Source: a virus (lineage: Duplodnaviria; Caudoviricetes). Taken from it: a DNA stretch of 64,000 bases. Positions 1 through 64,000 of this stretch are shown here, piece after piece. The stretch lies in IMG/VR virus record IMGVR_UViG_3300002835_000006; one strand, given 5' to 3'. Under the pieces are notes generated by a model that did no database searches, was not told where the DNA came from, and saw only the letters and a program-made list of their open reading frames with translations. The translations under genes and the position numbers were made by a program. How positions within the stretch are numbered: position 1 is the stretch's first letter; each line of letters starts with the position of its first letter.

Positions 1-159
1 TACATGTCCATACATTGGGGGAGACAAATTGTCTCTCTCGTTGAAGGGGATAAAACACTACTAAAGGTTCGTTACACTCACTCCCCCCGCTATGTACTAC
101 TTATTACTTTTTTTGCTGGAAAATATACATAGTAAAAAACTGGTCTTCCTGATAGCGTC

Positions 160-361
160 AGAGGGGAAAAAGTGGGGTTTTCACTATCTGCATGACCAAT
201 AGTGGTGGTAAAATGTGGGAGACAGTGGTGGGGAAAAGTGGGGGAAAGTGTGTCGAGGGGATTGTGCCGTGGCTAACGCTCGACTGACTTTTTGACAATT
301 CCAACTTTTCCCCAAACAATTTATCCACACCCCGCCCACAAGAGAGAGGTTTTTATTCACA
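160..361. repeat. G-run repeat island with DnaA-box-like 9-mers (origin-like, unproven)
   Basis: GGGGAAAA(A)GTG at ~163 and ~230, inverted ACTTTTCCCC at 303-312; TTATCCACA 321-329; TTATTCACA 353-361; non-coding. Confidence 0.4.
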
Positions 362-378
362 TTTCATAGTTATTTTAT

Positions 379-687
379 ATGTTCCATAATATGGATTTAT
401 TCAAAGAGTTAAAAGCGAACATCACCCCCATCACGGAAGATAGGGTTGCGGTGGAGATTCTTCTCAAGGAGGAGGTGTCTCTCGGTGTGTTATATTATGA
501 GAGACCGAAGGCGGGGTGGACCAACAAACCTGTCATGCCCACGAGATGGAGATGTGTGGATGCGAAGGTGGAGGGAGTAAAAGTATGGGGCGGGGATGAT
601 ATATCCCCCAAGGATTTAATGGTGTGGGCGCAAGAAAAGGTATATGAATATCACAGCAAGGGGGATATATCATCCCACACCCACTGA
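379..687 (+). CDS. hypothetical protein
   Basis: 102 aa ORF, ATG after AT-rich spacer; no motif recognised. Confidence 0.6.
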   Translation: MFHNMDLFKELKANITPITEDRVAVEILLKEEVSLGVLYYERPKAGWTNKPVMPTRWRCVDAKVEGVKVWGGDDISPKDLMVWAQEKVYEYHSKGDISSHTH

Positions 688-1049
688 TATAGGTCCTCCA
701 TGTTTCTAGCATGTTTTTCCTGAGGGTGTTTCATATAACCATACACTTCAAGGTTATGGGTATAGTACCTGAGGTTCTGAAGGTAGTGGGTATATTCATG
801 AAGGACGCAGCGGATAATCCACTTCACGGTGGGGCAGTAGTTATGAAACACATACATGGTATTGCGCTCAGGGCAATACATACCATAGGCGGGGGTGAAC
901 TTATCCCCAAGCTTTCGGACCGCATACTTAAAGGTCCTTTCCTTAGACACCTTTCTCCCCACGTTCTCCTTCATCCATTCAACGGTGAGGTCAACAATCT
1001 GACGACGCTTTTTCATAGATAGACCCTTGGTCCGAGTGGTAAGTTTCAT
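651..1049 (-). CDS. HExxH zinc-metallopeptidase-like protein
   Basis: CVLHEYTHYLQ motif with downstream EKHAR, typical of SprT/ImmA-like phage proteins. Confidence 0.65.
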   Translation of the reverse strand: MKLTTRTKGLSMKKRRQIVDLTVEWMKENVGRKVSKERTFKYAVRKLGDKFTPAYGMYCPERNTMYVFHNYCPTVKWIIRCVLHEYTHYLQNLRYYTHNLEVYGYMKHPQEKHARNMEDLYQWVWDDISPLL

Positions 1050-1089
1050 AACTCAAAACTACAACTATTTATTGTAATAAAAAAATCTA

Positions 1090-1563
1090 ATGGCTGACTT
1101 CCAACATGTGACCCACGAAGAAATAAATGAGTTATATCATTTCAGGGTATTAAAGAAAATACTCATGAGGACCTACCCGTGGATTAAAGATGTTAAACTA
1201 CCCGAGGAAATAAATAAGTATAGCCTTATCTTCCTCGACATAGTACTTGACCCATGGGAGTTAGCCAAAGAAAAAGATTGGACCGTTAAATTCTACATCG
1301 AGATGCGGGGGTTCGATTGGTCCCCATACCTATCCACGTTCTTCACTCAGGGACAACCCCCAAGAGAAGTGGTCCAAGATATCCAAATTCTCATAGACAA
1401 AGTTCAAAAGAGCCCCGCCGTTCCCCAAGACATGAAGATACCCAAGTCCCGCAAGTTCGAAGTTGGTACATGGATAATATCCCCAAGCTCCGTACCACTC
1501 CCCGAATACACGGAGGTCCCCGAATGGAAGAAGAAGAAAGATATCGATAGTACCGAGAACTAA
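1090..1563 (+). CDS. hypothetical protein, 'YPxI' paralog family
   Basis: KKILMRTYPWIKDV resembles ORFs at 2066, 4953, 16730 and 24311. Confidence 0.7.
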   Translation: MADFQHVTHEEINELYHFRVLKKILMRTYPWIKDVKLPEEINKYSLIFLDIVLDPWELAKEKDWTVKFYIEMRGFDWSPYLSTFFTQGQPPREVVQDIQILIDKVQKSPAVPQDMKIPKSRKFEVGTWIISPSSVPLPEYTEVPEWKKKKDIDSTEN

Positions 1564-1569
1564 CAAATA

Positions 1570-1740
1570 ATATTATCCCCACCCCCATGTGAATAACCAT
1601 GGGAGGGGGGGATAGTTATCCACAACTTATCCCCTGACAAAAGGTCCCCTCATCCCCCCCATATGGAGGGGGTATACCCCCCCTCCCCCCCGTATCCCCC
1701 CTTACTATATGTCAAAACGTCGGTTTGGGGGGGACAATAC
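1570..1740. other. G/C homopolymer island with near-palindromes and DnaA-box-like 9-mers
   Basis: Runs of 5-7 G/C; GGAGGGGGTATACCCCCCCTCC; TGTGAATAA 1588-1596; TTATCCACA 1616-1624. Confidence 0.5.
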
Positions 1741-1762
1741 CATAAGTTGCGCAAAAAAAATT

Positions 1763-1795
1763 TTTGGGAAAAATTTGTCCTTTTTCATATTTTTG
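1763..1795 (+). promoter_or_regulatory. Bacteroidota-type sigma70 promoter
   Basis: TTTG (1763-66), 21 nt spacer, TATTTTTG (1788-95) just before ATG 1800; matches -33/-7 TTTG/TAnnTTTG consensus. Confidence 0.65.
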
Positions 1796-1799
1796 TGTG

Positions 1800-2036
1800 A
1801 TGAAAAAACCATATACAAAATCTGATTATAAGAGAAAAAAACGTGAGGTTAAAAGGACATCTCAGAAGTTATCATACCAAAGGAAAAAAACAAAATTCAT
1901 AAAGGGGGATATTGTTAAATTGAAGGATGGGGATGATATGGGATATGTTATGTATTACAAAGGGAATATGGTTTTTGTAAATTGGACAAAAACATCAGAT
2001 TATCATCTGGAGTTAGATTTAATAAAGGTAGTTTGA
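1800..2036 (+). CDS. small basic protein with SH3/KOW-like C-terminus
   Basis: FIKGDIVKLKDGDDMGYVMYY pattern; start moved to ATG 1800. Confidence 0.6.
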   Translation: MKKPYTKSDYKRKKREVKRTSQKLSYQRKKTKFIKGDIVKLKDGDDMGYVMYYKGNMVFVNWTKTSDYHLELDLIKVV

Positions 2037-2065
2037 TTTTAAAAATTTTTGGCTATTTATTGGTA

Positions 2066-2353
2066 ATGGAAGAGGGACTACAAAAGTTTATCAAAAGAAT
2101 GATGTTGAAAAAATATCCATTCATTTTGGAGATTTATGTAATTAAATCTTTTGGGTCACCACCACACTTCGAATCAAAGGACTGCTACGAAGTTTTCCTT
2201 GTTATTTTCGAAGAAGACTTGGGAAAATTATGGGGAACAAGAGAATATATTGATGAACTTGCAAAATACATGGGAATACCCATATGTGGAGTTTATAATG
2301 AATATGTTGATTCAGAAGAATGGGAGGAGATGAAGTCGAATTCAAAAACATGA
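2066..2353 (+). CDS. hypothetical protein, 'YPxI' family
   Basis: MLKKYPFILEIYV...LAKYMGI; TATTTAT at 2054-60 upstream. Confidence 0.75.
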   Translation: MEEGLQKFIKRMMLKKYPFILEIYVIKSFGSPPHFESKDCYEVFLVIFEEDLGKLWGTREYIDELAKYMGIPICGVYNEYVDSEEWEEMKSNSKT

Positions 2354-2404
2354 CCCTTGTTTTATAAATGCGGGGTTTTTCTTAAAAAAAATTTTCTGGG
2401 AATT

Positions 2405-2437
2405 TTTGGTAAAATTGAAATTTGTTTTCTATCTTTG
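2405..2437 (+). promoter_or_regulatory. Bacteroidota-type sigma70 promoter
   Basis: TTTG 2405-08 and TATCTTTG 2430-37 before ATG 2451. Confidence 0.65.
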
Positions 2438-2450
2438 GAAAAAATTATAT

Positions 2451-3041
2451 ATGGGGGAGTATTCAAAAAAATGGAAAACATCTTTTGAGAAAAAGTTTTC
2501 AAAAGCTCTAAATCAAATTAGAGAACTCGAAAAAGAATATCAGGAAATGAAAGATTCAAATCCTGATGAATGGGATTTATCTTATTTATTTGTTGAGGAT
2601 AGTACGCTCGAATATGACAACCCGTCTGATTTGGGTATCTACCATTATGATGGGGCAGAGGAAGGGTCGAAGGAGTATGTTGAAGTTAGTGTCAACGGTT
2701 CACGTGCTTCTAGTTATGCATTTAAGTTTTACTCCTTAAAGGAACTTATTGATTTCAGAAATAGTTTGATGGAAGCAATTGATAAGTTTGGTCGAGTTCC
2801 TGAAGAAACCAAAGATATTATTACTGATGACTGTGAAGATGAAGAAGGTTGGGAAGATAATGAAGAATCTGAATATACAATTCAAGCTTCAAGAACTTGT
2901 GTTCAATCATGGACTCATACAGTAATGGCTCGTTCTTCATGTGAAGCTTATAGAAAAGTTCAAGAAGACCCTGATGGTTCAACTCATGATGAAAACGATG
3001 ACCTTGACCAATATGGCGAAATTGATTATGAGATAATCTAA
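2451..3041 (+). CDS. acidic hypothetical protein
   Basis: Long D/E-rich ORF downstream of promoter. Confidence 0.75.
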   Translation: MGEYSKKWKTSFEKKFSKALNQIRELEKEYQEMKDSNPDEWDLSYLFVEDSTLEYDNPSDLGIYHYDGAEEGSKEYVEVSVNGSRASSYAFKFYSLKELIDFRNSLMEAIDKFGRVPEETKDIITDDCEDEEGWEDNEESEYTIQASRTCVQSWTHTVMARSSCEAYRKVQEDPDGSTHDENDDLDQYGEIDYEII

Positions 3042-3142
3042 TTAAAAGTATCCAACTGGAGATTAAAAAAAAAAATAACAACCTTTTCCAAAATGAAGAG
3101 GTTTTTTTTTTAACTCGAATATTTATAATAAACAATTTGAAA

Positions 3143-3583
3143 ATGGGAAAAATTATAAGATTGACGGAATCGGATTTAGTAAAGTTGGTACAAAGAGTAA
3201 TATCTGAACAAACAAAACCAGCAGCACAAAAAACCTCACCAACTAATAGTTTATATGATGGGTTTACTAAATTACCTAAATCTATTCGTATCAAGGCTGA
3301 TATGGGGGTTGCGGCTCCAATGATGATTGACATTACACATAAATGGAGTGGTTCCTTCGGATGTGAGTTCATCGGAGTTATGAGAGGAACTACTGCTTTG
3401 TATTTCAAATTTGCATTTGATTGTAATAAACAAACATTGGTTATAAATGAATCATATAGTAGAGATATTCCTAGAGGACAGAGAGTGAAGATTTCGTCTG
3501 AAGCATTGAATTTATTGATTGATTCATGTGGTTGTGATAAATATGTAAAAAATAGTTCGCAATCGACCACTGATTTTGTATAA
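3143..3583 (+). CDS. leader-bearing protein (KIIRLTESDL type), Cys-pair family
   Basis: MGKIIRLTESDLVKLVQRVISEQ; FKFAFDCNK; CGCDKY. Confidence 0.8.
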   Translation: MGKIIRLTESDLVKLVQRVISEQTKPAAQKTSPTNSLYDGFTKLPKSIRIKADMGVAAPMMIDITHKWSGSFGCEFIGVMRGTTALYFKFAFDCNKQTLVINESYSRDIPRGQRVKISSEALNLLIDSCGCDKYVKNSSQSTTDFV

Positions 3584-3606
3584 GACATTTAACTAAAATA
3601 AAAAAC

Positions 3607-3636
3607 AACCCTCTTCCATTACGAAGGGGGTTTTTT
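3607..3636 (+). terminator. intrinsic terminator
   Basis: AACCCTCTTC-loop-GAAGGGGGTT followed by T-run. Confidence 0.7.
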
Positions 3637-3657
3637 GTTTTGTGTCTATTTATAATC

Positions 3658-3972
3658 ATGAATTACATTATCAACGAAGAACAACTTGACAGAATTATAA
3701 AACCTTATTTTGATAAACGTTTTAAAGATTCTGAGTATGATACAAGAAAGTCAGGTTTTGAGGATTTGTGGACAGGTTATTGGGTTACCAAAGATGGTTT
3801 TTCAAGATTATTGATTGGTCATCCTGCTAATGATGATGGGGGAATATGGTTTTCTAATGGTGAAATCTTGGACGGGTGGACTTACTTTGATATAAAACCG
3901 GAACAATTTTATGATTCATTGAAAAGGTATCTTGAAAAAACTTATGAAATTAAAATTGGGGATGTCATGTAA
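3658..3972 (+). CDS. leader-bearing hypothetical protein, 'KWFE' family
   Basis: MNYIINEEQL leader; TATTTAT 3647-53. Confidence 0.75.
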   Translation: MNYIINEEQLDRIIKPYFDKRFKDSEYDTRKSGFEDLWTGYWVTKDGFSRLLIGHPANDDGGIWFSNGEILDGWTYFDIKPEQFYDSLKRYLEKTYEIKIGDVM

Positions 3973-4019
3973 TTTCTGTACTTGTTTTATAATTTGAATA
4001 TTTATTTGAAAACACTACA

Positions 4020-4505
4020 ATGAAACATCTTTTGAATAATCTCACTGAAGAGGAAAAAAATTTAATTCGCCAACAACATACGGGGGGTATGAAAGTATCA
4101 AATGAAAAGTTTTCACAGCTTGTGGAATCAAAACTCGGAGTTGTGAAACCAATTTTGAACGAACAAACAGAAACTCCAAGTATGGACACATTAGTTGGCT
4201 CAACAATCAGACTTTATAATTCAAGGTCTCAAGATAGACTTGTTGTTGGGGAAGCAACCATTAAAAGTGTTACAAAAGATAGTGATACACAATTTACAAT
4301 GGAGGTAGACGTGAAATATAGACCAACTTTAATGCCAGGTAATCCTGGTCCCATAACCTTGACACTTAAATTTGATTGTAACCAAAAAGGTTTTGAACTA
4401 ATTTCGAAAGACAAACCTAGAACATTATTCAATGTGGACTTCGAAAACTATTGTGAAAAGTTTTGTCCAAATCCTAAAAAGAGAACCAAAGGAAGTTCAT
4501 TTTAA
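4020..4505 (+). CDS. leader-bearing protein (EEEKxxI type), Cys-pair family
   Basis: MKHLLNNLTEEEKNLIRQQH; LKFDCNQK; YCEKFCP. Confidence 0.8.
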   Translation: MKHLLNNLTEEEKNLIRQQHTGGMKVSNEKFSQLVESKLGVVKPILNEQTETPSMDTLVGSTIRLYNSRSQDRLVVGEATIKSVTKDSDTQFTMEVDVKYRPTLMPGNPGPITLTLKFDCNQKGFELISKDKPRTLFNVDFENYCEKFCPNPKKRTKGSSF

Positions 4506-4525
4506 TAACAAAAATAAAAATATGT

Positions 4526-4555
4526 AAAACCCGATTTCAATATCGGGTTTTTTTA
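4526..4555 (+). terminator. intrinsic terminator
   Basis: AAAACCCGAT-TTCAAT-ATCGGGTTTT then T-run. Confidence 0.75.
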
Positions 4556-4579
4556 TTTTTAAATTTTATATTTATAATA

Positions 4580-4951
4580 ATGAAATATATTATTTCAGAA
4601 TCCAAACTTGATGGTTTAATCTACGATTACATAGATAAACTATTTTCAGAAAGAGAATTGAATTATGGTCATCCACTCATGTACAATGATTTGGGGGATG
4701 AGGTGGAAAATAAAAACGCATATGAATTCTTTTTCGAAACAGGTTCCTCCGATGAAGATGTTTGTTTCAAATGGGTTGATTGTGGTTATTTCCTAAATCC
4801 AAGTCCAATGAGTTCTCTTTGTCCTATACTTATAGTGGAAAATCAATTCGAGTGGAGATTGAACTCATTATTTCAGGATTTATGGAAACCAATATTCAGA
4901 AAATGGTTTATTGATAAATTTAATTTACCTGTCACAACAATCAGAGAATAA
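4580..4951 (+). CDS. leader-bearing hypothetical protein, 'KWFE' family
   Basis: MKYIISESKL; LFQDLWKPIFRKWF. Confidence 0.8.
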   Translation: MKYIISESKLDGLIYDYIDKLFSERELNYGHPLMYNDLGDEVENKNAYEFFFETGSSDEDVCFKWVDCGYFLNPSPMSSLCPILIVENQFEWRLNSLFQDLWKPIFRKWFIDKFNLPVTTIRE

Positions 4952-4952
4952 A

Positions 4953-5267
4953 ATGGTTGATATTGAAAAATATAAGGACGAAGGTTTATCAAAGATTTTT
5001 AGTAGTCATCTAATAAAATCAATCTATCCCATGGTGGATAGAATTGATGTATATGAACCCCCAGTAGTAGATTTCCTTGTATTCAGAATTTTCTTGAATG
5101 ACCCCACCATTACCAAAGACAATATGTATCAAAAAGGTATGGACCCCCACTATTTGGTTGACAAGTATGGTAAGAGATATTTGAAGTATTTTGGTTATAG
5201 TAAGAGACTTGGGGGATATGTATTATTTACACCTGATGGGGATAAGATAGACCAAGATATTTATTAG
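4953..5267 (+). CDS. hypothetical protein, 'YPxI' family
   Basis: LIKSIYPMVDRIDV...YLKYFGY. Confidence 0.75.
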   Translation: MVDIEKYKDEGLSKIFSSHLIKSIYPMVDRIDVYEPPVVDFLVFRIFLNDPTITKDNMYQKGMDPHYLVDKYGKRYLKYFGYSKRLGGYVLFTPDGDKIDQDIY

Positions 5268-5269
5268 GG

Positions 5270-6595
5270 ATGAAGTATATTATTTCCAAGGAACAGCATG
5301 GGGAGATTATGGAAGGACCATTTGATTCTTTTAAGAATCGGATGGAGTATCATTTGAATGTGGGGGATAGGAAGAAGTATCCAGGTAAACCCACATATAG
5401 TATGTATGTTATGATGAAGGCATATCAGGAGATTATTGATAGGGTCTTTAAGTATGCTGAGAAAGAGGTTCCTTATGAGGGGGTGAAGGGACTTATTGTT
5501 GCAACAGCATTTTCAAGGGGAAGTATTATGAATGGACCTGAGAATATTACTATTACGTTATGGCCAGTTTTGGATGAGAATAATCCTTTCAAGGGGACTC
5601 AAGAGGAGTTTGATGAAAACACCAAGAAGTTCTCTGATGTTTTGAAAAAAAATATGGAACGTAGACAACTACATAAGTTTTGGCCATTGGACAGGGAGAA
5701 AAGAGTTAAAAATCATTTTCATATATCCCCAACTAAGGTTTCAACTGTTATGTTGGAGTCACATCCTGAGTTTTGGGAACATAATTTGTTTATCAAGCGT
5801 CGTCTTGATATGATAAATGGGTTTGTTATTGGTTCTTATGCCTATCAACACCCTTGTGAGTATTTTTCAGCTGAATCTTTTGTATTTGATTTGATAAATA
5901 ATGATATTCATCACTTTTTAACTGAGGAGAATTTTAGTGAGGGTGAGATTCTTGATGTGAAGGATTTCATTGATGATTATTATAAGGAGAAATTGATTTC
6001 TTATTGGAGAAGGAAGTGTGCAAAATCAGTTGTTAAAGAAGGTTATGTCCCCGCCAATTTTGTTAAACGAAGACTTCCTGAGCTTGAGAACGTTGTTTAT
6101 ATGGCAATGAATAGTCATGATGATGAAAGGGACTTTCATGATTTTGTGGAAAGATGTTTTGAATATGTTTTTTCATATTATTCTGACCATTCTACATTAC
6201 CTCGGGACTATATTGAGGAGCTCGTTGATTATGTTGGGGAATATATGTTCCCGATTTTGGAAAAACATTTTTTGGAGGTGAGGAGTATGGAAAATGATAA
6301 GCCGGATATTGTTTCGGAGGGTAAGATTGATGAGTATAGGGAGAATTTTTTGGGTAAGTTGCACCACTATGATAACGGGGTGTATGTACTTTTTGATAAA
6401 AAAGGGGGTGAAGGTGACCCTGTGTTGGAATATGATAATTTTGATGGTAGGTTATGGATTCAGAGTGATTATCTTTCCCTTTTTTATGGTATGTTTGGTT
6501 TTGAGAGTTTGGGGGAGGCCGCTGAATATATTGAAAGGTGGTTTGAAAATAAATTTGGGTATAACGTAAAAGACATTGTCTTTAGTAAAAAATGA
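5270..6595 (+). CDS. multidomain leader-bearing protein (two 'KRRL' units plus 'KWFE' unit)
   Basis: MKYIISKEQ; FIKRRLDM; FVKRRLPE; C-terminal YIERWFENKFG. Confidence 0.8.
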   Translation: MKYIISKEQHGEIMEGPFDSFKNRMEYHLNVGDRKKYPGKPTYSMYVMMKAYQEIIDRVFKYAEKEVPYEGVKGLIVATAFSRGSIMNGPENITITLWPVLDENNPFKGTQEEFDENTKKFSDVLKKNMERRQLHKFWPLDREKRVKNHFHISPTKVSTVMLESHPEFWEHNLFIKRRLDMINGFVIGSYAYQHPCEYFSAESFVFDLINNDIHHFLTEENFSEGEILDVKDFIDDYYKEKLISYWRRKCAKSVVKEGYVPANFVKRRLPELENVVYMAMNSHDDERDFHDFVERCFEYVFSYYSDHSTLPRDYIEELVDYVGEYMFPILEKHFLEVRSMENDKPDIVSEGKIDEYRENFLGKLHHYDNGVYVLFDKKGGEGDPVLEYDNFDGRLWIQSDYLSLFYGMFGFESLGEAAEYIERWFENKFGYNVKDIVFSKK

Positions 6596-6954
6596 AATAT
6601 TCCATATCTCAGAGAAGACTTCACGATTTTATATATGATTATTTGAATCGTAACTATTACCCTGACAGCTGGAACGTTCCCAGAGTTGTTTCTGACCCTT
6701 TGTGGGTCTATGGGGTAAATGATAAGCCCATCTTTGGTTTTTATAAAACGGGTGTTAAACACCATAGATTTGGTGAAAATATCATTTCGCCAAACACCCT
6801 GATGGTTATGGATGATGGTGTTTTAAATAATCTGAATGGTTTGTTCGGTGAATTTTGGTTGGATGTCATGAAAGATTGGTATGAAACAAATTCTGGTCAG
6901 ACGGTGGAACAAATTATTGATTTTAGAAATAATATTTTGAAAGAATATTTTTAA
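6592..6954 (+). CDS. leader-bearing hypothetical protein, 'KWFE' family
   Basis: MKYSISQRRL; LFGEFWLDVMKDWYE. Confidence 0.8.
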   Translation: MKYSISQRRLHDFIYDYLNRNYYPDSWNVPRVVSDPLWVYGVNDKPIFGFYKTGVKHHRFGENIISPNTLMVMDDGVLNNLNGLFGEFWLDVMKDWYETNSGQTVEQIIDFRNNILKEYF

Positions 6955-6956
6955 AA

Positions 6957-7295
6957 ATGAGGTATCTAATATCTGAGACTCGCATCCATAATTTTATTTA
7001 TGAATATCTTGAGAAGAATTACCACCCTGATTATGGTTGGATGAGCCATGATTATTATAAAAATTGGGTTAAAAGGTGGGGTAATAGTGATTTTTATATA
7101 AACGATTTTGTTGCATATGTTTATGTTGGACCTGATAGAGACTTGGACATCTTAAATGAGAAAGAATCTTTAATTGTTTGGGAAAAAACTTCTCATGAGC
7201 TAACAAAACGGTTTGGTGATTTGTGGAAACCCGTTATGGCAAAATGGTTTGAAGACCATACGGGACTTGAGGTAAAACATTTGGATGCTCTGTAA
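6957..7295 (+). CDS. leader-bearing hypothetical protein, 'KWFE' family
   Basis: MRYLISETRI; RFGDLWKPVMAKWFE. Confidence 0.8.
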   Translation: MRYLISETRIHNFIYEYLEKNYHPDYGWMSHDYYKNWVKRWGNSDFYINDFVAYVYVGPDRDLDILNEKESLIVWEKTSHELTKRFGDLWKPVMAKWFEDHTGLEVKHLDAL

Positions 7296-7301
7296 AAAGA
7301 A

Positions 7302-7757
7302 TTACGTGGAGCTTCCGAAATTCGTTGATGGAATCTTGGCAATTCTTGTTACATCTAAGTCATAAAATTCATTTATAAATTCTATAAGCATCTTTGGTGT
7401 TAGTAATTTTTCTAATGCAATAAGATATGTTATTTTGCTTTCGGGTATGGATGCGTAGGGTAATACAATATTTCCGTTTCTGTAAGTATGTTTTCCCCTA
7501 TATCTGAATACAAGTCCCTGTAAGGGACCCCTTCCGTTATAGTCATAAGAGTAGATGCTATGTTTTCTTAGGTCTGTAAGTTCGGGAATATTATTTGCAA
7601 CGTATTCGATAATATTGCCATTATATACTATGTTCACATAGTCCTCTAAACTCATTCCGAACGATTCTTGAGCTTTCTTGGGACCCCTTGATATAAGTTC
7701 CTTTCTTAAATTTGTGGAAGCCATTTCTCTTAGAATCCTTCTTATTGTTGACCTCAT
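7302..7757 (-). CDS. leader-bearing hypothetical protein
   Basis: MRSTIRRILRE; ATATTTAT upstream on the minus strand. Confidence 0.75.
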   Translation of the reverse strand: MRSTIRRILREMASTNLRKELISRGPKKAQESFGMSLEDYVNIVYNGNIIEYVANNIPELTDLRKHSIYSYDYNGRGPLQGLVFRYRGKHTYRNGNIVLPYASIPESKITYLIALEKLLTPKMLIEFINEFYDLDVTRIAKIPSTNFGSST

Positions 7758-7809
7758 AATAATATAAATATCTTTTTTTCATCTTTTGGGGGGATATTCG
7801 CAAACCGAA

Positions 7810-7872
7810 CCACCTTCGGTGGATTTTCCTCCGTTTTTTTCGACCGACGGTCCCCGACCGTCCTTCGGACGG
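7810..7872. other. cluster of three GC-rich triloop hairpins in divergent intergenic region
   Basis: CCACC-TTC-GGTGG 7810-22; GACC-GAC-GGTC 7842-52; CCGTCC-TTC-GGACGG 7858-72. Confidence 0.6.
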
Positions 7873-7909
7873 ACGTGTCCTTTCCTCATTTATGGACCTC
7901 CTCATATTT

Positions 7910-7946
7910 GACCCCTCATGACGGACCATCTCAGATGAAGGGGTCG
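7910..7946 (+). repeat. intergenic repeat element copy 1 (hairpin with conserved loop)
   Basis: CTCATGACGGACCATCTCAGA at 7915-35 is identical to 10223-43; flanked by GACCCCT/AGGGGTC stem. Confidence 0.8.
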
Positions 7947-7985
7947 TCTTTTTTTTTTGATATATTTATTGTGAAATAGATTTAT

Positions 7986-8576
7986 ATGAGTAAAATTATC
8001 AGATTGACTGAGTCAGATTTGATTAAATTAGTTAAACGTGTCATTAGTGAACAAAGCGGAGGTAATCCAATAACATTTTCTAAAGTTGTTGATGTTCCGA
8101 ATATGTCGAAAGACCAACTGTTTGACTTGATTATGGAATGGCTTACAACAGCCTATAAAAATATTTCATCCGTTATCCAATTATCGAATAAACAACAAGG
8201 TCTGATAGTTTTGAAGGGTGCTCACACCTGGTCTGCGCCCAAAGGTTTTGGGGGGAGAGGTTGGGATGGTAGAATAACACACACAATAAAGCTACAGGTC
8301 AAAGATAATAAATTCAAAATTGATATGTTTGATTTATATCATGACTCAAGTGCCACATTGGGGGATAACTCCGCTATGGGAGGTATGCAGGTTGTTTTAG
8401 ATTTGGGACTTTTGACCGATAGACCAACTTATGGTGACAAGCCAAGATATTCTTTATATCAAAATAAAGCTTGGCCTTTGTTGAAAGATAGTGCACAGAA
8501 AAACTTTGATGATTTTGTTACCTCCTTGACATCAGGAATACAAAACTTCAAAAAAGACGACGATTTTCAACCATAA
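7986..8576 (+). CDS. DUF4468-like (TBP-like fold) protein with phage leader
   Basis: FSKVVDVPNMSKDQLF...W...YKN...VIQ...G.IV.KG pattern; leader 20/23 identical to ORF 3143. Confidence 0.7.
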   Translation: MSKIIRLTESDLIKLVKRVISEQSGGNPITFSKVVDVPNMSKDQLFDLIMEWLTTAYKNISSVIQLSNKQQGLIVLKGAHTWSAPKGFGGRGWDGRITHTIKLQVKDNKFKIDMFDLYHDSSATLGDNSAMGGMQVVLDLGLLTDRPTYGDKPRYSLYQNKAWPLLKDSAQKNFDDFVTSLTSGIQNFKKDDDFQP

Positions 8577-8635
8577 AAAAAATTTTTTGTAAATAAAATG
8601 TTTCATATATTTGTGGTCTAAAACAAATAAATTAT

Positions 8636-9358
8636 ATGAAACGAATCCTTGTGGTCGCAATCGCCCTAATTTCATCAACTACTTTATTTGCACAATCTGA
8701 CGAGTATGGTTCATCAGAATATTGGGCATCTAATGGAACGAAGACGAAAAAATCGCAATCCGTCACTCCCGAAAAAAATATAGTAAGTAAAACTCCTCAG
8801 AACAACTACAATTCTGACGATACACTTTTTGTTAGTCAGTTGAGTGACCGTGAGTATTACAAAAAATTCAAAGACAACTATGAATTCAAATACATTAAAC
8901 TTATGGATGGTTCCGTACTCGGAGTTGGAGACGAAGTGAAATTCGGTAAACCCGTAGGTGGAAATAGAGTTGCTCAAACAAATATAGGGATTGGGTCAGG
9001 AAGTGTTCATACAACCGAAGCTTATTCAACTATGGTTCTTGGACGTTTAGGATTGTCTGTGATGGGTGGTATGCAGTGGTTACCTTCCGCAGGTATTGTT
9101 GGTACAAAAATAAAAATATTGGAAATCAAAAGAAGTCGTATTATTTTAGGAACAGAAAGGGCCTTTGCAACTGTCTTGAACCTTGAACAAGCATTCCTTA
9201 TTGGCGAGTTGGAAAATCTTAAAAGACCCATGAACCGTAATGAGGCGATTGCTAAGTTGAAAGAGTCGAAAGACCTTTTGGATTTGGGAATGATGCAACA
9301 AGAAGACTATAATAAATTAAAATCGGAATTGACCCCGATTATCATGGGAAATAAGTAA
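8636..9358 (+). CDS. secreted protein with C-terminal SHOCT-like domain
   Basis: Signal peptide ending LFA/Q; EAIAKLKESKDLLDLGMMQQEDYNKLKSEL; TATATTTG promoter 8606-13. Confidence 0.75.
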   Translation: MKRILVVAIALISSTTLFAQSDEYGSSEYWASNGTKTKKSQSVTPEKNIVSKTPQNNYNSDDTLFVSQLSDREYYKKFKDNYEFKYIKLMDGSVLGVGDEVKFGKPVGGNRVAQTNIGIGSGSVHTTEAYSTMVLGRLGLSVMGGMQWLPSAGIVGTKIKILEIKRSRIILGTERAFATVLNLEQAFLIGELENLKRPMNRNEAIAKLKESKDLLDLGMMQQEDYNKLKSELTPIIMGNK

Positions 9359-9402
9359 TTTCGAACCCTCACCAATCGGTGGGGGTTTAATATTTATCAA
9401 AG

Positions 9403-10215
9403 ATGAGACAACTTATCAGGAATATTATTAGAGAACATCTTACTGAAATGGCTAAAAAAGCTGAGTGGGAAAATTATACTAAGGAAATGGTTATTGCTGA
9501 TGTTGCTAAATCTTACAACAAAGTAGATTTTAGGGCAAGATTTCCAAACTCATACAGGGCTGCGAGAAATAAAGGTTGGTATGACGAGGTCACCGAACCT
9601 TTGGTAAAGGTTAAAGACGATAGAGGTAGAATTATATACGCTTTTGAATTTCCTGATAAATCAGTTTATGTGGGATTAACGGTGGTTGAAAAAAGAAGGT
9701 ATAATTCTCACATATTTGGAAATTCACCAGTTGCCTTACACTCCATTTTAACCTCAAAAGAACCAACCTATAAAATTATTGCAAGCAATTTATCACCTGA
9801 AGAGTCAAGAGAGATGGAAGCTTGCACTGTAGAAAAGTATAAAATTGATGGATGGAAAATATTGAACAAGTATGCAACAGGTAGTTTAGGAAAATGTAGA
9901 AATTTTTGGACAAAGGAGTTGGTGAAAAAAATTGCGGATAAGTACGAGAAAAGAATCGATTTCAAAAACAAAGACAATAATGCGTATCAAGCAGCTCAAA
10001 AATATGGTTGGTTGGACAATGTAACTTCTCATATGGATTATGTTGATAGAACAATTTGGACATATGAAAAAACAAAGGATTTTGCAAAAAAATTTAAGAC
10101 ACGTTCCGAATTCAAAAGGGGGAATTACCAAGCATGGGCTAATTCTTGGAAAAACGGATGGTTAGATGAATTTTTTCCAATAAAATTGAAGAATCAATTT
10201 GATAATAGATTATGA
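9403..10215 (+). CDS. GIY-YIG family endonuclease with flanking helical repeats
   Basis: RIIYAFEF...VYVGLT...RR...H and E motif; three 'W/Y-T-x-E...F...AY.AA.K.GW.D' repeats; leader MRQLIRNIIRE. Confidence 0.75.
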   Translation: MRQLIRNIIREHLTEMAKKAEWENYTKEMVIADVAKSYNKVDFRARFPNSYRAARNKGWYDEVTEPLVKVKDDRGRIIYAFEFPDKSVYVGLTVVEKRRYNSHIFGNSPVALHSILTSKEPTYKIIASNLSPEESREMEACTVEKYKIDGWKILNKYATGSLGKCRNFWTKELVKKIADKYEKRIDFKNKDNNAYQAAQKYGWLDNVTSHMDYVDRTIWTYEKTKDFAKKFKTRSEFKRGNYQAWANSWKNGWLDEFFPIKLKNQFDNRL

Positions 10216-10280
10216 CCACATTCTCATGACGGACCATCTCAGAGAGTGGGGTCGGACTATTTATTGTTGATGAAATATAT
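10214..10280 (+). repeat. intergenic repeat element copy 2
   Basis: 21-nt identity with copy 1; 31-nt identity (10250-80) with 11318-48. Confidence 0.85.
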
Positions 10281-10533
10281 TGTAACTGAACCACAACTTT
10301 CTGTTTTTTTGAGAAGAAGGGTTTCCCCTGAGGAACTTGAAGAGATGGTGAATCATACAAAAAAACAAATCGATGGTGGTGAAAAAGTTGGTTATGCCGT
10401 TAGAGAATCTATACGTTCGTTTTTGGACAAAACTCTTCCCGAAACCCACGATGTTGCAGAGTATTGGAATTATTATCATATGTTGGAAAAACCACTTGTT
10501 GCTTATATCAAGTTTCAGCTAGGTTTCAGGTGA
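10270..10533 (+). CDS. leader-bearing small helical protein, 'RRR' family
   Basis: MKYIVTEPQL...FLRRRVS. Confidence 0.75.
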   Translation: MKYIVTEPQLSVFLRRRVSPEELEEMVNHTKKQIDGGEKVGYAVRESIRSFLDKTLPETHDVAEYWNYYHMLEKPLVAYIKFQLGFR

Positions 10534-10576
10534 CCATCTCAGATAATGGGGTCGTGATATTTATTTTTGATGAAAT
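10532..10576 (+). repeat. intergenic repeat element copy 3
   Basis: GACCATCTCAGATAATGGGGTCGTGATATTTATTTTTGATGAAAT. Confidence 0.8.
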
Positions 10577-10965
10577 ATATTATTTCTGAAAACCAATACA
10601 ATTTTCTTCTTGAGGGTCTTCACGACACGTCATGGCAGAATGAAGAGGGTGATAAAATTACTCTTATTAATTTGTTGGATGCAACAAAAGACATCCCCGT
10701 TCAGGAACTATCTGTAAAGCAATTACAACCTCATCTTTTGACTTGGGATGGTAATGATGAGGAGATTACCAAAATTGAAAAGGCGGACTTAAAATACCCC
10801 ATATTGATTTTCGTGAATGATGATGGTGAGTTCATAACAATTATTGATGGACATCATAGAGCTCAAAAAGCAGTCAGAAAAGGTTTGGATACAATCAAAG
10901 CTAAAGTTATTACGCTTAGTTCTTTACCCAAGAAAATTAGAAAAGTATTTTCACATCTCAGATAA
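10570..10965 (+). CDS. ParB/Srx-like domain protein with leader
   Basis: ADLKYPILI...IIDGHHRAQKA; MKYIISENQYNFLLE. Confidence 0.8.
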   Translation: MKYIISENQYNFLLEGLHDTSWQNEEGDKITLINLLDATKDIPVQELSVKQLQPHLLTWDGNDEEITKIEKADLKYPILIFVNDDGEFITIIDGHHRAQKAVRKGLDTIKAKVITLSSLPKKIRKVFSHLR

Positions 10966-10996
10966 AGGGGTAAGACTATTTATTGTTGATGAAATA
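10954..10996 (+). repeat. intergenic repeat element copy 4
   Basis: CATCTCAGATAAAGGGGTAAGACTATTTATTGTTGATGAAATA; overlaps stop of upstream gene and start of downstream gene. Confidence 0.8.
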
Positions 10997-11315
10997 CGTT
11001 ATCACAGAATCCCAATATAATTTTCTAAAAGAATCGTTTGTTCCAATCTCAATTAGAAGAAGAGCGAATGAAGAAACTCTGAAACAATATATAAGTTTGG
11101 GAGAAATGAATTACCCCACCCTTTGTGATGATTTCGGTGATGCCTATGACTATGCCGATGCGGTTATTGATTATGGTCTCGATGAATTTCTTGGTGATGC
11201 TTTGGAGGACGAGGACTATTATAGTTATATAATGGATTATCTTAGAACCTTATGTAGAGATTTATTTGGTCAATATCTGATTGACATCTATGAACAAACT
11301 TGTTCAGAGGAATAA
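10989..11315 (+). CDS. leader-bearing small helical protein, 'RRR' family
   Basis: MKYVITESQYNFLKE...SIRRRANE. Confidence 0.8.
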   Translation: MKYVITESQYNFLKESFVPISIRRRANEETLKQYISLGEMNYPTLCDDFGDAYDYADAVIDYGLDEFLGDALEDEDYYSYIMDYLRTLCRDLFGQYLIDIYEQTCSEE

Positions 11316-11317
11316 AT

Positions 11318-11348
11318 GGTCGGACTATTTATTGTTGATGAAATATAT
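11318..11348 (+). repeat. intergenic repeat element copy 5 (right half)
   Basis: GGTCGGACTATTTATTGTTGATGAAATATAT identical to 10250-80. Confidence 0.85.
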
Positions 11349-11643
11349 CATTACAGAAAGACAACTCAAAAATTTGAGAGTAAGAAGAAATATTTTTGAT
11401 GAATTACCAAAATATGTTACTTCTACATTTAAATGGTTAAATCCAAAAGCATTCAATAATTTTGATGAATTTATAGAAAGAGTTATTTTTTCTACAACGA
11501 GAGATTATGTTGGTGAATTTATAGACGGTCCCGAAGAATTCGATGATTTAACAAATATGATTGAACCCACAGTTAGAGACATGGTGATGGGTCGATATTA
11601 TGATGAGATTTTGGATTATTATAATAATCATTTCAAAACCTAA
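11338..11643 (+). CDS. leader-bearing small helical protein, 'RRR' family
   Basis: MKYIITERQL...LRVRRN. Confidence 0.8.
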   Translation: MKYIITERQLKNLRVRRNIFDELPKYVTSTFKWLNPKAFNNFDEFIERVIFSTTRDYVGEFIDGPEEFDDLTNMIEPTVRDMVMGRYYDEILDYYNNHFKT

Positions 11644-11655
11644 CTATTTATTGTT

Positions 11656-12675
11656 ATGCCAAATGTATTCAAATCAGGAAGCACTTCAACCAACGGGAGT
11701 ATCTACAAAGGCCAATTTACAATTGGAGTTGACACAAGTAGGGATTTCGGGCCAACCTCAGCAACAAGTTTTTGGAATGGGATTGTGCCAGCAGCAAGTG
11801 GTTACACAATATATCAAAACAAAGCAGCAAATGGACCGAGCATCAGAACTGCTGCAAACGACTCGGCTTTAGTTAGTATTTTACAGAGTATGGGCTCGAC
11901 AGGTTCGACAGCCGCAAACGTTTTGGATTGGGCTTCACAACAATCAAGCATAATGGTTGCTAATATTGATTATCCAAGTATTAGAATGACAACCCAAATT
12001 CCCTACCAGACCATGTTATTAGATGCGGGTTATGTTTCTTCATATCCGAGACAAGGAACAACATGGAGAGATTTGGGCGGATTTAATCAAAATGGGACTT
12101 TGGTAAATGGACCGACATTTAGCTCCGTAGATGGAGGGAGTATTGTTTTTGATGGAACAAATGACTCAGTAACATTATCAACAACCCCTTTGAAACTTGG
12201 AACCGGTGCTTGGTCATTATCTTGTTGGTGGAAGGCAAATGGTACTCAAGCCGACTTCTCATCGATTATGAGTCTCAATTTCGTTGCTAGTAATATCTCA
12301 CAAGGTTCTTGGGCCTTCAAAGTCAAAAATGCTACCGCTCAAAACGTGTTTTCATTTTCATACGCTTCTGCACTAAACACCATTGTTGATGTTACAAGTT
12401 CTGCTGCGTGTAATGATGGAAACTGGCACAATCTCGTAATTACAAGGAGCGGTACGTCCTGTATAATGTATATGGATGCGGTTAGCGTGGGAACCTTTAC
12501 ATTACCGAATAACTTCAATTTGACAGGGACTGCTAATGCAAACTTAGGATTTACTCCAAGAGATAATGCTTATATAAAAGGTAATGTTGCATTTTGTTCT
12601 ATTAATGGTTTTGCTTTGACTGCGGAACAGGTGACCTCAAACTTTAACGCCCTCAAGGGTAGGTTCGGATTATAA
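11656..12675 (+). CDS. LamG/concanavalin-A-like domain protein (virion adhesin candidate)
   Basis: LDAG...SYP..GTTW.DL...NGTLVNGPTF...GGSIVFDGTND...DGNWHNLVITR...F..L..RFG. Confidence 0.85.
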   Translation: MPNVFKSGSTSTNGSIYKGQFTIGVDTSRDFGPTSATSFWNGIVPAASGYTIYQNKAANGPSIRTAANDSALVSILQSMGSTGSTAANVLDWASQQSSIMVANIDYPSIRMTTQIPYQTMLLDAGYVSSYPRQGTTWRDLGGFNQNGTLVNGPTFSSVDGGSIVFDGTNDSVTLSTTPLKLGTGAWSLSCWWKANGTQADFSSIMSLNFVASNISQGSWAFKVKNATAQNVFSFSYASALNTIVDVTSSAACNDGNWHNLVITRSGTSCIMYMDAVSVGTFTLPNNFNLTGTANANLGFTPRDNAYIKGNVAFCSINGFALTAEQVTSNFNALKGRFGL

Positions 12676-12687
12676 AAATCAAATTTT

Positions 12688-12945
12688 ATGTATAACGAGA
12701 GGAAATTTATGATATTTAATGTTTCAGAGTTAGGAAATATTGATTTCACACAAGTACAAGAAACATCCGTTGAAACTGTTAGAGTTTCTGTGGATGGAAC
12801 TAAAACGTTTGTAAAGTGGGATGGAGAGGATATACCTACGTCTGTAAACTCTTTAACAACGAAAGAAGGCCCTTATACCTATTCAGAGATTTTAGAAATA
12901 CTTGCCACTCTAGAATGGACTGACCCTCTTTCATATAACCAATAG
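12688..12945 (+). CDS. conserved small phage protein downstream of LamG gene
   Basis: IDFTQVQETS.ETVR.S.DGTKTFVKWDG pattern recalled from freshwater phages. Confidence 0.7.
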   Translation: MYNERKFMIFNVSELGNIDFTQVQETSVETVRVSVDGTKTFVKWDGEDIPTSVNSLTTKEGPYTYSEILEILATLEWTDPLSYNQ

Positions 12946-12958
12946 TATATTAATCATC

Positions 12959-13030
12959 ATGAATTTGAATGAAAACATATCACGAGTAAAATAATTGATG
13001 GGTCTAACAATACAAATCTTTTTAAATTAT
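12959..13030 (+). pseudogene. leader-only gene remnant with in-frame stop
   Basis: MNLNENISRVK*LMGL; TAA at 12992-94 interrupts a leader like those of ORFs 44833 and 60236. Confidence 0.5.
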
Positions 13031-13040
13031 AACAAGGTAA

Positions 13041-13298
13041 ATGAAAATTTTAATTACCGAAACACAAAAAACTTGGTTATTAAGAAGGCTGGGAGAAATC
13101 GATGATTATGTTGATTTGGCTTTGAGACGTGTTGACCCACACGACTATACATTTCATGATTATATCGAAGAGATTGCTTGGCAAGTTGCGGATGAGTATG
13201 GAAATTTAAAGAAAGATGATATAGAAACAATTTTGGATTATGTTCGTGAGAAATATTGGAAAATAATAGAATTACGTTATTTGAAACAAAACGATTAA
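13041..13298 (+). CDS. leader-bearing small helical protein, 'RRR' family
   Basis: MKILITETQ...LLRRLGE. Confidence 0.8.
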   Translation: MKILITETQKTWLLRRLGEIDDYVDLALRRVDPHDYTFHDYIEEIAWQVADEYGNLKKDDIETILDYVREKYWKIIELRYLKQND

Positions 13299-13335
13299 AT
13301 GAATTCAGAAGGTATAATTCTCATATTTATTTAAG

Positions 13336-13842
13336 ATGAGATACATCATAACAGAATCACAATTAAAAAGGATAATCGAGCAAGACGATTGGGTGAGAAA
13401 GGCTGCATCAGGACCACAAAAGTGTGGTAAAGACGCCAAATGGTGCGGTGATAATGAAGGTTCAAGTGACGGTGGGAAAGTTCGTAGAGAAAAAACCATG
13501 AGTCCGAGACAACAAGAAAAATATAACGAAACTGAATATTGGAATAATCAACTTCTTGGGGATGTAACTGGGTTACCTGATTATTCTCAAAGAGTTGATG
13601 TAATTAAAAATCAAATAGGGTCTTTGTCCGGAAAATTATCAATGGATGATAGAATCAAACTTGTTATCAATTTAACTAACAAATTGAACAAACCCTCACC
13701 ATGGTGGTTTACTAACGCGGTGAAAAAAATGGTACAACCGAAGGGTGAAAAATTTACTGATAGTGATATTATAAAACTTGTGAATATGAAAGGTGGATTC
13801 GATGCATTCAAAAAGTATTATCTGTCGGATGTGATAATCTGA
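13336..13842 (+). CDS. leader-bearing hypothetical protein
   Basis: MRYIITESQLKRIIEQ; CxxxxxWC motif. Confidence 0.8.
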   Translation: MRYIITESQLKRIIEQDDWVRKAASGPQKCGKDAKWCGDNEGSSDGGKVRREKTMSPRQQEKYNETEYWNNQLLGDVTGLPDYSQRVDVIKNQIGSLSGKLSMDDRIKLVINLTNKLNKPSPWWFTNAVKKMVQPKGEKFTDSDIIKLVNMKGGFDAFKKYYLSDVII

Positions 13843-13865
13843 TATTTATTTTCAACCACCCTAAC

Positions 13866-14504
13866 ATGAAATATTTTATTACAGAGTCACAATTAAAGGT
13901 TTTACTTGAACAAAATCCATCAGTGAACTCTAATCAATCACAAAGATGTGATGAATGGAAAAATAAAACGTTTGTTCAGGGAGATGGTGTAAATACTCCA
14001 AAAATCACTATAACAAAAACACCAAAACTAATTGAAGGTTTGTATGAAGGACCTGATAAAGGTGGATGTATACAAAGAGCAAGTAAGAATGATTACGATT
14101 CTCCTCATCAACTTGCGGGAATCACAGTATTTTATGAGGCGGCCCCCTATCTAAAAGAGCTTTATAAAAATGGGATTTTTGTAAAACCGGACATGGATAA
14201 TATTTCCATGGAAAGAATAAGAAACAAAAAATTCAAAATATCAATTCCATTATTACCTACCACCGAAGATAAGGCGGTCACGAGTATAAATGAAAGAGGT
14301 GGTATGGGACACGAAGGAGATTTAACTGAAATTGATAACATTTTCAACAACCCCGACCACATTTACGTAACGAAAAAAAGATTGCAAGAAGGTGATATGA
14401 CTGAAACGTTTGTAAGTTTCAGAAATATTAAAAATTTTCCCATCAAAACAACACAACAAAAAGCCGATAGATTTGCCTCAGAGAAAACAAAATTTGAGCC
14501 GTAA
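13866..14504 (+). CDS. leader-bearing hypothetical protein
   Basis: MKYFITESQLKVLLEQ; ends DRFASEKTKFEP. Confidence 0.8.
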   Translation: MKYFITESQLKVLLEQNPSVNSNQSQRCDEWKNKTFVQGDGVNTPKITITKTPKLIEGLYEGPDKGGCIQRASKNDYDSPHQLAGITVFYEAAPYLKELYKNGIFVKPDMDNISMERIRNKKFKISIPLLPTTEDKAVTSINERGGMGHEGDLTEIDNIFNNPDHIYVTKKRLQEGDMTETFVSFRNIKNFPIKTTQQKADRFASEKTKFEP

Positions 14505-14526
14505 ATAAAAACAAAGTATTTAATTT

Positions 14527-14784
14527 ATGGAATACATTTTGACAGAGACACAATTACTTAGTATAATTGAAAACAATTCACCTGAAAAGGATAATACTGT
14601 GAAAATAACGGGTAAAATTTTAGACCCTACCAACATGACTCCCGATGAAAAAGAGGAGTTTAAATTGAAGGAAAAGGTGGTTTTAGACAAGTCTGAGTTG
14701 GAGTATCCAATAGTTTTAGTTCAACTCAAAGATGGTAAGTATATTATCTTTGATGTAAATCATGGTATCGATTTAGATTCGTAA
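14527..14784 (+). CDS. leader-bearing truncated/degenerate ParB-like protein
   Basis: SELEYPIVLV...IIFDVNHG then stop; aligns by eye with ORF 10570. Confidence 0.6.
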   Translation: MEYILTETQLLSIIENNSPEKDNTVKITGKILDPTNMTPDEKEEFKLKEKVVLDKSELEYPIVLVQLKDGKYIIFDVNHGIDLDS

Positions 14785-14788
14785 TTCT

Positions 14789-15109
14789 ATGGAGGGATTC
14801 GAAAGATTTTTGGAAATGTTGAATTTAGTTTACTATGTGGACTATTCTACTATGGGTATAAATAACAAGGGTATACCTTGGTGTTGTATAAAAGTTTCAG
14901 TTTATCAAGATAAAAAGCCTCAGTATTTACAACATCATTGTTATGAAAAAAATGGTAAGTTTGCAATATATTCCGAAGGAAACCAAGAGATGGGAGTAAA
15001 CGAGGGTAAATTGAAAATTTGGGGTGATGACCTAGCTGTGGACAATTATTTTGAAAAATTAGCAAGAACTTTAGCAAAAGAACATTTCTATGATATCAAC
15101 GAAGAATAA
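14789..15109 (+). CDS. hypothetical protein
   Basis: 106 aa ORF, tight operon spacing. Confidence 0.65.
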   Translation: MEGFERFLEMLNLVYYVDYSTMGINNKGIPWCCIKVSVYQDKKPQYLQHHCYEKNGKFAIYSEGNQEMGVNEGKLKIWGDDLAVDNYFEKLARTLAKEHFYDINEE

Positions 15110-15281
15110 AAAAATTATAGAAGGTTTAATATCTCGTAATAGAGAAGATAATTTTACTTTCACTGAAGAAGACTTGTTGAGGGTATATAGGGCAACAGGT
15201 ATACCAGAAAGTAAATTTTTTATAGATTATTATTTGAGAGGAATTGAAAATCTAACCAACAGAACTATCCACATAATCTAA
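15090..15281 (+). CDS. hypothetical protein
   Basis: 63 aa ORF overlapping previous stop. Confidence 0.5.
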   Translation: MISTKNKKIIEGLISRNREDNFTFTEEDLLRVYRATGIPESKFFIDYYLRGIENLTNRTIHII

Positions 15282-15306
15282 TTTTTTCTGATATATTTAT
15301 TTTATT

Positions 15307-15657
15307 ATGAAATATATCATTACAGAAGAACAACTAAAAAGTTTATCTGAGCAAAAAATACCCAGGTCCCTCAGGAGACGATTGACGGAAGATAATCTAA
15401 GAAAACACGTTGAAAGGGCGATAGAAGATGAAGGGGAGGATTTTTGTGAAATTTACGACGATGGTTTTGAATTTGCAGATGAAGTAATTTCCAACGCGGT
15501 TGAGTCCTTTTTACAAGACGAGGAAAACGTTTCAGACTTAGATTTCAACATTGACAACGAAATTGATTATATGTTAAAAGATGTAATTAAAGAAATGTTC
15601 AGTGAGGAAATTTTTGACAGATACGTTGAGGTCTGTGGAAATGAATGGATGTCCTAA
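15307..15657 (+). CDS. leader-bearing small helical protein, 'RRR' family
   Basis: MKYIITEEQLKSLSEQ...SLRRRLTE. Confidence 0.8.
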   Translation: MKYIITEEQLKSLSEQKIPRSLRRRLTEDNLRKHVERAIEDEGEDFCEIYDDGFEFADEVISNAVESFLQDEENVSDLDFNIDNEIDYMLKDVIKEMFSEEIFDRYVEVCGNEWMS

Positions 15658-15666
15658 TTTATCATC

Positions 15667-16401
15667 ATGAAATTTTATATATCAGATTATCAATATAAGG
15701 TTCTTACTGAAATTTCAAGAACAAGTGGACATTATCACTCACAACCAATATATGAACTTATAGACTATTTCGATAATTCTCTTACACGCAAACAGAAAAT
15801 AAAAATTTTTAAAGAATTTACTTCAAAGGTTTTTGGAGATGTTGAAAAACTACCTAAATCTAACATTCTAAATTTTTATTCATACCCCTATACAAGTAGT
15901 GCGGAACTTCCAGAACAATTTTTAAAAAAAGATTTTTTATCTGGTTTTGCGTTTTATGTTGCAAAAAATTATTTTAATCTTAAATCTGGAGTACAATTGG
16001 ATTATATCGAAGAAAATGATGAAGGTTTAATAACATATTATTTTTTTGATTCAGGATTGAAGATATTCATAGGTAAAATTGCAACAAAACCCAATGATGA
16101 ATTTTCAGGTGTATCTTTGAGAGTTTCATTATCAACCGCAGACGATGAGTTGATTGGGACAGGATATGGAACAAAAATGTACTTGAGTATTATAGATGAC
16201 ATTGACTACCTTTCGTCGGATTATACTCTTTTCACAGGTGCCTACAGAATATGGAAACACACTTTACCAAAATATGTAAATGTTTGGGGAGTAACGGAAA
16301 AAGAGATGGGTGCAGAATTTAAAAAAATAGAACCGTCAGATAAGAAAGAAGTTAGAAAATATGATTATTTTGTGGCCTCAACCCATTCAGAACTCAGATA
16401 A
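15667..16401 (+). CDS. leader-bearing protein with GNAT-like C-terminus
   Basis: ELIGTGYGTKMY (acetyl-CoA-loop-like) followed by SDYTL...A.RIW. Confidence 0.55.
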   Translation: MKFYISDYQYKVLTEISRTSGHYHSQPIYELIDYFDNSLTRKQKIKIFKEFTSKVFGDVEKLPKSNILNFYSYPYTSSAELPEQFLKKDFLSGFAFYVAKNYFNLKSGVQLDYIEENDEGLITYYFFDSGLKIFIGKIATKPNDEFSGVSLRVSLSTADDELIGTGYGTKMYLSIIDDIDYLSSDYTLFTGAYRIWKHTLPKYVNVWGVTEKEMGAEFKKIEPSDKKEVRKYDYFVASTHSELR

Positions 16402-16421
16402 ATTTTTTTAAAATTATTCCT

Positions 16422-16754
16422 ATGGAACTTTTTAACGAGTTTTTTGTGTCGTTTGAAGTTGTAATAGGACCAAAAATTGTTTTTATTTCCAAAAGTAAAA
16501 TTGGTAATATAATTTTGTTTCCCTCACAAAAGAACATTTTTGTTAAAGAGCCCTCACATTGTTTCATTTATGATAACGGAGATATAGAACTGTCTGAAGC
16601 AATACAAAAATTTTCTCTATACACAGATACACCAATTGTAGAAATCAAAAGTCTTTGTAATTCAATATGGTCTGAAGAAATAGGATTTGAAGAACTATTT
16701 ATTGAAAACAATCAAACATCCAAAAAATTATGGACCAAACATATCAGATTTTGA
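16422..16754 (+). CDS. hypothetical protein
   Basis: 110 aa ORF. Confidence 0.6.
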   Translation: MELFNEFFVSFEVVIGPKIVFISKSKIGNIILFPSQKNIFVKEPSHCFIYDNGDIELSEAIQKFSLYTDTPIVEIKSLCNSIWSEEIGFEELFIENNQTSKKLWTKHIRF

Positions 16755-17050
16755 GAACTATGATTGAACGTTTAATAATCCCACAATACCCGTCAGTCCG
16801 AATTCATAAAATAGATAGTTACAAACTTACAAATAACACAGAATATGATGTCTATATTTCAACTAAAAATAAGTTACCTATAGAGGACCAAATGAGGATA
16901 GATAGTGAGGTTAAAAATTTTTTTAAAATGGCTGGACTTGACAAAATTGGTCAGAACAAAACTCAAAAAGATACTATTTTAGTTTGGTTCAAAACACCAC
17001 GTGCTAAAGAATGGTCTTTCCATGGGTCACCAGATTACAAACATCATTAA
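16730..17050 (+). CDS. hypothetical protein, 'YPxI' family
   Basis: LIIPQYPSVRI...FFKMAGL. Confidence 0.7.
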   Translation: MDQTYQILRTMIERLIIPQYPSVRIHKIDSYKLTNNTEYDVYISTKNKLPIEDQMRIDSEVKNFFKMAGLDKIGQNKTQKDTILVWFKTPRAKEWSFHGSPDYKHH

Positions 17051-17091
17051 ACGTAGTTCAGTTTTGTTCTATTTTTTTTATATTTTGGGTA

Positions 17092-17808
17092 ATGCACAAT
17101 ACTTTCCCTAAGTTTTCAGATTTCCCTGAAATTTCCATGAAGTTCAATTTGAACTTTTATATAATGCCTTGGCATGGTTCTCATTCTTTGAGACTGAACA
17201 ATCATCTTTTTCCATGGTCATTGTCAGAACAAGAGGCAAATATTTTGTATGATTGTATTATAAAATATAATTTGAAATCCGGTTTTGAAATTGCAACCGC
17301 TTTTGGAATTTCGTCGACATTCATGGGCTTAGCATTAAAAGAAACTAATGGAAAACTTGTCACAATGGATGCTTATATTGAAGAGCTTTTTAACAGTGAA
17401 ACCGAAATTAAAAATTATGGGGTAAATGATGAAAATACATACGAGAATGCCGATGGTTATAAAATGGCAAGTAAATTGATAGAATATTTCAAAATAAAAG
17501 AATTCGTAAACTTGAAAATTGGGTGGTCTCCAACTGATACAGGAAGAGTAATAGAAGAGGTTCATGGGTCAAATAAGTTAGATTTCGCCTTTATTGACGG
17601 AGGACATAGTGCGGAACAAATACAATATGATACAGAAGCAATAATGGAGTATCTTGATGAAGATTGTGTTTTATTTTATCATGACCATTTTTCTTTAGCG
17701 GGAGAAACAATAATTTATTTAAATAAAAATAAGTTTAAATTCATGGAGAATTTCCGCACAAAGTTTAATTTGTGTATGTATGGTAGAGGAAAATTTTTAA
17801 ATTCATAA
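17092..17808 (+). CDS. class I SAM-dependent methyltransferase (Methyltransf_24-like)
   Basis: GFEIATAFGISS; LVTMDAY; LDFAFIDGGHS; LFYHD. Confidence 0.8.
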   Translation: MHNTFPKFSDFPEISMKFNLNFYIMPWHGSHSLRLNNHLFPWSLSEQEANILYDCIIKYNLKSGFEIATAFGISSTFMGLALKETNGKLVTMDAYIEELFNSETEIKNYGVNDENTYENADGYKMASKLIEYFKIKEFVNLKIGWSPTDTGRVIEEVHGSNKLDFAFIDGGHSAEQIQYDTEAIMEYLDEDCVLFYHDHFSLAGETIIYLNKNKFKFMENFRTKFNLCMYGRGKFLNS

Positions 17809-17811
17809 ATT

Positions 17812-18405
17812 ATGGACGGAGAAGAATATTTGTTTTTTTATCCTGGTGCCATTTATACAAACAATGGACAAAATGATTGTGTGATGCATGTTGGTGAAAA
17901 AAAGTTGATGGAGTTCATGGCAAGTTTAGCTTGTGTAAATGGTGGTGATATTTTGGAAATAGGTTTTGGATTAAACTTGTCTGCGGATGAAGTTCAAAAT
18001 AAAAGTTCAGTTACATCCCACACAATTATTGAGGTTCACCCTGAAATTTACGAGAGGGCTCTTTATTGGAAAAAAGACAAGAAAAATGTTGAAGTTTTAT
18101 TGGGGGATTGGTATGAAATCTTACCCTTAAAGAATAAAATTTTTGACGGTATCATTCACGACACTCATAACGATAGAAACATTCCAAATTTCCTTGATAT
18201 AGTAAAACCAAATTGTAAAGAAGGTACAATTGTGGTTTTTTTTGAGAACCAAGCCAATGACCTTAGATTACGTGAAATAAAGTATGATATGGACCCAAAT
18301 GATGTAGAGGTTCTACCATACAGAGATAGTTTTAGAAACAACAATTACACACTGAAATACTCCGTATTCAATGGAATTCAATTTGTTCCGATACCTATTT
18401 TTTAA
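17812..18405 (+). CDS. guanidinoacetate/RMT2-like SAM methyltransferase
   Basis: GGDILEIGFGL.LSA; SHTIIEVHP; GDW; FDGIIHDT. Confidence 0.75.
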   Translation: MDGEEYLFFYPGAIYTNNGQNDCVMHVGEKKLMEFMASLACVNGGDILEIGFGLNLSADEVQNKSSVTSHTIIEVHPEIYERALYWKKDKKNVEVLLGDWYEILPLKNKIFDGIIHDTHNDRNIPNFLDIVKPNCKEGTIVVFFENQANDLRLREIKYDMDPNDVEVLPYRDSFRNNNYTLKYSVFNGIQFVPIPIF

Positions 18406-18408
18406 ATA

Positions 18409-19434
18409 TTATTTTTTTAAATGATTAAATTCCAAAGTTATAAGGGAATCTTTAGGAATATTTGCTTGGTACCAATGGAATCTTGGACCTATGAAACCTC
18501 TCAAGTCCGATAACAACTTTCTTCTTATGGATTCCTCAACTTTTTCTCTTGTCACATTTGGGATTTCCCCTTTCAAATAATTTTCAGGAGTAAGTATACT
18601 TTTACCATGTAAAGTTTTAACAACGTCATAAATATCAATAACTATCGTTGCTTTATCACCTTCCGTTTTTATTGAATTTATTTTAAATTTTGCTCTGAAA
18701 TTTGGTGCTTGATTTTCATTTTGACGCCAATACCAATCTTTATGTTGTGCAGATGATATCCTTTTAGATTGAAATTCTTTTTCTTTAGATTTCAATCTTT
18801 CGATTTTACTGTTCATTATCTCATCGTGAGTTGCACCAGATTTTAATCTCTTCATTTCTGGCTCATCCAAAACATATACAGTTTCACCCAAATCTTCATT
18901 CCAAGACCTTTCCACGGGATTTGCATTACTCATTTGTCTACCCGTTGACGAGGAATATCTATTTAAATTTTCGTACCAAATTCCATTTTTAAAAATATAG
19001 ATTGGGTACCAACCATATGATGTAACTTCGTAATATCCAACACCCTTTGGGTCTGTCTTCCATATACCTTCCAAATTCGAACCACGGAAGGGTAGTTGTG
19101 CAACAGTAAATAAGTTCGACTTTGTGTTAGGAGTCCACTTTTGTCTATTTGTTTTTCTTGGGTCAATAAAATTTTCTTTTGTGAGACCAGAATAATCTCC
19201 ATCTTTTCGAAAATTTAAAAGATAGGATTCCAAAACAAAAAGAGAGTATTCCTCGGAAATACCCATCAAAGTGAGGGTTTTTTTTATAAATTGTAATAAA
19301 TCTTCCCTATTTCTTCCTTTTTTCTTGTATGCTTGAATATACTTGAAAAGTTTGAAAATCACCGTTTCAGGAACCTTATCATATATGTTCTCGAATAAAA
19401 ACTCAAATTGACTTTCAGTCAGTCTAAACTTCAT
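18409..19434 (-). CDS. leader-bearing hypothetical protein
   Basis: Start moved to MKFRLTESQFEFLFE, with ATATTTAT just upstream. Confidence 0.8.
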   Translation of the reverse strand: MKFRLTESQFEFLFENIYDKVPETVIFKLFKYIQAYKKKGRNREDLLQFIKKTLTLMGISEEYSLFVLESYLLNFRKDGDYSGLTKENFIDPRKTNRQKWTPNTKSNLFTVAQLPFRGSNLEGIWKTDPKGVGYYEVTSYGWYPIYIFKNGIWYENLNRYSSSTGRQMSNANPVERSWNEDLGETVYVLDEPEMKRLKSGATHDEIMNSKIERLKSKEKEFQSKRISSAQHKDWYWRQNENQAPNFRAKFKINSIKTEGDKATIVIDIYDVVKTLHGKSILTPENYLKGEIPNVTREKVEESIRRKLLSDLRGFIGPRFHWYQANIPKDSLITLEFNHLKK

Positions 19435-19471
19435 AATTGATAAATATACCTGAGGTTTATATTTATTATTT

Positions 19472-19756
19472 ATGAAAACATTTGATGATTTACAAAAAGA
19501 TAGAGGAATAATCAAAGACCTTTTTTCTAAATTTACAAATGGTGAAATCGACGATTTCGATTTCATAGTAGACTTCCTATCAAGAGGAAAACCAAAAGTA
19601 ACTTTTTTGTTAGGCGTTCCGGCTATGATTAAAAGAAAATATAACATGAAATTTGATGAAATTATCGAAAAGCATCTTAGGAATATGAGGTTTGTTCTCT
19701 CTACTTTGGGTTATGGAGATATTTTGAAAAAACCAATAGATTTCCAAATATTATGA
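19472..19756 (+). CDS. hypothetical protein
   Basis: ATATTTAT upstream; overlaps next start. Confidence 0.7.
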   Translation: MKTFDDLQKDRGIIKDLFSKFTNGEIDDFDFIVDFLSRGKPKVTFLLGVPAMIKRKYNMKFDEIIEKHLRNMRFVLSTLGYGDILKKPIDFQIL

Positions 19757-20583
19757 GTCTTTTAAAAAGTAATATAAGATTATTGATTGAGACAGTCTCG
19801 TTAGAGGATTTGGATTATGATGACATACATGATATTATCAATGTTTTTTTTAGAAGTTGGTTACAAGAGAAAAAACCAGAGATAAATCAAAAAAGATTTG
19901 CAATTACTTACCTTCAAAGAAGGTATTTCAATGAATTTCTGAAAGATATAGGTTTACTTGATTCAGGTGACCAAGATGAATACGATTTTGATAAAAAAGA
20001 TATACTTAGACATCTACTCAGTTTAGGTCGTATAGAATTACCTCTATATCACGAACACGAAACTAAATTCTTGGAGACATATAGAAAAAATTTTGAATTT
20101 CTTGTTAAAAGATTGGATTTACCAAAATTTGTAAAATTAGAATTTACCGAACCAAAACCATTTGAGTTAGAATGTAGTGTTGAGGTTGATTTCGAGAGTT
20201 GGATTAAATCCAACGAGACATTCCCAACAAGATTTTCGTTGGATAGAGACATAGAGAGACTTTTACAGAATTATATGGGTATTGAGGTTGGAGAATCTAG
20301 ATTTGGAGGTATTCAAATTTCAGTCCAAGAATATGACTATGTCGGATACAATAATTGGGTTAAAAATATATTTCCTAAAATAAAAAAAGAAATTAAACAA
20401 ATCCCTAAATTAGCTAACGTTCGTGCTATTCGGGGTAAAATTGAAAATAATAGGAAATTTATTATCGGTGTGTCTTTCGTGTCTTTCAGCCCCTACGGAT
20501 ATCTGAGCATTGACCACAAAAAAGAGATAAGAGAAATTTGGAAAAATCATGGGTATTCAGAAGATAAATTAGGTTTCTCATAA
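19753..20583 (+). CDS. hypothetical protein with leader-like N-terminus
   Basis: MSLLKSNIRLLIE; 276 aa. Confidence 0.75.
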   Translation: MSLLKSNIRLLIETVSLEDLDYDDIHDIINVFFRSWLQEKKPEINQKRFAITYLQRRYFNEFLKDIGLLDSGDQDEYDFDKKDILRHLLSLGRIELPLYHEHETKFLETYRKNFEFLVKRLDLPKFVKLEFTEPKPFELECSVEVDFESWIKSNETFPTRFSLDRDIERLLQNYMGIEVGESRFGGIQISVQEYDYVGYNNWVKNIFPKIKKEIKQIPKLANVRAIRGKIENNRKFIIGVSFVSFSPYGYLSIDHKKEIREIWKNHGYSEDKLGFS

Positions 20584-20628
20584 ACTTTATTATTTCAAAA
20601 AAAAGTGTTACTTTTGAAAAAAAAACAT

Positions 20629-20844
20629 ATGTATATTGACTACGAATCACCAAAAACAGTTTCTAAAACTGTAATGTTTAACGGAGAAACCGAAGACGGA
20701 AAAAAGTTCACAATCAACGCTAATTGGAATGATTGGGATGACTGGAATGTAACTACAGATGAGATTTCTTGGGATGATGAAGAAGGGAATGAAGATGAAA
20801 TTCAAGAAATTATCCACGAATTCTTGAATGAAATGAATGGATAG
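20629..20844 (+). CDS. small acidic protein
   Basis: TACTTTTG (TAnnTTTG) at 20609-16 upstream. Confidence 0.7.
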   Translation: MYIDYESPKTVSKTVMFNGETEDGKKFTINANWNDWDDWNVTTDEISWDDEEGNEDEIQEIIHEFLNEMNG

Positions 20845-20875
20845 GTCAAACGATGTATTTATTGAAAAAAACATC

Positions 20876-20986
20876 ATGGCTAGAACAAAAAAGTTTTTCA
20901 AACCTACGAGAAGTAAAAAATCAGGAAGAAAAACAAACAAAAGAATCGCAGCTAATAATCAAATATTAAAAAAGTACCTCGGATAA
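20876..20986 (+). CDS. 36-aa Lys/Arg-rich peptide (not in ORF track)
   Basis: MARTKKFFKPTRSKKSGRKTNKRIAANNQILKKYLG; TATTTAT upstream, hairpin downstream. Confidence 0.6.
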   Translation: MARTKKFFKPTRSKKSGRKTNKRIAANNQILKKYLG

Positions 20987-21023
20987 AATCCGAGGTTTTT
21001 TTATTCCTACGGGTATTTATATT

Positions 21024-22604
21024 GTGATTTTACGCGAAACAATAAGAAGAATATTGTTGGAGGATTTAGCTTCACAATTACAACAATTAAAGGACAAATA
21101 TGTTGGTGATGGTAAACCCATGACTGAAAAGGATTTTGAAAAAATCTTAGAGGTTGCGGCAAATAAATTTTATATAATTGCTTGGCTCGCTAAAAGAGTA
21201 GGTACCGGCATGATTAAAGCCGAGGATATATACAAGTACAAAGAATATTTCGACATATTCGAAAAAAACAAAAAGAAATTTACTCACAAGGATATAAATC
21301 TTTATAAAACTGCAGAGGACCTTCAAAAATTTTTAGATGAAGTTTTCAATGTTCGTGAAGGTGATTTAACTTTTACAGAAATTCAAGGTAAAGACAATTT
21401 TGTAAGTAAAAATGATATCGAAAAATTAGAAAATACAGGAGGAATAAAATATTTGGGGATATATGACAATGGAAATTTTCAATATCAAGTTTTTCAAATT
21501 TTTCGAGTAGGGAAAGAAGTTTGGAAACAATACAGAGACATTCTAGGTAGATGTAAAGGAAGAAACAGAGGAGCTAAAATTGATATTTGTACGATAGGTC
21601 AATATCATTACTTTAGAGAATATCTGACCGACCCAAGAGGTTCAAGTTATTTTTTGTTGTTTAATTTAGACGACTCAAGGTCACCATACCAATTGCACTA
21701 CGAGTCCGGTCAATTCATGGACAAAAACGATAGAGAAAGACACAACATAAAACAATTAAAATTTTTCGAATGGGTCGGCGATATGGTTCCAAAATATAGT
21801 ATTGAAAATCCTAAATTTCCTGGTAATTTCGAAATACCTGTGAAGGGTAAGGGCACCCTCGATGACAGAGGACGTAAACAAGGTTTATGGAAAGAATTTG
21901 ATAGGGGTAGACTTGATGCTATAAGAACTTATGTAAATAGTGTTGTTCGTGGTCCTTATGTAGAATATTTTGATGAAAAAAAAATACAAGAAAAAGGATT
22001 TATTGGTCCGAATGACAGATTAGATGGTGAATTTGAATCTTACCATCCAAATGGAGAAGTACACAAAAAAGGAAAATATAAACTCGGGGAGAGAGTTGGG
22101 GTTTGGATTATGGGAGATGAAGACGGTGTATATAGAATGATTGATTATGACAATAATCCAATTGAGGTAACCGGTTTTACTTCAACAGGAAAAGTTAGAT
22201 ATGTGAGTACTGCAAGAAGGCAAGATAATGAAAGATGGAGACCAAATCCAGCTTACGGAAAAACTATATTTTTCAACCCTTCAGGAAGTGTAAATGCAAT
22301 AGGTACGCTAGGTGTTGATAATTCACAACTGGGTGAGTGGACATACTATTTTGCTGATGGTAGTATCAAATCACAAGGTAAATTTTTAAGAGGAATGCGC
22401 GAAGGTGAGTGGACTGATGTTTTGAAAGGTAAAGATGGTAAAAAATACATATTTGTTGCGAATTTTCGGAGAAATATACCTAATGAAAAAATAAAAATAT
22501 ATGATGAAAAGGGTAATTTTTTGAAAAAGAAGAATGCTTTTGATTTGAAAAGTAGATATTGGAATGATATGTCCCCTGATTTAGAATCTTTCAGACTTTA
22601 CTAA
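21024..22604 (+). CDS. leader + PcfJ-like/'CT' domain + MORN-variant repeats
   Basis: ETIRRILLE; ICT..Y.F..Y...YQ.H.ESGQFMD..D; repeats such as GEWTYYFADGSIKSQGKF and DGEFESYHPNG. Confidence 0.7.
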   Translation: MILRETIRRILLEDLASQLQQLKDKYVGDGKPMTEKDFEKILEVAANKFYIIAWLAKRVGTGMIKAEDIYKYKEYFDIFEKNKKKFTHKDINLYKTAEDLQKFLDEVFNVREGDLTFTEIQGKDNFVSKNDIEKLENTGGIKYLGIYDNGNFQYQVFQIFRVGKEVWKQYRDILGRCKGRNRGAKIDICTIGQYHYFREYLTDPRGSSYFLLFNLDDSRSPYQLHYESGQFMDKNDRERHNIKQLKFFEWVGDMVPKYSIENPKFPGNFEIPVKGKGTLDDRGRKQGLWKEFDRGRLDAIRTYVNSVVRGPYVEYFDEKKIQEKGFIGPNDRLDGEFESYHPNGEVHKKGKYKLGERVGVWIMGDEDGVYRMIDYDNNPIEVTGFTSTGKVRYVSTARRQDNERWRPNPAYGKTIFFNPSGSVNAIGTLGVDNSQLGEWTYYFADGSIKSQGKFLRGMREGEWTDVLKGKDGKKYIFVANFRRNIPNEKIKIYDEKGNFLKKKNAFDLKSRYWNDMSPDLESFRLY

Positions 22605-22644
22605 TTTTTTCTTCTGAGAGATATATTTATATAAAAAATCGATT

Positions 22645-23130
22645 ATGAAAAGTACTTTTTTTGTTAGTGAAGAAGAAAAAATGAGAATATTAGAAATGCA
22701 TTCTCCAAAAAGAACTATTGTTGAACAAGTTTTAATGCCCACAGTACCTGATATCAAAAGAGGTGAAACAATAAATCTTTATGATGAAACTAATAAATTA
22801 GATAAAAGATTTGTGATTTCTAAAGTTGTACAGGATTTGAATGGTGTTGTAAGAATAGATGTCAAATCTTCACAAACTTCATTAGGTGGTAAATCTCAAA
22901 AACAAGAAGTTAAAGTTTCTTACAAATGTGCAGATGAACATTTGGAAACAGACATAGAGAAAGAAGTTGAAGGTGCAAAAGAAGGAGACGCTCCTCAAGT
23001 TATAAAATACAAATCTGATTCTTTTGTTAAAAGACTCAGAAAAAAATTCTGTATGAAAAATTCGAAAGACGAATGGGTACCTAAAGCAGATTTTGCTAGT
23101 ACTGGTGTTGAACCTTCTGATATGGTTTAA
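22645..23130 (+). CDS. leader-bearing protein (EEEKxxI type), Cys-pair family
   Basis: MKSTFFVSEEEKMRILEMH; VSYKC; KKFC. Confidence 0.8.
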   Translation: MKSTFFVSEEEKMRILEMHSPKRTIVEQVLMPTVPDIKRGETINLYDETNKLDKRFVISKVVQDLNGVVRIDVKSSQTSLGGKSQKQEVKVSYKCADEHLETDIEKEVEGAKEGDAPQVIKYKSDSFVKRLRKKFCMKNSKDEWVPKADFASTGVEPSDMV

Positions 23131-23150
23131 AAAATCAAATAATTTATATA

Positions 23151-23177
23151 AAACCCTCTCAAACGAGAGGGTTTTTT
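23151..23177 (+). terminator. intrinsic terminator
   Basis: AAACCCTCTC-AAAC-GAGAGGGTTT then T-run. Confidence 0.75.
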
Positions 23178-23199
23178 GTTTATTGCCCTATTTATCAAT

Positions 23200-23367
23200 A
23201 TGAGTCGTACAATAGGAAGTATTTTTTTTAGTGAAAATGAAATTATTATCAAATACGACGTAGGTTACTCAAAAATATTTAAAATCAAAAATTCACCAAA
23301 GTATCAAGTTGGAACTGAGTGGATTGATTTCAACGGGTCGAGATTTTTTCTTTGTGAAGATGAATAA
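23200..23367 (+). CDS. small hypothetical protein
   Basis: TATTTAT upstream of ATG 23200. Confidence 0.5.
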   Translation: MSRTIGSIFFSENEIIIKYDVGYSKIFKIKNSPKYQVGTEWIDFNGSRFFLCEDE

Positions 23368-23414
23368 TTGTTGTTTTTATCAAAACAAAAACTTATTCTT
23401 ATCAAAAATAATAT

Positions 23415-23846
23415 ATGTCAAAAATTAAAATTTCACTAGACCGAGGTGATATGGTATGTGAGTTATATGATAACGAAACCCCTATCACAGTAAAAAATTT
23501 CTTAGATTTAATTTCCAAAAACTTCTACGACGGACTAAGTTTTCACAGGGTAATTCCTGGATTTGTTTGTCAAGGAGGATGTCCTCGTGGAGACGGTACC
23601 GGTGGACCTGGATACACAATTTCATGTGAAGTAAATGCTCAAAAACAATTTCACGACAAGGGAGTCTTATCTATGGCTCATGCAGGTAGAGATACCGGAG
23701 GTTCTCAATTTTTTATCTGTCACAACAGACAAAATACTCAACATCTTGATAGAAACCATACATGTTTTGGTAAAGTTATTGAGGGTTTGGAACTTATTGA
23801 CCAAATTAAACAAGGTGAGAAAATCAATTCAATTACCGTAATCTAA
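23415..23846 (+). CDS. ppiA: cyclophilin-type peptidyl-prolyl cis-trans isomerase
   Basis: FYDGLSFHRVIPGFVCQGG.P.GDGTGGPGY; GVLSMAHAGRDTGGSQFFI; HLD..HTCFGKV. Confidence 0.95.
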   Translation: MSKIKISLDRGDMVCELYDNETPITVKNFLDLISKNFYDGLSFHRVIPGFVCQGGCPRGDGTGGPGYTISCEVNAQKQFHDKGVLSMAHAGRDTGGSQFFICHNRQNTQHLDRNHTCFGKVIEGLELIDQIKQGEKINSITVI

Positions 23847-23854
23847 TACAAAAA

Positions 23855-24265
23855 ATGAAAAATTTAATCCTCAGTGTTATTCTTATTTTTTCGTCTATTT
23901 TTGGTTTCACTCAAACCTATTACAAAGCATCGATTACAGAAATGTATACTTGGAATAGAGTCGAAAAGGAGTGGGAACTTTATCAAAAAAATTCAGATGT
24001 CAACATAACGGTGGTAATTGAAGACCAGTTCATCAACATTCAGGCAAAAAACCCTAGCATGTACAAAATATATTTGAACAGTAAAGAAGAACTCAAAACA
24101 AAAACTTTATCAGGGTTTAGATATTCAGCTAAAAATCTAAAAGAAGATAATATTGTTAAAATAGATGTACTTGTGAGTAATGAGTCTCCGATTGCTGTGG
24201 TATCCATAATAGATATGGATGAAGGATATAATTTAAGATTTTTTCTAACTAAAGTTATAGAATAA
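23855..24265 (+). CDS. secreted hypothetical protein
   Basis: Signal peptide MKNLILSVILIFSSIFGFT/Q. Confidence 0.75.
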   Translation: MKNLILSVILIFSSIFGFTQTYYKASITEMYTWNRVEKEWELYQKNSDVNITVVIEDQFINIQAKNPSMYKIYLNSKEELKTKTLSGFRYSAKNLKEDNIVKIDVLVSNESPIAVVSIIDMDEGYNLRFFLTKVIE

Positions 24266-24270
24266 AAACA

Positions 24271-24294
24271 AACCCTCCCTACGGAGGGTTTTTT
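24271..24294 (+). terminator. intrinsic terminator
   Basis: AACCCTCC-CTAC-GGAGGGTT then T-run. Confidence 0.75.
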
Positions 24295-24310
24295 AATGTG
24301 TTTTGTATTT

Positions 24311-24727
24311 ATGAGTATGAAACAAGAATCTCAATATACTTGGACTGATAAAGATAAGGTCGTTGATTACACTGAACCGTTGAAAAAATTATGGGATAAC
24401 CTTATACCGCCACAGTTCCCACAAATAAAGACATTTGAAACTAAAGGCGCTAAATGGGTTGAGCATAAAAAGACTTTAGGTGGTGATTTGTATTACATTT
24501 GGGAGGAGGATTTGAAATATTTGGTAAGAATTACCATGAAGAAAGAACTTTTAATAGATTCTGGTTGGAACGGTACAGACAAAGTAACTCAGAAATTATT
24601 TAATAAAGCATACGGGGAGGATATTTTTCCTAATATCAGATATAAAATGTTACATTTTGCAAAATTTGTTGGATTGAAATTATCTCAGTTTGATTTGGAA
24701 GGTGATTTTAAAGTTTTTATTGATTAA
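24311..24727 (+). CDS. hypothetical protein, 'YPxI' family (divergent)
   Basis: LIPPQFPQIK...FAKFVGL. Confidence 0.7.
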   Translation: MSMKQESQYTWTDKDKVVDYTEPLKKLWDNLIPPQFPQIKTFETKGAKWVEHKKTLGGDLYYIWEEDLKYLVRITMKKELLIDSGWNGTDKVTQKLFNKAYGEDIFPNIRYKMLHFAKFVGLKLSQFDLEGDFKVFID

Positions 24728-24753
24728 AACGTCATAACCTCTATTATTTTTTA

Positions 24754-25197
24754 ATGGAAATTAGTGACAGATTTAGAGAAATAATTTTCAAAAAACTCAA
24801 TTCGGACTTATCGGAGTGTGTTTTTTTTCCATCAGGAAGAGAGACTTGGATTGTAAATACAGACGACAAATATTGGTATTTCTTATCAAATTGTGATGGT
24901 GAAGTACATTATAATTCGGAGTTTTTCAATCGTTTTTTCAGGTTATTTTCTCTCAAACAAGAAGAGTACCAAGATGTTCTAAAGCAGTGGTTTGAATTTA
25001 TAACTTCGCAAAAAATTAGAATTATTTCGAGAAGGGGAGGTAATTTCGATTACATCTTGGAGGTTTTGTTCAAGAAACACCAAGATGAATGGACAATATT
25101 TGAAAGGTATGGATGGAGTTATCACATCGTAAAAAAGTACACTGATATGAAAAAAAACCTGAATAAAAAATATATTACCGTTTCAGATTTTATTTGA
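24754..25197 (+). CDS. hypothetical protein, 'KWFE'-like
   Basis: FFRLFSL...VLKQWFE. Confidence 0.7.
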   Translation: MEISDRFREIIFKKLNSDLSECVFFPSGRETWIVNTDDKYWYFLSNCDGEVHYNSEFFNRFFRLFSLKQEEYQDVLKQWFEFITSQKIRIISRRGGNFDYILEVLFKKHQDEWTIFERYGWSYHIVKKYTDMKKNLNKKYITVSDFI

Positions 25198-25251
25198 AAA
25201 GTAGGATTCTAGTCCATTTATTATTTTGACTATTTATATTTATTGTACAAG

Positions 25252-25536
25252 ATGAAGTCAATTATAATAACAGAATCCCAATTAGTGAAACTATTAGAAA
25301 CGGCTATGGATTTAGACATCTATGTTCAACCTGTTGATTATTCAACTTCTGCAGGAAATGATAGTTTGATTGATTCAATTGATGATAATATTTCCAAACT
25401 GGATGAATTAAAACAAATGTTCAAAACTGGTAAGACAATTTCTACTGAATCTGAAGGAGAATTTTACAAATTGACTAATAAAATAAATAAATTGTACGAC
25501 CAAACAAAATTTCAAGACCAATTTACAAGTTTATAA
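25252..25536 (+). CDS. leader-bearing hypothetical protein
   Basis: MKSIIITESQLVKLLE. Confidence 0.8.
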   Translation: MKSIIITESQLVKLLETAMDLDIYVQPVDYSTSAGNDSLIDSIDDNISKLDELKQMFKTGKTISTESEGEFYKLTNKINKLYDQTKFQDQFTSL

Positions 25537-25564
25537 AGTAGTGTATTTTTAAAAAAAAAACTTT

Positions 25565-25759
25565 ATGTATCAAAATTTATCAAATAATCAGAAAGCTCAG
25601 ATTTATAACAAATTATTAAATCAATATGAAAGATTACAAGAACAAGTTAGACTGATTAAATCGGAGGATATCAATGTATCACCTGAAAATCAGAAAAAAA
25701 TTGATTTTTTAGAGCACGAAATGAAAAGAGTGTTCAATGAAACTAAAAAACTATATTAA
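25565..25759 (+). CDS. small coiled-coil protein
   Basis: 64 aa helical ORF ending before terminator 25769-93. Confidence 0.65.
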   Translation: MYQNLSNNQKAQIYNKLLNQYERLQEQVRLIKSEDINVSPENQKKIDFLEHEMKRVFNETKKLY

Positions 25760-25798
25760 AATATTCACACCCCTCTCAAATGAGGGGTTTTTTATGTT

Positions 25799-26017
25799 AT
25801 GTTTAAAATGTTATTGAAAATTAAAAGTTTATTTGCGGAAAAACCTTCAAGTAAACTAACATGGACTGTAAAAGATTATGAAAAAGGAAGAAATTGGTCT
25901 AAAACACAACCACATCCCTTCATCAAAAACAAAACTTTATGGGACTTGTGTTATGACAAAGCGGATTCAGCCAACACAATTCATAATTTGAACAAATTTT
26001 TGTTCAACGAAATCTGA
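25799..26017 (+). CDS. hypothetical protein
   Basis: 72 aa ORF. Confidence 0.55.
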   Translation: MFKMLLKIKSLFAEKPSSKLTWTVKDYEKGRNWSKTQPHPFIKNKTLWDLCYDKADSANTIHNLNKFLFNEI

Positions 26018-26639
26018 ATCCAGTCAATTTTGTTATTTCTTCAACGGTAACCTCGTTGTTTTTGAAACCGTCGGGTTTTGAGGTTGAATTTTCGAATAGA
26101 AATGCAGACCAAAGGTTCTCTTTTTTGATAAAAATCACTTTCCAACAATATTTTGGTACTGTAACTTTCCCAATTTTCTTCAATTCACCTAAATTTCCAC
26201 ACCATACCATTATTGAGTCTTTTACTTTAGCGGTTTCTCTTACATAAACCTCCAAAGATTTCCAATCACCAGCATTTAATGAATGATATTGAGCAGAAAT
26301 GTTTGAAAAGTAAAAACATTCATCTTGGATTTGTTGTGTTTGACATAAATTGTCTGCTGCTGGCATCATATGACCTCGGTCTGTCCCACTATTTACAAAA
26401 TCCTTCATATTATCAGTTTCATTTGGTAATAAGGGGTCTGGTTTGAAACTATCTTTTCTTTTTAAAGGTGTTTTGCAGTCAACCATACTCTTTGTCACCC
26501 AAAATTCTACTAAAACAGGGTATTTTTTTGATTTACTGTAAATTGACGTGTAGTTTGTGTGTTTTAACCTTATTGTGTCTTGTGAGAGACATAAATTAGT
26601 TAAAAAAAGGAATACCAATCCAAAATATAGTCTGAACAT
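26004..26639 (-). CDS. secreted DNA/RNA non-specific endonuclease (NucA/EndG beta-beta-alpha-Me family)
   Basis: TDRGHMMPAAD; FYFSNISAQ..SLNAG.W..LE; VPKYCWKV; signal peptide ending CLS/Q. Confidence 0.9.
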   Translation of the reverse strand: MFRLYFGLVFLFLTNLCLSQDTIRLKHTNYTSIYSKSKKYPVLVEFWVTKSMVDCKTPLKRKDSFKPDPLLPNETDNMKDFVNSGTDRGHMMPAADNLCQTQQIQDECFYFSNISAQYHSLNAGDWKSLEVYVRETAKVKDSIMVWCGNLGELKKIGKVTVPKYCWKVIFIKKENLWSAFLFENSTSKPDGFKNNEVTVEEITKLTGFRFR

Positions 26640-26687
26640 AGAAATAAATACGTTCAAAAATTAGTTTTTTGACTTATTTTTAAATTT

Positions 26688-27401
26688 ATGAACGTATCTC
26701 ATGAACACAAAATAATTTGGTGGGCACCAGAGAGGACTGCGACCAAATTGACAGCACAAATACTGAAAAATTTCAATTTTGAATATTTCGTTGGAAAAAA
26801 TGATTGGAAAAAACTCGGTGACCCCTACCATTCCCATCATTTGAACATACCTGAGGGTTGCGAAGATTATAAGATAATTTGTAACATGCGTAATCCTTAT
26901 GACAGAGTTTTGGGATTGTATTTAAATTTTACATCAGTAGGGATAAACTCTGTTTTTAAGAGAGACTCTAAAGAAAAATTTATAAAACGTTTTAATTACT
27001 TTGTTAAAGAACTTTATCATTATGCAATTTTGACTAACAAAATTGTTAATTTAGAAAGAGATAAACCCGTAAAGGATTATATTTCTTCACTGAATTTTGA
27101 AAGTAGAATTCCTGATTTTTTTATAAGAACTGAAAATATGATTGAAGATTTACAAAAAATTGATTTCATAAATCAAAGTGATTTATGGCAATCAGGTAAA
27201 ATTCAAGAAATGATTCACAATAATAATTTTAAAATAAATCGTCCCTTCAGTTTCAATGAAGTTTATTCATTTGAAAGTGCTAATAAGGTCTATCAGTACC
27301 AAAAAAAGTTATTTTTTATTTGTGACTATGACCCATTCTCTTTTACGTTAGATGAAATCAATGATGAAAACAGAAAAAGTTTTTTACATGAAACATTCTG
27401 A
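26688..27401 (+). CDS. sulfotransferase-family-like protein
   Basis: IIWWAPERTATK (PAPS-loop-like); RNPYDRVL..Y; FIRTENM.EDL. Confidence 0.65.
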   Translation: MNVSHEHKIIWWAPERTATKLTAQILKNFNFEYFVGKNDWKKLGDPYHSHHLNIPEGCEDYKIICNMRNPYDRVLGLYLNFTSVGINSVFKRDSKEKFIKRFNYFVKELYHYAILTNKIVNLERDKPVKDYISSLNFESRIPDFFIRTENMIEDLQKIDFINQSDLWQSGKIQEMIHNNNFKINRPFSFNEVYSFESANKVYQYQKKLFFICDYDPFSFTLDEINDENRKSFLHETF

Positions 27402-27421
27402 TTTGAGATATATTTATAGTC

Positions 27422-27913
27422 ATGAGTAAAAGATTTATCGTTTCTGAACAAGAAAAAAACAAAATTAGAAAATTATATCTGATGGAAGAACCAAAGGAGG
27501 ACAGAAAATTTTGTCACAGTGGAAATGTAAAAACTTTGGAAGAAATTATGGGTGATGAGGAAGATGATGATTACATTGATGGTATAAGAATGAGAAAGAA
27601 TGGTGTTCGTGGTTTAGTAGACAAATTAGAACTTTTAAAATCTGTAAGACTTTTGAAAAACGTTTCTGATGGTGGAGTTCATTTAGCAAATCAAATTATG
27701 GATAATTTGAAATCTTACAAACCTTACAACTATTTCGACGAAACCAAGAAAGAGTGTAATAGAGCTATGGATAAAATTATTGAACTTTACAAAGAAAACG
27801 AACACGGAGAAGAATTAGTGAAGGACATCGAAAAGGTTTATACTTTACAAAGTCTAAATCCGAGAGCTAAGGAATTTCTCAAACAATCTTTGAATATAAT
27901 CAAAGGGGAATAA
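27422..27913 (+). CDS. leader-bearing hypothetical protein (EQEKxxI type)
   Basis: MSKRFIVSEQEKNKIRKLY. Confidence 0.8.
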   Translation: MSKRFIVSEQEKNKIRKLYLMEEPKEDRKFCHSGNVKTLEEIMGDEEDDDYIDGIRMRKNGVRGLVDKLELLKSVRLLKNVSDGGVHLANQIMDNLKSYKPYNYFDETKKECNRAMDKIIELYKENEHGEELVKDIEKVYTLQSLNPRAKEFLKQSLNIIKGE

Positions 27914-27969
27914 TTTGGATAATAAAATATTTTTCTTATATTGATGTCCCATATCGGGACATTTTTTTT

Positions 27970-28350
27970 ATGTCAACTCAATCACATATAGACAAAGTGA
28001 ATCTTCAACCGATGTCGATTCCATACCCAACCCATGTCGGAGCACCCAAGATTGAACCCCAAGATTTGACCTCCTTTAAAAAACATGGTTTAAACAAAGT
28101 GGATAGGGTGATGAAGAGAAAATTCACCGAACTTGTTAAAGAGGCAGAAACCCTCCAAAATTCGATTTATTTGCAAGAGGAGGTATATCAGTCAACTTAT
28201 AAATTTGAACCCAAAATTGGGGAGATATATCATTTATACGAAGAGACAGATGGGTCAAAGACCCTCTCTTTAATTGGACCCACCGAATGGTCGAAGTCCT
28301 TTTTGTATTCGGTTGTTTTAAATTCAGATATGACATGGTCTAAGGTGTGA
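27970..28350 (+). CDS. DUF2452-like protein
   Basis: PYPTHVGAPKIEP; YKFEPKIGEIYHLYE; LSLIGPTEW. Confidence 0.75.
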   Translation: MSTQSHIDKVNLQPMSIPYPTHVGAPKIEPQDLTSFKKHGLNKVDRVMKRKFTELVKEAETLQNSIYLQEEVYQSTYKFEPKIGEIYHLYEETDGSKTLSLIGPTEWSKSFLYSVVLNSDMTWSKV

Positions 28351-28525
28351 CCATCCAAAAAAAACGGAAAATTCCTAGAACTAGTATTCTAGTTTTTTTA
28401 TTTATTTAATATTTTATTATTATTCTAAAAGAATAATAATTATTGTCTTATGAGTGAAAATCTTTTTTTTCTCAAAAAATTTTTTTTAATTCTTTTTCGT
28501 ATTTATTGAAAGTAAATTTTATTAT

Positions 28526-28825
28526 ATGGCACAAGAATCGTTTTGGACTGTTCTCATAACTGTTGTTACTGTTTTAGGTTCCGCTAGTGCGTGGAGATTT
28601 TATGAAAAAAGAGCAATGAGAAAAGAAAGGGATGAAGAATTTATACGTCACGATTGCAAAGATAGAATTGCTAAGCTTGAAGTGCTATTACAAGAATCAT
28701 CTAGAGAAAAGGATGAAATGAGAGCCACAATACTAAAACTAACGGAACAAGTTTCTGCGTTAGCGGTAAAAGTTGAATTTTTACAAAGAGAAAACAACGA
28801 ACTTATCAAAACTATCAAAGGGTAA
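28526..28825 (+). CDS. single-TM coiled-coil protein (holin/anti-holin candidate)
   Basis: N-terminal TM (VLITVVTVLGSASAW) then long heptad coil. Confidence 0.6.
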   Translation: MAQESFWTVLITVVTVLGSASAWRFYEKRAMRKERDEEFIRHDCKDRIAKLEVLLQESSREKDEMRATILKLTEQVSALAVKVEFLQRENNELIKTIKG

Positions 28826-28828
28826 TTT

Positions 28829-29113
28829 TTATACGTCCCACCTTACCATAGTTTTTACACTGTAATCTGAAAAGAATAAAGGGATTGCATCTTGAATTAA
28901 AACATCGGCTAATTCTCTGTCTAAAACTTCTTCTGTAATTATATTCCCCAAAATAATTACAGCCTCCACGACAACCGATTTCTGTGTTGGTGAAAAAATA
29001 ACGTTATGAATTTTGATTGTTGTACCTTGACCATACATTTCTTCCACTGCACTTCCTCGATGACCGTTGATGTATAGTTCTAAAAGACGTATGAATCTTC
29101 TTTTCTCATCCAT
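28829..29113 (-). CDS. hypothetical protein
   Basis: 94 aa ORF. Confidence 0.7.
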   Translation of the reverse strand: MDEKRRFIRLLELYINGHRGSAVEEMYGQGTTIKIHNVIFSPTQKSVVVEAVIILGNIITEEVLDRELADVLIQDAIPLFFSDYSVKTMVRWDV

Positions 29114-29151
29114 AATGAGATATTATAGAATAAAAACAGTAAAAAGTAATC

Positions 29152-29283
29152 TTATCTTCCTTGTCCGCGATATGCTTTAGGTCTTGGAGAATGTTTGTTA
29201 TAAGATTTCTTTGCATTTCCACCTTTTCTTTTTCCAAATGTTATTTTTCTTGATGATACTGAAGATTTTGAACCTTTTGCCAT
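29152..29283 (-). CDS. 43-aa basic peptide ending YRGQGR (not in ORF track)
   Basis: MAKGSKSSVSSRKITFGKRKGGNAKKSYNKHSPRPKAYRGQGR; TATTTAT upstream on the minus strand. Confidence 0.7.
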   Translation of the reverse strand: MAKGSKSSVSSRKITFGKRKGGNAKKSYNKHSPRPKAYRGQGR

Positions 29284-29322
29284 AGTTTGAATTTTAAAAT
29301 AAATACCTATATATTTGATATT

Positions 29323-29613
29323 ATGAATTCTCTTTACGAAGAAAAATTAAAGTTATTGTCCAAATATTCTGGAGACACATCAGACGAACTTTTACTTCAT
29401 CTGAAAAGACATTTTCCTGTAACCCAAGTAAATCATGATTGGATGGGGGAGCCTGTAAAATTCATAAAGGTGGATGATAAAACAAGGATATTAAAAGATA
29501 ATAAAAAATATTTGGTCTCTAAAATTTATGATATTGTCCATGAATTATGGGATTCCTTAGGTGAGAGAAAAATTCGAAGGACAATAAAAAAGTATCTCGA
29601 CGGGATTAGTTAA
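29323..29613 (+). CDS. hypothetical protein
   Basis: TATATTTG upstream; 96 aa. Confidence 0.7.
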   Translation: MNSLYEEKLKLLSKYSGDTSDELLLHLKRHFPVTQVNHDWMGEPVKFIKVDDKTRILKDNKKYLVSKIYDIVHELWDSLGERKIRRTIKKYLDGIS

Positions 29614-29631
29614 ATTGATATATTTATAACT

Positions 29632-29838
29632 ATGATAGTTTACACAATACAAGAATTCTGTAGTTATTTACAAAGCGGACATACAGAAGTTGTTACTTAT
29701 GATTTTGTCGATGACATTTATTTTATTTTATTGGATACAAAACCTACCTCCTTCATAATTTCACCTGCAAGATTAGCAGTTGGTTTTACTGCAGCTGAAC
29801 TTGAAGAATGGAAACAATTTTTTTGGGACTCCTTTTAA
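29632..29838 (+). CDS. hypothetical protein
   Basis: ATATTTAT upstream; 68 aa. Confidence 0.6.
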   Translation: MIVYTIQEFCSYLQSGHTEVVTYDFVDDIYFILLDTKPTSFIISPARLAVGFTAAELEEWKQFFWDSF

Positions 29839-29841
29839 AAA

Positions 29842-29873
29842 TTTGACAGTTATTTTTTTTCTCCTTATCTTTG
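29842..29873 (+). promoter_or_regulatory. sigma70 promoter 1 of ncRNA cluster
   Basis: TTTG 29842-45, 20 nt spacer, TATCTTTG 29866-73. Confidence 0.7.
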
Positions 29874-29941
29874 TAAAACAATTCGGGACTTACAGGCGAT
29901 GAAAGATACTCGGTACTCGAATAAAAAAAGCTCTTACAAAT

Positions 29942-29972
29942 TTTGGCGGTCTAAAAAGATTTCTTATCTTTG
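29942..29972 (+). promoter_or_regulatory. sigma70 promoter 2 (tRNA-like gene)
   Basis: TTTG 29942-45, 19 nt spacer, TATCTTTG 29965-72. Confidence 0.7.
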
Positions 29973-29982
29973 TAAGACATTT

Positions 29983-30071
29983 GGTTGAGGTAGCTCAGTA
30001 ACTCTTTAGGGTTTTGGTAGAGCAAGGACCTGAACAGTCTTGTGCCGGTGGTTCGACTCCACCCCCAACCA
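29983..30071 (+). tRNA. atypical tRNA-Phe(GAA)-like gene with D-loop hairpin insertion
   Basis: TAGCTCAG...TGGTAGAGC D-arm; AGGAC-CTGAACA-GTCTT anticodon arm; GGTGG-TTCGACT-CCACC T-arm; GGTTG/CAACC acceptor; no encoded CCA. Confidence 0.7.
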
Positions 30072-30111
30072 CGAAAAAACTCAGATTTTTATCTGAATTT
30101 TCATCAAAGAA

Positions 30112-30143
30112 TTTGGAAGGCATTAAAATCTTTCTTATCTTTG
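30112..30143 (+). promoter_or_regulatory. sigma70 promoter 3 (ncRNA candidate)
   Basis: TTTG 30112-15, 20 nt spacer, TATCTTTG 30136-43. Confidence 0.7.
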
Positions 30144-30147
30144 TAAC

Positions 30148-30455
30148 ATGGACAGCGGAATGTTTACTTGTGGTGGTTCCCCATACTCACCCCGTCTAAC
30201 TTTCTTCTCCGCTTTATAAATCAGAAATACAGAGACGACTAAAACACGGGAGGTTTAGGTGGAAAGGTCATTCCTGTTTAATCCTTGATAAACTAACAAC
30301 CATGTCTTTTTTCGGATGTTTTGTGACACATAATCAAAACAGGATATGTCCAATCCCACGGGGTTCTTTCGGTCTCACCTCCCTATCCGATTAAAAACTT
30401 AGACCACACATTTCTCGACGGAGATATAAGGGGACACGACGGTGTCCCCTTTTTT
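30148..30455 (+). ncRNA. candidate ~300-nt structured non-coding RNA
   Basis: Bounded by promoter and terminator; no ORF of 60 aa or more inside; higher GC than flanks; several complementary blocks. Confidence 0.5.
30429..30455 (+). terminator. intrinsic terminator
   Basis: AGGGGACAC-GACG-GTGTCCCCT then TTTTT. Confidence 0.85.
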
Positions 30456-30486
30456 GTTATCATTTAAATATTTATTATAGAAAAAT

Positions 30487-31656
30487 ATGGCTACTATAAC
30501 TCCCGTTGCGTACAAACCAGTTGGTTCAATACCTGGAACAACTAAAGTTGGAAATTTAATTGCAGGAACAACTCCACAAGATTATGGTGTTGTTGGTGCT
30601 AACTATGGTGTTACGTTTTGGTCAACTCCAGACCAAGATTTAGGATATGTGATTGCTCATGAGGATACAATTGGTTCACACACAGGTAATACAGCATCGG
30701 GAGATGTGTCAGCGTTTGTTGGTTTTTGGAGAAGCGAATTAAAAACTGAAGAGTCATTTATAAGTTTGGCAGAATCCGTTTCTGATTGGGATGATGACCC
30801 TCAAACTTTTTTAGATGGTACTGAAGCTGTAACTTGGTTGAATAACAATGGTTATTGGACCTCATTTACACCCAAAACACCCTACACCGAATTACAAATA
30901 ATTGCAGAATATTTGAGAGGATTCATGCCTGAGTTTAGAAATCCAAGTTTTTATCCTTATCAACTTGATGGGGATGGTTATTATATAAATGATGGAGGTG
31001 GTGACATGTACGACAATGGAAATATTTCTTCTCCTTGGGTTATTTCTAATACTGAATATATAGGCGCTGATGTATATAGCTCAAGTTCGTATCCTTTCGC
31101 CGTAAACTATACTAATTCTGCAACTACAGTAAATTTAGATACAAGCTTCGGATATATAAGTTTAGGTTATCAACAATATCCTGGTGGAGTTCAACCTCTA
31201 ACATATCTACCACTTACGGTTTTGGGTTCAAGAGATAATGATACATTTGGACCTGGACTTCCTGTTGGATTTCAGACAGGTGGTAACTCTGGTGCAGACG
31301 GAGGAGGGACCTTAGCTAGTGGTACAATTTATAGCGGAGCAACTGTGAGTGGATTTACCGTATACGCATTTTTTAGAGAAACTTATAATGCTAGCGACCC
31401 ATCTCACTGTGATTTGTATATTTTGTTGGGACACCCAAGTTGGAACTCAACATTCGGAACAGTTACATCATTTGCTCAACCAACAAACGTTGGTGGATGC
31501 GGAGGTTATTTATATACAACAGGTGCAGGAACAGAAAATATATTGGCAATCAAAACATTATTGAGTAAAAACGGTGGTACGCTTGTTACACAAGCTGAAT
31601 GTCAAACTGTGGTTGATAATTTCGTTATTAGAGTAAAACAATCACAGGGATTTTAA
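30487..31656 (+). CDS. virion adhesin/tail-associated protein candidate
   Basis: G/T/S/Y-rich beta protein; N-terminal FWSTPD...GYVI resembles FWNGIVP..GYTI of ORF 11656; ATATTTAT upstream. Confidence 0.6.
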   Translation: MATITPVAYKPVGSIPGTTKVGNLIAGTTPQDYGVVGANYGVTFWSTPDQDLGYVIAHEDTIGSHTGNTASGDVSAFVGFWRSELKTEESFISLAESVSDWDDDPQTFLDGTEAVTWLNNNGYWTSFTPKTPYTELQIIAEYLRGFMPEFRNPSFYPYQLDGDGYYINDGGGDMYDNGNISSPWVISNTEYIGADVYSSSSYPFAVNYTNSATTVNLDTSFGYISLGYQQYPGGVQPLTYLPLTVLGSRDNDTFGPGLPVGFQTGGNSGADGGGTLASGTIYSGATVSGFTVYAFFRETYNASDPSHCDLYILLGHPSWNSTFGTVTSFAQPTNVGGCGGYLYTTGAGTENILAIKTLLSKNGGTLVTQAECQTVVDNFVIRVKQSQGF

Positions 31657-31684
31657 TATTTATTGGTAAGTAAATTACCAAATT

Positions 31685-31945
31685 ATGAAAAAATTTTTCT
31701 CACAGTTGTTTAACGACGACAACTCAATCAATGAAAAAAGTGTCGTTGGATTCTTAGCTTTTGTCATGATGATTATATTTGCTATTGCAGATATTGTCAC
31801 AGGTACACTTGGAAAAGACCTGATAATAAATGAATTCATTTTCAATTCTTTCCTTTGGTTAGTTTTGGGTTCATTTGGTATAGGTTCGGTCGACAAGTGG
31901 ATAAACAAAACAAAAGGGTCCAACGAAGAAACAACAGAAATTTAA
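31685..31945 (+). CDS. two-TM membrane protein (holin candidate)
   Basis: Two hydrophobic helices, polar C-tail. Confidence 0.6.
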   Translation: MKKFFSQLFNDDNSINEKSVVGFLAFVMMIIFAIADIVTGTLGKDLIINEFIFNSFLWLVLGSFGIGSVDKWINKTKGSNEETTEI

Positions 31946-31948
31946 AAG

Positions 31949-31976
31949 AATCCCCTCCTTAGTGAGGGGATTTTTT
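31949..31976 (+). terminator. intrinsic terminator
   Basis: AATCCCCTC-loop-GAGGGGATT then T-run. Confidence 0.75.
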
Positions 31977-31998
31977 AATTACAATCTATTTATCTCAT

Positions 31999-32874
31999 AT
32001 GTCCAATAAAAGAACGGAATGGGGTTGTAATAGATTTCCAGCATATTCAGAAGAAAGAGATTTCTGTCAACTTGCATCAAAAAAAATAAAATTCAAAGTC
32101 AAGAGTGTAAAAAAACTTTTAGACGATATTGCCTTTATTGTAATAATGGATGTAAATGATGAAATTTCGAAAAAAATCAAGTATGTCAAAGAAGATGATG
32201 AATATTTCACAGAAAATTTTAATAATTTTAGAATTTTAGAAGAGAAACTATCGGAGCAATGCGAATTGAATAAAGAAACGTTTGATGATTTCAGACTCAA
32301 AATATCATCAAAATTTGTTATTCTAAAAGAATTGAATGAAAAATTTGTTTGGGATGAAATGAGTATGTTGGAAACAAATTATTCAGCCTTGGCTTATGTT
32401 TTGACAAAATTTAGAGAAAAAGATAAATCAAAAAATAGTTTTGACTCTTGTTTTCAAAAATACTTTTTGGGGTCTTACATGCAAGACTTACCTGAATCCA
32501 AACAGGATTTAACCATTTTTCAAAAACTTGTATTGAGTTATTTAGCAGATTCTTTGGATGAGTTTGACAACGAAATAATTGAAGGTGTTGTTGATACAAT
32601 CAAAGGTACATATGGAATGGGAAAACGTTCAGAAATAGAAGCCTATGAAGAATTAAAAAATTCTTTTTCAAAAGTAATCAAATTCAGTGGTGACTTTTCT
32701 TTTGCAGATTCTTTAGGAGTTGACTTTTTGATTTTTGATGATGGACTTGGTTGGATACCTGTACAGGTAAAAACTTCATTTATGAATTGTTATAGAAATA
32801 CAAAATTTTGTAATAGTGTGTGTATGGGTAAGGAAAACGGTAGATGGAAAACCCAAACATACGAACAAGAATAA
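31999..32874 (+). CDS. protein with C-terminal PD-(D/E)xK-like nuclease motif
   Basis: SE..AY...D.LGVDFLIF...IPVQVKT. Confidence 0.55.
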   Translation: MSNKRTEWGCNRFPAYSEERDFCQLASKKIKFKVKSVKKLLDDIAFIVIMDVNDEISKKIKYVKEDDEYFTENFNNFRILEEKLSEQCELNKETFDDFRLKISSKFVILKELNEKFVWDEMSMLETNYSALAYVLTKFREKDKSKNSFDSCFQKYFLGSYMQDLPESKQDLTIFQKLVLSYLADSLDEFDNEIIEGVVDTIKGTYGMGKRSEIEAYEELKNSFSKVIKFSGDFSFADSLGVDFLIFDDGLGWIPVQVKTSFMNCYRNTKFCNSVCMGKENGRWKTQTYEQE

Positions 32875-32893
32875 TTTTCCTTATATTTGCCAT

Positions 32894-33106
32894 ATGCCAT
32901 TCGAAAAAAAACCTGAACCTAAACCCATCAAATGGGAAGTTGTCTATGAAGACGAAGATACAATCTCTATATGGAGATACAACTCAAATAAAAACCCAAA
33001 TGGTCCTGTAGAGGTGGAATACAAGTATAAAAGGGGTTATCAACATCCATCCAACAAAAAGAAAAAAACCCTTGGAGATTTGGTCAAAGACTCAAAATCA
33101 AAGTGA
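32894..33106 (+). CDS. small conserved phage protein
   Basis: WEVVYEDED..SIWRY...NGPVEVE.KYK; TATATTTG 32882-89. Confidence 0.7.
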   Translation: MPFEKKPEPKPIKWEVVYEDEDTISIWRYNSNKNPNGPVEVEYKYKRGYQHPSNKKKKTLGDLVKDSKSK

Positions 33107-33730
33107 TTTTAATTTAGTATCGATAATTTTTTTAATGTTTAATAGGGTTTTTTTATCGAAATTTTCGATAACCTTTTCTGTGTTTTCAGACAATAATTTA
33201 AGAATATTATTTTCAACGGACTCAGTATTCAAATCTTTCATAGATTTAACAGATTCAATTTTGAAATTAGTATTATCAGAATCGATAACTTCTCTTTCGA
33301 TTGGGGATTCACTAAAATAATCCCATGAGCCCTCGTTTAAAGAATCGGTGATTGAATCTTCAACCCATTCTTTTTTAAAACATTTCCAATCAGTTTTGTA
33401 ATATTCAACTACATATTCTCTAATACTTACTTGATAGAGAATTTCAAATTCTTCTATTTGAGGTAGTTTGAGACGGCTTGAAATATTTGAATATGACAGG
33501 TTACCATCAATCCAAGATTGTAAAATATGATAGTTGTCAACAATAAATGCACAAATGACTTCCACGTCATATATGTCAATATTAGAGTATCCAAAAAGCT
33601 TCGATACCGATTTAACGATATCATAGTTTGAATCTCTATAGGGCTCATTAAATTTCAAGCCCTTTTCTAAACAGATTTTCGCAATTGTTGCAAGTTCTTT
33701 ACGGTCGGCTATTTCGAATTGAGATTCCAT
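33098..33730 (-). CDS. hypothetical protein
   Basis: 210 aa; GTATTTAT upstream on the minus strand. Confidence 0.75.
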   Translation of the reverse strand: MESQFEIADRKELATIAKICLEKGLKFNEPYRDSNYDIVKSVSKLFGYSNIDIYDVEVICAFIVDNYHILQSWIDGNLSYSNISSRLKLPQIEEFEILYQVSIREYVVEYYKTDWKCFKKEWVEDSITDSLNEGSWDYFSESPIEREVIDSDNTNFKIESVKSMKDLNTESVENNILKLLSENTEKVIENFDKKTLLNIKKIIDTKLKSL

Positions 33731-33743
33731 AACTTATAAATAC

Positions 33744-33771
33744 AAAAAAAGGTGAGATTTCTCTCACCTTT
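33744..33771. terminator. bidirectional intrinsic terminator
   Basis: A-run GGTGAG-loop-CTCACC TTT. Confidence 0.7.
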
Positions 33772-34138
33772 AATAATTCAATTTTTTTTGGAAGTTCTCG
33801 ATGAGTTGAACAATATTATCACGACCAACAGGATTTGCGGAATGAACATTCCAAGTGGGGACAGGGAGTCCATTAGTCCAACAATATTCGCATAACCATT
33901 TAGCACAATCATATCCGGTTTTTTCGTGATATACAAACCCTTGTTTGAACGTTTCAGGGTCATAATGAACATCAGCTAAATCATGGTCAAAGGAAACTTC
34001 TTCAGGTAAACCGTTTTCTTCGATATGTTTTACAAATTCATCGTAGTTTCTGACGACGGTCCAGCCTGTTGTCTTCGGATTTCTCACGTCGTCCAGAAAC
34101 AACTTCACTAATTGACGGTCTTTCAAATTCTTTTTCAT
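33770..34138 (-). CDS. cyclic-phosphate-processing receiver-domain-like protein
   Basis: KLFLDDVRNP; WTVVRNYDEF; EVSFDHDL; TGYDCAKWL; VHSANPVG. Confidence 0.8.
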   Translation of the reverse strand: MKKNLKDRQLVKLFLDDVRNPKTTGWTVVRNYDEFVKHIEENGLPEEVSFDHDLADVHYDPETFKQGFVYHEKTGYDCAKWLCEYCWTNGLPVPTWNVHSANPVGRDNIVQLIENFQKKLNY

Positions 34139-34328
34139 AAGTGTTATTACCCACCCTTTGATAGGCTTCTAAAAGATTGATGATACTAAATTTAATCAAT
34201 TTTTTTATTTCTTTATCCTTTTTTATTACAGGGTGTGACATAAGATACCTGTCCATAATATCTGTAACAAAAAATAATCTGTCGAGAGCTTCGACAAAAT
34301 GTCCATCGTTTATTTTATTCTTTTTCAT
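34038..34328 (-). CDS. hypothetical protein
   Basis: Helical ORF; 3' end overlaps next gene by ~100 nt. Confidence 0.55.
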   Translation of the reverse strand: MKKNKINDGHFVEALDRLFFVTDIMDRYLMSHPVIKKDKEIKKLIKFSIINLLEAYQRVGNNTYEKEFERPSISEVVSGRREKSEDNRLDRRQKLR

Positions 34329-34794
34329 CGGAAATTTTTGCAATTAAATTATCATCAGATTCAATAACCATGCTAAAAATACTACCTGTACTAAAATTCA
34401 ACTCTGAGTCAGTAATTTCTGAATCCCAATATAGGTCATTAGAGACGAATCCTGACTCTTCTTCTTCGGTCAAGGGTTCTTCCCACTCAATGTTGGTAAT
34501 GTCAACCTCGCCATCTGTAGTTGTTTCTATTGAAAGGTCAGGAAAATCTACATCTTGCATCTCAGTCAATTCCTTGGTTTCGAGTAATTCTATTAGTTCT
34601 GAAACAGTAAATTGTTCACAGACAAGACTAGCACCTCTCCAAGTAGTTTCTGAATCACAGGTGAATTTTTTATCAAATTTCGAACCTGTATGATAACAGA
34701 CCTCTAATAAAGATTTTCGATAAAGGTCGATTGTCACCTTTACGGTCGATTCAGGGCCAAGTTTTTTTAATTCGATTACAGCATTTTCATTCAT
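34315..34794 (-). CDS. acidic hypothetical protein
   Basis: 159 aa, operon-coupled. Confidence 0.7.
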   Translation of the reverse strand: MNENAVIELKKLGPESTVKVTIDLYRKSLLEVCYHTGSKFDKKFTCDSETTWRGASLVCEQFTVSELIELLETKELTEMQDVDFPDLSIETTTDGEVDITNIEWEEPLTEEEESGFVSNDLYWDSEITDSELNFSTGSIFSMVIESDDNLIAKISDEKE

Positions 34795-35461
34795 AGTCTA
34801 TTTGTTTAGTTTCCGTATCAAAAATAATTTTTATTGGTTCATTTTCATATTGATACCTCTCATTCAAAACTGAGGCGTTTAAAAATTCAACACCAAAAAA
34901 ATTTTTTTGACCATACGCCCAATGGATATGACCACAAACGTGAATTTTTGGTTGTACTTCCATAACCCTATTGAATAGGTCTTTACAACCCACGAGTTCT
35001 CCTTGAGGAGTATGGTCGAGCATTCCATGTGCGGGTCCATGAGTAATAAGAACATCAGTGTTACCAGGTATCTTCTTCCATTTTTCTGCCAACTTTTCTC
35101 CTCTTGGAAGATTGAAAGCCCAATTATAAAATTCAGGTTGCCAAGGACTACCATAAAATTTGACACCATCGATTACTACTTCACTATCGAATAGATAATG
35201 AACACCCTTTTCTTTGTATTCAGGAGCAATATCCTGAACAACCTCAAAACCAAAATCATGATTACCTGCGATAAAGATTTTGTGAGTGTAATCTGTATTT
35301 GAGAACCAATCAAGAAAATCCTTGATTTCACCAACTTTTCCAAGATTAGAAATATCCCCAGCGTGAATTATACAGTCCCCGCTTCCGAGTATGTTATTAT
35401 ACGCCTTGGAGGTTAGGTATTTATGTTTACCATGAGTGTCACTTATAAAGGTCATTCTCAT
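34787..35461 (-). CDS. calcineurin-like metallophosphoesterase
   Basis: ISDTHG; IHAGD; FIAGNHD; LITHGP; HVCGHIH. Confidence 0.9.
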   Translation of the reverse strand: MRMTFISDTHGKHKYLTSKAYNNILGSGDCIIHAGDISNLGKVGEIKDFLDWFSNTDYTHKIFIAGNHDFGFEVVQDIAPEYKEKGVHYLFDSEVVIDGVKFYGSPWQPEFYNWAFNLPRGEKLAEKWKKIPGNTDVLITHGPAHGMLDHTPQGELVGCKDLFNRVMEVQPKIHVCGHIHWAYGQKNFFGVEFLNASVLNERYQYENEPIKIIFDTETKQIDYE

Positions 35462-35600
35462 ATTTCTTCATTTTGTCCCAATTCAGAAAGTCTTCACCTT
35501 TGTAATCAGGATGATTTTTTTTCATATTATCAATCCCTCGAACCCAAACGATTGAAATTGTCAAAACGAAGATAAACATAAAAAACCAGAATGCAATCAT
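35439..35600 (-). CDS. small membrane protein
   Basis: N-terminal TM then GID.MKKNHPDYKGEDF. Confidence 0.6.
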   Translation of the reverse strand: MIAFWFFMFIFVLTISIVWVRGIDNMKKNHPDYKGEDFLNWDKMKKYENDLYK

Positions 35601-35602
35601 TT

Positions 35603-35791
35603 TTATAAAATTTTGTTTTGAGGGATAACAATACAGGCTAAAAGATAAAATAGTACGGTAGGGAAGGGTGCAAAAATTAAAGCCAAAAAAAGTATTCTCC
35701 AAATTGTCGGGTCACTATTTGTATACTCTGCAAGACCGCCACAAACACCACCTATTCTTTTATCGATAGTACTTCTATATAATTTTTTCAT
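35603..35791 (-). CDS. pspC: PspC-domain membrane protein
   Basis: KKLYRS..DKRIGGVCGGLAEY...DPTIWRILF...LFYL...IVIP. Confidence 0.85.
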   Translation of the reverse strand: MKKLYRSTIDKRIGGVCGGLAEYTNSDPTIWRILFLALIFAPFPTVLFYLLACIVIPQNKIL

Positions 35792-35812
35792 ATCTCTTTT
35801 CTAATAAATTTT

Positions 35813-36439
35813 TTAATCCCACCAATTTTTTATACCTGAACCATCGAACCAATTTTCCCAATGGTCGTGTTTCATTTTTTCTTCTTCAGAAAGTTGTTTG
35901 AATGTTTCATGGAACTCATCGTAGTTTTGACCCTTGAGTATTATCCAAAGTTCTTCGAACTCATCTTTCTCGATTTCTCTGGCTCTTTCAAACACCTTAC
36001 GATTATGTTCTTTTTCTTCAGGAGTTTCTTTGTCTAACATTTGATAGCCACCACTTTCAACTTCTTGAAAATCCCAATCGTGTAAAATAAGTTCTCCTAG
36101 TTCGGTTTCCGCTCTGTTTATGTAGGTTGACTCTCTCATGTCATTTATTATTTTAATAACTCTTTGAATTTTTTCAACTTTTTTCAAACGAGTTATTTCT
36201 ACCTCATGACCGTTTCTTAAAACATCAGAGGTCTTTTCTAAGGATTTTGCCAATAGAGATAGGTTGAAAGAATAATCCCAACCACGAAACTCCCACAGAT
36301 TTTTTCTGAAAAACCAAATATTTTTCAGAAACACAGGAATTTTAAATCGGACTGTTTCATATGTTTTGTACCACCAAGTCTCATGGCGTGATATAGTTTT
36401 TAATGATTCAAAAAAACTATTTTTTAACAAAATTTTCAT
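35813..36439 (-). CDS. conserved hypothetical phage protein
   Basis: 208 aa; KNIWFFRK.LW.FR.WDY; ends GIKNWWD. Confidence 0.75.
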   Translation of the reverse strand: MKILLKNSFFESLKTISRHETWWYKTYETVRFKIPVFLKNIWFFRKNLWEFRGWDYSFNLSLLAKSLEKTSDVLRNGHEVEITRLKKVEKIQRVIKIINDMRESTYINRAETELGELILHDWDFQEVESGGYQMLDKETPEEKEHNRKVFERAREIEKDEFEELWIILKGQNYDEFHETFKQLSEEEKMKHDHWENWFDGSGIKNWWD

Positions 36440-36674
36440 CGTTCAATCTTTTAATGTCTATACAATCGTTCTTTCCTACATCGTCAAATGATTTCCAGAG
36501 GTTTAAACTTTTACCAATTCTTGGTAGAGGATGATGTTCCCTATGTCCACAACAAGTACATTCTCTAACAATTACCCTGACAAATTCTCTACCATTAGGG
36601 TGACCAGTACATTGATGTTTTTCTTTTCTGTATTCCCAAAAATGTATACCGAGGAAACAAAGAGGACTTTTCAT
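36417..36674 (-). CDS. small Cys/His-rich protein
   Basis: LCFLGIHFW...C...H...RECTCCG. Confidence 0.65.
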   Translation of the reverse strand: MKSPLCFLGIHFWEYRKEKHQCTGHPNGREFVRVIVRECTCCGHREHHPLPRIGKSLNLWKSFDDVGKNDCIDIKRLNDENFVKK

Positions 36675-36871
36675 TTCTTTTGATATTTGAATTTTAAATA
36701 TTCATCTCGAAGAGCCCAAGACAAAGTGATTAAATCTTCGTTTTTGTAAAGCCTCTCGAAGTTCAATAATAATCTTTCTGCGGCATCTTCTTGTTCCTTT
36801 GTTTGACATGAAAAATAGACTTTTCTTACCCATGCGAGTGAGTCTAACCAATGAGAGCTTCTTTTATCCAT
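36671..36871 (-). CDS. hypothetical protein
   Basis: Start moved to MDKR; TATCTTTG on the minus strand at 36886-93. Confidence 0.65.
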   Translation of the reverse strand: MDKRSSHWLDSLAWVRKVYFSCQTKEQEDAAERLLLNFERLYKNEDLITLSWALRDEYLKFKYQKK

Positions 36872-37025
36872 AAAAATTATTTTTACAAAGATAATAAAAA
36901 AAATAAGACCCACAAAAAAATTTGCGGGTCTTTTGGAAAGGATATATGAGAACACCTTACGGTGATAACACTCATAAATATATCAAAAATTGAAAAAAAT
37001 ACAAGTTTTGATAGCATTGAGACCA

Positions 37026-37865
37026 TTATTTTAACAAATTATAGTATTCTTTAAAGTGTTTCAATCTGTCTGGTAATCCGATAGTTCCACCGTTCACACA
37101 CTTTGTAACAGACGTAACTGTTGCATTTGAGTCATCCACACATTTCTTTAGACAGTTTTTACTGAAAAACCACGCAGCTGACAACAGAGGATACTTCGAT
37201 GAGACCAAATCAGGATTACCTGTAATATCTTCGTTTATAGCTTTCCCGAAAGCCGTGTAATTGTCTTTTCCTGTGAGCTGAATGTAACCTCTTCCTCTGA
37301 ATTTGAATCCCTCACCTGTTGATTCAGGTCCATTACCCATTCTACCACCATAAACTTTGGATGCAATCTTCTGAGGGTTACGTGCATATGACTCTGAAAG
37401 ATTTCCTGGAAAATATTTTGGAAAAATGTTTTTTAGACCTTGTGCTGAGTAGTTCAAATTTTCCTGAGTAAGTCTGAATCCACCCGACTCATGACCACAT
37501 TGAGCCAAGAAGTGAGCAAGTTTCAATGGGGTGTCAATACCAAAAGTTTTTGCTGTATCAGGTATTTGAGCAATTACATTATCAGGAATATGACCTTTCA
37601 ATTTTTCTAATTTCAAACCACCCACGTTAGCAACAGGTTGAGCCACTTGAGCGACAGGTGCGGGTTCTGTAATAAGAACGCCTTGACCCATAATTTTTTG
37701 CCAAGTTTGTTCACCCACAATTCCGTCAGGAGTCAATCCTGATTTTGTTTGAAAGTTTTTAACTGATTCTTCGGTTCCTTTTCCGAAAACACCATCAGCA
37801 CCCAAACCAAGTTTTTGTTGGAGTTTTTTTACGTCTTCTCCCTTAGACCCCACTTTTAGTAGCAT
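37026..37865 (-). CDS. endolysin: PG-binding domain + glycoside hydrolase family 19
   Basis: DGVFGKGTEESVKNFQ...DGIVG; LAHFLAQCGHESGGF..TQENL; FRGRGYIQLTGKDNY; VNGG..GL.DR. Confidence 0.92.
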   Translation of the reverse strand: MLLKVGSKGEDVKKLQQKLGLGADGVFGKGTEESVKNFQTKSGLTPDGIVGEQTWQKIMGQGVLITEPAPVAQVAQPVANVGGLKLEKLKGHIPDNVIAQIPDTAKTFGIDTPLKLAHFLAQCGHESGGFRLTQENLNYSAQGLKNIFPKYFPGNLSESYARNPQKIASKVYGGRMGNGPESTGEGFKFRGRGYIQLTGKDNYTAFGKAINEDITGNPDLVSSKYPLLSAAWFFSKNCLKKCVDDSNATVTSVTKCVNGGTIGLPDRLKHFKEYYNLLK

Positions 37866-37891
37866 AGTAATTTACTTTTTCTATAAATATA

Positions 37892-39331
37892 TTACTGAGA
37901 CGAGTGAGATAAATTTACGTCCCCCAAAACACAATATTTTATGTTTTGAGTCACGTTTGATGTTGTCACGGAAATTGTAAAAAAGGTGACAGGTTGTATT
38001 GTTCCAAAATTATTTTTGGTTATTGAATCATAATTGGTTGGTGAGAACCACAAAACTTGTGTTGAGGGTCTAAATCCAGTAACGTGAGACAAGATTAAAT
38101 AAGAATCACCCAAATCCAAAATTCCATTCTGATTGAAATCTGCTGCTTTCCATTGTTTTGTTCCCGTCATCACTAATCCAGGCGCAGTATTATTTGGGGT
38201 ATTTACATTTTGTACCTCTTGAAATGCTAAATTGAAATCTGCCGTTGTAATTCCTTGAACACTTAAATTAGGTACCAATTTATAAGTTGAGTTCTGTGCG
38301 GGAAGAGTGAAAGAATAAGAACCTGATGATGAAACTGTTTTGGTCTCCACTAATACATCAGAGCCATTTACAATTCTGTATAAAGTTACCGTCGGTAGTG
38401 TGGATAACGTCGGAATAGATATTGTTCCGCTGAGAGTATTTGTAACCGCAACCATGTTAATTGTATTGGCTGCATAATATTCTGTGAATGTAGCATCAGA
38501 GGGATTTGACCAAGTACCAAACTCCACAACATACCCACTCGTCCAACCAGCTCCATCCGGTAAATCATTCCAACAATTTCCACCACCCCATTTTGTGACT
38601 GCATAATCCTCACCGCCAGCATCATTAGGTTCCCCACCACACCAATTTTGATAAGTCCCTGCTTGCGGATTACCGTTGTAGTTTCCTATATTGATTAAAG
38701 TACCATTTTCAGGTCCTGCATCTACTCTCCAATAACCTTCTTGAAGTCTATCGGAAAGGGCTATCCAAATGTTGTTTCCAGGTACGTTCGCACCTATGAA
38801 ATTCTGTTCATCCTGTGATGTTATTGTAACCAGATAACCTGTTTGACCTTTGAATGTTTGCGTTGCAGAAGCGTTTTTCGCTGCAGTATATGTTGAGGTA
38901 CCTGAAATGGGACGATAAAAGTGTCCGTTTGTCGCGTTATAGTAATACCCTGATGGATTTACAGTAGTTGAGACGGATATCTGTACATTACCTGTAGATG
39001 AACCTGTGTTTATCTTTAGAGAAGCCAATGCATTGTTGATATTCGATTGGGTACCTGTAAAACTGATTCTCGTAATATTGGACCAACTGTTATACCCTGT
39101 TGCGAAGGATAATCCTGCTGTTGTTGTTATTGAAAATGTTACACCTGCGGGAGGATTTACGAGCCCTACTGAAGTAAGTAGTGTTTCAGAGGTAAAACCA
39201 TTTACAATAAATCCGCTAGCATCCTGACCCGAAGTGTTGATTTGATAAGTTCTACCAACAGGAGCGGAAATAGATTGTGAAAATCCAAAACAAAAAATGA
39301 AAGAAAATAATATGGTAAAAATTATTCTCAT
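37892..39331 (-). CDS. secreted C-type-lectin-domain protein with dockerin/EF-hand-like C-terminus
   Basis: Signal peptide ending GFS/Q; GYLVTITSQDEQNFI; WIALSD...EG.W; WCGGEPND; WNDL; AADFNQNGILDLGD; LGDVNLSHS. Confidence 0.8.
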   Translation of the reverse strand: MRIIFTILFSFIFCFGFSQSISAPVGRTYQINTSGQDASGFIVNGFTSETLLTSVGLVNPPAGVTFSITTTAGLSFATGYNSWSNITRISFTGTQSNINNALASLKINTGSSTGNVQISVSTTVNPSGYYYNATNGHFYRPISGTSTYTAAKNASATQTFKGQTGYLVTITSQDEQNFIGANVPGNNIWIALSDRLQEGYWRVDAGPENGTLINIGNYNGNPQAGTYQNWCGGEPNDAGGEDYAVTKWGGGNCWNDLPDGAGWTSGYVVEFGTWSNPSDATFTEYYAANTINMVAVTNTLSGTISIPTLSTLPTVTLYRIVNGSDVLVETKTVSSSGSYSFTLPAQNSTYKLVPNLSVQGITTADFNLAFQEVQNVNTPNNTAPGLVMTGTKQWKAADFNQNGILDLGDSYLILSHVTGFRPSTQVLWFSPTNYDSITKNNFGTIQPVTFFTISVTTSNVTQNIKYCVLGDVNLSHSSQ

Positions 39332-40782
39332 AGATTTACTTTACTACCAATTAGAAAAAAGGAAAGGATTGGAAAGTCAGGATTTGTTGAAAGATTGGCT
39401 TTGTAATTTACGTTGAACTTGAACCTCCTTGAAATTTGATAATCAAATCCACTTCCCAAAAAAGCACTAAATGTTCTATCTGTCACGGTGATTTTATCTA
39501 CAGAAGAATAAACAACGGGAGTTGATATTAAATAAATTTCAGGAGATATTGTAAGTTTTTTATTGGGTGAAAATGGTCTCGTATAAAATGCGGTAAATGA
39601 CGGACTGATAAACAAATTACTATCCGATGGTAGTTTTGCAATTGCTCCACTGACGTTAAATCCTGTAATACCCCATTTCTTTGCGTTTATTATCATACTA
39701 TAACCCAAGAATGAAAATACGTTACCGTAGGAATATGCCCCCGTTAAATTGACGTTATGAACGAATTTGAGGGTTCCTGATTGATTCATTTTTATCTTGG
39801 TGTATCTTGAGTTGATTGCAAATTGTTTGAAGTTAAACCAAACCATTCCTGTTACACCCCAAGAACTTGTTCCCATAAGAGAGGTTCTTGACATTCCGAT
39901 GTTTGCAATACCAGTAAAAGATTTATCTAAATTTTGTGCTGAGGTCAAATCAGAAGAAACGATAAGAGGATTTTGGTTTCCTGATTTTCCATTACCCTTT
40001 TTTCCTCCACCACTCGAACCACCACTTTCAGAACCTTTGTCGTTTCTGACCTCTACGTTCATTAGGGTTGTTGCAACTACCTCCGAACCTTTTTCCTTAT
40101 CTTTCTCACTACCTCCCGAATTAGAATTTGAAGATACGCCACCACCGCCACCATTCCCACCAGTGTTATTATTACCGCTCCCCCCACTATTATTACCGCC
40201 AGTTTGAGAACCTTGGCCACCAGTTTGAGAACCTCCCACAGGAACAGACCCGTTGCCTTGACCGCTTGAGTTATTTGATGAACTTGTAGAACCATTCCCA
40301 TTAGAATTAGTAACAGAAGTGGAATTGCTAGAATTACTACTTTCATTTTTATTTTTTTTCTTTTCTGAACTGCTGTTACTTCCTTTGGATGCTGCGTCGT
40401 TTCCACCCATAGATGAACCCTGCATCACAGAGGAATTTATTTGACCCACAACACTACTAACAACATTACCGATAACTTGTGCTGTAATTTGATTTCTTGT
40501 AACTGTAACCGATTGAACTGAGCATGGGGTCAATTTTCTGTAATCGGCATATGCTTGATTGACCCAAGCGGCAAAGGCACCACTTGCCACATCTTGTGCG
40601 GTAAATGATGCCGAACGACCATAAAAATATACTACCGTACCCCCTTGAATTGGAATTGAAAAGTTTGTTACTTCTTTTGTGCAGGGGTCGATGAATGTAT
40701 AGACAACATTTTGTGCCTCAGCTTTGAAGCTGAGAAACAAGATAAAGGAAATACTTAAAAATGTTTTTAATCTTTTCCACAT
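39328..40782 (-). CDS. secreted protein with S/G/N linker and probable outer-membrane beta-barrel
   Basis: Signal peptide ending AEA/Q; long low-complexity linker; alternating amphipathic strands to the C-terminus. Confidence 0.7.
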   Translation of the reverse strand: MWKRLKTFLSISFILFLSFKAEAQNVVYTFIDPCTKEVTNFSIPIQGGTVVYFYGRSASFTAQDVASGAFAAWVNQAYADYRKLTPCSVQSVTVTRNQITAQVIGNVVSSVVGQINSSVMQGSSMGGNDAASKGSNSSSEKKKNKNESSNSSNSTSVTNSNGNGSTSSSNNSSGQGNGSVPVGGSQTGGQGSQTGGNNSGGSGNNNTGGNGGGGGVSSNSNSGGSEKDKEKGSEVVATTLMNVEVRNDKGSESGGSSGGGKKGNGKSGNQNPLIVSSDLTSAQNLDKSFTGIANIGMSRTSLMGTSSWGVTGMVWFNFKQFAINSRYTKIKMNQSGTLKFVHNVNLTGAYSYGNVFSFLGYSMIINAKKWGITGFNVSGAIAKLPSDSNLFISPSFTAFYTRPFSPNKKLTISPEIYLISTPVVYSSVDKITVTDRTFSAFLGSGFDYQISRRFKFNVNYKANLSTNPDFPILSFFLIGSKVNL

Positions 40783-41499
40783 TTATCTCGGAAACTTACC
40801 CTTTTTGATAAGTCTTACAAGAATTCTTGAACATGCAATGTCCAAAGCCTTCTTTGTTGTTATACCAATTGTAGATTGGTTGAATTTTACTTCACTCAAA
40901 TTATCATCATTGAGAAGTGTAAGTTCTCTAACAGTCTTAGCTTCACCGAGACCACTTGCCGCAACAATTTCACCTGTCTCAGCATCTGTAAATCTTACCT
41001 GAAGACCAAGTCTTGTATTGACAGTATTCTTTACCCCATCCTTTAGATTTACAGTCTCATCTTCTGATACAGAAAAGTCATAAACCTCCACAGTCACAAA
41101 ATAATGTGCAAGTCTAATCTTTCCTCTACCGTCCAACTTGTCCTGACTAATACCTGCCTGAGACGCTTGGAACTGCTTTACCATTCTGTTTTTTATCTCC
41201 GTCTTATCCTCAGTGAATGTAAATCTGTTGAGGTCAGAGAGATACTCCAAAACAATGTTTGCAACACCGAGTCCAACCTTTTTCTCCTTTAGTTCAGGAT
41301 ACTGCTCATAAACCTCATCACTTATACCGATAGTAAGGATTTGAATTGGTACTTGAGGACCATCATAATCCATAAGTGAGTCGATATTGATTTTTGTTTC
41401 GAAGCTAGCCTTATACTGCTCAGTCTTCGTAGTCCCTAACGTCTGAGAATAAACCGCAGACGTTAGAAACAAAGAAGTTAGAAATAAAATTTTTTTCAT
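40783..41499 (-). CDS. CsgG/HfaB-like periplasmic or outer-membrane protein
   Basis: Signal peptide ending VYS/Q; GLGVANIV.EYL...NRF; AHYFVTVEV.DF; LQVRFTDAETGEIV. Confidence 0.75.
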   Translation of the reverse strand: MKKILFLTSLFLTSAVYSQTLGTTKTEQYKASFETKINIDSLMDYDGPQVPIQILTIGISDEVYEQYPELKEKKVGLGVANIVLEYLSDLNRFTFTEDKTEIKNRMVKQFQASQAGISQDKLDGRGKIRLAHYFVTVEVYDFSVSEDETVNLKDGVKNTVNTRLGLQVRFTDAETGEIVAASGLGEAKTVRELTLLNDDNLSEVKFNQSTIGITTKKALDIACSRILVRLIKKGKFPR

Positions 41500-41500
41500 T

Positions 41501-42040
41501 TTAATCTTGTTTAATCAAACCACATTTAAGACACTCTTCATCACCATCTCCATCAGCGTCACCCCATACGTGCTCACACTGACGATGTTCAAAATACATG
41601 TCTATAACTCCATCACCATCCTCGTCAATACCATCCATGATACCATCACCATCTTCATCGATTTCTACACCGACTTGAGGGGTAACTTGAGGGGTGACTT
41701 GGGGGGTAATAGATTGTTGTTGTGGAGGTGCTTGAACACTACCATCTTGGGTGTTGGAAAATGATACACCATCTTCTTCATCCATCTTTTGGACTAACAT
41801 TTTGTCTTTGTCGGTATCACTGAACCAATAGTCAATGATTTTACCATAAGACCCGATGAAAGCACCAAGTAAAAGGAGAAGTAATTCTTTCCATTCACCA
41901 CTGATAGCACTTTGTTCGAAAATTGCCATGAATATGGCACCCATAATTACGACAAATCCACCTAACACTAAGGCGGTAATCCACCATCTTCTTTTCATCA
42001 TGGAGTTTAATAACTCCTTAAATCCTGTGTTTGGTTGCAT
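41501..42040 (-). CDS. two-TM inner-membrane protein with Ca-binding DxDGDG repeats
   Basis: Two TM helices; DEDGDGIMDGIDEDGDGVID; DADGDGD; C-terminal CxH...CxxC. Confidence 0.75.
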   Translation of the reverse strand: MQPNTGFKELLNSMMKRRWWITALVLGGFVVIMGAIFMAIFEQSAISGEWKELLLLLLGAFIGSYGKIIDYWFSDTDKDKMLVQKMDEEDGVSFSNTQDGSVQAPPQQQSITPQVTPQVTPQVGVEIDEDGDGIMDGIDEDGDGVIDMYFEHRQCEHVWGDADGDGDEECLKCGLIKQD

Positions 42041-42043
42041 ACA

Positions 42044-42367
42044 TTACCATTTTGGTTCCTCTTGGAAAGGTTTTGGTTTAGGAGCTGGTTCAGCAGGTTT
42101 TGCTGCAGGTTTTTCCACAACACGCTCGATAACTTTAGTAGTTCCACCCGCAGGTGTTGCTTGTTGTTGAGAGTTGTTGATTACGATTGTTGGTTGTGCT
42201 TGGACGGGTGCATCAGGTTGTTTTTCCTCATGATTTCCACCATAAAGTAATGTTCCTAACCATACACCTCCACCTGTTACAACAGTTCCGAGGGTACCTA
42301 CGATTGTTTTTTTAAGACCCGACCATGTTCCGTCGTTTTGGTCTTGTACTTGTGTTTCTTCTGACAT
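42044..42367 (-). CDS. single-TM Pro-rich membrane protein
   Basis: TM LGTVVTGGGVWLGTLLY; KPAAKPAEPAPKPKP tail. Confidence 0.75.
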   Translation of the reverse strand: MSEETQVQDQNDGTWSGLKKTIVGTLGTVVTGGGVWLGTLLYGGNHEEKQPDAPVQAQPTIVINNSQQQATPAGGTTKVIERVVEKPAAKPAEPAPKPKPFQEEPKW

Positions 42368-42372
42368 TTTTT

Positions 42373-44274
42373 TTAAATTTTTACAAATGGTTTAGTTATT
42401 CTTTGTTCATTATTAGCCATAACTAGCAAATATTTTCCTTGAGCTAGATTTTTGGCGTTAATGGCTCTTGTGATTACGTTTGTAAAATCATCTGTTTTGA
42501 AATCTCCTAAGTCCATAACTTTTCTTCCTTGATAATCATAAACGTAACCCTTCATCCAATAATTATTCGGAAATGTTACAGTCAACTCAAATTGTCCTGT
42601 GTTCGGATTGGGTCTAATTTCTGCAATCGGTTTTGAAAATGTAGGTATTGGTCCTGCGGCTCTATAAGTCAAAACTATTCTTTCAGATGCTAATTCAATA
42701 TTGAAGTGCTCTCCTTCAGAGTTAGAAGCATCCATTAGTTGTCTAACAAAAACAAACGATGAGATATCTTCGCTTGGGTCTATTGGCGTAAATTTTAAAT
42801 TAAAGGGGGTGGATAAACCACTTATCCCCCCCTTTTTTTGATTATTCATTCCCCCGAATCTTATTATTCCAGTACGTTCATCATGTGTTACATATTGTAA
42901 CCATTCGTTTGGAACTTTCGAGATAATTTCTGAAAATTTGACTTTGGTTGGTTCGTATTTCATTTCAAATTGTAATCCATAATTTACTAAACCATTTGTT
43001 GAAACGTTGAAGGGTACAAACATCGGTTGACCCACAGAGTAAGAATTTGGAATTTCAACAGTAAATCTTCCGGTGTAAATTGCTGCTCTTACGAGGTTAC
43101 CGTTCGCATCGTAAACAGGAGAAGAGTGACTTCTATCCACATCACCTTGGATATAATACTTTAAATCAACAGTAATGTTTGAAGTTATTACAGTATCAAG
43201 AACAAAATTTAATCTTGAAGAGTAAGTAGTCCAATTTGTCCATTGATTTGCACCCAAAGCCAAACTATCAAATTCGTTTTTTGTAAAAACTTTAATTAAA
43301 CTATTTGTTGCTATTGGTCTTAGTCCTGAAACTGAAGCGTAAATACCATATGGGTCACCACCATCAAATTTTTGATTCCAATTTATATCTCCAATCAAAT
43401 AAGCTAAACCGTTTTGTAAATGTGTCCTCGGATAAGTTTGATTTAAATCAGCGTTTATAAATTCGTTAAAAGATTTTACCGCATCGGTAATTGTGACTGA
43501 GTTATCTCTTATTGAAACCAAACTATCAGGATTGAATCTCAATTCAATTTTATATCTTGTATATTCGTCGATATTATCAAGAGTATATAGACCTGTGTTT
43601 ATGTTCGGTATTGTGGTTGAAACCAAGTTTCCTGTTGCGTTCTCATAACAATAAAGAGTTGGGACCCATCCTCTTGATACTGCCGATGGAGGTAACCAAA
43701 CTTTTCCAGAAATTGTTAGATTTCCGAGAAGTTTCACTCTCATAGTTCTGTTATTCAAAACAGCCACGTTGTCTCCGATTGTTATGCCATTTACATCAAA
43801 CATTCTAGCCCAGTTAACATAAACTGAATCAGATTCGAAATTTGGTATGACTGCGTTTATTTTGTATTTGTTATGTATGATATAACCGTTTGATAAAGCT
43901 GAAGCACCTGCGGGAACCACCAAGTAATTTCTTCCAACAGTCCAATTGGTGTCGGAAATATAGGTATAGTTCCCATTTGCGTAAGAGCTATATTTTTGAT
44001 TTTCCCATGACCTATAGGAAATTTCTGCAGACCTACCATTCAGAGAAGCATCCACCGTTGTTTCAATATGAGTAAACAACCTTTTTTTATATTGCCAATC
44101 CACTTGGAAACTTCTTATATTATTTCCCGATGGTCTGAAATACCAAGCCACATCTAAAGTGTCTCCACGTCTCACAGTAGATAGTTGTTGGAAATGACCA
44201 ATTTCGGGAGATTGTGCAAGTCCCAAAAACGGAATCGACAATAATGAAATAATTGATAAAATTTTTTTCATCAT
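42373..44274 (-). CDS. T9SS cargo protein (type A C-terminal sorting domain) with cohesin-like and dockerin-like segments
   Basis: Signal peptide ending GLA/Q; IGDINWNQKFDGGD; QGDVDRSHS; GLQFEMKYEP.KVKF; RPNPNTG...YDYQGRKV...LAQGKYLL...FVKI. Confidence 0.85.
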   Translation of the reverse strand: MMKKILSIISLLSIPFLGLAQSPEIGHFQQLSTVRRGDTLDVAWYFRPSGNNIRSFQVDWQYKKRLFTHIETTVDASLNGRSAEISYRSWENQKYSSYANGNYTYISDTNWTVGRNYLVVPAGASALSNGYIIHNKYKINAVIPNFESDSVYVNWARMFDVNGITIGDNVAVLNNRTMRVKLLGNLTISGKVWLPPSAVSRGWVPTLYCYENATGNLVSTTIPNINTGLYTLDNIDEYTRYKIELRFNPDSLVSIRDNSVTITDAVKSFNEFINADLNQTYPRTHLQNGLAYLIGDINWNQKFDGGDPYGIYASVSGLRPIATNSLIKVFTKNEFDSLALGANQWTNWTTYSSRLNFVLDTVITSNITVDLKYYIQGDVDRSHSSPVYDANGNLVRAAIYTGRFTVEIPNSYSVGQPMFVPFNVSTNGLVNYGLQFEMKYEPTKVKFSEIISKVPNEWLQYVTHDERTGIIRFGGMNNQKKGGISGLSTPFNLKFTPIDPSEDISSFVFVRQLMDASNSEGEHFNIELASERIVLTYRAAGPIPTFSKPIAEIRPNPNTGQFELTVTFPNNYWMKGYVYDYQGRKVMDLGDFKTDDFTNVITRAINAKNLAQGKYLLVMANNEQRITKPFVKI

Positions 44275-44762
44275 TCGAATAAATTTTTGATTAATGTCTC
44301 GCAGGATTTTTTAATCACATTTGAGACGGATTGTTGATTTATTTTACCTCCTTCTGAAATTATCAACGTTGACATTGAAATTTCAGAAGATTTTTCAGTT
44401 ACGACAGTTTCTTTAATTTTCTTTCCTGATTCATTTAATAATTTAGCTCTCACTCTCAATACTGTTTCATCATTTTCCTTGTGAATTACAGAGAAGCCCG
44501 TTTTGGTGTTCAAGACATCAAAAAAAATAAGTTCAATTTGTAATCTGTTATTAGCAAGATTACAACTATCAACCAATTCAAAATCTTTATCCTGAAGATA
44601 TTCCAATAAAACATTTTTGAAGCCAAATGTTAGATTTCGATTACCCAACATTTGTCCAATTTGTATTTTATTTTCTATGGAAGAAAGACATACTTTTCTA
44701 TCTTGTGTAAAAGAAAAAATGGGTAATGAAAGCAATACAAATGCAATAAGAAACTTTTTCAT
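44271..44762 (-). CDS. secreted alpha/beta protein (CsgG/LptE-like fold candidate)
   Basis: Signal peptide ending SFT/Q; GFKNVLLEYLQDK echoes GVANIVLEYLSD of ORF 40783. Confidence 0.7.
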   Translation of the reverse strand: MKKFLIAFVLLSLPIFSFTQDRKVCLSSIENKIQIGQMLGNRNLTFGFKNVLLEYLQDKDFELVDSCNLANNRLQIELIFFDVLNTKTGFSVIHKENDETVLRVRAKLLNESGKKIKETVVTEKSSEISMSTLIISEGGKINQQSVSNVIKKSCETLIKNLFE

Positions 44763-44832
44763 TTTCTGTCAATAACTTGGTAATCATAAATATTCCATAT
44801 CTAACTTATGGGATATTTATAAAGAAAATTTT

Positions 44833-45936
44833 GTGCTAATTCACGAGGAAATTGAAAAAATAAAAATTGTAATGGGGATTTCTGAAGCAAAAAAAACTTC
44901 AAACGATGCCCCTTTTATGAACGTCAATCTAAGAAAAGTTGTTGATACTCTAACCTTTCTGAAACTCTACAACAAAAAAATAGAAAATTTACTTTGGAAA
45001 ATATCTAAATTGTCGGAGGACCGAATTATCGATTTTGAGATGGTGGATAGAGGTTTAAGAAAAATTCTTCTCAAAAAAGGGGATAAAAAAAAGAATATTG
45101 AAGAATATTTCAGAAACATCCTTATCTCTTTGAAATTCAGAGAAAGAGGTGGTTATGGGGTCGAACCTGAAAGTGAAGATTATGAATTTGAACCCGAGGA
45201 ACCGTCAATTTTACCTAAAAAGGTTTATAAGAAGGAATTATATTTTCTACAAATTGAACTAGTGAAGATGCAGGAATGGTTGAGAAAAACGGGAAAAACT
45301 GTGATTATAGTTTTCGAGGGTAGAGATTCTGCGGGTAAGGGTTCCACAATCAAAAAATTTACAGAAAATTTAAATCCAAGATACTATAATGTAATTGCTT
45401 TAGGTATACCCAACCCCGAAGAAAGGAAAAATTGGTGGAATAGATACCGAGACAAAATCAAACCAGGAATGATAAATTTCCTCGACAGAAGTTGGTATAA
45501 TAGAGGTTTAGTCGAGCCTGTTATGGGATATGGTACCCCTGAAGAATATGAAGATTTCATGGAGAACGTTGAGGATTTCGAGAACGATTTGGTAAAAGAA
45601 GGAGATTATCTCTTTAAACTATGGTTTTCAATTGATAAAGAAACTCAAAAAAGAAGATTTCAGATGAGACAACAGTCTCCATTAAAATATTGGAAGTATT
45701 CCCCTAATGACGCTCAAATGCAAGATTTATGGGACAGATTCACAGAATTCAAAGAAAAATTGTTTGATAAAACTTCAACAGTAAATCACCCGTGGGTAAT
45801 TATTGATTCACAAGATAAAAGAATCTCAGGGTTGAATTCAATAAGATATGTTTTACAGAACATACCATATGAAGGTAAAAACGAAAAAGTTTTAGAGGGA
45901 GTTTATCCTGAAGTTTTAGCCGTTTTGAGGCCTTAA
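44833..45936 (+). CDS. ppk2: polyphosphate kinase 2 with N-terminal extension
   Basis: IVFEGRDSAGKGSTIK; FLDRSWYNR..VEPVMG; KLWFSI; WKYSPND; PWVIIDS.DK. Confidence 0.92.
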   Translation: MLIHEEIEKIKIVMGISEAKKTSNDAPFMNVNLRKVVDTLTFLKLYNKKIENLLWKISKLSEDRIIDFEMVDRGLRKILLKKGDKKKNIEEYFRNILISLKFRERGGYGVEPESEDYEFEPEEPSILPKKVYKKELYFLQIELVKMQEWLRKTGKTVIIVFEGRDSAGKGSTIKKFTENLNPRYYNVIALGIPNPEERKNWWNRYRDKIKPGMINFLDRSWYNRGLVEPVMGYGTPEEYEDFMENVEDFENDLVKEGDYLFKLWFSIDKETQKRRFQMRQQSPLKYWKYSPNDAQMQDLWDRFTEFKEKLFDKTSTVNHPWVIIDSQDKRISGLNSIRYVLQNIPYEGKNEKVLEGVYPEVLAVLRP

Positions 45937-46124
45937 AAATCTTTGTTTATATCTCGTATGGACATCATCATCCATATGTCAAAAATTATGAACACTAATA
46001 TGTGTTCAATTTCTGATATGGGTAAACTATTCTTATAATAACTCCGTTGGAATAACCACATGAATATTTTGTAACCACAATAAATTCTACAGAAAAGGAA
46101 TAAAAATCCCACTAAATTTTTCAT
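45933..46124 (-). CDS. small membrane protein
   Basis: Two hydrophobic stretches. Confidence 0.55.
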   Translation of the reverse strand: MKNLVGFLFLFCRIYCGYKIFMWLFQRSYYKNSLPISEIEHILVFIIFDIWMMMSIRDINKDF

Positions 46125-46164
46125 AACTAAAAATAAAACTATTTATATAAAAAAACAATTTTTT

Positions 46165-46791
46165 ATGGATAAACTGAAAACCCTAATAAAAGAGAGTTTA
46201 GAAGAATACTTGGACAGGTCTTTAGTGATGAAAGAAAATGTTGAAATTTCTGATTCATTAAAATATCACATTGAAAACGGATTATCACTTACAAATAACA
46301 TTTTTAGAGTTTATTCAGAGGGATATTTTAAATTGGTAAATGAGGTGAGAACTCTTTGGGAAAACGGTTCTATTGAATTAAATGAAGAAGATACATTGAT
46401 GGTTGAATCAGACTTAGGAAAGAAGGTAAAAATAGACGGAGAGATAGTTTATTTGGATGCACCCTATATTTTAGAGGAATGGACAGAGGAAGAAATCATC
46501 GAAGAAGCCAAACACAGAGGTAAAAATGTAAAATTAAATAAACCTTTCAGAACACCGGGTGGTCCTAAGAAATTTGCGGTTTATGTTAAATCAAAAGGGG
46601 GTGGTGTTAAAAAAGTAACCTTTGGTGACCCTAAATTGAAAGTTAGGAATAGAAATAAAGGTGCTGCCAAATCTTTCAGAGCACGACATAGATGTGACCA
46701 AAAAAAGGATAGAACTACCGCTGGTTATTGGTCATGTAATGTTGGAAGATATGCAAAACAATTAGGTTTGGCTTCTAAAAATGCTTGGTGA
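46165..46791 (+). CDS. conserved large-phage protein with basic C-terminal domain
   Basis: KKFAVYVK...KKVTFGDP...SFRARHRC...AGYWSC; acidic N-half with IIEE-type sites. Confidence 0.75.
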   Translation: MDKLKTLIKESLEEYLDRSLVMKENVEISDSLKYHIENGLSLTNNIFRVYSEGYFKLVNEVRTLWENGSIELNEEDTLMVESDLGKKVKIDGEIVYLDAPYILEEWTEEEIIEEAKHRGKNVKLNKPFRTPGGPKKFAVYVKSKGGGVKKVTFGDPKLKVRNRNKGAAKSFRARHRCDQKKDRTTAGYWSCNVGRYAKQLGLASKNAW

Positions 46792-47132
46792 TGGATGTCG
46801 AAAGAATAAAAAAATATTTACAAAATTATTTGGATTCAGTTGTAACCTCTAGAATCAAACAAGATTTACCAGAAGGTGAAGATGTCAAGTTTATTGTTCA
46901 CGATATCCTAAAGGGAAGTTATAATCCTCCAATAATTCATGTTTTTATTGATACTGAGCCTGAGTCTTTTGTGTCTAAAGGTTGGGATGTCCCACATAGA
47001 AAACATAAATCTGTAGAAAAAGATGTAGAAGATTTTTTCAAACTATTATCTTTAGATAATAAGATAAAGGTACATTGGAACAAAAGACCCTTTTTCAGAA
47101 AAGGAAAACAGAGAAATGACTTTTCCATTTGA
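46791..47132 (+). CDS. hypothetical protein (distant 'YPxI' family)
   Basis: IKKYLQNYL...EDFFKLLSL. Confidence 0.65.
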   Translation: MDVERIKKYLQNYLDSVVTSRIKQDLPEGEDVKFIVHDILKGSYNPPIIHVFIDTEPESFVSKGWDVPHRKHKSVEKDVEDFFKLLSLDNKIKVHWNKRPFFRKGKQRNDFSI

Positions 47133-47382
47133 ACAAAATAAAACGGAATCTGGGAAAATTATTAGAACTTTCTATCCTGATGTTGATACAGAGGAGTTGA
47201 AATGGCATCAAGATTTGAAAGACCGAAAAGTCACAATTGTTGAAGACGGAGGGTGGTCTTTTCAAATTGATGATGGATTGCCGAACAAATTGTCCGTTGC
47301 CGAGCAAATCTTTATCCCAAAACTTGTTTGGCATAGAGTTATCAAAGGTACAGGAAAACTTATAGTTGAAATTGAAGAATAA
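47116..47382 (+). CDS. small cupin-like protein
   Basis: LKWHQD; GWSFQID; IFIPKLVWHRVIKG. Confidence 0.7.
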   Translation: MTFPFEQNKTESGKIIRTFYPDVDTEELKWHQDLKDRKVTIVEDGGWSFQIDDGLPNKLSVAEQIFIPKLVWHRVIKGTGKLIVEIEE

Positions 47383-47407
47383 AACCCACCATCAGGTTGG
47401 TTTTATT

Positions 47408-48367
47408 TTACGCAATATCCGGTTGTTCGTAAATTGGAGGTGCAGTTTCAGTTACGAATAGATTTTGAATTTGGTTTTGATATGTCCTGTAATTTTGGGT
47501 TTCTTCGACAAATTCAATAGGAATGACTCTTGATTCAGTAGTCTCTTCAGTATAGTTTATACATTCTTGATGAACTTGTTCCTGTATTTCGGCGGAACAT
47601 AAATTTTTGTTAGTTTCTTTAGATGAGAAAATTTTTCTCACTGTGGAAAACAAATAATCATCTACATCTAATAAAAGATAATCAACCCTGCTATCTTCAG
47701 CATTCCAAAAACTAAGTTCTTTTTCTCCATCCAAAGATTTATATCCTGCGAATTTATAACCTGAAATTTTATTGATGAAATAAACCAAAATACCCCGCCT
47801 CCAATACTTCTCGAAATATTGTTTTTCTCTACTGTAAGTTGTACACCATCTTGTTGTTGCACCATATTTTGCGGAAGCGGCAAAGGTCAAAGGTCTGATA
47901 ATAACCCACTTGTCGTCCTCATATTCTTTTATAATTTCACCCTCTAAATCTTTAGTCCATTCTTTCATTGAAGCGAGTGCGATGGCTCCTCTGATTGAAT
48001 CTAAATCATCGTATTTTAGGACATCTTTGTTTTCAATCAAACCCCTTTCCATATATTCCATAAATTGAGTGATTGAGTTTAGGTTGTCGTTGGTAAAATA
48101 ATCAATCATATGGGTTATTACATAAATCTCGTTTGCATCTAAATCTTCCACGTCAAGTCCTGAAGAGGTCAATCTTGATTTGTATTCTTCGATTCGGGAT
48201 TTTACTTCATTTTCATATTGATGATTTACGTCAAATCTTTTTGAAAAAATCTTACAAATTAGAGGTAAATATTTGTTTGATTTTGAAATGTCCAACCTTG
48301 TCATAATATCAAAAAAAGACAAGTTTAGATGAGGATACTTTTCTTTGAGTTCTTTTATACGAGACAT
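47408..48367 (-). CDS. PcfJ-like/'WCT' domain protein
   Basis: P.T..AS.KYG..TRWCTT...YF..Y...G.LVYFINK; FWNAED. Confidence 0.7.
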   Translation of the reverse strand: MSRIKELKEKYPHLNLSFFDIMTRLDISKSNKYLPLICKIFSKRFDVNHQYENEVKSRIEEYKSRLTSSGLDVEDLDANEIYVITHMIDYFTNDNLNSITQFMEYMERGLIENKDVLKYDDLDSIRGAIALASMKEWTKDLEGEIIKEYEDDKWVIIRPLTFAASAKYGATTRWCTTYSREKQYFEKYWRRGILVYFINKISGYKFAGYKSLDGEKELSFWNAEDSRVDYLLLDVDDYLFSTVRKIFSSKETNKNLCSAEIQEQVHQECINYTEETTESRVIPIEFVEETQNYRTYQNQIQNLFVTETAPPIYEQPDIA

Positions 48368-48410
48368 GATATTTTTTTTCAAATGATAATCGAAAATTGA
48401 ATTACAGTCA

Positions 48411-48443
48411 AAAAAAAAGAAGGTGAGTTATTCACCTTCTTTT
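48411..48443 (-). terminator. terminator downstream of tRNA-Ser
   Basis: AAAAGAAGGTGA-GTTAT-TCACCTTCTTTT with A-run (T-run on the minus strand). Confidence 0.75.
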
Positions 48444-48445
48444 AG

Positions 48446-48532
48446 CGGAGGCTCAGGGATTCGAACCCCAGTTACCCTCACGAGTAATTCAGTTTTCAAG
48501 ACTGACGCATTCGACCGCTCTGCCAAACCTCC
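48446..48532 (-). tRNA. trnS: tRNA-Ser(TGA)
   Basis: GGAGGTT acceptor; TGGCAGAGCGGTCGAATGCG; TCAGT-CTTGAAA-ACTGA; long variable arm; GGTTCGAATCC; CCA not encoded. Confidence 0.95.
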
Positions 48533-48568
48533 GTTGGTTTTACAAAACAATAATACTATATTTGTGAT

Positions 48569-48994
48569 ATGAAAACAATATTTTTTATAATTTTTATTCT
48601 AACATTTCAGATTTCTTATTCACAAACATCTGACCTTCTTTATGTACCTGAGGATAAATCTCTTATTGTTACCTACAACAATAATTCAGGAGTTGGTTTT
48701 TACGTAGGAGGTAGTTTTATCACATATTTTAGTCAACAGTTCGTCTATACAAGACCAGTTGCTATTATAAACAGACTAGGTTTAAATTTAACTTATAAAA
48801 ATAAAACCTCCGTTTTATTAGGAGCCTCGATAAATAAAAATTTTAATTTATTAGATTTACAACCCGAGATGTGGTTAAAAATAAATCCTCTAAGAATTAT
48901 TCTTAAAACACCTAAAGGGTTCGATTTATCGTTTGCTGTTGGATATTCACAGGACATCAAATATGGTCTCGGAATGTCAATAAACTATTGGTAA
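48569..48994 (+). CDS. secreted small beta-barrel-like protein
   Basis: Signal peptide ending SYS/Q; amphipathic strands; C-terminal YGLGMSINYW; TATATTTG 48557-64. Confidence 0.7.
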   Translation: MKTIFFIIFILTFQISYSQTSDLLYVPEDKSLIVTYNNNSGVGFYVGGSFITYFSQQFVYTRPVAIINRLGLNLTYKNKTSVLLGASINKNFNLLDLQPEMWLKINPLRIILKTPKGFDLSFAVGYSQDIKYGLGMSINYW

Positions 48995-49005
48995 TATTTA
49001 TCAGT

Positions 49006-49749
49006 ATGTATGTAAATTTTTTTAAAAAGATAATTGTTGGAAAACCTATAATTGTTGGTACTTACCAATATAATTTTTTGGATGTAGTACCATATGAAGA
49101 AGGTCTTGAAGATACTCCTGCTTTTATTGTAAATGTTACAACAAAGAATCCATTTCAATCTTATTGTAAACAAAAAATGTTGGACGATATCCAACAAATA
49201 ATATACGATAAAATTAGATTGATTGGTTTAGATAATAAATTATCGTTTGGTTTGGATTTAGAATTTAACGGCATGGAGCCTTTGAGCGTTTTTGTAAGTC
49301 AGGAGGACAGAGAAAAACTCATTTTCCAATTAAACAAAAAACTAAAATTTTTCAAATATAAGAATCAAAAAAAACAAGAAGTTGTTTTTGAGGTTGAATT
49401 TTCAGCATCGGAAAACTTTGTAAACGTCGAACGGAGTGATGAAATATATTTCAGTTTCGATTTGAATCTTAGACGTTTTGAAGTTGATGGTCAACCAATT
49501 CCTGTAATACAAAAATATGGGAATAGATTTAATGATTTTGCAACGATGATTCAGCAAGAAATATGTTCAAATGATGATACATTTCGTGTTGAAATTGAAA
49601 ATATAATTTATGATGTGATAGAACCATCTATGCAATTGACCTCAACAGAAATGTACTATGTTGCTAATTTTTTTGTTAGAAAAATAAATGGTGTTGAAGT
49701 AGAACAAAAATTCGGTGTTGACCCGGCAGACTATCCAGAATTTATTTAG
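49006..49749 (+). CDS. hypothetical protein
   Basis: ATATTTAT upstream of ATG 49006. Confidence 0.75.
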   Translation: MYVNFFKKIIVGKPIIVGTYQYNFLDVVPYEEGLEDTPAFIVNVTTKNPFQSYCKQKMLDDIQQIIYDKIRLIGLDNKLSFGLDLEFNGMEPLSVFVSQEDREKLIFQLNKKLKFFKYKNQKKQEVVFEVEFSASENFVNVERSDEIYFSFDLNLRRFEVDGQPIPVIQKYGNRFNDFATMIQQEICSNDDTFRVEIENIIYDVIEPSMQLTSTEMYYVANFFVRKINGVEVEQKFGVDPADYPEFI

Positions 49750-50362
49750 AAATTCTGTTTTTTATTTGTAATAATAATTCTCTCAAAATTTCGGAAACGG
49801 CGAGAACTAATCCTGAACCTATAATTCTTGAAACAATCAAATCCAAATTTTTTTCCAAATCTCCTGTTTTCAAAAAATCAACAATATCCATAACTATTGG
49901 GACTAGAAATCCGTAGGATACTATTTCTGAAATCGAACTCAAGCTGATTCTCAACGACTGAATAAAATTCATGAAAGATTTTTTTAACTGCAATCCTACT
50001 GATAGAACTTTCTCAAAAGGTTCTTCCAAATTTTGATTTTTGATTTCTTCATGAATTCTTTTGAAATACTTTTTGTTATCGTAGAAGATTGCCGCCGCAC
50101 AACCAATCAATATCAAAGCGGCTTGATTTTCATCTAATTGAAAATTTCCTGTTTTTATCAGTTGGTCCAATGGTAGGACCATTCCACCTAATGCCGCGCC
50201 CCATGTAAGTAATAATTTTGTGTTGATGGAATATTTTTTCTTTACACGGTGTACAATATTTTTTGCAAAGGAATACATTTCCTTCATGTATTCGGAAAAT
50301 TTCTCACTGTTGGTTTCCAACACTAATCTTCTAAATTGATTTTCAGTAATTACAAAATCCAT
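49742..50362 (-). CDS. leader-bearing protein with hydrophobic helices
   Basis: MDFVITENQFRRLVLE; LLLTWGAALGGMVLPL; ALILIGCAAAIFY. Confidence 0.8.
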   Translation of the reverse strand: MDFVITENQFRRLVLETNSEKFSEYMKEMYSFAKNIVHRVKKKYSINTKLLLTWGAALGGMVLPLDQLIKTGNFQLDENQAALILIGCAAAIFYDNKKYFKRIHEEIKNQNLEEPFEKVLSVGLQLKKSFMNFIQSLRISLSSISEIVSYGFLVPIVMDIVDFLKTGDLEKNLDLIVSRIIGSGLVLAVSEILRELLLQIKNRISK

Positions 50363-50395
50363 AACAATAAATATACTCGTAGTATTTATTATAGT

Positions 50396-50995
50396 ATGAA
50401 AAGTATAACAAATGCTCCTTTGTCTGTTGGAGATAGAATAATGTGTTTATACATGGAAGGTGAAACTTCTGTAACTCCTGGTACTTTGGGGAAAGTTACG
50501 GCAATAACAAAAGACCCTTTCGAAAAGGATTCGGAAATAATTTCAGTAAAATGGGATAATGGCTCTTCACTTTCCTTACTTACTGTCACCGACGCATGGA
50601 AAAAAATTGTAGACGACAAAATCAATGAGTCCAGGGATTCGGCTTTGGAGTCTTTTAAAAGAAATAAAGAAATTTTCAAACATTTTGATTGGAGATTTTT
50701 TAGAGATTTCCTATACAAGTTGAGGGACACAGGAATTGTAAATATGTTCGGTGCAGCACCTTTGATTTATGCAGGTAAGGACCATATTGACCGGTATTAC
50801 GGAGAAGGTAAAGAAGATGATGAGGATTTTCAAGAATTCTTGAACGATGCCGAAAAGGCTAGAAATCTTTTTATTTCAAACTTGATAGAATATATGGCGG
50901 CCAAAAATATGGATGTTGATAATATGGATTTGGTAAATTCAAAGGCCAGAGAAATCAGTAAGAAATTTTTAGATATATATATTTCCTTTAGTTAG
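50396..50995 (+). CDS. DUF4314-like + DUF5049-like fusion protein
   Basis: VGDRI....M......PGTLGKV...D...I.VKWDNGSSL.L...D.W; KLRDTGIVNMF. Confidence 0.7.
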   Translation: MKSITNAPLSVGDRIMCLYMEGETSVTPGTLGKVTAITKDPFEKDSEIISVKWDNGSSLSLLTVTDAWKKIVDDKINESRDSALESFKRNKEIFKHFDWRFFRDFLYKLRDTGIVNMFGAAPLIYAGKDHIDRYYGEGKEDDEDFQEFLNDAEKARNLFISNLIEYMAAKNMDVDNMDLVNSKAREISKKFLDIYISFS

Positions 50996-52052
50996 ATAAA
51001 GGTGCCTTGATTGATGGATGAAATTTATAATTTTTCAATTTCAAATCCTCAAATTTAATTTCATCCCAATCTACCAAATATCCATCTTTGAATTTGAAAT
51101 CAAAATCTAAATCTAAGGTAGGTAAATTGAACGGTTCACGTTCAATTTGTTCTTTGGCTTGTTCGATGTGGTCAAGGTATAAATGTGTGTCACCCAAATT
51201 ACCAATAAGTTGGTCAGGTATCATGTTTGTTAATTTGCCGAGCAACATAAGTAAAAGTCCATATGATGCGATATTGAAGGGCAACCCAAGAAATGTATCC
51301 ACAGAACGTTGGTTCCACATAAGAGAAATTGCTCTTTTTGGAGTTTTGTCGTAATAATCATTCTCGAAATCAGGAACTACGTTTTCATCATACTCCATAC
51401 CGGTTTCGTAGTTTTTATTGAACCAAAGTCTATACCTTTCAGAGTAAGAAAGTTCTCTTGTATAAACTTGAAACCCATAGTGACAAGGGGGTAAAACCAT
51501 TTCATCAAGTTCAGCAACATTCCATGCATTTACCATGAGTCTTCGGCTATCAGGTTCATTCCTAAGTTGGTAAATCAATCTCGAGATTTGGTCATACCAA
51601 ATTGAACCTCTTCTATCTCCATCATTCAAATCCATCCAACCTTGCCAACATCTCCATTGTTTACCATAAATTGGACCTAACTCACCAAACTTTTTGGCAA
51701 AATCAGAATTTTTTTTGATTTCATCAATGAACCATTCTTTTGATGGAATATCCTCATGACCCATGAATACTTTTTGATAATTTTTGTAAGCATCACCATC
51801 CCAAATATGACATCCATTATCAACTAAGAATTTTATATTAGTATCACCTCTTAAAAACCACAATAGTTCAGTGACCATAGTCTTCCAAGCCATCTTTTTC
51901 GTCGTCAGTAAAGGAAATCCTTCACTCATATTGTGACGGATTTGTCGTCCAAAAACTGATAACGTGCCTGTTCCTGTTCTATCTTTTTTTTCCACACCCC
52001 AATGAAGAATGTCTTCAAGTAGTGCTTGATATCTTGCATCTAAATTATTCAT
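50988..52052 (-). CDS. thyA: thymidylate synthase
   Basis: DRTGTGTLSVFG; FPLLTTKK; ELLWFLRG; GPIYGKQWR; PDSRR; LPPCH; NQRSVD.FLGLPFNIASY. Confidence 0.97.
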   Translation of the reverse strand: MNNLDARYQALLEDILHWGVEKKDRTGTGTLSVFGRQIRHNMSEGFPLLTTKKMAWKTMVTELLWFLRGDTNIKFLVDNGCHIWDGDAYKNYQKVFMGHEDIPSKEWFIDEIKKNSDFAKKFGELGPIYGKQWRCWQGWMDLNDGDRRGSIWYDQISRLIYQLRNEPDSRRLMVNAWNVAELDEMVLPPCHYGFQVYTRELSYSERYRLWFNKNYETGMEYDENVVPDFENDYYDKTPKRAISLMWNQRSVDTFLGLPFNIASYGLLLMLLGKLTNMIPDQLIGNLGDTHLYLDHIEQAKEQIEREPFNLPTLDLDFDFKFKDGYLVDWDEIKFEDLKLKNYKFHPSIKAPLSN

Positions 52053-52236
52053 AGTTTCTCTTAGTAAAAAATCCTGAATGTAGTTTTGCGTTATTTAAAG
52101 CGAGTTGAACAGCATTCAATTTATCCATCTGAGGATTTAATCTCATGAGATTTTCAACGGAATGTAGAACGTGGTCTTTAACCTTTAGTTTTTCGGCTTC
52201 TTTGAGTAAGCTTTCAATTAGTTCATCATTTTTCAT
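52045..52236 (-). CDS. small helical hypothetical protein
   Basis: Overlaps thyA start. Confidence 0.6.
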   Translation of the reverse strand: MKNDELIESLLKEAEKLKVKDHVLHSVENLMRLNPQMDKLNAVQLALNNAKLHSGFFTKRNYE

Positions 52237-52249
52237 AAAAAAAACAAAT

Positions 52250-52459
52250 TCATTTTTCAATCAACATGATTGTATTTTGGATAGGAAATCTTGCAACAGG
52301 TAGTCTACTTGATTCTTCATTTGTGGTTTCTTTCATTACCTCGTAGAACCCCTCTTCTTTCACTTTGACAGTTGGAACATTAGAACAGGAAAAAATGATT
52401 TTTGTGTTTTCGGTAACCTGTACGGTTTTGGTTGTTGTGTTAAATAATAATGTAAGCAT
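52250..52459 (-). CDS. small hypothetical protein
   Basis: MLTLLFNT...VARFPIQNT. Confidence 0.6.
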   Translation of the reverse strand: MLTLLFNTTTKTVQVTENTKIIFSCSNVPTVKVKEEGFYEVMKETTNEESSRLPVARFPIQNTIMLIEK

Positions 52460-52634
52460 TTGATTATGTTTTAAAAATGGAAACAAGCGGATTTAAATAA
52501 GGCTACAAGCAAATTACCAAGTTACTAACAGAAATTTGAATCACACTTGTTTCCAAAAACAAAATTACAACAATTTTTATTTCTAGTCAAATATAAAAAA
52601 AGATATTTTCAAAGATATTTATAAAGAAAAAATT

Positions 52635-54362
52635 ATGAATCCTTGGTTTTTACAACAAGTTTCTAACGAAGAAAAAGAAAATATTTTATCAAAACATAAA
52701 GAGCTCTATAATGGTTATCAAACGATGCAACCCAAAGTATCGAATGAACAACCACTTTATGTTCAAGATTTTGCAAAAGATAAGTTGGGTGCTACTTTGA
52801 CAAATGATGGTAAACTTGTTGGATACACTAATAAGATTTATGAGCAGTTTGACCAACATATGACTGAAGAAAAGACTATGTGTTCCGAATGTGGTTCAGA
52901 AATGAGAGAAGGAGAATGTTCAGAGTGTGGTTACAGAATGGAAGAAATCGATGAAAATCAAATAGTTGTTAAAGGGATTTGTGACAATTGTGGAGGATTT
53001 TTAGAAGGGGGTGAATGTCCTGAATGTGGACATAAATTGGAAGGTGAAATGGAAGAGGAAACTGATACAAAGGAAAGAAAAAAATCTAGATTTGAAAAAT
53101 GGATGGAGAGTGATGAAGATACAAAGTTGGAAAGGGCTTTGAAAAAATTCGGAGACTTTTTAATGGATTTGGAAGATGAAATAGACGGTAGAAAAAAAGA
53201 AAAAGAAGAAACTAATGAAGGAATTTTTGATATACCAGACATTAAAAAGGTTTTCAAAAAAAGAGAGGTTAAAGATAGGAGACCTTACGAACCTGAAGCA
53301 ATTGAAAAAATAATCAGGCTAATACAAGACGCAAGAAATGAACAACATTTGGATTCTGCGATGAGAATGTTTAGAACCTTGGAGGACATGAACCCCGAAA
53401 TGCACGAAATTTATAAAATGAGGGTCCTAAATGCATTCAAGAGAAGGGCTGATGAATTGGATTATTATTTGAAGAAGAAAAATATTGGTGAAGGTAAGGG
53501 TAAACTCAGTGACATCTATAGTGTAAAAGATTTAGACTTAAAAGGGGAGTTTGATTATGTGGAAGGTGGTGATAACTACGACAATTCATTTGAGAAAGAC
53601 CATCACATGAAAAAAATCATGAGTAAGGAAAATGCAACCTCTAATGCTCCTATGGGAAAACACTACGATGAAATAGAAGAACCTTATAATTTTAAATCAG
53701 GCGGACCTGTTGGTGACGGAGGGACTTTGAGACAAAAACCAATATCTAGTATAAAATCGGCTGCAATTGGACTTAAAGAAGGTGGTTTCACGGGAGGTGG
53801 AAATGCTCCCGATATGGATTTGAGTAACGTGGACCCAGCTTTCAATTTCGATTCAGAAGGACCCGTTGATGATACATTCACAATTCCGGCTGATGATATG
53901 GATTTAGATGAGAAAGACGTAAAAAAACCATATAAATTTGTATCAGGTGGAGGTAACGAAAATGGTGGGGATGTTTACCCTGTGTATGAGGATATGTCCT
54001 CTGCTTGGGATGAAGAACTTGAAGAAGTTGATATTTCAGGGGCTCAAGCATCACAAACTTCAGCAAAAAAACCATATGCGTTTGTTAGCACAGGTCCAGG
54101 TAAAGCGGGTCCATATCAAACTCATAGTTGGGGTGGTGAACTGCTCGGTGGGTATGAAGGAGAGAATGAAGATGCTTATTGGGATTTAGAACCAAATGAG
54201 TTAGACCCTGATAAAATAGACAGAGAAGCCTCTTGGGAAGATATAACATCTATGACAGGTGAGGATGAATTTTCAAATCTGAGTGAAGATATCGTTGAAA
54301 ACATTGTGGTTCAGAAGAACAAAATCAACGAGATGATGGAACGAATGAAAAAATTTAATTGA
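52635..54362 (+). CDS. acidic leader-bearing protein with Zn-ribbons and internal repeats (prohead core/internal protein candidate)
   Basis: VSNEEKENILSKH leader; CSEC..CSEC; CDNC..CPEC; repeated PYxFxSxGP. Confidence 0.8.
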   Translation: MNPWFLQQVSNEEKENILSKHKELYNGYQTMQPKVSNEQPLYVQDFAKDKLGATLTNDGKLVGYTNKIYEQFDQHMTEEKTMCSECGSEMREGECSECGYRMEEIDENQIVVKGICDNCGGFLEGGECPECGHKLEGEMEEETDTKERKKSRFEKWMESDEDTKLERALKKFGDFLMDLEDEIDGRKKEKEETNEGIFDIPDIKKVFKKREVKDRRPYEPEAIEKIIRLIQDARNEQHLDSAMRMFRTLEDMNPEMHEIYKMRVLNAFKRRADELDYYLKKKNIGEGKGKLSDIYSVKDLDLKGEFDYVEGGDNYDNSFEKDHHMKKIMSKENATSNAPMGKHYDEIEEPYNFKSGGPVGDGGTLRQKPISSIKSAAIGLKEGGFTGGGNAPDMDLSNVDPAFNFDSEGPVDDTFTIPADDMDLDEKDVKKPYKFVSGGGNENGGDVYPVYEDMSSAWDEELEEVDISGAQASQTSAKKPYAFVSTGPGKAGPYQTHSWGGELLGGYEGENEDAYWDLEPNELDPDKIDREASWEDITSMTGEDEFSNLSEDIVENIVVQKNKINEMMERMKKFN

Positions 54363-54367
54363 TAAAT

Positions 54368-54392
54368 AAACCCCTCTTATGAGGGGTTTTTT
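54368..54392. terminator. bidirectional terminator between convergent genes
   Basis: AAACCCCTC-TTAT-GAGGGGTTT then T-run. Confidence 0.8.
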
Positions 54393-55531
54393 AATAAGTC
54401 ATAAATTCGATTATTTTTTATATCAAACCAAGTGAGTTTGGTTGATGTATCTTTGTGAAGAATTTCATCAAAAATACAAAATTCGAAAATATCTTGATTT
54501 AGGCAATTTAATTTCGTTAGAATATTTTTTATTTCATTCAGTCCGAATTCTAATTCAAATTTCAATGACTCGTAAAATTTCTTTTCAGGTATATAAATGT
54601 TAAAATTAGTTAGGTTATTTGGTAAAATAACTTTATGAGGGTAATCATAAGATTTGGTAAAATTAAAGTTCAGAACCAAGTCATATTCCGAAAAATTCGA
54701 CACATCTAAAAAATTCTGATTGTAATTTAATATGACTAAATTTTTTTTTGATTCAATTGGTTCAAAAAAATTATTTTGAATCATCATTATGTTCTTAGGT
54801 AATGTGCCCTCGTAGTTTTTAAAAAAGGGATGAGTATCATCCCAATACCTCAAAGTTTTTCTGAAATTATTTATATCCTCCAAGGTTATTTCCTTTTTTT
54901 CAATCAACTTAGTTTTTTTAATAATTGATTTTTCGTCACCGAATTTTGAAAAATGAAATCCCCCTTCAATTATTCTATAATGTATAGAGTAAACTACGTT
55001 TTTGTTGAAATAAAGATTTTCTATAATCTTATCGTCTCTAAGTAATTGTGAAAAGGTGAAACAAAATGTTCCCAAATGGTTTTCATTGTTTACATACTCA
55101 GTAGAACAAATGAAGTTTTTCTGTAAAAATGCAATTGGTTCAAAAGTTAAAATTTTATCAAAATCGTTCAAATTAAACTTAGGAGGTAATTCATCCACTT
55201 CAGAGAAAAGGATATAATCCTCATAGTCTAAATTCATACTTTTCAATTGATTGGAAATTACTGATTGAATTTTCGGAATTTGAAATTCAATATCAGTATT
55301 TTTGTGATGAGATTCAATGTCACACTTCAAATAAATAATTTTGTCTGACCAATTTTGAAAAAAAATTTGTTTCGTCTGATAGTTGAAATCTTTTTTTTCT
55401 CCTTCAAAATCACGGTTAGATTCAACTACTATGAAATAGTCTACAAAATCGTATAACTCCGAAAATCTGAATCTAAGCATGTCAATTTCATCGTATATGA
55501 AACAACAGTCAATAATTGATTTTTTTTTCAA
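54377..55531 (-). CDS. GT17 (MGAT3-like) glycosyltransferase domain protein
   Basis: IIDC.FIYDEIDML.FR..EL.D.VDYFIVVES...F.G..K; ILFSEVDELP; GGFHFS.FG. Confidence 0.75.
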   Translation of the reverse strand: MKKKSIIDCCFIYDEIDMLRFRFSELYDFVDYFIVVESNRDFEGEKKDFNYQTKQIFFQNWSDKIIYLKCDIESHHKNTDIEFQIPKIQSVISNQLKSMNLDYEDYILFSEVDELPPKFNLNDFDKILTFEPIAFLQKNFICSTEYVNNENHLGTFCFTFSQLLRDDKIIENLYFNKNVVYSIHYRIIEGGFHFSKFGDEKSIIKKTKLIEKKEITLEDINNFRKTLRYWDDTHPFFKNYEGTLPKNIMMIQNNFFEPIESKKNLVILNYNQNFLDVSNFSEYDLVLNFNFTKSYDYPHKVILPNNLTNFNIYIPEKKFYESLKFELEFGLNEIKNILTKLNCLNQDIFEFCIFDEILHKDTSTKLTWFDIKNNRIYDLLKNPS

Positions 55532-55599
55532 TATAAAAAAATATTAGATTGAGTTTATTGATAAAAGTATCTATTTTTAATATACAAAAATTTATAAAA

Positions 55600-56193
55600 A
55601 TGTCATCAAACTATTTTTTAGCCGACCAAAGAAATAATACCAATCATTTGAATTACTATTATTTCACAGACGGATTTACTCCTGAAGAAATAATTGAAAT
55701 AAGAAAAATTGGAGATAACGCTCCCAAAGAAAAAGGTACAACCGTATCTGACGATAAGAATATAGTAAACGAATATAGAATTAGCGATATATCTTGGCTC
55801 GGAGATAATTCAGAAACAAGTTGGATTTATAAAAAAATCTCTGATTTAGCTAAAATTGCAAACAGAGAAATGTGGAATTTCGATATTTGGGGTTATCATG
55901 ATAGTTTACAGTATACAATTTATTATGGTGATGGTGGACATTATGATTGGCATGCAGACTTAGGCCCAGGTATTTCTAACAGAAAACTTTCTGTGGTGCT
56001 TCAACTATCAGACCCAAGCGAATATGAAGGTGGTGAATTGGAAATGAACCCGGGCGGAAATTTATTGACAGTACCGAAAAAATTAGGTTTGATTTGTTTC
56101 TTTCCTTCATTTCTTTTACACAGGGTAAAACCTTTAACCTCTGGTACCAGACGTTCCTTGGTTACATGGTTGTGTGGTGCAAATTTCAGATAG
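55600..56193 (+). CDS. 2OG-Fe(II) oxygenase (prolyl-4-hydroxylase/PKHD-like)
   Basis: QYTIY; YDWHAD; RKLSVVLQLSDP.EYEGGEL; FPSFLLHRVKP.TSGTRRSLV.W. Confidence 0.9.
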   Translation: MSSNYFLADQRNNTNHLNYYYFTDGFTPEEIIEIRKIGDNAPKEKGTTVSDDKNIVNEYRISDISWLGDNSETSWIYKKISDLAKIANREMWNFDIWGYHDSLQYTIYYGDGGHYDWHADLGPGISNRKLSVVLQLSDPSEYEGGELEMNPGGNLLTVPKKLGLICFFPSFLLHRVKPLTSGTRRSLVTWLCGANFR

Positions 56194-56194
56194 A

Positions 56195-56644
56195 ATGATA
56201 AGAGAAAAAGTAACCGTAAAGGATTTTTCCACAATAGCTAAAGAGCACAAACATTATTTGTGGCATTTTGTCCAAAAAAAACAGAACAAAACAAGACTAG
56301 CGTATTATTCTTATTTTGACGAAACAAATCATTCAGGACATCCAAACCCTATGATTCCATTCGTCGATAAGTTAGATTTACCCTACTTTGAATCGTACAC
56401 TGAAGAGAGTATTGATTTTTTAATGGATACAAATATACACGGGGACAAACTTTATCGACCTATTTTTGACCCCGTTGAGTATGTTTATCGTAGACAATTT
56501 TATTCACCCATTTTTTCTTCGTTTAACCATTACAATCGAGTGAGTTGTACTTTAAACTATTGTTATTGCCCTGAGGGTTTCATTCAAGTTATTGCAGATT
56601 TAGATTTGAAGTATGTCTTGGACTTGGAGTTGAAATTAGACTAA
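56195..56644 (+). CDS. hypothetical protein (thioredoxin-like fold possible)
   Basis: Operon-coupled to oxygenase; CYC motif. Confidence 0.65.
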   Translation: MIREKVTVKDFSTIAKEHKHYLWHFVQKKQNKTRLAYYSYFDETNHSGHPNPMIPFVDKLDLPYFESYTEESIDFLMDTNIHGDKLYRPIFDPVEYVYRRQFYSPIFSSFNHYNRVSCTLNYCYCPEGFIQVIADLDLKYVLDLELKLD

Positions 56645-57222
56645 CGTTCGGTGTTAAAGAAAAACACTTGGAATAATCTACCATCATACATGTCTTTACC
56701 GAAATAATCCAAAGAGACGTGGTAATTGTCGGCTCTGTACATTACACATCTATTGAAAACATTACCTATTCTGTCAACCATTTCCCATTTTGTATAATCT
56801 TGACAATCTGAGCCCGGAGGAGCGGTCTCTTTATAACCAGGTTCATTCTCTCTTTTATAGTCGAAATGTTGCCAACCTGTGGCTTTGTGTCTGAAAATAC
56901 CTGTTCCTGAACTAAGAGGAGCGTCAGGTGTCAAATATATAAGTGCTGCCCAATCTGTTGTTGAATCAGCATGAATCCATGAACGGTCAGCAGCAACTGT
57001 ATATTGGAATGAACCGGTATATTCACCTCCCCACCATACAATATCACCTGCAAAAGGAGAAAGAATCTCTCTGAACTTATTTTTTAAAGGTTCATTCAGA
57101 AAAGAAATTGTTCTTTGACCGGGATAATTTCCTCTAACCTTGAATTCTTGTTTTAGTGCGAAGTCACGAACTTCTTGAGGATTTTCATAGAAGTTATCTA
57201 TTGTTAGTGAATTAAATCTCAT
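56641..57222 (-). CDS. DUF6445-like (2OG-oxygenase-related) protein
   Basis: IDNFYENPQEVRDFAL; GNYPGQRT; WIHAD; IYLTP.APL.SGT; FNR.VMY...YH. Confidence 0.75.
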   Translation of the reverse strand: MRFNSLTIDNFYENPQEVRDFALKQEFKVRGNYPGQRTISFLNEPLKNKFREILSPFAGDIVWWGGEYTGSFQYTVAADRSWIHADSTTDWAALIYLTPDAPLSSGTGIFRHKATGWQHFDYKRENEPGYKETAPPGSDCQDYTKWEMVDRIGNVFNRCVMYRADNYHVSLDYFGKDMYDGRLFQVFFFNTER

Positions 57223-57340
57223 TTGATAAAATTTGTTAAATAAAATATAGGTAGAAACTCGAGAAAAAAAAATATTATTTTTTTTGTGGGATATGATTTT
57301 TACTATCTTTTTAAATATTTGTATATAAATTAGTTGGTAT

Positions 57341-57643
57341 ATGGAAATCAAAGAGATAGTATCATATTTTTTGAATACAGATGCAAATATTTTAGAAGTA
57401 TCTTTCAGAACAATTGAGGATAATGAGGATGTTCTAAGAACCGATAATATTGACTACACTTTCGTGCAAGATTATGGATTTGATTTAGTTACTGAGTCTT
57501 TTGATTTTTTCGATGATGAATTTGAAGACTTGGAAGAAGGAGAATCCGAAAAAATTGAACTAGATGAGGACCAACTTGTTATATTTTTGAACGAATACTA
57601 TACAATAAATCCACAAGATTTACCTAAGGCAGATTTCTACTAA
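57341..57643 (+). CDS. acidic conserved hypothetical protein
   Basis: 100 aa, D/E-rich. Confidence 0.7.
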   Translation: MEIKEIVSYFLNTDANILEVSFRTIEDNEDVLRTDNIDYTFVQDYGFDLVTESFDFFDDEFEDLEEGESEKIELDEDQLVIFLNEYYTINPQDLPKADFY

Positions 57644-58188
57644 GGTCCTACTCTGTTTAAAGAAATTATAAGTCTATAATGCGGACCATCTTTCCCATTT
57701 GGGGCAAAATCTAAACCTGATAACTGTAAGGTTTCAAACAAATCACTATCCACTTGGAATAAAATTCTGTGGTAAGTACCTCTATCTTTTGGTTTATAAT
57801 CAAATTGGATTTTTCCAAGTGTGTAGGCATCGTAACTCCAAGGCACCCTTGAATAAAAAATTTCTTCGGGTTGTTCCCCATATTCCCATCTGTCTCTTTG
57901 TCCATTTTGTATTCTATTATGCCATACCATTTTAATACTTGCGTAATCAAAATGTAAATAAAAATTATCTATTATAATTGAATCAAATGGGTCTGGTAAA
58001 CTTGTATTGTGGAAAAGTTGGCCGGAAAGATAGGTGGTGTCTTTGGTGTTTGGTTGGGAGGTTTGAATTACGGTAAGTTTTGACACAACGTATTTACCAC
58101 TTAGAGTAAGTGTACTAATATTTGTTACATACTTCTCACAGGAAGTGAAACTTACTAAAAAAAATAGTATTAGTATTCTCAAAATCAT
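57640..58188 (-). CDS. lipoprotein
   Basis: Lipobox FLVSFTS/CEKY; LSGKYVV beta start (lipocalin-like). Confidence 0.75.
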   Translation of the reverse strand: MILRILILFFLVSFTSCEKYVTNISTLTLSGKYVVSKLTVIQTSQPNTKDTTYLSGQLFHNTSLPDPFDSIIIDNFYLHFDYASIKMVWHNRIQNGQRDRWEYGEQPEEIFYSRVPWSYDAYTLGKIQFDYKPKDRGTYHRILFQVDSDLFETLQLSGLDFAPNGKDGPHYRLIISLNRVGP

Positions 58189-58236
58189 CCTATAAATATA
58201 GAAATCAAATTTGATGAAATCAAAGTATTTATTTTA

Positions 58237-58500
58237 ATGAATTTAGACGTAGAAAACCTGATAAAATTTTTCGAAAAACACACAGTAAATTCCTCAAAAC
58301 GAGAGATGGGTGAACAAGAAGCTGGTGGTGGAGCGGGAGGTGCTGGTGGTGGAAAAGGTAATAATCCTTCCAAATGGGCAGACACTGTTGGTGGTCCAAA
58401 AAGGGGGGTTGCAAATAGTTTACCTAAGAAAGGTCAGTTTTGGGCTCAAATTCATGGAGGACCTGCCAGGGGGGTTGCAAATAAATTGGGAACCGCATGA
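58237..58500 (+). CDS. small Gly-rich protein with tandem repeat
   Basis: MGEQEAGGGAGG; two repeats W....GGP.RG.AN.L. Confidence 0.75.
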   Translation: MNLDVENLIKFFEKHTVNSSKREMGEQEAGGGAGGAGGGKGNNPSKWADTVGGPKRGVANSLPKKGQFWAQIHGGPARGVANKLGTA

Positions 58501-60239
58501 AAAACAAAAATATTTCTCCTAAAGATAGTTTGAAATCAATTCTTCTGAGGATGAATTATGATTCAAAAAAAACCTTGGCAGAAAATTTGAAATTTTTGAG
58601 TGAGCAAGCTGGAGGTGCTTGGGCGGGTACCCCTGGTGCACCTACCCCATTTATGACAAATGATGTGAATGATGTAAAAAAAGTTTATCCTCAGGATTGT
58701 GCCTTCCCTGATAAGGCTGTTCTACCGGGTACTAATAAGTACGGTTTGAAAGGTCTTGATGCCATACCTAAAAATTTCTGTGCTTATCAGAGACCGTCTA
58801 TAAATTGTGATATAGACAAGGACGTAGATAATCAAGCTACTTGGATTTTACTACCCGATTCGAGTAAAAACATTTCTTTTTTTACCACTTATGAAGATTA
58901 TGCGAGTTCTGTTGATTTGTATTTAGATGAATTATCACCTGAATCAAAAAACAAAATAAATAGGGACACCCTGATAGAAAAGTTCCAAAAAATCATACCT
59001 CCCAATTCGGTTAAACAATTCAAACTTAAAAGTGTAACCAAAGATGGGGATATAGTTGAAAAAACTTATTTACCTTACGTTTGTTATAGTGTACTTCTTG
59101 AGAAAGACCTGCCGAGTTTTATCGGTTTCAAAGGGTTTTTCGACGAACAGAATCAGCCCTTTGTTTATGCTGAAAAAAGAGATACAAGAACTGAAACAGA
59201 AAAAATTTTAGATGAATGGGAGGGAGCAATTTATTTTGCACAATTCTTGGTTGCCGTAGTGGCCACCGCTGCGTGTAATGGTTGTGCAGCTTCTATTTGG
59301 ATTGATTTGATTGTTTCCCTCGGTGTAGGTGCTGCTTATACCACGAGAAATTTTGAGAAAGGAGAAGAAGTTGATGCCGTATTGGCCGCGTTTTTCGCTG
59401 TTTTGCCTGGATTATATTTTTTCAAGGGATTAAAAGGGGTCACACCAAAAATTGCAAAGGAGTTAGAGACAAAATTTGCTAGGTCTGGTTTAACCGCTCA
59501 ATCTTCAGTCGCTCAATATAAAAATTTTACGAAAAGTTTATCCCCCGAAGCTCAAAAAGTTTTAAATAATCTTTTTAGAAATGACCAAGTTTTATTCAAA
59601 GAACTTATAAAAAAAGGAAGTGGTGGAGGTAAAGATATTGTCAAAGCAATAAACGCCAAGTTTGCCGACATGTTTGTTAGATATCCAAAATTGATAAAGG
59701 AAATCCCTGTAAGGGACAGAATTTGGTATAAAACTATGTTTTTACCTGCAGCGACCGCTTTTATTGCCGCTGCGGGGGTGAATTATAAATGGGGGTCTCA
59801 GTTGAACACAGTAGATAGTGAAAAACTTACTGATGAAGAAAAAGATAAATTAGATGGAATTTGGGAATTCATTCCTGAGGAATTGAAACAAGAAATGGTG
59901 GTGAATTTCTTTAACAAACCTGAAAATATATCACAAGTAATCAACGACCCGCAATGGAAAGGAACCGAACAAGAAATTAACGCAAACGCAAAGAAAAATT
60001 TACCTGAAGCTCTCAACTTACTTTTTGTCAAAAACAAAGTCAGAGAAATTTTTGAAAAAAACGGGTATAAGTATGAAGATTTCATGACATTAGACCAAGA
60101 AATCAAATTGTCGAAGTCTGAACTAGAGGTTTTGAAAAAAGAAGGTTGGGTTATGGCGGACGAATGGGACGATGAATCACAGGTGGACATGACACTATTT
60201 ATAAATGGTGACTTATATTATAAAATAAAGAAAAAATGA
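58497..60239 (+). CDS. large protein with central hydrophobic helices (ejection/pore protein candidate)
   Basis: LSEQ site after leader; AQFLVAVVATAAC; IWIDLIVSLGVGAAY; VLAAFFAVLPGLYFF. Confidence 0.75.
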   Translation: MKNKNISPKDSLKSILLRMNYDSKKTLAENLKFLSEQAGGAWAGTPGAPTPFMTNDVNDVKKVYPQDCAFPDKAVLPGTNKYGLKGLDAIPKNFCAYQRPSINCDIDKDVDNQATWILLPDSSKNISFFTTYEDYASSVDLYLDELSPESKNKINRDTLIEKFQKIIPPNSVKQFKLKSVTKDGDIVEKTYLPYVCYSVLLEKDLPSFIGFKGFFDEQNQPFVYAEKRDTRTETEKILDEWEGAIYFAQFLVAVVATAACNGCAASIWIDLIVSLGVGAAYTTRNFEKGEEVDAVLAAFFAVLPGLYFFKGLKGVTPKIAKELETKFARSGLTAQSSVAQYKNFTKSLSPEAQKVLNNLFRNDQVLFKELIKKGSGGGKDIVKAINAKFADMFVRYPKLIKEIPVRDRIWYKTMFLPAATAFIAAAGVNYKWGSQLNTVDSEKLTDEEKDKLDGIWEFIPEELKQEMVVNFFNKPENISQVINDPQWKGTEQEINANAKKNLPEALNLLFVKNKVREIFEKNGYKYEDFMTLDQEIKLSKSELEVLKKEGWVMADEWDDESQVDMTLFINGDLYYKIKKK

Positions 60240-62338
60240 CACGTAAAGATAAATTAGTAATAACTGAGCTCAAAAGAATCCAAGAAATAATGGGGGTAGA
60301 AAATAATTTACCTATACTTTTAGAACAGCCCAAACCGTTACTTACCGCTTTAAAAAGTATTTTTACCAACGCGGAGCCTTTGGAAAAGGGTGCAATATAT
60401 CAGCTTACACATAATGGTAAACCGTTAAAAAAATTGGCGAATGCTGAATTTCAAGAATTGAAAAGTTTGGTTTCCAAACCAAATTTCAGATTTGCCGACA
60501 TTACAGATGATGGTTTAAGATTGACTCTGAAACAAATAGTACAAAGTAATGAAGAATTACAAGCGTTAGCAGAAAAAACGATTCAAGATATAGCAAAAAG
60601 TCAGGGGAAGACTGTTTCACAATTGATGAAAGAATTCGCACAAGACTATATCGACACTAACGCAGAAAATTACACTCCCGAAGAATGGATTAAAAATAAA
60701 TTATCTACTCTTACAGTTCCTGATGGTACTGCTAGTGGTGGTCGTCGTCCTTTGAATATAGATGACGGCTCTATTGAGTTGATTGAAAATTATTTAGTAC
60801 AACAGTTGAAAAAGTATGTACCTGAAATAGAAGTGGCTGGTAGAAAAATTAGTGCCGCTTCAAACTCATGGTGGACAACAGGAACGGGTGCACAACTCAA
60901 ATCGCTTGGTAATGCCCTGTTACCATATTATTTCAAAAACCTTTGGTATAAATTTGTACCATGGGCAACAGAAATATTACCAAATAAATTGTTAAAAAAA
61001 TGGAAAATAGAAGTTCCTAGTATTGTAGACGACCTTGAAGGTCAAGTTGCTGAAATTATGAGGAAGCAACAAACCTTAGACCCACAAGGAGAGGAAATGA
61101 GTTTTGATGTATTGGAAAATTTGGACAATATGTGGGCAATAATATCACGAGGACGAAAGAGCATGATGGAACAACAATATAAACAAATGATTCAAGATTG
61201 GTTTGTAACGAATTCAGCAATTCCAAAGAAAGAATTGGAGGTATTTTTAAACAACCCGGGAGTTAAAAAGGTCTTGGAGACACCGCCAGAATATTTGACA
61301 AAAAAAATGGATTATATTTTCATGACTTATCTCAAGGCTCATGTGAAAAAAATTCCAGCTGTTGGTGCAACCCTACAAGCGATTAAAAATGCTAAAGCTC
61401 GAGGTGGAATTATGAAATCTTTTAAAGAACAAGATTTCTTTGAATTCATTCCTAGATTAAAAAATGAAATTCTCTATAAAACTCCCCTCACCAAAGCCGA
61501 AATGATGGAATTAGGTATGAGGACTACAAAAGCTGGTACAATAATAGAATTTGCCTTCATTTATTTGATTTGGGTCCCTGTAGTAGAAAATTTGATAAAA
61601 AACTATTTTGCAACAATTTATCAAAACTATTTTGTTATAGATGATTTTAACAAAGAATTAGAAAGATACAGGCAATTGTGTAAGGTCGGTCTCATAGAAG
61701 AGAATGGTAAACCTATCCCACCCTCAGAATGTAACAAAAGATTTGCGGAAATAAAAAGAACAACATGGGATGGTATGATTGAAAATGTAAAAGCTAATTA
61801 TCCTTTTAGAGCTTACATTAGGGACGTAAAAGAAGGTTTTGGAGAGGGTATACCAGAAGGGTTGTGGAACCTTTTATTAAATCCGGCCACAAGGATTGAT
61901 GAGTTATACAGTGCACTTAAAAAGTCTGTAAGTGAAGGGGAAAGTGTTATTCCATTTGAGCGTTGGAAAGATGAGGCATTGGAACCTTTCGAGCCCATAA
62001 GAGAGGATATGGAAAAACAACTTAGAAGTCTAGGTTTACCGGTGGACAATGAAAAAGAATTAGATGCTGCAACGGCCGAACTAATTAGAAAACAGGAAAA
62101 AGAAAATCCTGAGCTCAGATATATGTCAGGAAACCTTAAAGAAAATTTAGTAGATTTTAAAAAGTTTCTAACAACTCCACCTAATACTATGACAATGTCT
62201 TCTTTGACTAATGCTGCGGAAATGACAGATAATGTTGGAAAATATTATTTAATCGATAAAACAAAACCGGTCGATATTTACGACAACCCTAAATTCAGAT
62301 TTTTTGAAGGAACGTTTACACAAGATTATGCAAACTAA
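60236..62338 (+). CDS. large helical leader-bearing protein with TM-like segment
   Basis: ELKRIQEIMG leader, LLEQ site; IIEFAFIYLIWVPVV. Confidence 0.8.
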   Translation: MTRKDKLVITELKRIQEIMGVENNLPILLEQPKPLLTALKSIFTNAEPLEKGAIYQLTHNGKPLKKLANAEFQELKSLVSKPNFRFADITDDGLRLTLKQIVQSNEELQALAEKTIQDIAKSQGKTVSQLMKEFAQDYIDTNAENYTPEEWIKNKLSTLTVPDGTASGGRRPLNIDDGSIELIENYLVQQLKKYVPEIEVAGRKISAASNSWWTTGTGAQLKSLGNALLPYYFKNLWYKFVPWATEILPNKLLKKWKIEVPSIVDDLEGQVAEIMRKQQTLDPQGEEMSFDVLENLDNMWAIISRGRKSMMEQQYKQMIQDWFVTNSAIPKKELEVFLNNPGVKKVLETPPEYLTKKMDYIFMTYLKAHVKKIPAVGATLQAIKNAKARGGIMKSFKEQDFFEFIPRLKNEILYKTPLTKAEMMELGMRTTKAGTIIEFAFIYLIWVPVVENLIKNYFATIYQNYFVIDDFNKELERYRQLCKVGLIEENGKPIPPSECNKRFAEIKRTTWDGMIENVKANYPFRAYIRDVKEGFGEGIPEGLWNLLLNPATRIDELYSALKKSVSEGESVIPFERWKDEALEPFEPIREDMEKQLRSLGLPVDNEKELDAATAELIRKQEKENPELRYMSGNLKENLVDFKKFLTTPPNTMTMSSLTNAAEMTDNVGKYYLIDKTKPVDIYDNPKFRFFEGTFTQDYAN

Positions 62339-63659
62339 TATAAAAAAACTAATAGTCGAACAAATAGTTTATCCTCCGTGTGACCCCGTTGACCCTCCTA
62401 CCGATTTCACCGATGAAGAATGGGCAGGGTCAGGAAGACCGCCTGTAAGAAGTGGTTGTGCTCCGTGTAAAAAAGGAACTAAAATCTTCATAAGATGTAA
62501 GGCTTCTGTACAACCACCAATCGACGACAAATATGTAGGTGTGTATGTTAAAAAAGGATTTGGAATTATTCAGGATTTCAAAGTCAAATTCAAACAATTT
62601 AGAAATCAGTTGAAAATGACAATGGGTGGTGGTCAATACGTACTTACCAAATCAACCAACACTGAAGATGTTTTTTGGAATCAAACTTTTGGAATCGATG
62701 TTACTTTTGATTTTACTGAGGACCCACCTCAAGCTATTATAAATTTATCTACACCGAACGCTAGTGTTCTTACAACTTTGGAAGGTGCAAACGTAGTTCG
62801 TCTTATGGCACCACCTCCAGTCGGTCAAGGTAGTGAAATAACTGTTACAAAAACTGATGAATCCGTCAACCCTGCAGCAGAGGACTCCGCAGTTTGGAAT
62901 TGTGTGAAAACCGCTCTTGATAATTCGGGTGCAATAATGATGGGAACAAGTCTAAAAGGTGATTATAAATATTTTCCTGTAGATACCATTTATGAGGGTG
63001 AAGAAACTGATTTTTATTTGTACAAGAACTATAAAGCTGAATGGAAGACTTCAGATTCCATGAAAACAATAAAAACAGGTAAATGGGAATGTACTGAAAA
63101 TAATAAAGGATTTAAAATTACATGGGATGATGGTAAAGTTGAAAAATTTCCTGTTAGGGCTCGAATATCTGGTGATGAAAATGAAGATAATAATCAAGAT
63201 GATGGTTCAGACGGAGGAGAAAATCAATCAAAGATAAAAAATTGTCGTTCGTTTGTAACTGAACCAAATGAGAAAGATATTTTGAGTGGAAGAAAACAAA
63301 TAAAAAAATGTATGAAAGGTCCGATTATTGCAAGTATACAAAAAATGCCTGTATTTCAATCATACCTTTTTGATGTGCTAAGAGGAAATAAACAACCTGA
63401 AGTTACCGATGAATTTTTCGGACCTTATATGGAAAAGGCAATCAAAATTTATCAAAGTACAAACGGATTATATTCGTTAAACAGAACTTTAAGTGGTACC
63501 ATAGATAAAAAAACATATGAACTTCTTTTATCACAAAATAAAAATAGACCAGGACCTGAACCTGAACCACCGAAGCCCGCACCTAAACCTGAACCTAAAC
63601 CTGCTCCAGCGCCAGAACCTCCAAAACCAAAATTTGCTGACGAAAAAACAAAATTTTAA
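62328..63659 (+). CDS. leader-bearing protein with peptidoglycan-binding-like domain and Pro-rich tail
   Basis: IKKLIVEQ; D.FFGPYMEKAIKIYQ..NGL....G.ID..T; PEPKPAP repeats; ends FADEKTKF. Confidence 0.75.
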   Translation: MQTNIKKLIVEQIVYPPCDPVDPPTDFTDEEWAGSGRPPVRSGCAPCKKGTKIFIRCKASVQPPIDDKYVGVYVKKGFGIIQDFKVKFKQFRNQLKMTMGGGQYVLTKSTNTEDVFWNQTFGIDVTFDFTEDPPQAIINLSTPNASVLTTLEGANVVRLMAPPPVGQGSEITVTKTDESVNPAAEDSAVWNCVKTALDNSGAIMMGTSLKGDYKYFPVDTIYEGEETDFYLYKNYKAEWKTSDSMKTIKTGKWECTENNKGFKITWDDGKVEKFPVRARISGDENEDNNQDDGSDGGENQSKIKNCRSFVTEPNEKDILSGRKQIKKCMKGPIIASIQKMPVFQSYLFDVLRGNKQPEVTDEFFGPYMEKAIKIYQSTNGLYSLNRTLSGTIDKKTYELLLSQNKNRPGPEPEPPKPAPKPEPKPAPAPEPPKPKFADEKTKF

Positions 63660-63661
63660 TT

Positions 63662-64000: not shown

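What the first reader, a model, noticed from the sequence alone, without database searches (positions are those of the whole stretch)
29983..30071. Aberrant tRNA-Phe(GAA)-like gene with an extra hairpin in the D-loop
Seen: the cloverleaf is clear but has three anomalies. A ~15-nt insert in the D-loop forms AACTC-TTTA-GGGTT (30000-13), the acceptor stem has 8 nt on the 5' side against 7 on the 3' side (bulged A), and position 37 is C (loop CTGAACA) instead of the usual purine. It has its own consensus promoter, so it looks maintained. Inference: a tRNA resistant to host anticodon nucleases, a decoy or mimic for defence sensors or synthetases, or a tRNA with a non-canonical intron.
Basis: partly seen in the sequence, partly recalled or inferred. 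Interest (0 to 1): 0.62.

Follow-up and report, generated by a model that had tools for sequence, protein, structure and literature searches.

The report
Phage tRNA-Phe look-alike with extra hairpin
A giant lake-water phage carries a well-conserved RNA derived from phenylalanine tRNA with an extra hairpin in its D-loop; it belongs to a widespread phage family, not found in the papers searched, that always sits beside other structured RNAs, so it is a maintained special-purpose tRNA look-alike and not a broken gene.

Summary
All three anomalies are real: the D-loop hairpin (30000-30013), one extra nucleotide in the 5' acceptor strand (A29988), and C at position 37. ARAGORN and Rfam's tRNA threshold both miss the gene.

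It is not a decaying pseudogene. IMG/VR phage contigs hold at least 35 distinct GAA-type relatives. All helices covary (97.7% paired, 14 of 21 pairs compensatory, 0 of 500 shuffles as good). The hairpin sits at a fixed place but has 32 different sequences. GAA is kept in 34 of 35 and discriminator A73 in 35 of 35, which is the universal Phe identity set. The anticodon arm, however, varies from 15 to 18 nt.

In the window's subfamily the gene always lies between a 55-nt RNA (u1) and a 300-nt RNA (u3). The u3 RNA is covered by a depth-115 contig in a freshwater metatranscriptome. In some phages the three form one promoter-to-terminator unit. A second subfamily is flanked by Y-RNA-like tRNA mimics upstream of GOLLD RNA.

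Several phages also have a normal tRNA-Phe. Those without one keep a normal-sized anticodon arm.

Best reading: a specialised tRNA-Phe derivative that PheRS probably recognises, possibly still decoding in this lineage. This scan had already noted D-loop-expanded phage tRNA-like genes on other DNA (phiEcoM-GJ1).

The parts
29866..29873 (+). -7 promoter box TATCTTTG of the upstream small RNA u1
   Evidence: Sequence. Exact copy of the 12-mer TTATCTTTGTAA. Conserved in relatives.
29878..29932 (+). u1: ~55-nt hairpin RNA or structured 5' leader. A covarying stem closes an invariant apical segment containing GATGAAAGATACTCGG.
   Evidence: nhmmer hits in 30 loci. RNAalifold gives 4 pairs with compensatory changes. 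In many relatives no promoter separates it from the tRNA-like gene.
29942..29972 (+). Promoter of the tRNA-like gene: TTTG (-33) at 29942-45 and TATCTTTG (-7) at 29965-72. Predicted start is about A29977, giving a 6-nt leader.
   Evidence: Sequence and motif count. The Bacteroidota consensus TTTG/TAnnTTTG is from my own knowledge. The same G+5 spacing at the u3 promoter matches the RNA contig starts at 30148-30150.
29983..30071 (+). tRNA-Phe(GAA)-like gene, 89 nt. Extra nucleotide at A29988, D-loop hairpin 30000-30013, anticodon GAA 30032-34, C37 at 30035, discriminator A30071.
   Evidence: (98 bits to family model R1).
30000..30013 (+). D-loop hairpin AACTC-TTTA-GGGTT, inserted between nucleotide 16 and G18 (the 'variable pocket' of the tRNA elbow).
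   Evidence: The same position in 35 relatives, with 32 distinct hairpin sequences.
30081..30102 (+). Terminator-like hairpin TCAGAT-TTTT-ATCTGA followed by a T-run, after the tRNA-like gene.
   Evidence: Fold -5.9 kcal/mol, z -3.1. Conserved in relatives.
30136..30143 (+). -7 promoter box TATCTTTG of u3.
   Evidence: RNA contigs begin at 30148 and 30150.
30148..30455 (+). u3: ~300-nt structured RNA ending in the intrinsic terminator at 30428-30451. Always downstream of the tRNA-like gene in this subfamily.
   Evidence: nhmmer finds it in every subfamily-A locus with enough flank. 21 of 40 predicted pairs are compensatory. A 265-nt contig at depth 114.7 covers 30155-30419 in an RNA run. No Rfam family matches.

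Best explanation
The gene encodes a specialised derivative of tRNA-Phe, one member of a conserved phage family of D-loop-hairpin tRNA-Phe-like RNAs.

Shown: it keeps every element that builds the tRNA L-shape, namely U8-A14, G15-C48, G18 G19, the TTCGA T-loop and four covarying helices. It also keeps the universal phenylalanine identity set (G34 A35 A36, A73, plus U20).

Inferred from that: it is matured like a tRNA (RNase P, 3' trimming, CCA addition) and recognised, and probably charged, by the host PheRS.

Shown: across the family the features a ribosomal decoder needs are relaxed. The anticodon arm is 15-18 nt, position 37 is often C, and this subfamily has an extra acceptor nucleotide. 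Three things are strictly kept: a 5-8 bp hairpin in the variable pocket of the elbow, the GAA triplet, and the gene's place inside an RNA module (u1, tRNA-like, u3).

Inferred: its main job is therefore not ordinary codon reading. It more likely acts as a Phe-specific tRNA-shaped partner or handle working with the abundant u3 RNA and the u1 leader. Where the three are one transcript, it would also supply the RNase P/Z cut sites. In the window's lineage the anticodon arm has normal size and no ordinary phage tRNA-Phe was seen, so it may also still decode UUY codons.
For: Family and selection:
- 60 IMG/VR stretches match the D-loop-insert pattern; 39 are distinct full tRNA-like sequences, 35 with GAA.
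- Tool count on 34 sequences: 97.7% of cells paired, 14 of 21 pairs with compensatory change, 0 of 500 shuffles as good, and slid controls at 33-49%. My own count agrees.
- There are 32 distinct hairpins at one fixed D-loop position.
- The gene is 96-100% identical between relatives whose flanks are 71-89% identical.

Identity:
- A73 is kept in 35 of 35 and GAA in 34 of 35.
- G34 A35 A36 A73 is the universal Phe identity set, and E. coli PheRS also reads U20 and U59 in the variable pocket (PMC9976931).

Relaxed decoding features:
- Arm lengths among the 26 distinct arm sequences are 15 nt (3), 16 nt (7), 17 nt (5) and 18 nt (11).
- C37 occurs in several lineages.

Not redundant supply:
- Complete phages G001 and G002, and also L089, L003 and L025, carry a normal tRNA-Phe as well.
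- The hairpin gene lies about 25-40 kb from the tRNA island in the four records where both were placed (G003, G004, G005, G012).

Module:
- u1 and u3 flank it in all subfamily-A loci.
- There are three architectures, including a single promoter-u1-tRNA-like-6 nt-u3-terminator unit in L004, L098 and L100.
- u3 has a depth-114.7 contig in an RNA run.

Parallel context in subfamily B:
- It is directly flanked by YrlA-like permuted tRNA mimics.
- It lies 542-1037 nt upstream of GOLLD in 8 loci.
Against: - There is no RNA evidence for the tRNA-like itself, and none for charging, CCA addition or binding to u3 or u1.
- The five records whose tRNA islands lack tRNA-Phe (G003 complete; G004, G005, G012, G013 partial) all carry a hairpin gene with a normal 5-bp/7-nt arm and U33. 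This pattern fits real decoding in those lineages, including the window's.
- A73, GAA and U20 could be retained partly through ancestry.
- The hairpin sits where E. coli PheRS reads U20 and U59, so it could block charging rather than permit it.
- The D-stem invariance is imposed by my search pattern.
- Alignment A5 was fitted to the model.
- Many family members are close relatives, so the counts overstate the number of independent events.
Confidence: 0.5

Rival explanations
1. It is the phage's working tRNA-Phe, an ordinary UUY decoder. Its embellishments (D-loop hairpin, C37, acceptor bulge) are either tolerated or serve to harden it against host tRNA-targeting defences or enzymes that read the elbow or anticodon loop.
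For: - In the window the arm is a normal 5 bp plus a 7-nt loop with U33 and GAA.
- All L-shape and Phe identity nucleotides are kept.
- Records whose tRNA islands lack tRNA-Phe (G003 complete, G004, G005, G012, G013) all have hairpin genes with normal-sized arms. Records with a normal tRNA-Phe mostly have abnormal arms.
- Other subfamilies score as tRNA in Rfam at 36-50 bits.
- Phage tRNAs with altered anticodon loops that escape host nucleases are known (my own knowledge, not checked here).
Against: - A pyrimidine at position 37 is almost unknown in decoders, and tRNA-Phe normally needs a modified purine there (my own knowledge).
- About 70% of the distinct family sequences have 15-, 16- or 18-nt arms, yet they keep the same hairpin and context, so the shared function cannot be standard decoding.
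- The gene is never in the tRNA island and is always inside the u1/u3 module.
- It coexists with a normal tRNA-Phe in five records.
- No defence system that targets tRNA-Phe or the D-loop was identified.
Confidence: 0.28
2. It is mainly a processing and stability element. The tRNA-shaped fold recruits RNase P and RNase Z to release or cap the neighbouring u1 and u3 RNAs, as with tRNA punctuation or the mascRNA end of MALAT1.
For: - In L004, L098 and L100 one promoter drives u1, the tRNA-like gene and u3 with only 6 nt (CCAAAT) before u3, and no internal promoter or terminator.
- In other relatives u1 has no terminator before the tRNA-like gene.
- In subfamily B, YrlA-like RNAs abut the gene on both sides.
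Against: - In the window and most relatives each unit has its own consensus promoter, and the tRNA-like gene has its own terminator hairpin, so processing is not needed.
- A mere cleavage handle would not need GAA, A73 or a covarying D-loop hairpin to be conserved.
Confidence: 0.1
3. It is a decoy or sponge. An abundant tRNA-Phe-shaped RNA titrates a host factor such as PheRS, a tRNA-directed toxin or defence nuclease, or Ro60/Rsr, without taking part in translation.
For: - It has a strong consensus promoter.
- It keeps recognition elements while decoding geometry drifts.
- It co-occurs with other tRNA mimics: YrlA-like RNAs in subfamily B.
- The phages encode no Ro60, RtcB, PheRS or L/F-transferase of their own, so any protein partner would come from the host.
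Against: No candidate target was identified. No expression level is known for this RNA. This reading overlaps with the best explanation and differs only in the partner.
Confidence: 0.08
4. It is a pseudo-tRNA, or a tRNA gene whose D-loop insert is an intron removed after transcription.
For: - ARAGORN and Rfam's threshold miss it.
- Deleting the hairpin would leave a normal 9-nt D-loop.
- GenBank annotates a similar coliphage gene as 'may contain an intron'.
Against: - Strong covariation and conservation exclude decay.
- The insert has no bulge-helix-bulge and is too small for a self-splicing intron.
- Its caps are stable tetraloops (UUCG, GNRA), typical of permanent structural arms.
Confidence: 0.04

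Closest known systems
Canonical bacterial and phage tRNA-Phe(GAA) (Rfam RF00005)
   Same: Cloverleaf order, D-stem GCTC/GAGC, G18 G19, T-loop TTCGA, variable loop GTGCC, U33, GAA, A73 and U20. BLAST's only similarity in cultured phages is to annotated tRNA-Phe genes, and only to the 3' two-thirds.
   Different: A 14-nt hairpin in the D-loop, an extra acceptor nucleotide, and C37. The family's anticodon arm is 15-18 nt. The gene lies outside the tRNA island. It scores below Rfam's cut-off (22.7 bits) and ARAGORN does not detect it.
tRNAs and pseudo-tRNAs next to or inside GOLLD RNA (Kretsch et al. 2025, PMC12286853; PMC12990946, which cites Morgado 2020 for a tRNA-Phe inside Mycolicibacterium GOLLD; PMC6582537)
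   Same: A tRNA-shaped element physically coupled to a large structured phage RNA. Subfamily-B relatives lie 542-1037 nt upstream of GOLLD. In some subfamily-A phages the gene is embedded between two RNA domains in one transcript.
   Different: The window has no GOLLD or ROOL, and u3 matches no Rfam family. In phages that have both, GOLLD is elsewhere in the genome. I could not check whether the published GOLLD-linked tRNAs have the D-loop hairpin.
'tRNA-Arg, may contain an intron' of coliphage phiEcoM-GJ1 (EF460875, 14456-14550)
   Same: The same D-arm and T-arm backbone, a ~20-nt insert in the D-loop, and an abnormal anticodon arm. The lead came from earlier scan note e1-128315.
   Different: The anticodon loop is 5 nt (TTCGA) with no GAA, the discriminator is G, CCA is encoded, and I saw no u1/u3 module.
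YrlA bacterial Y RNAs (Rfam RF02553)
   Same: tRNA mimicry with a near-identical D-arm sequence. YrlA-like elements flank the subfamily-B genes.
   Different: YrlA is circularly permuted: its ends lie in the anticodon-stem position and its acceptor stem is capped. The window's RNA has normal tRNA topology and no YrlA match.
Archaeal tRNAs with non-canonical introns in the D-loop
   Same: Extra sequence inside the D-loop. Two archaeal tRNA-Asn examples turned up in the genome scan.
   Different: Those inserts are excised at bulge-helix-bulge motifs by an archaeal enzyme. Here there is a plain hairpin in a Bacteroidota-type phage.
tRNA-Sec (13-layer acceptor/T helix)
   Same: The extra acceptor nucleotide could lengthen the acceptor/T stack by one layer. 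ARAGORN mislabels the L004 homologue as tRNA-SeC.
   Different: There is no 6-bp D-stem, no long variable arm and no UCA anticodon. ARAGORN's labels for homologues are mutually inconsistent (SeC, Thr, Gln, Cys), so they are artefacts.

Membership tests
Canonical tRNA (Rfam RF00005 / ARAGORN) | Covariance-model score at or above the gathering cut-off (29 bits) over the whole molecule | tested here: not met
   22.7 bits, covering only 30011-30071 and skipping the D arm. There is no hit at gathering threshold. Relatives of other subfamilies do pass at 36-50 bits.
Canonical tRNA (Rfam RF00005 / ARAGORN) | Detected by a tRNA gene finder | tested here: not met
   ARAGORN finds only tRNA-Ser at 48445-48532 in the window. 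It gives inconsistent labels to homologues.
Canonical tRNA (Rfam RF00005 / ARAGORN) | 7-bp acceptor stem with equal strands, and a D-loop of about 7-11 nt | tested here: not met
   8 nt against 7 nt (A29988 is extra) and a 23-nt D-loop with a hairpin. All 18 subfamily-A sequences have the extra nucleotide.
Canonical tRNA (Rfam RF00005 / ARAGORN) | 5-bp anticodon stem, 7-nt loop, U33 and a purine at 37 | tested here: inconclusive
   In the window, the stem, loop size and U33 are met but position 37 is C. Across the family only 5 of 26 distinct arms are 17 nt.
Canonical tRNA (Rfam RF00005 / ARAGORN) | T-arm with TTCRA loop, G18 G19, and tertiary pairs U8-A14 and G15-C48 | tested here: met
   All are present in the sequence and in all 35 relatives.
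Canonical tRNA (Rfam RF00005 / ARAGORN) | Aminoacylated and used on the ribosome | not testable with these tools
   This needs biochemistry or tRNA-adapted sequencing. The one RNA run with signal covers only u3.
Phenylalanine-accepting tRNA (PheRS identity set) | G34 A35 A36 and discriminator A73 (universal), plus U20 in E. coli | tested here: met
   GAA at 30032-34, A30071, and U20 at 30018. A73 in 35 of 35 and GAA in 34 of 35. The identity set is taken from PMC9976931.
GOLLD-linked tRNA | Lies inside or next to a GOLLD RNA (RF02032) | tested here: not met
   There is no GOLLD in the window at gathering threshold or at E up to 0.5. The feature is met by 8 subfamily-B relatives.
YrlA / Y RNA-like tRNA mimic (RF02553) | Permuted tRNA-like module with capped acceptor stem; match to RF02553 | tested here: not met
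   No match in 29600-31200 at E up to 10, or in the whole window at E up to 0.5. The topology is that of a normal tRNA.
Intron-containing tRNA (group I or bulge-helix-bulge) | An insert with a self-splicing core, or a bulge-helix-bulge at both junctions | tested here: not met
   The insert is 14 nt, a plain 5-bp stem with a tetraloop and no flanking helix or 3-nt bulges. There is no intron family hit.
D-loop-hairpin tRNA-Phe-like phage family (defined here, model R1) | tRNA cloverleaf with a hairpin between nucleotide 16 and G18, a YGAA loop and A73; in subfamily A also the GGTTG-N-GG / CCCAACC acceptor and flanking u1 and u3 | tested here: met
   98 bits to R1. u1 and u3 are present. The sequence features are confirmed.

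The most novel reading that the evidence does not exclude
u1, the tRNA-Phe-like RNA and u3 form a three-part RNA device. In it the abundant 300-nt u3 RNA captures the Phe-tRNA look-alike (or host tRNA-Phe) by RNA-RNA contacts. One contact would use its invariant single-stranded UUUCUUC (30201-07, two Phe codons) against the GAA loop. The other would use its invariant UGGUGGUU (30171-78) against the 3' end AACC-A-CCA. This is T-box-like logic acting in trans, and the D-loop hairpin would serve as the docking arm. If true, it would be a phage-encoded RNA that senses, stores or sequesters a specific (aminoacyl-)tRNA. It would also give a concrete cargo or partner hypothesis for ornate phage RNAs such as GOLLD, which sit beside the sister subfamily.
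Probability: 0.1. Interest if true: 0.9.

Novelty: new variant of a known kind. Interest (0 to 1): 0.66.

Why it matters
Phage tRNA genes are usually read as codon-supply or anti-defence spares. Here a whole family keeps the shape and the synthetase identity marks of tRNA-Phe while letting the decoding geometry drift. It adds a permanent extra arm at the elbow, and it is tied to other structured RNAs (an abundant new 300-nt RNA, Y-RNA-like mimics, GOLLD).

This gives a testable entry point to two open questions: what large ornate phage RNAs do, and why tRNAs cluster with them.

It also shows that standard tRNA finders miss or mislabel a recurrent class of phage tRNA-like genes. A hairpin in the variable pocket, where PheRS reads the tRNA, is a natural experiment on synthetase, RNase P, EF-Tu and ribosome tolerance.

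Tried and rejected
- Cultured-phage DNA search with the 2.5-kb region found nothing. The 89-nt gene alone hits only the 3' two-thirds of ordinary tRNA-Phe genes.
- No whole genome is held for the window.
- RNA evidence for the tRNA-like: run X20 covers u3 only and X24 covers nothing. Lack of cover over 29983-30071 and over u1 says nothing, because these are contigs from ordinary RNA-seq libraries.
- Partner enzymes in complete relatives: no PheRS (PF01409), L/F-transferase (PF03588), Ro60/TROVE (PF05731) or RtcB (PF01139).
- The downstream 389-aa ORF as a partner: it has no Pfam or PHROG family, it looks like a Gly/Ser/Thr-rich structural protein, and model R1 finds hairpin genes beside only a few of its homologues. 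I dropped this idea.
- u3 as GOLLD, ROOL, T-box, RNase P or tmRNA: no Rfam match even at E up to 10.
- The Phe_leader hits at 23107-23180 and 24225-24297 are plain intrinsic terminators.
- The hairpin as a mobile repeat: it has no other copy in the window.
The rows listed were mostly chance matches, and only two archaeal tRNA-Asn genes had a tRNA architecture. This says nothing about absence from bacteria.
- Single-sequence folding gives no significant signal.
- The MAFFT alignment A1 misaligns the hairpin, so I counted the hairpins with a script instead.
- I could not read Morgado 2020 on the GOLLD-embedded tRNA-Phe.
Full report
**What is in the window.**
- The 5' acceptor strand has 8 nt (GGTTG-A-GG) against 7 nt (CCCAACC), which leaves A29988 unpaired.
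- The D-loop is 23 nt and holds the hairpin AACTC-TTTA-GGGTT (30000-30013), between nucleotide 16 and G18 G19.
- The anticodon loop is CTGAACA, that is U33, GAA, then C at position 37.

Everything else is textbook: U8, A14, G15 with C48, G18 G19, U20, A21, variable loop GTGCC, T-arm GGTGG-TTCGACT-CCACC and discriminator A.

A Bacteroidota-type promoter (TTTG, about 19 nt of spacer, then TATCTTTG) ends 10 nt upstream. The exact 12-mer TTATCTTTGTAA occurs four times in the 64-kb window, and three of those copies are in this 270-bp cluster. A conserved hairpin plus T-run follows the gene.

Standard detectors fail on it.
- ARAGORN reports only a tRNA-Ser elsewhere in the window.
- Rfam reports nothing at gathering threshold.
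- In sensitive mode Rfam gives 22.7 bits for a partial alignment that skips the D arm.
- Thermodynamics on the single sequence is uninformative.

**It is a member of a large phage family.** Exact and degenerate pattern scans of IMG/VR, plus loci fetched through the neighbouring ORF, gave 39 distinct full-length genes. Each has a hairpin-bearing D-loop between GTAGCTCAG and GGTAGAGC. Of these, 35 carry a GAA loop.

There are two large subfamilies.
- Subfamily A includes the window. Its acceptor is GGTTG-[A/T]-GG against CCCA[A/G]CC, and all 18 distinct sequences have the extra nucleotide.
- Subfamily B has an acceptor of GGTATTG/CGATACC or GACAYTG/CGGTGTC, with no extra nucleotide.

Smaller groups are L064, L089, L003/L025 and L050. 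Four hairpin-bearing genes (L073, L074, L054, L077) have other anticodon loops. Hosts are unknown. The contigs include complete 317-362 kb jumbo phages.

The window's DNA is held by 19 lake or freshwater metagenome runs. The promoter type and a T9SS sorting domain in the window fit a Bacteroidota host.

**Selection on structure.** I aligned 34 sequences to covariance model R1.
- 97.7% of cells form standard pairs.
- 14 of 21 pairs show changes on both sides.
- No shuffle out of 500 reaches the observed values.
- Sliding the 3' partners by 1-3 columns drops pairing to 33-49%.

My own segment-based count agrees: acceptor 99.2% paired, T stem 93.1%, outer anticodon stem 89.3%, each with 0 of 1000 shuffles as good.

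The D-stem never varies, but my search pattern forces that. The alignment was also fitted to the model, and many rows are relatives. So these numbers show that the helices are real, not how many independent events there were.

The D-loop hairpin starts 2-4 nt after A14 and ends 2-3 nt before G18 G19 in almost every member. It has 32 different sequences, with stems of 4-8 bp and caps such as TTCG, TTTA, GTGA, GTAA and CATTA.

Within the window's close relatives the gene differs at only 2-4 of 89 positions, nearly all unpaired: the bulge, the hairpin loop, and one D-loop base. The flanks are 71-89% identical.

**What is kept and what drifts.**
- Kept in all 35: discriminator A73, G18 G19 U20 A21, and the TTCRA T-loop.
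- Kept in 34 of 35: GAA preceded by a pyrimidine.

G34 A35 A36 plus A73 is the universal phenylalanine identity set. E. coli PheRS additionally reads U20 and U59 in the 'variable pocket' at the elbow (PMC9976931). The hairpin is inserted in that pocket.

Not kept is the geometry of the anticodon arm. Among the 26 distinct arm sequences, 3 are 15 nt, 7 are 16 nt, 5 are 17 nt and 11 are 18 nt. That gives 4-bp stems or 8-nt loops of the form NN-Y-GAA-A-G. Position 37 is C in several lineages.

Ribosomal decoders almost never vary in these respects. The function shared by the whole family is therefore unlikely to be plain decoding.

**Relation to ordinary tRNA genes.** I checked the phage tRNA islands of seven relatives, plus three further loci.

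| Record | Completeness | Island tRNAs | Normal tRNA-Phe | Hairpin gene's anticodon arm |
|---|---|---|---|---|
| G001 | complete | 23 | yes | 16 nt |
| G002 | complete | 18 | yes | 16 nt |
| L089 (G006) | complete | not counted | yes, about 100 nt from the hairpin gene | 18 nt (8-nt loop) |
| L003, L025 | not known | not counted | yes | 18 nt |
| G003 | complete | 12 | no | 17 nt |
| G004, G005 | partial | 12, 17 | no | 17 nt |
| G012, G013 (window's lineage) | 20-26% | 11, 14 | no | 17 nt |

The hairpin gene lies about 25-40 kb away from the tRNA island in the four records where both were placed (G003, G004, G005, G012). All five records without a normal tRNA-Phe have hairpin genes with normal 17-nt arms. 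This complementary pattern rests on only about five independent lineages. It is still the main reason I keep a substantial probability that the window's copy also decodes.

**The module.** In every subfamily-A locus with enough flank, the gene lies between two RNAs (nhmmer).
- u1 is a 55-nt hairpin RNA (window 29878-29932). A covarying stem closes an invariant apical sequence.
- u3 is a ~300-nt structured RNA (30148-30455) that ends in a strong terminator. 21 of its 40 predicted pairs are compensatory.

Three architectures exist.
- Three separate promoters, as in the window.
- One promoter for u1 plus the tRNA-like gene, with a separate promoter for u3.
- A single unit of promoter, u1, tRNA-like, CCAAAT, u3 and terminator, seen in L004, L098 and L100. 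Here CCA is encoded and tRNA-type processing would separate the parts.

A freshwater metatranscriptome holds a 265-nt contig at depth 114.7 lying exactly on 30155-30419, and pieces that start at 30148 and 30150. The only coding sequence it covers in the 6-kb stretch is at depth 3.7. So u3 accumulates as an RNA, and its start fits the predicted promoter.

u3 matches no Rfam family.

**The sister subfamily has the same theme.** Subfamily-B genes abut, on both sides, elements that give sub-threshold but architecturally correct matches to YrlA, the permuted tRNA mimic of bacterial Y RNAs (34.6 and 25.3 bits against a cut-off of 69). The capped acceptor-like stem of these elements covaries between loci.

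In eight subfamily-B loci the gene also lies 542-1037 nt upstream, on the same strand, of strong GOLLD matches (282-309 bits). Separate promoters lie in between.

[quoted passage not shown] It also reports a tRNA-Phe inside a Mycolicibacterium GOLLD (PMC12990946) and a pseudo-tRNA inside a mycobacterial GOLLD (PMC6582537).

G001 and G002 carry GOLLD about 100 kb from the tRNA island, and in G002 it is beside a tRNA-Met. I did not place their hairpin modules in contig coordinates. The hairpin RNA is therefore not exclusively a GOLLD partner. It is a recurrent resident of phage islands of tRNA mimics and large RNAs.

**Mechanism.**
- Shown: a conserved, structured, tRNA-shaped RNA gene with Phe identity marks, a permanent extra arm at the elbow, variable anticodon-arm geometry, its own strong promoter, and obligatory linkage to u1 and u3.
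- Inferred: maturation by RNase P, 3' trimming and CCA addition; recognition and probably charging by host PheRS; a main role other than routine decoding, carried out together with u3 and u1; and possible residual decoding in lineages such as the window's.

I found no phage-encoded PheRS, L/F-transferase, Ro60 or RtcB. Any protein partner would therefore be host-encoded.

One lead is not evidence. u3 has an invariant UGGUGGUU complementary to the tRNA-like 3' end after CCA addition, and an invariant single-stranded UUUCUUC. With about 80 possible 8-mers in the tRNA-like RNA and 300 nt of u3, one such match is not surprising. The invariance of both partners also prevents a covariation test.

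**Comparison and novelty.** The closest known thing is ordinary tRNA-Phe, from which this RNA clearly derives. It fails the membership tests that define a standard tRNA gene (model score, gene finder, acceptor symmetry, D-loop size, purine 37). It passes those for the L-shape and for Phe identity.

It is not a YrlA, not an intron-bearing tRNA, and not a tmRNA.

D-loop-expanded phage tRNA-like genes have been seen before on other DNA. GenBank annotates a 95-nt 'tRNA-Arg, may contain an intron' in coliphage phiEcoM-GJ1. I read that sequence: it has a D-loop insert and a 5-nt anticodon loop (the lead came from earlier scan note e1-128315).

My literature searches found no description of a GAA-type D-loop-hairpin family, nor of its linkage to u1/u3, YrlA-like RNAs and GOLLD. 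The library lacks most subscription journals, so this is absence in what I could search, not proof of novelty.

I rate it a new variant of a known kind (phage tRNA-derived RNAs), of clear interest to tRNA and non-coding-RNA specialists.

Noticed in passing
window 30148-30455: The ~300-nt RNA u3 is conserved in at least 16 phage contigs, with many compensatory pairs. A 265-nt contig at depth 114.7 covers it in a freshwater metatranscriptome, and its RNA start matches the predicted promoter. It matches no Rfam family.
   Followed up: partly
window 29878-29932: u1 is a 55-nt hairpin RNA or leader. Its stem covaries and its 25-nt apical segment (containing GATGAAAGATACTCGG) is invariant. In many relatives it is co-transcribed with the tRNA-like gene.
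   Followed up: partly
window 30171-30178 and 30201-30207: Two invariant u3 motifs. TGGTGGTT is the complement of the tRNA-like 3' end AACC-A-CCA. TTTCTTC is single-stranded and reads as two Phe codons. Together they suggest a T-box-like contact, but this could not be tested by covariation.
   Followed up: no
L048 2951-3052 and 2752-2864 (minus strand); similar elements in L061, L067, L080, L083, L087: Circularly permuted tRNA mimics resembling YrlA Y RNAs directly abut the subfamily-B hairpin tRNA gene on both sides. The phages checked encode no Ro60.
   Followed up: partly
L083 1998-2418, L049 4476-4887, L086 7008-7433, L067 3644-4051, L087 4335-4742, L080 3574-3981, L095 1259-1665, L048 1477-1884; also L228 and L229: Strong GOLLD RNA genes (282-325 bits) occur in these lake phages. 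They have their own Bacteroidota-type promoter, and one lies beside a tRNA-Met.
   Followed up: partly
L083 91-204, L067 1702-1815, L095 4828-4941; similar T-arm/acceptor ends in L021, L022, L026: 114-nt tRNA-Tyr-like genes (acceptor GTCAGG/CCTGAC) carry an insert of about 40 nt in the anticodon/variable region. This is another odd tRNA-like family in the same islands.
   Followed up: no
L073 13565-13652, L074 1115-1202, L054 6669-6768, L077 6518-6620: These D-loop-hairpin tRNA-like genes have other anticodon loops. One is CAU-like with G at position 33 and a 4-bp stem. So the hairpin insertion is not limited to the Phe type.
   Followed up: no
L089 4093-4188; L086 9465-9859; L049 2717-3112: Phage-encoded small SRP RNA (40.9 bits) and tmRNA genes (84.5 and 50.3 bits) lie near the hairpin tRNA genes.
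   Followed up: no
L230 (EF460875) 14456-14550: The annotated 'tRNA-Arg, may contain an intron' of coliphage phiEcoM-GJ1 has the same D/T backbone, a ~20-nt D-loop insert and a 5-nt anticodon loop. It is a cultured-phage example of the wider phenomenon.
   Followed up: partly
window 23107-23180 and 24225-24297: The sub-threshold Rfam Phe_leader hits are ordinary intrinsic terminators at gene ends, not attenuators.
   Followed up: yes

What the first reader, a model, noticed from the sequence alone, without database searches (positions are those of the whole stretch)
30148..30455. Candidate novel ~300-nt structured ncRNA with a possible pseudoknot
Seen: a self-contained unit between a consensus promoter (30112-43) and a strong terminator (30429-55). 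Complementary blocks are GGGAGGT 30248-54 / ACCTCCC 30378-84, TCCTGTTT 30272-79 / AAACAGGA 30337-44, TCGGAT 30312-17 / ATCCGA 30386-91 (crossing the first two, hence pseudoknot-like), AGCGGA / TCCGCT and CGTCT / AGACG. Two closing hairpins both have GACG loops. Known: large phage ncRNAs such as GOLLD and ROOL often lie near tRNA genes. I cannot assign a family.
Basis: partly seen in the sequence, partly recalled or inferred. Interest (0 to 1): 0.62.

Follow-up and report, generated by a model that had tools for sequence, protein, structure and literature searches.

The report
Knotted phage RNA beside odd tRNA
A giant lake-water phage of Bacteroidota-type bacteria carries a gene for a roughly 305-base non-coding RNA whose conserved, multiply knotted fold matches no catalogued RNA family and which always follows a tRNA-Phe look-alike; its function is untested.

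Summary
The unit is real. A Bacteroidota-type promoter (TTTG-N20-TATCTTTG, 30112-30143) and a strong terminator (30428-30455) bracket a ~305-nt RNA.

Rfam 15 has no match, and no ORF is conserved. I found 17-18 distinct homologues, all on IMG/VR contigs of one syntenic lineage of large phages. None turned up in GenBank phages or in 401 sampled Bacteroidota genomes.

Comparative analysis supports a compact fold with at least four crossing pairings:
- the 5' end pairs into the loop of hairpin P9 (P1);
- CGUCU/AGACG (P4) crosses the invariant AGCGGA/UCCGCU (P2);
- P7 and P8 form an H-type pseudoknot;
- UCGGAU/AUCCGA (P13) is a kissing contact between the P7 and P10 loops.

The family does not support the other two (GGGAGGT/ACCTCCC and TCCTGTTT/AAACAGGA). 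The two 3' hairpins with C-GACG-G loops are conserved and specific to this RNA.

In every locus with upstream sequence the RNA follows a small hairpin RNA and a tRNA-Phe(GAA) look-alike. One clade fuses all three under a single promoter.

Function is unknown. My best guess is a stable trans-acting RNA scaffold tied to tRNA or translation biology. A ROOL/GOLLD-like self-assembling RNA is the main rival.

First readers of this scan noted the same operon on another genome.

The parts
30112..30143 (+). Promoter of the RNA: -33 TTTG (30112-15) and -7 TATCTTTG (30136-43), 20-nt spacer
   Evidence: Read. The 12-mer TTATCTTTGTAA occurs exactly four times in the window; with one mismatch allowed there are 8 matches against 1.9 expected. 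Clades A and C keep it in front of the RNA. The Bacteroidota consensus TTTG / TAnnTTTG is from my own knowledge.
30148..30455 (+). The ~305-nt non-coding RNA ('RNA3'), a new family
   Evidence: 17-18 distinct homologues. Model R1 scores it 290.5 bits. No Rfam match. No conserved ORF.
30149..30153 (+). P1 5' strand UGGAC. It pairs with GUCCA 30348-52, which lies inside the P9 loop (pseudoknot).
   Evidence: Found by RNAalifold. Two of its five pairs change on both sides: C-G to U-A in 5 sequences and U-A to A-U in 2. 97.6% of cells pair.
30154..30159 (+). P2 5' strand AGCGGA; partner UCCGCU 30208-13
   Evidence: Invariant in 17 of 17. Pairing is possible but not tested by variation.
30172..30191 (+). 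P3 hairpin GGUG/CACC with a conserved 12-nt loop GUUCCCCAUACU
   Evidence: The stem is invariant. It lies in the 5' domain, which is 80% identical between clades, against 42% for the middle of the RNA.
30193..30197 (+). P4 5' strand CGUCU; partner AGACG 30233-37. It crosses P2 (pseudoknot).
   Evidence: 12 different helix versions, for example GACCU/AGGUC, AACCUU/AAGGUU, GACA/UGUC and ACCUUUAU/AUAAAGGU. Total score 167, above all 200 shuffles (maximum 163). Not seen in clade B.
30261..30274 (+). P5 hairpin GGAA/UUCC (weak)
   Evidence: Only about 2 sd above shuffles. Tentative.
30276..30293 (+). P6 hairpin GUUUA/UAAAC
   Evidence: Covaries: GCUU/AAGC, UAUCUUU/AAAGAUA, AAUCUU/AAGAUU, GUCUU/AAGAC. 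Score 207 against 152 +/- 9.
30303..30328 (+). P7 hairpin UGUC (30303-06) / GACA (30325-28). Its loop carries the 5' strands of P13 and P8.
   Evidence: Covaries: GCCC/GGGC, GCCU/AGGC, GACU/AGUC, CGUC/GACG, AAGUCU/AGACUU. Score 194 against 149.5 +/- 9.4.
30318..30340 (+). P8: GUUUUG 30318-23 with CAAAAC 30335-40. With P7 it forms an H-type pseudoknot.
   Evidence: Covaries: GUUUC/GAAAC, GUUUUC/GAAAAC, GUUUUUU/AAAAAAC. Score 257 against 197 +/- 8.
30342..30356 (+). P9 hairpin GGAU/AUCC. Its 7-nt loop holds the P1 3' strand GUCCA (30348-52).
   Evidence: All 4 pairs change on both sides; 94% of cells pair. Versions include GGAG/CUCC, GAAG/CUUC, AAGGA/UCCUU and GAAGUA/UACUUC.
30371..30405 (+). 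P10: GGUCU 30371-75 with AGACC 30401-05. Its loop carries the P13 3' strand.
   Evidence: Score 178 against 134.5 +/- 9.4. Clade A keeps GGUC/GACC. By eye, clades B and C have other complementary pairs at the same place.
30312..30317 (+). P13 5' strand UCGGAU; partner AUCCGA 30385-90. This is a kissing contact between the P7 loop and the P10 loop.
Evidence: 14 helix versions, for example UUGAAU/GUUCAA, UUGGAU/GUCCAA, AGGGGU/ACCCCU, UUGGAU/AUCCAA and UGGUA/UACCA. Score 221 against 141.9 +/- 9.3, shuffle maximum 165.
30413..30424 (+). P11 hairpin UCUC-GACG-GAGA
   Evidence: The stem covaries and 97.6% of cells pair. The loop GACG closed by C-G is invariant in 17 of 17.
30428..30455 (+). P12 terminator hairpin with the same GACG loop, followed by a T-run
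   Evidence: 7 of 9 pairs change on both sides. GACG loops closed by C-G occur nowhere else among the window's terminator-like hairpins.
29881..29922 (+). RNA1: a small hairpin RNA, first member of the three-RNA module
   Evidence: The 7-bp stem covaries: AUUCGGG/CUCGAAU, GUUCGGA/UUCGAAC, GUUUGAA/UUCAAAC, AUUUGAG/CUCAAAU. The loop of about 28 nt is nearly invariant.
29983..30071 (+). tRNA-Phe(GAA) look-alike with a hairpin inserted in the D-loop, second member of the module
   Evidence: Rfam tRNA 22.7 bits, below the gathering score of 29. ARAGORN misses it but calls the insert-free clade C copies tRNA-Phe. Present upstream of RNA3 in every locus with enough sequence.

Best explanation
This is a real phage gene for a stable, roughly 305-nt non-coding RNA of a family not yet catalogued.

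Transcription: it runs from a host-type (Bacteroidota sigma-A) promoter and ends at its own intrinsic terminator.

Fold: the RNA forms a compact, multiply knotted core.
- The 5' end is tucked into the loop of hairpin P9 (P1).
- The 5' domain forms a pseudoknot (P2/P3 with P4).
- The centre holds an H-type pseudoknot (P7/P8). Its loop also kisses the loop of P10 (P13).
- Two G+C-rich hairpins with identical C-GACG-G loops close the 3' end.

Inferred: this scaffold holds the nearly invariant unpaired bases of the 5' domain and the twin GACG loops in a fixed geometry for a conserved partner. Burying both ends protects the RNA from exonucleases.

Inferred from linkage only: the RNA works in trans with the neighbouring tRNA-Phe look-alike and the small hairpin RNA. 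All three form one module at a tRNA-island position. The most likely target is the host's tRNA or translation apparatus, or a defence that attacks it.

My odds: real, independently expressed structured RNA of a new family, about 0.9. Functional coupling to the tRNA look-alike or to translation, about 0.35.
For: Shown:
- Promoter and terminator bracket the unit.
- 17-18 distinct homologues score 225-300 bits with one model.
- Covariation is well above both controls.
- P1, P4, P6, P7, P8, P9, P10 and P13 each exceed all 200 shuffles in an alignment-free helix search, with 5-14 sequence versions per helix.
- A strand pairs better with its own partner than with partners from other members.
- G-U pairs occur in helices such as UUGAAU/GUUCAA. 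They would be A-C mismatches on the other strand, so the RNA is read from the + strand.
- No ORF is conserved.
- The gene downstream differs between loci, so this is not a leader.
- The 5' domain is 80% identical between clades against 42% for the middle.
- The GACG loops are invariant and specific to this RNA.

Linkage:
- RNA1, the tRNA look-alike and RNA3 keep the same order in all loci.
- In clade B they share one promoter, and the tRNA's CCA is followed after two bases by the RNA's 5' end.
- A related phage has a 14-tRNA island at the same place.
Against: - There is no expression data.
- All homologues come from one syntenic phage lineage. The sequences are therefore not independent, and co-occurrence with the tRNA look-alike could be plain synteny.
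- P2 and P3 never vary.
- P4 is not seen in clade B.
- Folding energy is not better than shuffles.
- I found no complementarity that covaries between this RNA and the tRNA look-alike or RNA1.
- No RNA-handling protein gene lies nearby.
- The function rests on analogy and linkage only.
Confidence: 0.6

Rival explanations
1. It is a self-assembling RNA of the ROOL/GOLLD kind. The RNA forms homo-oligomers, and one or more of the covarying 'pseudoknots' are really contacts between copies. The candidates are P13, the loop-loop kissing contact, and P1, the 5' end pairing into the P9 loop.
For: - ROOL and GOLLD are phage RNAs near tRNA islands. At least one of their kissing loops, first read from covariation as a contact within one molecule, turned out to join different copies (bioRxiv 10.1101/2024.12.08.627333, read).
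- This RNA sits at a tRNA-island position.
- It has two long-range loop contacts with strong covariation.
- No protein partner gene is evident nearby.
Against: - At 305 nt it is far shorter than ROOL (about 580 nt, from my own knowledge) and GOLLD (over 800 nt).
- It matches neither model.
- All its contacts can form within one molecule.
- None of the loops is self-complementary.
Confidence: 0.2
2. It is a ribozyme. It might cut itself free from the tRNA look-alike in the fused clade B transcripts, or act on tRNA.
For: - The many pseudoknots and invariant unpaired bases are typical of catalytic RNAs.
- In clade B the 5' end lies two bases after the tRNA's CCA.
Against: - No known ribozyme model matches.
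- Clades A and C give the RNA its own promoter, so self-release is not needed there.
- Host RNases that trim tRNA 3' ends could make the cut.
Confidence: 0.08
3. It is a cis-acting leader (riboswitch, T-box-like element or attenuator) of the gene downstream at 30487.
For: - It lies 31 nt upstream of an ORF and ends in a terminator.
- It contains UUC UUC next to a tRNA-Phe look-alike.
Against: - The downstream gene differs between loci while the RNA is kept.
- No alternative anti-terminator pairing is conserved.
- No riboswitch or T-box model matches.
Confidence: 0.03
4. It encodes a small protein, for example the 23-codon ORF at 30148-30219, or it is a DNA-level site such as an attachment site or origin.
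For: The window has an ATG ORF, MDSGMF..., whose first six codons are conserved.
Against: - After about six codons the reading frame differs between members.
- Four members lack the ATG, and clade B stops after 15 codons.
- Helices keep pairing through G-U pairs, which fits RNA and not DNA or protein.
Confidence: 0.03

Closest known systems
ROOL (Rfam RF03087) and GOLLD (RF01998), large ornate phage and prophage RNAs
   Same: Encoded by phages next to tRNA genes or islands. Many helices and pseudoknots, with long-range loop contacts. No known function or protein partner. GOLLD sometimes has a tRNA between its two domains, much as the tRNA look-alike here sits between RNA1 and RNA3.
   Different: No match to either covariance model even at E <= 10. 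About 305 nt against about 580 nt (ROOL, my own knowledge) and over 800 nt (GOLLD). Different helices. Found so far in one lineage of Bacteroidota-type phages only. Multimer formation is untested.
Stable RNAs C and D ('species 1 and 2') of the phage T4 tRNA operon (from my own knowledge)
   Same: Small stable RNAs of unknown function, encoded and co-transcribed with phage tRNAs and released by processing. Clade B does the same with one promoter for RNA1, tRNA and RNA3.
   Different: The T4 RNAs are about 120-140 nt and I know of no multi-pseudoknot core in them. No model was at hand to compare, and no sequence match was found in GenBank phages.
tmRNA
   Same: An RNA of about 300-400 nt with several H-type pseudoknots, tied to tRNA biology. 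The motif UCGACGG resembles the conserved tmRNA 5' segment UUCGACGGG (from my own knowledge).
   Different: The 5' and 3' ends do not form a tRNA-like domain, and the 3' end is a terminator with no CCA. There is no conserved tag ORF. ARAGORN and the Rfam tmRNA models are silent.
H-type pseudoknots with U-rich loop 1 and an A-U-rich stem 2 (telomerase RNA, SAM-II and preQ1-II riboswitches; from my own knowledge)
   Same: P7/P8 has a U-run in loop 1 next to a GUUUUG/CAAAAC stem 2 and an A-rich loop 3. That is the layout that forms U-A-U triples in those RNAs.
   Different: This is only a local motif. Part of loop 1 here is used for the P13 kissing contact. Triples were not tested.

Membership tests
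ROOL (RF03087) | Match to the family's covariance model | tested here: not met
   cmscan of 29000-31000 at E <= 10 and of the whole window at gathering scores: no ROOL hit.
ROOL (RF03087) | Phage or prophage location near tRNA genes | tested here: met
   Directly downstream of a tRNA-Phe look-alike in all loci. A related phage has a 14-tRNA island there.
GOLLD (RF01998) | Match to the covariance model, in particular the conserved 3' domain | tested here: not met
   No hit at E <= 10. The length of 305 nt is far below the more than 800 nt quoted for GOLLD.
ROOL/GOLLD kind | Forms RNA-only multimeric cages | not testable with these tools
   Needs a native gel or cryo-EM.
tmRNA (RF00023 and relatives) | tRNA-like domain made by the paired 5' and 3' ends, with a CCA end | tested here: not met
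   ARAGORN finds no tmRNA. No Rfam hit. The 5' end pairs with an internal hairpin loop and the 3' end is a terminator.
tmRNA (RF00023 and relatives) | Conserved tag-peptide reading frame | tested here: not met
   No frame or stop codon is kept across the 17 members.
T-box / riboswitch leaders | Fixed position upstream of the regulated gene, and a match to a model | tested here: not met
   The downstream gene varies between loci. No Rfam hit.
RNase P RNA, group I intron, known self-cleaving ribozymes | Match to the Rfam covariance models | tested here: not met
   None listed at E <= 10 in 29000-31000.
T4 tRNA-operon stable RNAs C and D | Sequence or structure homology to the T4 rnaC/rnaD RNAs | tested here: inconclusive
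   blastn of 29840-30480 against 50,697 GenBank phage records, a collection I assume includes T4 and its relatives, gave no match. No structural model was available for a finer test.

The most novel reading that the evidence does not exclude
The three RNAs (hairpin RNA1, the tRNA-Phe look-alike with its D-loop hairpin, and this knotted 305-nt RNA) are parts of one phage-made RNA machine of a kind not yet described. For example, the knotted RNA could dock or present the tRNA look-alike to the host ribosome or to a tRNA-cutting defence. Alternatively it could be a new ribozyme class acting on tRNA.
Probability: 0.15. Interest if true: 0.85.

Novelty: new variant of a known kind. Interest (0 to 1): 0.66.

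Why it matters
Large RNAs with several pseudoknots and invariant unpaired bases are rare. In the past most have turned out to be ribozymes, riboswitches or the cores of RNA-protein machines. The few still unexplained ones (OLE, ROOL, GOLLD, raiA) are an open problem in RNA biology.

This finding adds a compact, easily synthesised member of about 305 nt. It comes with a clear comparative structure model and a fixed partnership with an unusual tRNA look-alike. That makes the question of what phage RNAs in tRNA islands do directly testable, by probing, cryo-EM, pull-downs or deletion in a cultured relative.

The narrow distribution, one phage lineage so far, limits its general reach.

Tried and rejected
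The one weak hit, L317, is coding sequence.
2. blastn against GenBank phages found nothing. The DNA search of 3 + 401 Bacteroidota genomes found nothing. That is a sample only.
3. cmsearch of the whole 64-kb window with R1 missed the element, but found it at 290.5 bits when given 29500-31000. I treat this as a filter artefact.
4. A second model, R2, was meant to align P13. It lost 5 of the 48 specified pairs to insertion columns, presumably P13 pairs in the gappy P10-loop region, and I did not use it. P13 therefore rests on my alignment-free script, not on the count of structure pairs.
6. My own first idea, that GGAUG in the P7 loop pairs with the P9 loop, was dropped in favour of P1 and P13, which show changes on both sides.
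7. A G-tract/C-tract contact (GGGU just before P10 with GCCC in the P10 loop) shows one compensatory change (AGGU/GCCU in L046). Overall it is not above shuffles, so I leave it as tentative.
8. I looked by eye for covarying complementarity between this RNA and RNA1 or the tRNA look-alike and found none.
9. Neighbouring proteins give no functional clue: holin-like, DUF2452, non-specific endonuclease, cyclophilin, phosphoesterase, methyltransferase.
10. The catalogue of about 10,000 candidate viral structured RNAs (PMC10690425) holds only motifs of 29-151 nt. I could not check whether pieces of this RNA are among them.

Full report
**What is in the window.** Between the ORF ending at 29838 and the ORF starting at 30487 lies a 650-nt stretch without credible genes. 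It carries three copies of a Bacteroidota-type promoter, a -33 TTTG and a -7 TAnnTTTG 19-20 nt apart. The extended -7 box TTATCTTTGTAA sits at 29865, 29964 and 30135. A fourth exact copy at 36883 on the other strand precedes a protein gene, so this is a general promoter of the phage or its host.
- The first promoter precedes a small hairpin RNA, RNA1, at 29881-29922.
- The second precedes a tRNA-Phe(GAA) look-alike at 29983-30071. It has a hairpin inserted in the D-loop and its own terminator.
- The third precedes the finding, which ends in a 10-bp G+C-rich hairpin and a T-run.

**The observation.** Folded alone, the RNA is no more stable than shuffles (z = -0.65), so the case rests on comparison with relatives.

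**Known families.** cmscan against Rfam 15 gave nothing at gathering scores in the whole window except the tRNA-Ser at 48446. At E <= 10 in 29000-31000 it gave only terminator-like noise and the sub-threshold tRNA hit. ARAGORN finds no tmRNA.

**Relatives.** The downstream protein and two conserved DNA words led to IMG/VR contigs. These contain 17-18 distinct copies of the RNA, on contigs of up to 326 kb. The flanking genes are syntenic, so this is one phage lineage. The copies fall into three clades.
- Clade A includes the window. Here the tRNA look-alike and RNA3 each have their own promoter.
- Clade B puts RNA1, the tRNA look-alike and the RNA under one promoter. The tRNA's encoded CCA is followed after two bases by the RNA's 5' end.
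- Clade C has a tRNA without the D-loop insert, which ARAGORN calls tRNA-Phe.

A related phage without the RNA has 14 tRNA genes at the same place. I found nothing in 50,697 GenBank phage records or in 401 sampled Bacteroidota genomes. My metagenome and genome scans were too loose and say nothing.

**Not coding, not a leader.** The 5' ORF keeps only its first six codons. After that the frames diverge, four members lack the ATG, and clade B stops early. The gene downstream of the terminator differs between loci.

**Structure.** RNAalifold found the two 3' hairpins, P2, P3 and a long-range pairing of the 5' end with a downstream GUCCA. On the MAFFT alignment A2 my 13-helix model pairs 82% of cells. 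Shuffles give 72.2 +/- 0.8% (0 of 500 reach the observed value), and slid partners give 43-51%. The covariation score is 0.314 against 0.146.

MAFFT and the covariance-model alignment misplace several helices between clades. I therefore also searched each sequence, without relying on columns, for the best helix between the two expected regions, and compared the result with 200 shuffles. P1, P4, P6, P7, P8, P9, P10 and P13 all exceed every shuffle, with 5-14 sequence versions each. P5 is weak. A strand also pairs better with its own partner than with partners from other members.

The result is a knotted core.
- P1: 5' UGGAC with GUCCA inside the 7-nt loop of hairpin P9. C-G changes to U-A in clade B, and U-A changes to A-U in two clade C members.
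- P4 crosses P2.
- P8 (GUUUUG/CAAAAC) crosses P7 as a classic H-type pseudoknot, with a U-rich first loop and an A-rich third loop.
- P13 joins the P7 loop to the P10 loop.

G-U pairs in these helices show that the + strand is the one read as RNA.

TCGGAT/ATCCGA is P13 and CGTCT/AGACG is P4, and both are well supported. AGCGGA/TCCGCT (P2) is invariant. GGGAGGT/ACCTCCC holds only in the window and its 93% twin. TCCTGTTT/AAACAGGA is a coincidence that overlaps P5/P6 and P8/P9.

**Conserved unpaired parts.** The 5' domain is 80% identical between clades and the middle only 42%. The middle keeps its shape by compensatory change, while the 5' domain keeps its letters. Both 3' hairpins carry the loop GACG closed by C-G. 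The first loop is invariant and the second is GACG in 16 of 17. No other terminator-like hairpin in the window has this loop. These parts look like recognition surfaces.

**Function.** This part is inference. The RNA has its own promoter and terminator, buried ends and a rigid core, all marks of a stable trans-acting RNA. It is always the third member of a module with RNA1 and the tRNA-Phe look-alike, at a place where a relative keeps a tRNA island.

The nearest analogues are ROOL and GOLLD, phage RNAs near tRNA islands that form RNA-only cages. In ROOL a kissing loop first read as a contact within one molecule turned out to join different copies. So P13 or P1 might also be contacts between copies.

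I favour a scaffold or decoy acting with the look-alike on tRNA or translation biology (about 0.35). A self-assembling RNA comes next (about 0.2). A ribozyme is possible (under 0.1). Nearby proteins give no clue.

**Caveats.**
- All copies come from one lineage, and the shuffle control ignores relatedness.
- P2 and P3 are untested by variation.
- P4 is not seen in clade B.
- There is no expression data.

**Earlier notes of this scan.** One follow-up described the tRNA look-alike in this window (e1-5405760). Two first-reader notes on another genome describe the same operon, including a TTGGAT/ATCCAA closing pair and the AGCGGA/TCCGCT stem (e1-5902534, e1-5902549). They agree with what I found in clade B.

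Noticed in passing
window 29881-29922 (+): RNA1 is a small hairpin RNA behind its own promoter (29842-29873). Its 7-bp stem covaries between phages, and its loop of about 28 nt (ACUUACAGGCGAUGAAAGAUACUCGGUA) is nearly invariant. An inner 3-bp stem CGA/UCG changes to UGA/UCA in clade C. One member (L040) has a 10-nt deletion in the loop.
   Followed up: partly
window 29983-30071 (+): tRNA-Phe(GAA) look-alike. A hairpin is inserted between D-loop positions 15 and 18, and its stem covaries (AACUC/GGGUU, GAGUUC/GAAUUC, GUGAAUC/GUUCAC). There is a mismatch at acceptor pair 6:67, and position 37 is C, A or U depending on the member. Clade C copies lack the insert and ARAGORN calls them tRNA-Phe. Another follow-up of this scan has already described it (e1-5405760).
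   Followed up: partly
window 30081-30103 (+): The tRNA look-alike has its own small terminator, UCAGAU-UUUU-AUCUGA followed by a U-run. In clade A the tRNA and the 305-nt RNA are therefore separate transcription units. Clade B lacks this terminator and fuses them.
   Followed up: no
L047 about 405-480 and the matching stretch of L066: In two clade C loci an extra conserved stretch of about 70 nt lies between the tRNA and the RNA's promoter. It contains GUGUCGUCUGUAU...ACAGGAGGUCCCAC and may be a fourth small RNA.
   Followed up: no
L040, L042, L043, L045, L046: about 100 nt upstream of the clade B promoter: There is another conserved hairpin-rich element. It starts with GAGAACGG...CGUUCUC and ends in a GCCCC-loop-GGGG terminator with a T-run, just before the three-RNA operon.
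   Followed up: no
L003 1919-5041: A related phage, whose downstream protein is 67% identical, has 14 tRNA genes on the opposite strand around the homologous gene and lacks the 305-nt RNA. One of the 14 is an odd 91-nt call with a two-base anticodon.
   Followed up: no
window 26004-26657 (-) and 23415-23846 (+): The phage encodes a DNA/RNA non-specific endonuclease (PF01223, E 2e-37) and a cyclophilin-type prolyl isomerase (PF00160, E 1e-42). The endonuclease is syntenic with the RNA module in 13 loci.
   Followed up: no
window, whole: cmsearch with the family model missed the element when given the whole 64-kb window, but found it at 290.5 bits in a 1.5-kb slice. An empty answer from a long source should be rechecked on a slice.
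   Followed up: yes
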